Virus record (IMG/VR): IMGVR_UViG_2684622618_000004
Direction: 5' to 3' (one strand)
Source of the DNA: a virus
Lineage: Duplodnaviria; Heunggongvirae; Uroviricota; Caudoviricetes
Length of the DNA: 7,465 nucleotides
The translations under genes and the position numbers were made by a program. The notes beneath the pieces are model-generated. The model saw only the letters and a list, made by a program, of their open reading frames with translations. It did not search any database and had not been told where the DNA came from. Below are positions 1 to 7,465 of this stretch, one piece after another. Numbering within the stretch: position 1 is the first letter of the stretch; every line of letters starts with the position of its first letter.

Positions 1-45
1 TTATTATCATTTTGCGGGTCCTTTCCGGCGATCCGACAGGTTACG
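1..45 (+). other. cos: Phage right-end sequence abutting cosN; by position this should include the cosQ region
   Basis: Positions 1-45 (ttattatcattttgcgggtcctttccggcgatccgacaggttacg) closely match the lambda right terminus as I recall it (...cggatccgacaggttacg immediately before the cohesive end). Exact cosQ limits not determinable here. Confidence 0.6.
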
Positions 46-57
46 GGGCGGCGACCT
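46..57 (+). other. cosN: cosN cohesive-end sequence (12-nt 5' overhang, lambda type)
   Basis: gggcggcgacct at 46-57 is identical to the lambda left cohesive end, followed by cgcgggttttcgctatttatgaaaattttccgg, which matches the start of the lambda genome. Confidence 0.85.
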
Positions 58-94
58 CGCGGGTTTTCGCTATTTATGAAAATTTTCCGGGATC

Positions 95-106
95 CATGTC
101 CGGTTT
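95..106 (-). repeat. cosB R3-like small-terminase binding repeat (inverted copy of AAACCGGACATG)
   Basis: catgtccggttt at 95-106 is the reverse complement of the 12-mer found in direct orientation at 182-193 and, with one mismatch, at 152-163. It lies ~50 nt after the cohesive end, where lambda R3 sits. Confidence 0.55.
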
Positions 107-151
107 CTCTTCAAGTTAACTATATGAAAAATATAAAAACAGGTCTTCTGT

Positions 152-163
152 GAACCGGACATG
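152..163 (+). repeat. cosB R2-like repeat (gAACCGGACATG)
   Basis: 11/12 match to the 182-193 12-mer; an AT-rich stretch (111-140) separates it from the inverted copy, resembling the lambda R3-I1-R2 layout. Confidence 0.55.
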
Positions 164-181
164 AACAAAAAACAGACATGT

Positions 182-193
182 AAACCGGACATG
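182..193 (+). repeat. cosB R1-like repeat (AAACCGGACATG)
   Basis: Third copy of the motif, ~50 nt upstream of the small-terminase start, matching the position of lambda R1 relative to Nu1. Confidence 0.55.
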
Positions 194-240
194 ACCGGTT
201 TTGTTGTGATTGTGAGGTGAGAGTTTTTGCGAGGTGAGGA

Positions 241-808
241 GTGGCTACGCAGACTGAAGTTGCCAGGCATTTAAGTCTGACCGATCGCCAGCTTCGCAGA
301 TTGCAGAAATTGCCGGGTGCCCCGATATCGAATAAGCGAGGGCAACTGGATCTGGATGCCTGGCGCGATTTTTACATATCGTATCTGAGGAGAAGTAAAA
401 ACGATGTGCCTGATGGCGATAGCGAAGACGACTATGAGGAGAAATTGCTTATTGCCAGATGGGAACTGACAGCAGAACAGGCTGTTACACAGCAGTTAAA
501 AAANNNNNNNNNNNNNNNNNNNNNNNNNNNNNNNNNNNNNNNNNNNNNNNNNNTTAAAAAATGAGGTGTCAAAAGGAAAACTGATTGACACCGGGTTCTG
601 TATTTTTGCCCTCAGTAAGCTGGCAATGGCGTTATCCAGTACGCTTGATTCCATCCCTTTATCCATGCAGCGACAGTTTCCTGATTTAACACCGCGCCAT
701 CTTGACCATCTGAAAACCCTTATTGCTAAGGGGGCAAATCAGTGTGCGCGGGCAGGGGATAAATTACCGGATTTACTTGATGAATATATCAGAGCAACAA
801 CTGAATAA
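241..808 (+). CDS. nu1: Terminase small subunit (Nu1-like), split by an assembly gap
   Basis: GTG start at 241 with GAGG 6 nt upstream. N-terminal part (MATQTEVARHLSLTDRQLRRLQKL...) looks like a helix-turn-helix DNA-binding segment. C-terminal part (DTGFCIFALSKLAMALSSTLDSIPLSMQRQFPDLTPRHLDHLK...LPDLLDEYI) aligns with the lambda Nu1 C-terminal region (ETAFCTFVLSRIAGEIASILDGLPLSVQRRFPELENRHVDFLK...IPGLLSEYI). The frame shifts across the 504-553 N run; stop TAA at 806-808. Confidence 0.85.
504..553. other. Assembly gap (50 N) inside the small terminase gene
   Basis: Exactly 50 N. The 8-mer ttaaaaaa occurs immediately on both sides (496-503 and 554-561). Confidence 0.95.
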
Positions 809-2753
809 TATGATGAGCGCTGTCACAACTGCATTACAGCCCCTGATAAGGGCATTGCCGGTGACGCCAGTTGAATGGGCTGATCAAAATTATTATCTGC
901 CTAAAGAATCTTCATATGGTGAGGGCGAATGGAAAACGCTGCCATTCCAGATCGCCATCATGAACAGTATGGGGAATGATCAGATCCGCACTGTTAATCT
1001 GATTAAATCTGCCCGTGTTGGCTATACAAAGATGTTGCTGGGGGGGGGNNNNNNNNNNNNNNNNNNNNNNNNNNNNNNNNNNNNNNNNNNNNNNNNNNAT
1101 TTTATTGAGCATAAATCCCGAAACAGTCTGCTTTTTCAGCCCACGGATTCTGCCGCTGAAGATTTTATGAAGTCTCACGTGGAGGCGACGATTCGGAACG
1201 TGCCATGCCTGAAAGACCTTTCCCCATGGCTGGGTCGTAAACATCGTGACAATACTCTCACGCTGAAACGCTTTTCATCGGGCGTCGGTTTCTGGTGCCT
1301 GGGCGGCGCTGCCGCCAAAAACTACCGTGAAAAATCCGTTGACGTGGTCTGCTATGACGAACTTTCCTCGTTCGAGCCGGATGTCGAAAAAGAGGGCTCG
1401 CCAACCCTGCTGGGGGATAAGCGTATTGAGGGGTCGGTGTGGCCAAAATCCATTCGCGGCTCGACGCCTAAAATCAAAGGCACCTGCCAGATCGAAAAAG
1501 CCGCTAACGAGTCGGCGCATTTTATGCGTTTTTATGTGCCCTGCCCGCACTGTGGGGAGGCGCAGTATCTGAAATTTGGCGATGAGTCCACGCCTTTTGG
1601 GCTTAAATGGGAGAAGGACAGCCCTGAAAGTGTTTTCTACCTCTGTGAACATCATGGCTGCGTGATCCATCAGTCTGAACTGGACCAGAGCAACGGGCGG
1701 TGGATCTGTGAAAACACGGGCATGTGGACCCGTGACGGTCTGACGTTTTTCAGCGCCCGGGGTGATGAAATTCCGCCGCCGCGCTCCATCATGTTCCATA
1801 TCTGGACGGCGTACAGTCCGTTCACCACCTGGGTACAGATTGTCTATGACTGGCTGGATGCACTGAAAGATCCCAACGGCCTGAAAACCTTTGTGAACAC
1901 CACGCTGGGCGAGACCTGGGAAGAGGCCGTGGGCGAAAAACTCGATCACCAGGTACTGATGGATAAGGTGGTGCGTTACACGGCGGCGGTGCCTGCCCGG
2001 GTGGTTTATCTGACGGCGGGCATTGACTCGCAGCGAAACCGTTTTGAGATGTATGTCTGGGGATGGGCTCCGGGAGAGGAAGCCTTTCTGGTGGATAAAA
2101 TCATCATTATGGGGCGTCCTGATGAGGAAGAGACGCTGTTACGTGTGGATGCGGCGATCAACAAAAAATACCGCCATGCGGATGGCACCGAAATGACTAT
2201 TTCCCGTGTCTGCTGGGACACCGGGGGGATCGATGGTGAAATTGTTTATCAGAGATCAAAAAAACACGGTGTTTTCCGGGTGCTGCCGGTAAAAGGCGCA
2301 TCTGTCTATGGCAAGCCGGTGATCACCATGCCAAAAACCCGCAATCAGCGGGGCGTGTATCTGTGTGAAGTGGGAACGGACACCGCAAAAGAAATTCTCT
2401 ATGCCCGTATGAAAGCCGATCCCTCGCCTGCGGATGAAGCCACGTCGTATGCCATCCGTTTTCCTGATGATCCGGAGATTTTTTCGCAGACAGAGGCGCA
2501 GCAACTGGTGGCGGAAGAGCTGGTGGAGAAGTGGGAAAAAGGAAAGATGCGTCTGCTGTGGGATAACAAAAAGCGGCGTAACGAAGCGCTGGACTGCCTG
2601 GTGTATGCCTACGCGGCATTACGTGTGTCCGTGCAACGCTGGCAGCTTGATCTGGCTGTACTGGCAAAATCCCGGGAAGAAGAGACGACCCGGCCAACCC
2701 TGAAAGAACTGGCAGCGAAGCTGTCCGGAGGAGTGAATGGTTACAGTCGCTGA
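780..2753 (+). CDS. A: Terminase large subunit (gpA-like; packaging ATPase and cos endonuclease)
   Basis: ATG at 780 gives MNISEQQLNN..., matching the lambda gpA N-terminus MNISNSQVN. Long collinear similarity follows (VEWADQNYYLPKESSYGEGEWKTLPFQIAIMNSMG, IKSARVGYTKMLLG, GDKRIEGSVWPKSIRGSTPK, FMRFYVPCPHCGEAQYLKFGD, ICWDTGGID, KKRRNEALDCLVYA). It overlaps the Nu1-like stop by 29 nt and contains the 1049-1098 N run. Confidence 0.95.
   Translation: MNISEQQLNNMMSAVTTALQPLIRALPVTPVEWADQNYYLPKESSYGEGEWKTLPFQIAIMNSMGNDQIRTVNLIKSARVGYTKMLLGGXXXXXXXXXXXXXXXXXXFIEHKSRNSLLFQPTDSAAEDFMKSHVEATIRNVPCLKDLSPWLGRKHRDNTLTLKRFSSGVGFWCLGGAAAKNYREKSVDVVCYDELSSFEPDVEKEGSPTLLGDKRIEGSVWPKSIRGSTPKIKGTCQIEKAANESAHFMRFYVPCPHCGEAQYLKFGDESTPFGLKWEKDSPESVFYLCEHHGCVIHQSELDQSNGRWICENTGMWTRDGLTFFSARGDEIPPPRSIMFHIWTAYSPFTTWVQIVYDWLDALKDPNGLKTFVNTTLGETWEEAVGEKLDHQVLMDKVVRYTAAVPARVVYLTAGIDSQRNRFEMYVWGWAPGEEAFLVDKIIIMGRPDEEETLLRVDAAINKKYRHADGTEMTISRVCWDTGGIDGEIVYQRSKKHGVFRVLPVKGASVYGKPVITMPKTRNQRGVYLCEVGTDTAKEILYARMKADPSPADEATSYAIRFPDDPEIFSQTEAQQLVAEELVEKWEKGKMRLLWDNKKRRNEALDCLVYAYAALRVSVQRWQLDLAVLAKSREEETTRPTLKELAAKLSGGVNGYSR
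1049..1098. other. Assembly gap (50 N) inside the large terminase gene, preceded by a poly-G run
   Basis: Nine G at 1040-1048 run directly into 50 N. The lambda gpA alignment (MLLGVYAYFIEHK versus MLLGG...FIEHK) indicates only ~3-4 codons are truly missing. Confidence 0.95.
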
Positions 2754-2943
2754 ACTGCAGGCGCTGCGTCAGGCGCGCCTTGATTTATTAACCGGTAAAC
2801 GGGTGGTGTCTGTCCAGAAAGATGGTCGCAGAATTGAATATACGGCGGCTTCTCTGGATGAGCTTAACCGGGCGATCAATGATGCGGAGTCGGTACTGGG
2901 GACAACCCGGCGTCGCCGTCGTCCGCTGGGAGTGAGGTTATGA
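2737..2943 (+). CDS. W: Head-tail joining / head completion protein (gpW-like), 68 aa
   Basis: MVTVAELQALRQARLDLLTGKRVVSVQKDGRRIEYTAASLDEL aligns with lambda gpW (..[35 protein letters not shown]), same 68-aa length. GGAGG precedes the ATG; overlaps the terminase stop by 17 nt. Confidence 0.9.
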   Translation: MVTVAELQALRQARLDLLTGKRVVSVQKDGRRIEYTAASLDELNRAINDAESVLGTTRRRRRPLGVRL

Positions 2944-4532
2944 AACGAACGCCTGTCCTGATTGATGTGAACGGCGTTCCGCTTCGTGAGAGTCTCAGCT
3001 ACAACGGGGGCGGTGCAGGATTTGGCGGGCAAATGGCGGAGTGGTTGCCACCGGCGCAGAGTGCCGATGCGGCCCTGCTGCCCGCGTTGCGTCTGGGGAA
3101 TGCCCGGGCAGATGATCTGGTGCGCAATAACGGAATAGCGGCCAATGCGGTGGCACTGCATAAGGATCACATTGTCGGGCATATGTTTCTTATCAGCTAC
3201 CGTCCGAACTGGCGCTGGCTGGGGATGCGGGAGACCGCAGCAAAAAGCTTTGTCGATGAGGTGGAGGCGGCCTGGTCGGAATACGCCGAAGGGATGTCTG
3301 GCGAGATCGACGTGGAAGGAAAACGCACGTTCACGGAATTTATCCGTGAAGGTGTGGGCGTTCATGCGTTTAACGGCGAAATCTTTGTGCAGCCGGTCTG
3401 GGATACGGAAACCACGCAGTTATTCCGTACGCGTTTTAAAGCCGTGAGTCCGAAACGGGTGGACACGCCAGGACACGGTATGGGGAACCGTTTTCTGCGG
3501 GCCGGGGTGGAGGTCGATCGATATGGCCGTGCCGTTGCGTACCATATCTGTGAGGATGATTTTCCTCGCTCCGGGAGTGGACGATGGGAACGGATCCCGC
3601 GTGAACTTCCCACCGGGCGTCCGGCCATGCTGCATATTTTCGAGCCGGTGGAGGACGGGCAGACCCGTGGGGCCAACCAGTTTTACAGCGTCATGGAACG
3701 GCTGAAGATGCTCGATTCCCTGCAGGCAACACAGCTTCAGTCGGCCATTGTGAAAGCCATGTATGCAGCGACGATTGAAAGTGACCTTGATACCGAAAAG
3801 GCCTTTGAATATATCGCCGGTGCGCCGCAGGGGCAGAAGGATAATCCGCTTATTAATATTCTGGAGAAGTTCTCCAGCTGGTATGACACGAATAACGTGA
3901 CGCTGGGTGGTGTCAAAATTCCGCACCTTTTCCCCGGGGATGATCTGAAACTACAGACTGCGCAGGATTCAGACAATGGATTTTCGGCGCTTGAACAGGC
4001 GCTGCTGCGGTATATCGCCGCCGGTCTTGGCGTTTCCTACGAACAGTTGTCCCGTGATTACTCGAAGGTCAGTTATTCAAGTGCCAGGGCCTCTGCCAAT
4101 GAGTCGTGGCGCTATTTTATGGGGCGGCGAAAATTTATTGCGGCCCGGCTGGCCACGCAGATGTTTTCCTACTGGCTGGAAGAGGCACTTCTTCGGGGGA
4201 TTATCCGTCCGCCACGGGCGCGTTTTGATTTTTATCAGGCGCGATCAGCCTGGTCACGGGCAGAGTGGATTGGTGCCGGAAGAATGGCCATTGACGGGCT
4301 CAAGGAGGTTCAGGAATCGGTGATGCGCATTGAGGCCGGACTGAGCACGTATGAGAAAGAGCCGGCGCTGATGGGCGAGGATTATCAGGACATTTTCCGC
4401 CAGCAGGTCAGGGAATCTGCAGAGCGGCAAAAAGCCGGACTCTCACGTCCGGTGTGGATAGCGCAGGCGTATCAGCAGCAGATAGCGGAGAGTCGCAGGC
4501 CGGAAGAGGAGACAACACCCCGTGAGACGTAA
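2940..4532 (+). CDS. B: Portal protein (gpB-like), 530 aa
   Basis: ATGA start/stop overlap with W at 2940-2943. Size (lambda gpB is ~533 aa) and position between W and C fit; I cannot align residue by residue from memory, so the call rests mainly on synteny and length. Confidence 0.85.
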   Translation: MKRTPVLIDVNGVPLRESLSYNGGGAGFGGQMAEWLPPAQSADAALLPALRLGNARADDLVRNNGIAANAVALHKDHIVGHMFLISYRPNWRWLGMRETAAKSFVDEVEAAWSEYAEGMSGEIDVEGKRTFTEFIREGVGVHAFNGEIFVQPVWDTETTQLFRTRFKAVSPKRVDTPGHGMGNRFLRAGVEVDRYGRAVAYHICEDDFPRSGSGRWERIPRELPTGRPAMLHIFEPVEDGQTRGANQFYSVMERLKMLDSLQATQLQSAIVKAMYAATIESDLDTEKAFEYIAGAPQGQKDNPLINILEKFSSWYDTNNVTLGGVKIPHLFPGDDLKLQTAQDSDNGFSALEQALLRYIAAGLGVSYEQLSRDYSKVSYSSARASANESWRYFMGRRKFIAARLATQMFSYWLEEALLRGIIRPPRARFDFYQARSAWSRAEWIGAGRMAIDGLKEVQESVMRIEAGLSTYEKEPALMGEDYQDIFRQQVRESAERQKAGLSRPVWIAQAYQQQIAESRRPEEETTPRET

Positions 4533-6027
4533 TCTTTCACACATTATTGCCGCAGCATTCAATGAACCGCTGCTTCTGGAGCCCGCCTATGCGCGGGTTT
4601 TCTTTTGCGCGCTCGGGCGCGAGATGGGGGCAGCAAGTCTTTCGGTACCACAGCAGCAGGTACAGCTTGATGCTCCCGGAATGCTGGCTGAAACGGACGA
4701 GTACATGGCCGGAGGTAAACGACCGGCCCGTGTTTACCGGGTGGTGAACGGTATTGCTGTACTGCCGGTGACCGGCACGCTGGTGCACCGGCTGGGGGGT
4801 ATGCGGCCATTTTCCGGAATGACAGGCTATGACGGCATTGTCGCCTGTCTTCAGCAGGCAATGGCGGATAGCCAGGTGCGGGGCGTACTGCTGGACATTG
4901 ACAGTCCGGGCGGGCAGGCCGCCGGCGCGTTTGACTGCGCTGACATGATTTACCGCCTCCGTCAGCAGAAGCCGGTCTGGGCACTGTGCAATGACACGGC
5001 CTGTTCTGCAGCCATGCTGCTGGCGTCGGCCTGCTCCCGACGGCTGGTTACCCAGACATCCCGTATCGGCTCCATTGGCGTGATGATGAGCCATGTCAGC
5101 TATGCCGGTCATCTGGCGCAGGCCGGTGTGGATATCACGCTGATTTACTCAGGGGCGCACAAGGTGGATGGCAATCAGTTTGAAGCCTTACCGGCAGAGG
5201 TTCGCCAGAACATGCAGCAGCGCATTGATGCGGCGCGCCGGATGTTTGCCGAAAAAGTGGCCATGTTTACCGGTCTGTCTGTTGATGCCGTCACGGGAAC
5301 AGAGGCCGCCGTTTTTGAAGGTCAGTCCGGCATTGATGCCGGGCTGGCGGATGAATTAGTCAATGCGTCGGATGCCATCAGTGTGATGGCCACGGCGCTG
5401 AACAGTAATGTCAGAGGAGGCACTATGCCGCAATTAACTGCAACGGAAGCCGCCGCGCAGGAGAACCAGCGAGTGATGGGGATCCTGACATGCCAGGAAG
5501 CGAAAGGACGTGAACAGCTTGCCACGATGCTGGCAGGACAACAGGGCATGAGCGTTGAACAGGCCCGGGCGATTCTGGCCGCGGCGGCACCGCAGCAGCC
5601 GGTGGCATCCACGCAGAGTGAAGCCGATCGCATTATGGCGTGTGAAGAAGCGAACGGTCGTGAACAACTGGCGGCAACGCTGGCGGCGATGCCGGAGATG
5701 ACGGTGGAAAAAGCCCGCCCGATCCTGGCTGCTTCACCGCAGGCGGATGCCGGACCCTCACTCCGTGATCAGATCATGGCACTGGATGAGGCAAAAGGGG
5801 CTGAGGCGCAGGCTGAACAGCTGGCTGCCTGCCCGGGAATGACTGTGGAGAGCGCCCGGGCTGTGCTGGCTGCGGGATCAGGTAAGGCAGAACCGGTCTC
5901 TGCATCCACAACCGCCCTGTTTGAACGCATCATGGCGAACCATTCACCGGCTGCGGTACAGGGTGGCGTGCCACAGACGTCAGCAGACGGTGATGCGGAC
6001 GTGAAAATGCTCATGGCCATGCCATGA
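4522..6027 (+). CDS. C: Head maturation protease / minor capsid protein (gpC-like, S49 ClpP/SppA-fold family) with a C-terminal scaffold region
   Basis: GTG start at 4522 (11-nt overlap with the portal stop). AFNEPLLLEPAYARVFFCAL, NGIAVLPVTGTLV, MTGYDGIVACLQQA, GAFDCADMI, KPVWALCND, SRRLVTQTSRIGSIGVMM, ITLIYSGAHKVDGN and GLADELVNASDAISVM all align with lambda gpC. The C-terminal third is repeat-rich. Confidence 0.9.
   Translation: MRRNLSHIIAAAFNEPLLLEPAYARVFFCALGREMGAASLSVPQQQVQLDAPGMLAETDEYMAGGKRPARVYRVVNGIAVLPVTGTLVHRLGGMRPFSGMTGYDGIVACLQQAMADSQVRGVLLDIDSPGGQAAGAFDCADMIYRLRQQKPVWALCNDTACSAAMLLASACSRRLVTQTSRIGSIGVMMSHVSYAGHLAQAGVDITLIYSGAHKVDGNQFEALPAEVRQNMQQRIDAARRMFAEKVAMFTGLSVDAVTGTEAAVFEGQSGIDAGLADELVNASDAISVMATALNSNVRGGTMPQLTATEAAAQENQRVMGILTCQEAKGREQLATMLAGQQGMSVEQARAILAAAAPQQPVASTQSEADRIMACEEANGREQLAATLAAMPEMTVEKARPILAASPQADAGPSLRDQIMALDEAKGAEAQAEQLAACPGMTVESARAVLAAGSGKAEPVSASTTALFERIMANHSPAAVQGGVPQTSADGDADVKMLMAMP
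5425..6027 (+). CDS. Nu3: Nested in-frame scaffold protein (Nu3-like), sharing frame and stop with C
   Basis: Internal ATG at 5425 in the C frame, preceded by AGGAGG (5415-5420). Product MPQLTATEAAAQENQRVMGILTCQEAKGREQ... is ~200 aa, matching the lambda arrangement in which Nu3 is translated from within the 3' part of C. Confidence 0.6.
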   Translation: MPQLTATEAAAQENQRVMGILTCQEAKGREQLATMLAGQQGMSVEQARAILAAAAPQQPVASTQSEADRIMACEEANGREQLAATLAAMPEMTVEKARPILAASPQADAGPSLRDQIMALDEAKGAEAQAEQLAACPGMTVESARAVLAAGSGKAEPVSASTTALFERIMANHSPAAVQGGVPQTSADGDADVKMLMAMP

Positions 6028-6063
6028 AGTCAGTGCTGACCATCAACAGGAGGTTTTTACAAT

Positions 6064-6411
6064 ATGGTAACGAAAAACATCACTGAACAGCGTGCGGAAG
6101 TACGTATTTTTGCCGGTAATGATCCGGCTCATACAGCCACAGGCAGCAGCGGGATTTCCTCGGCAACACCGGCACTGACGCCCCTGATGCTGGATGAAGC
6201 CAGCGGGAAACTGGTGGTCTGGGACGGACAGAAAGCCGGTAGTGCAGTTGGCATACTGGTACTGCCGCTTGAAGGCACAGAGACGGTACTGACCTATTAC
6301 AAGTCGGGGACCTTTGCGACGGAGGCAATCCGCTGGCCTGAAAGTGTGGATGAACACAAAAAGGCAAATGCCTTTGCCGGCAGTGCCCTGAGTCACGCGG
6401 CGCTGCCGTAA
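6064..6411 (+). CDS. D: Head decoration protein (gpD-like), 115 aa
   Basis: AGGAGG at 6049-6054, ATG at 6064. DPAHTATGSSG...TPLMLDEASGKLVVWDG...AVGILV...YYKSGTF...AFAGSA aligns with lambda gpD (DPAHTATAPGG...TPLMLDTSSRKLVAWDG...AVGILA...FYKSGTF...AFAGTA). Confidence 0.9.
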   Translation: MVTKNITEQRAEVRIFAGNDPAHTATGSSGISSATPALTPLMLDEASGKLVVWDGQKAGSAVGILVLPLEGTETVLTYYKSGTFATEAIRWPESVDEHKKANAFAGSALSHAALP

Positions 6412-6420
6412 CACGTTATC

Positions 6421-6438
6421 AGGCCACCGCGGTGGCCT
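6421..6438. other. Perfect 18-bp palindrome (possible stem-loop) in the D-E intergenic region
   Basis: aggccaccgcggtggcct is its own reverse complement. It lies 10 nt after the D stop and 31 nt before the E start, and is not followed by a clear T-tract. Confidence 0.5.
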
Positions 6439-6468
6439 GACTGATTTCTGAATGAAAGGAACTGATTT

Positions 6469-6735
6469 ATGGGATTGTTTACGACCCGCCAGTTACTCGG
6501 TTATACCGAACAAAAAGTGAAATTTCGTGCGCTGTTTCTGGAGCTGTTTTTCCGCCGTACGGTGAATTTCCATACCGAAGAGGTGATGCTGGACAAAATT
6601 ACCGGAAAAACGCCGGTGGCGGCCTATGTCTCCCCGGTTGTTGAAGGAAAAGTGCTGCGTCATCGCGGTGGTGAAACCCGCGTGTTACGTCCGGGCTACG
6701 TCAAGCCGAAACACGAATTCCCCTGGAGCCGGTAA
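6469..6735 (+). pseudogene. E: Major capsid protein gene (gpE-like), 5' fragment only (88 codons)
   Basis: N-terminus MGLFTTRQLLGYTEQKVKFRALFLELFFR...[31 protein letters not shown] aligns with lambda gpE residues 1-~84 (MSMYTTAQLLAANEQKFKFDPLFLRLFFR...[31 protein letters not shown]). Similarity stops after KPKHE and the frame ends 5 codons later (TAA 6733-6735); lambda gpE is ~341 aa. Confidence 0.8.
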
Positions 6736-7457
6736 AAGGAGCCGGTACCACCCTGTGGGTTTATAACGGTCAGGGTGACGCCTATGCAAACCCGTTGTCA
6801 GACGATGACTGGCAGCGACTGGCTAAGGTGAAGGATCTGACGCCGGGCGAGATGACGGCAGAATCCTACGATGATAACTACCTGGATGATGAAGACGCGG
6901 ACTGGACCGCGACCGGGCAGGGGCAGAAATCTGCAGGTGATACCAGTTTTACGCTGGCCTGGAAACCGGGAGAGGAAGGCCAGAAAGGGCTTATAGGCTG
7001 GTTTGAAAGCGGCGATGTCCGGGCCTATAAAATCCGTTTTCCGAATGGCACGGTGGATGTGTTTCGTGGCTGGGTCAGCAGTATCGGTAAGGCCGTGACG
7101 GCGAAAGAAGTGATCACCCGCACGGTGAAAGTCACTAACGTGGGTAAACCTTCTGTAGCGGAAGAACGCAGCAAAATTACGCCGGTCAGTGCGATTAAGG
7201 TGACGCCGACATCCGGTACGGTGGCAAAAGGGAAAACAACCACCCTGACGGTTTCTTTTGAGCCGGAAAGTGCAACAGACAAGACGTTCAGAGCGGTTTC
7301 CGCCGATCCGTCGAAAGCCACCATTAGTGTGAAAGATATGACAATTACGGTAAACGGCGTGGCGACAGGTAAGGTGCAGATCCCTGTGGTGAGCGGAAAT
7401 GGTCAGTTCGCCGCAGTGGCTGAAGTCACCGTTACTGAAGCGGGCGCTGCAGGGTAA
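6729..7457 (+). pseudogene. V: Major tail protein gene (gpV-like) lacking its native 5' end; first in-frame ATG at 6795
   Basis: From 6729 this frame reads [78 protein letters not shown]...[42 protein letters not shown]...MTITVNGVA, near-collinear with lambda gpV from residue ~9 to the end. A TGA lies in-frame at 6672-6674 and no ATG or GTG lies between it and 6795. Stop TAA at 7455-7457. Confidence 0.8.
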
Positions 7458-7465
7458 ACGGAGGT

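What the first reader, a model, noticed from the sequence alone, without database searches (positions are those of the whole stretch)
90..200. cosB repeat triad AAACCGGACATG unlike the lambda R sites, paired with a divergent small-terminase N-terminus
cosN and the first ~40 nt after it are essentially lambda-identical, but the repeats where lambda's R3, R2 and R1 would sit are a different motif. Copies lie at 95-106 (inverted), 152-163 and 182-193 (direct), with an AT-rich spacer at 111-140 where lambda has the IHF site I1. The Nu1-like N-terminus is also unlike lambda, while its C-terminal half is clearly lambda-like. This is the pattern expected for a packaging-specificity variant, as is known for phage 21 versus lambda, which share cohesive ends but differ in cosB/small-terminase recognition. 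I cannot confirm from memory that this is the 21 specificity itself.
Basis: partly seen in the sequence, partly recalled or inferred. Interest (0 to 1): 0.5.

Follow-up and report, generated by a model that had tools for sequence, protein, structure and literature searches.

The report
New lambda-type phage packaging-recognition cassette
This is the DNA-packaging recognition site (cosB) of a very common E. coli prophage type: it has lambda's layout but its own repeat sequence, matched to its own DNA-binding domain on the small terminase subunit, so it is a further, apparently undescribed member of the known series of lambda-like packaging specificities.

The parts
16..22 (+). cosQ (GGGTCCT), packaging-termination element shared with lambda and 21
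   Evidence: Sequence read. Conserved in the E. coli relatives. Present ~82-85 nt upstream of the TCCGGTT site in distant relatives.
46..57 (+). cosN cohesive-end sequence GGGCGGCGACCT (bp 1-12), identical to lambda
   Evidence: Alignment with lambda bp 1-45, 100% identical. Only 1 of 12 positions varies among 45 variants.
75..87 (+). I2-type IHF-like match TATGAAAATTTTC (bp 30-42), shared with lambda, 21, phi80 and Gifsy-1
   Evidence: Consensus scan. Annotated as the I2 site in the phage 21 record.
95..106 (+). Copy 1, R3 equivalent: CATGTCCGGTTT at bp 50-61
   Evidence: Exact copy. Invariant in all 45 distinct variants. Same position as R3 of lambda, 21, phi80 and Gifsy-1 at bp 53-64. Identical in phage PhiR12_1 and in the satellite.
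117..129 (-). Candidate IHF site I1 (TTTCATATAGTTA, 2 mismatches to WATCAANNNNTTR) inside the 83% A+T spacer
   Evidence: Lies at bp 72-84, the same strand and place as the annotated I1 of phage 21 (bp 74-86) and the lambda and phi80 matches. Weak as a consensus match.
152..163 (-). Copy 2, R2 equivalent: inverted CATGTCCGGTTC at bp 107-118, 57 bp from copy 1
   Evidence: 57 bp is also the R3-R2 start-to-start spacing of the annotated 21 boxes. 3 of 12 positions vary, rarely. Identical in PhiR12_1 and the satellite.
169..180 (-). Copy 3, degenerate (2 mismatches), probably not a functional site
   Evidence: 7 of 12 positions vary among close relatives, and it decays differently in PhiR12_1 and the satellite.
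182..193 (-). Copy 4: exact inverted copy at bp 137-148, one of two R1 candidates
   Evidence: The core AACCGGACAT is conserved in the phages and the satellite.
190..201 (+). Copy 5: CATGACCGGTTT (1 mismatch) at bp 145-156, in the R3 orientation as R1 is in lambda and 21. Overlaps copy 4.
   Evidence: Conserved in the phages but absent from the satellite.
241..402 (+). terS codons 1-54: divergent winged helix-turn-helix DNA-binding domain (predicted recognition helix residues 15-22, DRQLRRLQ)
403..808 (+). Rest of terS: acidic linker, then a lambda-like oligomerisation and TerL-binding part. Includes an artificial N run at 504-553.
   Evidence: 46% identity to lambda Nu1 86-177. Pfam Phage_Nu1 67.9 bits over residues 49-150. 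N run mapped.
780..890 (+). First ~35 codons of terL, divergent from phage 21. Inferred TerS-docking segment and right-hand end of the swapped cassette.
   Evidence: Sliding identity to 21 is 14-57% from about bp 50 to bp 740 and 70-95% beyond about bp 800. TerL N-termini differ and the rest is nearly identical. terL from about window 1099 is 93.5% identical to 21 gene 2.

Best explanation
Window 91-201 is the cosB site of a lambda-like cos phage. It is a set of binding sites for the phage's own small terminase subunit (TerS), arranged as in lambda and 21: R3, an A+T-rich bend region with a probable IHF site, an inverted R2, then an R1 region. The repeat sequence is different (CATGTCCGGTT, family core TCCGGTT). 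The N-terminal ~54 residues of TerS form a winged helix-turn-helix of the lambda gpNu1 fold but from a different sequence family. A dimer of this domain is inferred to dock on R3 and R2 across the bend. That would anchor the large subunit (TerL), held by the lambda-like C-terminus of TerS, at the correct distance to nick the lambda-identical cosN. Specificity lies in a cassette that moves as one unit: cosB, terS and the first ~35 codons of terL. Here the cassette sits in an otherwise phage-21-like head operon. Shown: the anatomy, the spacing, the fold prediction, the co-occurrence of motif and domain, and the cassette boundaries. Inferred: binding of the domain to the motif, IHF use, and packaging incompatibility with lambda and 21.
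Against: There is no binding or packaging experiment; everything is comparative. The IHF match has 2 mismatches in A+T-rich DNA and is unremarkable by itself. The R1 equivalent is ambiguous: the exact copy 4 has the R2 orientation, and copy 5 is missing from the satellite. The 26 loci are phylogenetically related, so the binomial P values overstate independence. Foldseek found no significant PDB match, with best E 0.2. The Arg20/G covariation rests on what is probably one lineage. This particular prophage copy is defective because the capsid gene is truncated, so the site may not be in use here.
Confidence: 0.85

Rival explanations
1. The site works like N15's simple cosB. Only copy 1 (R3) is needed for recognition and cosN nicking. 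Copies 2, 4 and 5 and the A+T-rich spacer are accessory or relics, and IHF plays no part.
For: Most members of this domain family have just one upstream site, or a tandem one, and no upstream inverted copy. Copy 1 is the only strictly invariant copy. In lambda, R3 is the critical site and R1 is accessory (PMC9026076, PMC4669245). The IHF match is weak.
Against: Copies 2 and 4 are identical in the window, PhiR12_1 and the satellite, while the DNA between them has diverged. The R3-R2 spacing of 57 bp equals that of phage 21 and recurs in L120. The I1-like match is in the same place and on the same strand as in 21, lambda and phi80. The simple-class relatives keep a second inverted copy inside terS, which suggests a second site is generally useful.
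Confidence: 0.2
2. It is one of the already described specificities (phage 21, lambda/phi80, N15/Monarch or Gifsy-1) seen in a diverged copy.
For: The motif shares CATGTC with the 21 R box (CATGTCGGnCCT). The rest of the head operon is 93.5% identical to phage 21.
Against: R-box consensus sequences read from the records differ: lambda/phi80 CGTTTCCtTTCT, 21 C(A/G)TGTCGGnnCT, Gifsy-1 CAGATCC(G/T)TTC, N15 GAGGTTGTTGTT. The TerS N-terminus does not align with any of their proteins. tblastn with it finds none of these phages. The motif is 10 of 12 identical to the Aeromonas phage site CATTTCCGGTTC, which goes with a homologous domain.
Confidence: 0.03
3. The repeats are not packaging signals. They would be an operator for another regulator, or hairpins acting as a transcription terminator or attenuator ahead of terS.
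For: A pattern scan finds terminator-like hairpins at 182-201 and 87-103, 2 against 0.3 expected.
Against: The hairpin is weak: 7 bp, z -1.8, and 10 of 200 shuffles fold as well. There is no Rfam match. The satellite lacks the 3' arm. Distant relatives have non-palindromic sites. The sites keep their distance to cosQ and cosN, not to the gene. The sites occur next to cosN in an element with no terS to regulate.
Confidence: 0.04
4. It is a chance cluster or a generic host repeat.
For: None found.
Against: 0 of 200 shuffles reach the observed count. 200 kb of E. coli chromosome has 0, 1 and 18 hits at 0, 1 and 2 mismatches against 0.02, 0.86 and 14.2 expected, with no clusters. In E. coli genomes the segment is found only next to terminase genes or at the satellite cos.
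Confidence: 0.01

Closest known systems
Phage 21 cosB and gp1 (the classic lambda-versus-21 packaging specificity pair)
   Same: Same cosQ. Same order R3, I1, inverted R2, R1. 57-bp R3-R2 spacing. I1-like site at the same place. TerS gene starts right after cosB. TerL beyond residue ~40 and the gpW-like gene that follows are about 93% identical in DNA. The R box shares CATGTC.
   Different: The rest of the R box differs (CCGGTTT against GGnnCT) and the site starts 3 bp closer to cosN. The gp1 N-terminal domain shows no detectable sequence similarity. TerL residues 1-35 differ. The R1 region is a near-palindrome of two overlapping copies lying 10 bp closer to R2.
Lambda and phi80 cosB with gpNu1
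   Same: bp 1-45 identical. Same architecture. The TerS C-terminal half is 46% identical. Same winged-HTH fold for the DNA-binding domain.
   Different: R box CGTTTCCtTTCT. The N-terminal domain belongs to another sequence family, and its aligned wing is 5 residues shorter.
N15 (simple cosB) and Monarch (complex cosB), one specificity with two architectures (PMC4669245)
   Same: This domain family also comes in both forms. One form has a single R3-position site plus an inverted copy ~190-200 bp downstream inside terS (Aeromonas phiARM81ld, Pseudomonas, Enterobacter). The other has the complex R3-I1-R2-R1 form (this window, L120, L122).
   Different: R3 of N15 is GAGGTTGTTGTT, and its DNA-binding domain is unrelated in sequence.
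cos-carrying phage satellites (SaPIbov5; E. coli PICI EcCICFT073 with two functional cos sites, PMC6092414)
   Same: A terminase-less island in E. coli strain 135 carries this cos, and a second one, for packaging by helper phages.
   Different: EcCICFT073 has no recognisable phage cosB and uses Rpp to redirect TerS (PMC6092414, PMC9026076). This island has authentic phage-type cosB sites of two different classes, and no gene is annotated next to either cos.

Membership tests
Lambda-like complex cosB (R3-I1-R2-R1) | Adjacent lambda-type cosQ and cosN with a 12-nt cohesive end | tested here: met
   GGGTCCT at 16-22. GGGCGGCGACCT at 46-57. bp 1-45 identical to lambda.
Lambda-like complex cosB (R3-I1-R2-R1) | R3 repeat about 50-65 bp from the cohesive end | tested here: met
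   Copy 1 at bp 50-61, against 53-64 in lambda, phi80, 21 and Gifsy-1.
Lambda-like complex cosB (R3-I1-R2-R1) | R2 repeat inverted relative to R3, about 55-57 bp downstream | tested here: met
   Copy 2 at bp 107-118 on the opposite strand, 57 bp start to start.
Lambda-like complex cosB (R3-I1-R2-R1) | R1 repeat in the R3 orientation, about 45 bp after R2 | tested here: inconclusive
   Copy 5 (1 mismatch, R3 orientation) lies 38 bp after R2 and is absent from the satellite. The exact copy 4 is in the R2 orientation.
Lambda-like complex cosB (R3-I1-R2-R1) | IHF site I1 between R3 and R2 | tested here: inconclusive
   2-mismatch consensus match at bp 72-84, positionally equivalent to the annotated I1 of 21, in an 83% A+T spacer.
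Lambda-like complex cosB (R3-I1-R2-R1) | TerS binds the R repeats | not testable with these tools
   Supported indirectly by motif and domain co-occurrence.
Phage 21 packaging specificity | R boxes matching C(A/G)TGTCGGnnCT | tested here: not met
   Window copies read CATGTCCGGTTT. Only CATGTC is shared.
Phage 21 packaging specificity | gp1-type N-terminal recognition domain | tested here: not met
   BLASTP aligns only residues 64-166 to gp1 83-179. The N-terminus does not align.
Lambda/phi80 packaging specificity | R boxes CGTTTCCtTTCT and a gpNu1-type N-terminal sequence | tested here: not met
N15/Monarch packaging specificity | R3 GAGGTTGTTGTT and a gp1(N15)-type N-terminus | tested here: not met
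   N15 is absent from the tblastn hits.
Gifsy-1 packaging specificity | R boxes CAGATCC(G/T)TTC and a lambda/21-like N-terminus | tested here: not met
gpNu1-type small terminase (Pfam PF07471 Phage_Nu1) | Profile match above the curated cut-off | tested here: met
   67.9 bits against a cut-off of 30, but only residues 49-150 match profile positions 62-163.
gpNu1-type small terminase (Pfam PF07471 Phage_Nu1) | N-terminal MerR-like winged helix-turn-helix DNA-binding domain | tested here: met

The most novel reading that the evidence does not exclude
This cosB is a portable, self-sufficient packaging address that phage satellites also exploit. An ~11 kb terminase-less island at tRNA-Pro in E. 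coli strain 135 ends in two convergent cos sites. One has this window's R sites. The other has N15/Monarch-type R sites. That would let a single satellite be packaged by helper phages of two mutually exclusive packaging specificities without an Rpp-type adaptor. More broadly, the family offers a natural test of how a TerS domain reads its site, for example Arg20 with the G of CATGTCCGG, and of repeated switching between simple and complex cosB architecture.
Probability: 0.4. Interest if true: 0.6.

Novelty: new member of a known kind. Interest (0 to 1): 0.4.

Why it matters
Packaging specificity decides which DNA a cos phage's terminase will put into capsids. It therefore governs which co-resident prophages, hybrids and satellites can be mobilised together. 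The cosB/terS segment is present in about a fifth of complete E. coli genomes, with identical copies in O157:H7 strains, and often in several copies per genome. I found no paper in the searchable library that describes it. Adding it to the lambda, 21, N15 and Gifsy-1 series gives a further independent example of a TerS domain matched to its DNA site. It also gives a second case of one specificity using both simple and complex cosB forms, and a concrete prediction of who can package whom among EHEC prophages and satellites.

Tried and rejected
- The two most relevant Feiss-laboratory papers on 21 and N15 R sites (PMC5006951, PMC4461450) are not held. I read the R boxes from the annotated GenBank records instead.
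- The search for related loci on viral contigs returned 80 near-identical E. coli loci. They were useful only for within-class conservation.
- Both homologous-protein searches returned mainly truncated or frameshifted E. coli copies. The representative search gave the diversity needed.
- Sequence search of the PDB with the full TerS gave only spurious hits with E above 0.7.
- A literature search for the source of the PhiR12 phages found nothing.
- The terminator/attenuator and RNA-family readings were tested and set aside.
- The idea that the motif is a hybrid of the 21 box and the family core was dropped. It differs from the Aeromonas site CATTTCCGGTTC at only two positions, so the CATGTC shared with 21 may be coincidence.

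Full report
**What the window is.** The window opens at the right end of a lambda-like phage genome. It holds cosQ (GGGTCCT, 16-22) and the cohesive-end sequence GGGCGGCGACCT (46-57). These are followed by a small terminase gene (241-808), a large terminase gene (780-2753), and gpW-like, portal, protease/scaffold and decoration genes. Two 50-N runs (504-553 and 1049-1098) are artificial. The first is flanked by an 8-nt duplication, and the true terS is 510 nt (169 aa), as read from a 100% identical copy in an O157:H7 genome.

**The observation.** There are two more copies. One is degenerate (169-180, two mismatches). The other, at 190-201 (one mismatch), has the same orientation as copy 1 and overlaps 182-193 through the shared CATG. 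There are six matches at up to two mismatches in the window, against 0.63 expected. None of 200 shuffles reaches six, and five of the six lie within 107 bases. [quoted passage not shown] Positions 111-140 are 83% A+T. TerS residues 73-164 are 46% identical to lambda Nu1, and the first ~70 residues match neither lambda nor 21.

**Comparison with the known specificity classes.** The literature held here describes complex cosB sites as R3-I1-R2-R1, with R2 inverted, in lambda, phi80, 21 and Gifsy-1. It describes a simple single-R3 cosB in N15, with Monarch as the complex counterpart of N15 (PMC4669245, PMC9026076). I read the real sequences from the records.
- Phage 21's annotated R boxes are AATCGTGTCGGTACTT, TTTCATGTCGGACCTT (inverted) and TTTTCATGTCGGGCCT.
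- phi80's boxes are lambda-type.
- Gifsy-1 has CAGATCC(G/T)TTC three times.
- N15 has GAGGTTGTTGTT at bp 48-59.

In coordinates counted from the cohesive end, the 12-mer cores of lambda, phi80, 21 and Gifsy-1 all lie at 53-64(+), 108-120(-) and 153-166(+), with the TerS gene starting at bp 186-191. The window has copies at 50-61(+), 107-118(-), 137-148(-) and 145-156(+), with terS starting at bp 196. So the plan is the same and the sequence is not. The motif shares only CATGTC with the 21 box. A 2-mismatch IHF consensus match lies at bp 72-84 on the minus strand. That is the place and strand of the annotated I1 of 21 and of the equivalent lambda and phi80 matches. The I2-type match at bp 30-42 is common to all of them. 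The I1 match is weak as a consensus hit, and its support is positional.

**Does the motif travel with the domain?** tblastn with the domain finds only the PhiR12 phages (98.6%), Aeromonas phiARM81ld-type phages, E. coli phage 705R4 and two Pseudomonas phages. It finds none of lambda, 21, phi80, N15 or Gifsy-1. The distant relatives have a short N15-like cos region. In each, a single site lies just upstream of terS: CATTTCCGGTTCCGGTT, TATTTCCGGTTCCGGT or CGTTTCCGGTTCCGGTT. A protein-based scan of one genome per species, which assumes nothing about the DNA, gave 26 loci from Enterobacter, Aeromonas, Pseudomonas, Azospirillum, Roseomonas, Microbulbifer and others.
- 20 of the 26 have TCCGGT on the plus strand within -60..-10 of terS, against 0.012 expected per locus.
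- The most widely shared 7-mer, found without any prior motif, is TTCCGGT: 20 of 26 loci, and 0 in control windows.
- The site lies 82-85 nt from a cosQ-like element in nearly all loci, even where its distance to the start codon changes. In the window the distance is 82.
- Four of the six loci without the upstream site (L109, L110, L111, L113) have lost the D-R-x-x-R-x-L pattern of the recognition helix.
- 10 loci also have an inverted copy inside terS at +173 or +182, always as xAA-CCG-GAA. This parallels N15's rR2.

The loci are related, so the binomial P values (about 1e-33 and 1e-16) overstate independence.

Two relatives at 58-59% identity have complex cosB sites built from the same motif. 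L120 has GATGTCCGGTTT and an inverted CATGTCCGGTTC 57 bp away. L122 has CATTTCCGGTTCCGGTT, an A+T-rich spacer, an inverted CATTTCCGGTTT and then CACTTCCGGTTG in the R3 orientation. The G-variant of the site occurs only with Arg at helix position 20. That is suggestive, but it probably reflects one lineage.

**Within-class conservation and a natural cis-only test.** Among 45 distinct upstream variants from 77 viral-contig relatives:
- copy 1 never varies;
- copies 2, 4 and 5 vary rarely;
- copy 3 and the spacers carry the variation.

An ~11 kb island at tRNA-Pro in E. coli strain 135 has no terminase gene. It encodes an integrase, a RepA-type helicase, SSB, PerC, ProQ/FinO, and capsid and decoration proteins of the lambda E and D families. 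It ends in a complete cos of this type. Copy 1, the spacer, copy 2 and copy 4 are retained, while copy 3 has decayed and copy 5 is absent. This is what one expects if the repeats are read in trans by a helper phage's TerS.

**Not a host repeat.** In 200 kb of ordinary E. coli chromosome the 12-mer has 0, 1 and 18 hits at 0, 1 and 2 mismatches, against 0.02, 0.86 and 14.2 expected. None of the hits are clustered.

**Cassette boundaries.** All lambda-like phages in the collection except the PhiR12 group match only window 1-90. From about window 1099 onward, terL is 93.5% identical to gene 2 of phage 21. Sliding identity to 21 is high for bp 1-45, 14-57% (no consistent alignment) from about bp 50 to bp 740, and 70-95% beyond about bp 800. 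TerL residues 1-35 differ, and the rest is nearly identical. From established work on lambda and 21 hybrids (recalled, not read here), the N-terminus of TerL is the segment that binds the C-terminus of TerS. The swapped unit is therefore cosB + terS + the TerS-docking end of terL. L120 combines this R motif with an N15-type cohesive end, which shows that cosN and cosB also reassort.

**Prevalence and status.** Window 85-500 is present in 1168 of 5426 complete E. coli genomes, with a median of two places per genome, and at 100% identity in O157:H7 strains. The PhiR12 phages are deposited as complete phage genomes, with E. coli K-12 MG1655 or E. coli C given as host. The copy in this window is defective: the capsid gene stops after ~84 residues and is joined to the tail-tube gene.

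**Rivals.**
- A terminator or attenuator reading rests on weak hairpins (z -1.8) that are not conserved in the satellite or in distant relatives. There is no Rfam match.
- Identity with a known specificity is refuted at sequence level.
- The live alternative concerns mechanism: only R3 may be essential, as in N15. I rate that at about 0.2, given the strict conservation of copies 2 and 4 and the 21-like spacing.

**Verdict.** This is a further specificity class in the known lambda-like cos packaging series. It is not 21, lambda/phi80, N15/Monarch or Gifsy-1. I found no paper in the searchable library that describes it, though key subscription papers could not be read. Binding, IHF dependence and packaging exclusivity remain to be shown experimentally.

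Noticed in passing
L116 3920-4545 / L117 7133-17886 (E. coli strain 135, NZ_CP080260.1 ~3775100-3785900): A terminase-less ~11 kb satellite-like island at tRNA-Pro ends in two convergent cos sites. One has this window's R sites. The other is inverted about 500 bp away and is identical to N15's R3 region over 14 nt (GGTTGTTGTTTAAT), with further GGTTGTTGT copies (Monarch-like complex cosB). The full arrangement is in 14 of 5426 genomes. Two cos sites in an E. coli PICI are known (EcCICFT073), but there no phage cosB was recognisable.
   Followed up: partly
L005 248-259; L006 ~783; L007 ~337; L090-L107 at +173 or +182 from the terS start: In the simple-cosB relatives an inverted copy of the site lies inside terS at a fixed offset, always encoded as xAA-CCG-GAA (13 of 13 copies: 10 of the 26 survey loci plus L005, L006 and L007), even in genomes of 55-61% GC. 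This suggests selection on the DNA and is the counterpart of N15's rR2.
   Followed up: partly
window 6469-6735 and 6795-7457: The lambda E-type capsid gene stops after ~84 residues and is joined to the tail-tube (gpV-type) gene from profile position 14. The genes from E through U are deleted, so this prophage copy is defective.
   Followed up: partly
window 504-553 and 1049-1098: Both 50-N runs are insertions, not masked sequence. The first is flanked by a duplicated TTAAAAAA and adds 58 nt to terS, which is why the ORF list splits terS into two ORFs.
   Followed up: yes
L001 3638-6416 (O157:H7 strain PV15-279): The 100% identical O157:H7 copy has frameshifted terL and portal genes according to its annotation. 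It is another defective member of this prophage class.
   Followed up: no
L120 795-940 (metagenome contig): A relative with 58% identity in the domain combines window-type R sites with the N15-type cohesive end GGGCGGCGTCCG. cosN type and cosB type therefore reassort independently.
   Followed up: no
L002 (lambda) bp 40-48; window 85-91: Lambda's own left end contains TTCCGGTTT at bp 40-48, a perfect match to this family's core motif, 13 bp nearer cosN than the window's R3 core. The window reads TTCCGGG there. It may be coincidence, or a basis for asymmetric cross-packaging like that of N15 terminase on lambda DNA.
   Followed up: no
P0054: A 2465-residue protein matches the TerS DNA-binding domain in 19 separate stretches (28% identity). 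It appears to be a giant protein made of repeats of this winged-HTH unit.
   Followed up: no
window 210-221 and 227-238: A direct repeat, TTGTGAGGTGAG and TTGCGAGGTGAG, lies just upstream of the GTG start of terS. The second copy contains the likely ribosome-binding site. It is conserved among the E. coli relatives.
   Followed up: no
window 70-270, minus strand: A 66-codon ORF runs antisense across the whole cosB. Some phage records annotate a hypothetical protein here (for example PhiR12_1, 24792-24914). It is most likely a spurious call over a non-coding packaging site.
   Followed up: no

Follow-up and report, generated by a model that had tools for sequence, protein, structure and literature searches.

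The head operon and its protease/scaffold gene

The window, i.e., the whole stretch of 7,465 nucleotides that was analysed (virus IMGVR_UViG_2684622618_000004), is the left end of a lambda-like prophage with the gene order Nu1, A, W, portal, protease/scaffold, decoration and a remnant of the capsid gene. The features of the head operon are the following.

Upstream of the portal gene: terminase subunits, small and large, followed by W
2940-4532: portal gene, before the protease/scaffold gene
4522-6027, plus strand: head maturation protease with C-terminal scaffold part (GTG start, 501 aa; homologue of phage 21 gene 5 and lambda C)
4750-5400, plus strand: S49 (SppA-like) serine peptidase domain, aa 77-293, from Pfam and SppA structure matches
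5414-5420, plus strand: Shine-Dalgarno sequence GAGGAGG of the nested scaffold gene, 4 nt before the ATG at 5425
5425-6027, plus strand: nested in-frame scaffold gene, 200 aa (phage 21 gene 6; lambda Nu3 analogue), ATG with a strong Shine-Dalgarno sequence
6064-6411: decoration protein gene
6469-6735: remnant of the E-type capsid gene, first 88 codons

With the portal gene on one side and the decoration and capsid genes on the other, the protease/scaffold gene lies in a lambda-like head operon. The 501-aa open reading frame matches phrog_53 ('head maturation protease') end to end (E = 1e-227). The S49 domain is recognized by PF01343 at aa 146-293 (E = 2.8e-35, 122 bits versus a cut-off of 24.9) and by the B. 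subtilis SppA structures 3rst/4kwb, which align over aa 77-290 (E = 5e-16). Over all 1506 nt it aligns without gaps to phage 21 gene 5 (M81255.1, 4572-6077), with a nucleotide identity of 98.6%, and, judged by these matches, 4522-6027 is a scaffold-bearing lambda-type head protease gene of the phage 21 lineage. The window copy and phage 21 genes 5/6 share the GTG start, the internal ribosome binding site with its ATG, and the three repeats described below; they differ by a few amino-acid substitutions and in that the window copy resides in a defective E. coli O157:H7 prophage with a truncated capsid gene.

The nested gene 6 is an annotated coding sequence in both phage 21 records, M81255.1 and OL657228.1, and its ribosome binding site is annotated in M81255.1 (5464-5468, corresponding to window 5414-5418) as well as in OL657228.1. 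The internal in-frame start and ribosome binding site are present in both sequence and annotation, and translation from this start is predicted. A similar arrangement is found in lambda gpC/gpNu3 (NC_001416, 4418-5737 and 5132-5737), where an S49 protease also contains a nested in-frame scaffold gene, and gpC (439 aa) aligns with the window protein along the protease domain. The internal starts are placed differently: lambda Nu3 starts within the end of the protease domain (MDATRQMF...), whereas phage 21 gp6 (MPQLTA) starts after it.

The three-unit gene occurs in 1,864 of 5,426 complete E. coli genomes (coverage of at least 80%), with up to five matching places per genome, and is among the commonest E. 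coli prophage genes. Its database copies are mostly 'partial' proteins at contig ends (among P0001-P0091 and P0242-P0269); the gene is a frequent breakpoint of short-read assemblies, probably as a result of its multiple matching places (up to five) in the same genome.

Chromosomes of E. coli O157:H7 match the whole right part of the window at 100% identity and label the protease/scaffold gene 'S49 family peptidase'. Between window positions 6469 and 7457 only about 84 codons of the major capsid gene are left: the phage 21-like DNA stops at 6719, and from 6728 onwards there is lambda-V-like major tail protein DNA (83% to lambda 8978-9394). A deletion has removed the remainder of E, all of FI, FII, Z and U, and the beginning of V. 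The RefSeq label on the capsid gene is 'incomplete, missing C-terminus'. Consequently, an intact three-unit scaffold gene is retained in a prophage unable to make a capsid.

The window also contains two masked runs of 50 N (504-553 and 1049-1098). At the place of the second run E. coli O157:H7 TR01 has only 6 nt, and DNA similarity to phage 21 starts exactly at 1099, which indicates that the mask hides a mosaic joint or an indel within the large terminase gene; RefSeq calls this gene frameshifted in TR01. Positions 46-90 are 100% identical to phage lambda nt 1-45 (the cohesive-end region), and the downstream head genes are of the phage 21 type. In TR01 a small terminase gene without its N-terminus is closely preceded by an ISEc8 (IS66 family) element, and the TR01 stretch compared contains nothing that matches window 1-553.

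Repeat units and the C-terminal tail

The repeats fall in the scaffold part that is common to the protease and the nested Nu3-like protein. The sequence-only reading, made before this analysis, had claimed three full units and a partial fourth one, spaced by about 47-53 residues. The peptides are found where it had placed them (R317 at nt 5470, R370 at 5629, Q417 at 5770 and R469 at 5926), the spacings being 53, 47 and 52 residues. We delimit the elements as follows.

5464-5586, plus strand: unit 1, aa 315-355 (HMM domain, 75 bits; carries an extra R-V-M-G insertion typical of first units)
5623-5739, plus strand: unit 2, aa 368-406 (HMM domain, 83 bits)
5764-5880, plus strand: unit 3, aa 415-453 (HMM domain, 78 bits; EAKGAE replaces EAKGRE)
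5914-6024, plus strand: conserved C-terminal tail, aa 465-501 (F-E-R-I-M-x3-S-P-A-A-V ... D-A-D-V-K-x-L-M-x-x-P)

The units, or modules, are about 40 residues long, are joined by short, fast-evolving linkers rich in Pro/Gln/Ala/Ser, and are followed by the tail. Their consensus is D-x-I-[ML]-A-x-x-E-A-K-G-R-E-x-L-A-x-x-L-A-x-x-P-G-M-T-x-E-x-A-x-x-[IL]-L-A-A-x-P, in which E-A-K-G-R-E forms a near-invariant charged motif. Statistical significance of the similarity between units was assessed by BLOSUM62 local alignment with 2000 residue shuffles for each pair. Units 1 and 2 align with a score of 101 (shuffled null 26 ± 5, z = 15), units 1 and 3 with 87 (z = 11) and units 2 and 3 with 97 (z = 13.6), and for no pair did any of the 2000 shuffles score as high as the real sequences (null 26-27 ± 5). 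With an HMM built from the three units, exactly three domains are recognized in the window protein and a single one in lambda gpC (aa 364-399). The repeat of three full units, with z = 11-15 and three HMM domains, is thus real and statistically solid.

The partial fourth unit fared differently. Its peptide, RIMA, is present at 5926, but its similarity to the units is that of a shuffled sequence (z from -0.1 to -0.9). The segment starting with RIMA (5926-5940) is positionally homologous to the tail after the single lambda unit (DRLMQGAP...), and a tail follows the last unit in every aligned relative, including single-unit ones such as lambda. Since the segment has no statistical support as a repeat and is common to single-unit relatives, it is, on alignment grounds, better viewed as an ancestral helix of the tail than as a truncated unit. 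The earlier statement that lambda C/Nu3 has one unit plus a short partial agrees with what we find in gpC: one full unit, RIMGILNCEEAHGREEQARVLAETPGMTVKTARRILAAAP, then a short tail beginning DRLM, i.e., the R-L-M start. Apart from having one unit rather than three, lambda gpC differs from the window protein in that about 36 residues are inserted ahead of the unit.

The triplicated repeat as such is already known, having been annotated for phage 21 in the early 1990s. In M81255.1 (Bacteriophage 21 head gene operon), gene 6 contains three repeat_region features, namely Tri1 box (5542-5645), Tri box (5682-5792) and Tri3 box (5823-5936), each with the note 'function unknown; putative'. Given the 50-nt offset between the two sequences, these boxes correspond to window 5492-5595, 5632-5742 and 5773-5886 and lie over the three HMM units. 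The paper on the phage 21 head genes is reportedly that of Smith and Feiss from 1993. What is new here is a module that has no Pfam or NCBIfam model, its occurrence in ~1,100 clusters, the three-helix prediction and the range of copy numbers from 1 to 4. The practical value is small, given that the repeat has been in GenBank since the deposit of the phage 21 head operon and that the gene is very common.

That the units are diverged at the nucleotide level, as had been noted from the sequence, holds: DNA identity in the core is 58-66%, the same codon is used in only 6-8 of 18-20 conserved residues, and synonymous positions are scrambled. Tandem Repeats Finder reports 0 rows for the DNA at a minimum score of 30, and an exact-seed DNA repeat search returns nothing past chance fragments of 12-22 nt, so the repeat is visible at the protein level only. 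A recent DNA-level tandem array, with copies at least about 70% identical, was considered and rejected in view of the core identity and the empty Tandem Repeats Finder output.

The same data bear on the idea that the repeats act at the level of DNA or RNA, as protein-binding 'boxes', internal starts or CII-dependent antisense promoters. 'Boxes' is the word that GenBank itself uses for the repeats, every unit has an in-frame ATG, and the scaffold region has two minus-strand matches (5430-5443 and 5664-5677) to TTGYN6TTGY, the pattern of annotated CII binding sites in OL657228.1. Conservation at the protein rather than the DNA level speaks against such a role, and so do the details of each signal. 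None of the unit ATGs is preceded by a Shine-Dalgarno sequence, the Met of units 2 and 3 freely alternates with Leu in homologues, and two CII patterns compare with 1.27 expected from shuffles; these matches are most likely due to chance. We consider a DNA- or RNA-level role very improbable. Nested scaffold isoforms starting within the units, which had been flagged as speculative, likewise find no support, the only Shine-Dalgarno sequence being the one before the ATG at 5425.

Age of the triplication, selection and copy number

The Gifsy-1 prophage of Salmonella (STM2605) and related prophage S49 peptidases contain three orthologous units in the same order and have the same operon layout; they differ from the window protein in linker lengths, in a diverged tail and in an identity of about 53% in the scaffold part. 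The units of the window are 83%, 77% and 63% identical to the same-position units of the Salmonella prophage protein, compared with 49-56% to their own paralogues, which implies that the triplication predates the split from Salmonella Gifsy-1-type prophages. Both this position-by-position orthology and the presence of the three-unit gene in finished phage 21 and E. coli genomes bear out the earlier proposal of an old duplication as opposed to an assembly collapse.

Relative to Gifsy-1, units 1, 2 and 3 have dN values of 0.17, 0.16 and 0.34. The protease domain stands at 0.24 and the tail at 0.72; the linkers, at 0.44-1.4, have acquired indels as well, and dS is saturated. The low values for the units next to diverging linkers indicate that all three copies are maintained by selection at the protein level; all three units are under purifying selection and have been since before the split of the E. 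coli and Salmonella prophages.

In order to determine how widespread the unit is, a 43-position profile built from 23 units was searched against 1.84 billion cluster representatives, and it matches 1,094 clusters at E <= 1e-3. Among the best 150 of these 1,094 clusters, one unit is found in 137, two in 10 and three in 3. Multi-unit proteins are ranked at the top since the scores of their units add up, and a single unit is therefore clearly the norm; the refuting case named in the sequence-only reading, in which lambda and most relatives would have as many units as the window protein, does not apply. The single unit is located 39-60 residues from the C-terminus. It is carried either by S49 proteases with a length of about 420-550 aa or by stand-alone proteins of 110-230 aa, the latter presumably being separately called scaffold genes.

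Near phage 21 the copy number is labile, ranging from 1 to 4. Two-unit forms (P0016, P0020 and P0021) occur in assemblies; they look like inter-unit recombinants or deletions, and defective prophages may be their source. Four units are present in the E. coli protein P0027, for which the phage collection contains no counterpart and whose DNA was taken from an E. coli draft contig; the P0027 units are 81-86% identical to each other in protein and 72-75% in DNA. Within each of P0027, P0139 and P0106, the units resemble their own paralogues more than they resemble units of other proteins, which indicates independent expansions; the context of P0106, an 897-nt contig, is uninformative. Multi-unit forms are also found outside enterobacteria, as in the two-unit Bradyrhizobium protein P0208.

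Such lability is what one would expect if the extra copies had no specific binding role and were tolerated as spacer or filler in a flexible scaffold, generated by unequal crossing-over. Copy number varies from 1 to 4 even among close relatives, forms with two units and with four exist, and the lambda head, which has T=7 geometry, assembles with one unit. A neutral spacer is nevertheless difficult to reconcile with purifying selection acting on all units while the linkers diverge and take indels; units 1 and 2 evolve more slowly than the protease domain, although unit 3 does not. In P0027 the units are more similar in protein than in DNA, which also argues against mere filler. We regard this explanation as improbable, although less so than a role of the repeats in DNA or RNA.

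The context of P0150 is uninformative as well, the protein being a tape-measure/protease fusion of rearranged lambda-like type. In a Logan contig of SRR9640626 (L007, 1601-4135) an 844-aa open reading frame joins a TMP_2 tape-measure N-terminal domain to an S49 protease/scaffold; the contig is lambda-like with the rearranged gene order V, G, T, fusion, D, E..., and the fusion stems either from a lambda derivative that was rearranged or engineered, or from misassembly.

Predicted fold and possible role in head assembly

For one unit with the 23-sequence alignment, AlphaFold predicts three helices with pLDDT 86 and pTM 0.62. In the model of the 200-aa scaffold the same three helices recur in each unit at pLDDT 70-75, with values below 50 for the linkers and for most of the tail; the pTM of this model, 0.23, suggests units without a fixed mutual arrangement. 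The helices predicted for unit 1 span aa 307-322, 331-338 and 345-354; in the tail one helix is predicted at aa 461-473, the remainder being of low confidence. The module is accordingly predicted to be a small three-helix bundle. Tandem three-helix-bundle domains occur in staphylococcal protein A, which is a structural analogue only.

A Foldseek search against the PDB gives no significant match, and neither Pfam nor NCBIfam, scanned with the scaffold part as well as with single units, has a family model that covers the module; several PHROG profiles match the module region in multiple stretches. Two candidates from the domain and profile searches were rejected. The helix-hairpin-helix family PF00633 reaches at best 18.5 bits, with unit 3 only, compared with a cut-off of 24, and does not match units 1 and 2; moreover, the loop P-G-M-T lacks the second Gly of the G-h-G hairpin. 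A PDB profile search returns chance matches only, including the nine residues AKGREALAE in 9hqv chain Un, which was dismissed since the papers citing 9HQV all deal with the apicomplexan (Toxoplasma) mitoribosome.

We propose that the module is a scaffold bead that binds the capsid or the scaffold, and that its three copies provide multivalency. This is the best explanation for the phage 21 lineage, and we assign it a probability of roughly 0.6. The gene would give rise to two products, the 501-aa protease (gp5, the gpC analogue) and, from the ATG at 5425, the 200-aa scaffold (gp6, the Nu3 analogue). Their shared C-terminal region would resemble beads on a string, with three independently folding three-helix modules, linkers and the tail. 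The module is the conserved core of the family, normally single, and its old triplication in the phage 21 / Gifsy-1 lineage would have arisen by unequal recombination. The modules would hold the scaffold and, via the shared C-terminus, also the protease to the inner face of the shell (gp7/E) and/or to other scaffold molecules, and having three of them would make this attachment multivalent. Once assembly is complete, the scaffold would be digested by the S49 protease, for which the exposed linkers would be the easiest targets.

Several observations in related systems are relevant to this proposal. Phage P22 gp8, a functional analogue, has a small helical module with conserved basic residues near the scaffold C-terminus, and this helix-turn-helix binds the N-arm of the capsid protein; for phi29, a proposed fit likewise has a small scaffold helix-turn-helix on the capsid protein N-arm (PMC11922011). 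P22 gp8 differs in having no detectable sequence or fold match to the module and only one copy, and P22 has no protease. Lambda Nu3 interacts with E, C and itself in two-hybrid tests and is needed for incorporation of the portal, and the lambda scaffold is degraded by the protease and absent from mature heads (PMC3224144, the latter in its C-Nu3 entry). The helices of the P22 and phi29 scaffolds, together with the Nu3-E contacts of lambda, lend indirect support to the module as a binding bead.

Other observations fit the proposal less well. Lambda gpNu3 was reportedly found to be largely intrinsically disordered (Medina et al. 2011), and this sits uneasily with a folded module. The existence of two-unit deletion variants suggests that three copies may be dispensable. 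Finally, the capsid-binding element could be the conserved tail rather than the module.

The last of these possibilities belongs to the main rival explanation, according to which the modules serve as scaffold-scaffold or scaffold-portal association domains that form the core and the initiator complex, and contact with the major capsid protein is left to the tail. Herpesvirus scaffolds bind the capsid through their extreme C-terminus, and in both herpesvirus and HK97-type systems it is the extreme C-terminus that targets the scaffold or protease to the shell. Conservation of the tail pattern across all relatives, always after the last unit, points in the same direction, and self-association of lambda Nu3 and its requirement in portal incorporation (PMC3224144) agree with the association role of the modules. 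On the other hand, the tail evolves much faster than the units (dN of 0.72 versus 0.16-0.34 against Gifsy-1), and the near-invariant charged E-A-K-G-R-E is located in the unit and not in the tail. We consider this explanation unlikely, although it is the most serious competitor of a capsid- or scaffold-binding bead.

A broader version of the binding-bead proposal can be put forward only tentatively, as possible but doubtful: the EAKGRE...PGMT...LAAAP module could be the capsid-recognition domain of all lambda-type (S49 protease-linked) scaffolds, with copy number tuning the valency between scaffold and shell. If this were true, the variation from 1 to 4 copies, with independent expansions in enterobacterial, Bradyrhizobium and other lineages, would adjust the number of shell contacts. 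To our knowledge the contact between scaffold and capsid has never been seen structurally in the lambda system. The module is the most conserved part of the lambda-type scaffold, yet it is described by no domain database, and the natural variants with one, two, three and four units constitute a ready series for investigating scaffold valency in procapsid assembly.

Follow-up and report, generated by a model that had tools for sequence, protein, structure and literature searches.

Does a lambdoid prophage occur in nature in which the gene of the major capsid protein (E) runs directly into the gene of the major tail protein (V), or is such an arrangement created by sequencing and assembly? The question is raised by the window, i.e. 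the whole stretch of 7,465 nucleotides analysed here, in which a capsid gene breaks off after 84 codons and tail gene sequence follows immediately in a different reading frame. Overall the best explanation, and a very probable one, is a fossil deletion in the O157:H7 lambdoid prophage Sp4/CP-933M, the scar of which is also present in Sp14/CP-933U. The scar is already known from genome annotation (as a partial pseudogene in RefSeq) and from PMC2669165.

Packaging and head module

According to open reading frames (ORFs) and Pfam, the window constitutes the left end of a late region of the lambda/phage 21 type. No tandem repeats were detected in it with TRF. Features are listed below; where no source is given, they follow from ORFs, Pfam and the EDL933/Sakai annotation.

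95-105 (inverted), 153-163 and 183-193 (direct): three AACCGGACATG repeats of the cos region, between the cos end and the nu1 start (repeat scan)
241-503 and 554-808, plus strand: nu1', small terminase gene, split by a gap of 50 N (ORF list, EDL933/Sakai annotation)
504-553: gap 1, 50 N in the nu1-like gene, standing in for ISEc8 (IS66 family, approximately 2.44 kb)
780-2753, plus strand: terminase large subunit
1049-1098: gap 2, 50 N in the large terminase gene, in place of CGGGT (5 bp), which follows a natural run of nine Gs
2737-2943, plus strand: W (gpW)
2940-4532, plus strand: portal protein, lambda family
4522-6027, plus strand: S49 protease/scaffold
6064-6411, plus strand: decoration protein of lambda-D type (Pfam HDPD)
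6469-6735, plus strand: E', pseudogene, truncated major capsid gene of 88 aa (ORF list, Pfam, RefSeq)
6720-7457, plus strand: V', major tail tube gene with complete body, but devoid of the native Shine-Dalgarno motif (SD; GAGGA), the ATG and codons 1-5

The layout of the three AACCGGACATG copies is similar to that of the R3/R2/R1 terminase-binding sites in cosB of lambda- and 21-type phages. A further direct repeat, TTG(T/C)GAGGTGAG, is located at 210-238, immediately 5' of the GTG start of nu1.

Both gaps are more than 5 kb away from the capsid/tail junction. Gap 1 corresponds to 2,438 bp in EDL933 and is bordered on both sides by an 8 bp target duplication, TTAAAAAA (496-503 and 554-561), which is a single copy in the IS-free Sp14, where the window flanks of the gap overlap by these 8 bp. 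The Sakai annotation places ISEc8 in Sp4 exactly at this point, and a disruption of Sp4 nu1 by ISEc8 has been reported (PMC2669165). The small terminase gene of the window is therefore disrupted, and an earlier reading of the DNA from its sequence alone (the sequence-only reading), which had counted terminase among the intact genes, does not hold for the small subunit. At gap 2 the reading frame is kept across the missing 5 bp, and the homopolymer probably caused a dropout here during sequencing or assembly.

Over its 7,365 non-N bases, the window agrees with the Sakai prophages Sp4 and Sp14 at 100%. Taken separately, the segments 1-503, 554-1048 and 1099-7465 match Sakai Sp4 at 100% and EDL933 at 99.98-100%. 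Since the ISEc8 site coincides with gap 1, the window is, as far as its sequence tells, the Sp4/CP-933M copy and not that of Sp14, in a draft version with ISEc8 and the 5 bp swapped for Ns.

The capsid/tail junction

6719/6720, plus strand: deletion junction, with T6718 as the last E-specific base, T6719 common to both sides and C6720 as the first V-specific base
6710-6719, plus strand: imperfect microhomology left of the crossover, AACACGAATT in E versus AACACCAAAT in V, 8 of 10 positions matching
6715-6720: EcoRI site GAATTC, the only one in the window (restriction scan)

E' shares approximately 97% nucleotide identity with gene 7 (E) of phage 21 and with some 20 further phages, and every one of these matches ends at 6719; up to this position, i.e. 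codon 84, it aligns collinearly with intact E genes of the 21 type. Codons 1-84 (6469-6720) are E-like and are followed by four out-of-frame, V-derived codons (PWSR) and the stop TAA at 6733-6735, as the sequence-only reading had described with about 84 gpE-like codons and a stop at 6735. On the other side, V' is 96-98% identical to V of phage 204576, of VT1-Sakai and of Stx phages. Similarity to V begins at 6710, and the sequence is unambiguously of V type from 6720. The crossover falls inside the bracket of about 6718-6728 proposed earlier, and gpV-like sequence in a different frame is present as claimed, but it starts upstream of the earlier estimate of about 6729. Truncation of V at its 5' end was likewise recognised, with a loss estimated at about nine codons; five codons are missing in comparison with the nearest intact 250-aa alleles, and the higher estimate arose because the more distant lambda V had served as comparison.

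The size of the missing segment was determined with two references possessing intact modules, Escherichia coli O55:H7 DEC5B (L005) and strain 2013C-3342 (L006). Both indicate the absence of 2,554 bp (positions 1512-4065 of L006, equal to 9041-11594 of L005), comprising E codons 85-342, FI, FII, Z, U, and the ribosome-binding site, ATG and codons 1-5 of V. The order E-FI-FII-Z-U-V, with FI, FII, Z and U present in both references, is therefore incomplete in the window, and the earlier statement that the rest of E and the four genes following it are absent is borne out. Phage 204576 (L001) was not used for sizing, as frameshifts interrupt both its E and its V. The record (CP025907.1) is an unannotated 31.5-kb 'complete genome' in which E (2521-3470) and V (5269-5954) are split into several ORFs; these frameshifts look like sequencing errors and make the record unreliable as a reference.

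Register alignments against intact E and V of phage 204576, DEC5B and 2013C-3342 form the basis of the microhomology given above. A match of at least 8 out of 10 occurs in only 0.07% of random pairs of E and downstream positions, and the junction fits an illegitimate recombination at a short stretch of similar sequence. A role of the microhomology in the crossover is suggestive but not proven, with one base strictly shared and no perfect repeat. A search for a closer parental V, using a chimeric query of the U end and the window V (190 nt), retrieved the allele of 2013C-3342 as the best intact one (97.9%); it reads AACACCAAATCCCC, and this search yielded no V allele whose homology to E extends further at the crossover. 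In the mechanism we propose, one illegitimate recombination event would have joined codon 84 of E to codon 6 of V at the patch of 8/10 matching nucleotides, with loss of the entire 2,554 bp segment.

An illegitimate recombination may alternatively have taken place between two lambdoid phages, one contributing the region from cos to E codon 84 and the other the region from V onward, instead of within a single genome. Lambdoid prophages are mosaics, and the two sides of the junction have different nearest relatives: phage 21 and ev017 for the E side (97%), and V of 204576 and Stx phages for the V side (96-98%). The sides also differ in their identity to one and the same intact genome, e.g. 97.7% versus 91.7% for 2013C-3342. 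However, phage 204576 and O55:H7 DEC5B hold both module types in the normal order, so that a simple deletion is more parsimonious, and the outcome and the defect would be identical either way. An origin from two phages is consequently regarded as unlikely, and a deletion within one genome is retained.

The host prophages Sp4 and Sp14

Sp4 is equivalent to CP-933M and Sp14 to CP-933U (PMC2884950). In EDL933, the locus is a prophage adjoining serT and hya, carrying sodC and a tccP2 pseudogene. The window itself stops shortly past V, and this chromosomal location and cargo are read from the complete genomes that match it. Between a point approximately 690 bp upstream of where ISEc8 is inserted and the middle of gene H (tape measure), Sp4 and Sp14 of Sakai do not differ at a single position. 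Without ISEc8 this identical block spans about 10.1 kb (26697-39266 of the Sakai Sp4 sequence, L007, against the Sakai Sp14 sequence, L004), followed by an abrupt shift to 7-8% divergence at L007 39267. This limit inside H looks like a boundary of recombination or gene conversion. As the scar lies inside the block of 100% identity, we infer that the deletion occurred once. The block would afterwards have been shared between Sp4 and Sp14, in whichever direction, through homologous recombination or gene conversion.

Outside the identical block, a segment with pchA, a copy of IS629 and the genes for lysis (holin, endolysin, Rz-like) runs in the opposite direction in Sp4 (L007 22131-26637) with respect to Sp14 (L004 25311-29300). 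Its orientation in Sp4 is also opposite to that of the remaining late region, and the EDL933 copies likewise lie on the minus strand. This is a possible inversion, by which lysis would be uncoupled from late transcription.

Neither a major capsid protein nor FI, the head-completion protein FII or the tail-terminator/completion proteins Z and U are encoded by the element. On its own, the prophage would be unable to build virions. A defective prophage devoid of a major capsid protein had been proposed from the sequence alone, and both the comparison with intact relatives and the published scoring of Sp4 and Sp14 agree with it. Asadulghani et al. 2009 (Table 1) list Sp4 as defective in head, major tail and packaging (nu1::ISEc8) and Sp14 as defective in head and major tail (PMC2669165). 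After mitomycin C treatment, excised and packaged Sp4 DNA was nevertheless recovered in DNase-resistant particles, a result explained there by complementation from other prophages, in which the terminase of Sp14 acts on the identical cos (PMC2669165). Sp8, Sp10 and Sp11 are rated proficient for head functions in the same study, which makes their head genes candidate helpers.

A different reading of the same locus is that the scarred block from cos to H, gene-converted between Sp4 and Sp14, persists as a helper-dependent, satellite-like element, with V' possibly expressed at a low level. The capsid-less module of cos, terminase, portal, protease and decoration genes would then be packaged in capsids of other resident prophages, and the deletion would belong to a way of life based on piracy instead of reflecting simple decay. 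We consider this quite unlikely. With the fossil deletion as the preferred explanation, the loss explains the failure of Sp4/CP-933M and Sp14/CP-933U to produce virions of their own, and mobilisation of Sp4 (tccP2 pseudogene, sodC) and Sp14 (tccP, espJ) must depend on other O157 prophages, as published.

Remnants of the capsid and tail genes

E' matches the Pfam family Phage_cap_E (PF03864) with profile positions 1-80 of 329 only (E = 1.5e-14), short of the full-length capsid domain of about 329 positions, and is a gene fragment and not a gene for a capsid protein. Its RefSeq label in EDL933 reads 'major capsid protein, incomplete, missing C-terminus' (partial pseudogene). In the Sakai annotation, both Sp4 and Sp14 show an 88-aa 'head protein' beside a shortened 'major tail protein'.

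V is read in the -1 frame with respect to E; this frame is open from 6675 and ends at 7457. V' contains the complete lambda tail-tube domain (PF16461, 1-135 of 135, E = 2e-69) and a C-terminal Ig-like Big_2 domain (PF02368, positions 2-79 of 79). Its 5' region has neither a ribosome-binding site nor a start codon of its own: the start context of intact V, GAGGA-N6-ATG (GAGGACGATATG), has been removed, and the sequence 5' of V' is E coding sequence without SD. The following triplets are candidate starts in frame with V':

6717 (ATT), 6723 (CTG), 6753 (CTG), 6795 (TTG), 6828 (GTG) and 6852 (ATG), plus strand

SD-like motifs are absent upstream of the ATG, GTG and TTG candidates, and no SD was found upstream of ATT 6717 or CTG 6723. 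Among the candidates, only CTG 6753 is preceded by such a motif (AGGAG, 11 nt upstream). PGAP starts V' at the non-canonical ATT 6717 and reports an intact product of 246 aa (WP_029208397.1, EDL933_RS06355). The Sakai annotators chose GTG 6828, resulting in 209 aa (ECs_1111, ECs_2729), and with the two choices differing the annotated V' start amounts to a guess. A programmed -1 frameshift or an E'-V fusion was considered as well and rejected: the overlap of E' and V contains no -1 slippery heptamer (X_XXY_YYZ), and E' ends in TAA.

Considering its 5' region, we infer very little expression of V', if any. Some expression may occur, given the intact PGAP call from ATT 6717, but WP_029208397.1 is probably an over-call of a gene without its start region. 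Full functionality of the pair, with V' initiated at ATT 6717 or produced by recoding from E' and serving as a tail tube protein for other prophages, would be compatible with the complete body of V' according to Pfam, with the 246-aa PGAP call and with the invariant sequence across the genomes listed. The O157:H7 clone, however, is young, which accounts for this invariance. V' has lost its native SD and ATG, neither ATT 6717 nor CTG 6723 is served by an SD, recoding finds no slippery site before the TAA of the E' frame, the annotators disagree on the start, and the major tail has been scored as defective (PMC2669165). A functional V' thus appears very unlikely, and both reading frames are best explained as remnants of the deletion.

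Distribution of the junction among genomes

Of 5,426 complete E. coli genomes, 300 cover at least 80% of a 321 bp query spanning the junction. In all 40 genomes listed of these 300, the stretch is 100% identical, and all of those labelled with a serotype are O157. The same set of 300 was retrieved with an 81 bp junction query, which has two places in every junction-bearing genome among the matches listed. No third, E-only place for this query was present in the listed O157 genomes, which suggests that they lack a closely related intact 21-type E. The identical junction in O157 genomes including Sakai and EDL933 answers the search of related genomes proposed by the sequence-only reading.

The exact 37-nt junction is present in ten viral contigs of IMG/VR (L008-L017) and has no match among the GTDB species-representative genomes. 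Among deposited phage genomes, no record reaches 80% coverage across the junction, and E. coli O55:H7 DEC5B possesses an intact 21-type module and no junction.

The sequence-only reading had left room for a chimeric join in the assembly. That the draft contig was wrongly joined during assembly or scaffolding might be suspected from the two 50-N gaps and from the identity of Sp4 and Sp14 over about 10 kb, which a short-read assembly would collapse. The gaps are separately accounted for, by ISEc8 and by 5 bp after nine Gs, and are distant from the join. The presence of the identical junction in 300 complete genomes, among them the independently finished Sakai and EDL933, and at two places per listed genome, excludes an assembly chimera, the probability of which we regard as minimal. 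In-vitro ligation or concatenation of two EcoRI fragments, conceivable because the sole GAATTC in 7.4 kb spans the crossover, has practically no probability at all, as neither breakpoint parent has an EcoRI site (GAATTT in E, CAAATC in V, in all intact relatives examined), so that cutting and ligation could not yield the join, and the junction is found in hundreds of natural isolates. With GAATT derived from E and C from V, the EcoRI site was created by the deletion itself. A GGATCC near cos, examined as a hint of a cloning artefact, is identical in the natural Sp4, Sp14 and EDL933 copies and was dismissed.

In the collections searched, the unique 37-mer occurs only in O157-type E. coli genomes and in the ten IMG/VR contigs, and together with the EcoRI site it is a possible lineage marker. 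Beyond correct annotation, the importance of the scar is slight.

Comparison with related prophages and phages

The closest counterpart of the window is Sp4 of O157:H7 Sakai (= CP-933M), with ISEc8 at the same point in nu1, the same E' (ECs_1110) and V' (ECs_1111), and no sequence difference. Sp14 of Sakai (= CP-933U), located at serU with tccP/espJ, has the identical E'-V' junction (ECs_2730/ECs_2729) at 100% identity, but differs from the window in its intact nu1 without ISEc8.

Among intact relatives, the head gene cluster of phage 21 (M81255 / OL657228) and the modules of DEC5B and 2013C-3342 share the gene order cos, 1, 2, W-like, portal, protease/scaffold, shp/D, 7/E. These 21-type modules are approximately 97% identical to the window at the nucleotide level up to E codon 84. 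They continue with a complete E of 342 aa, FI, FII, Z, U and a V of 250 aa with its own SD and ATG. The region from E to V of lambda has a homologous architecture with the same Pfam families (Phage_cap_E, HDPD, Phage_TTP_12 + Big_2). Lambda is a more distant relative, its V showing about 76% nucleotide identity to the V part of the window, and unlike the window it possesses all genes between E and V.
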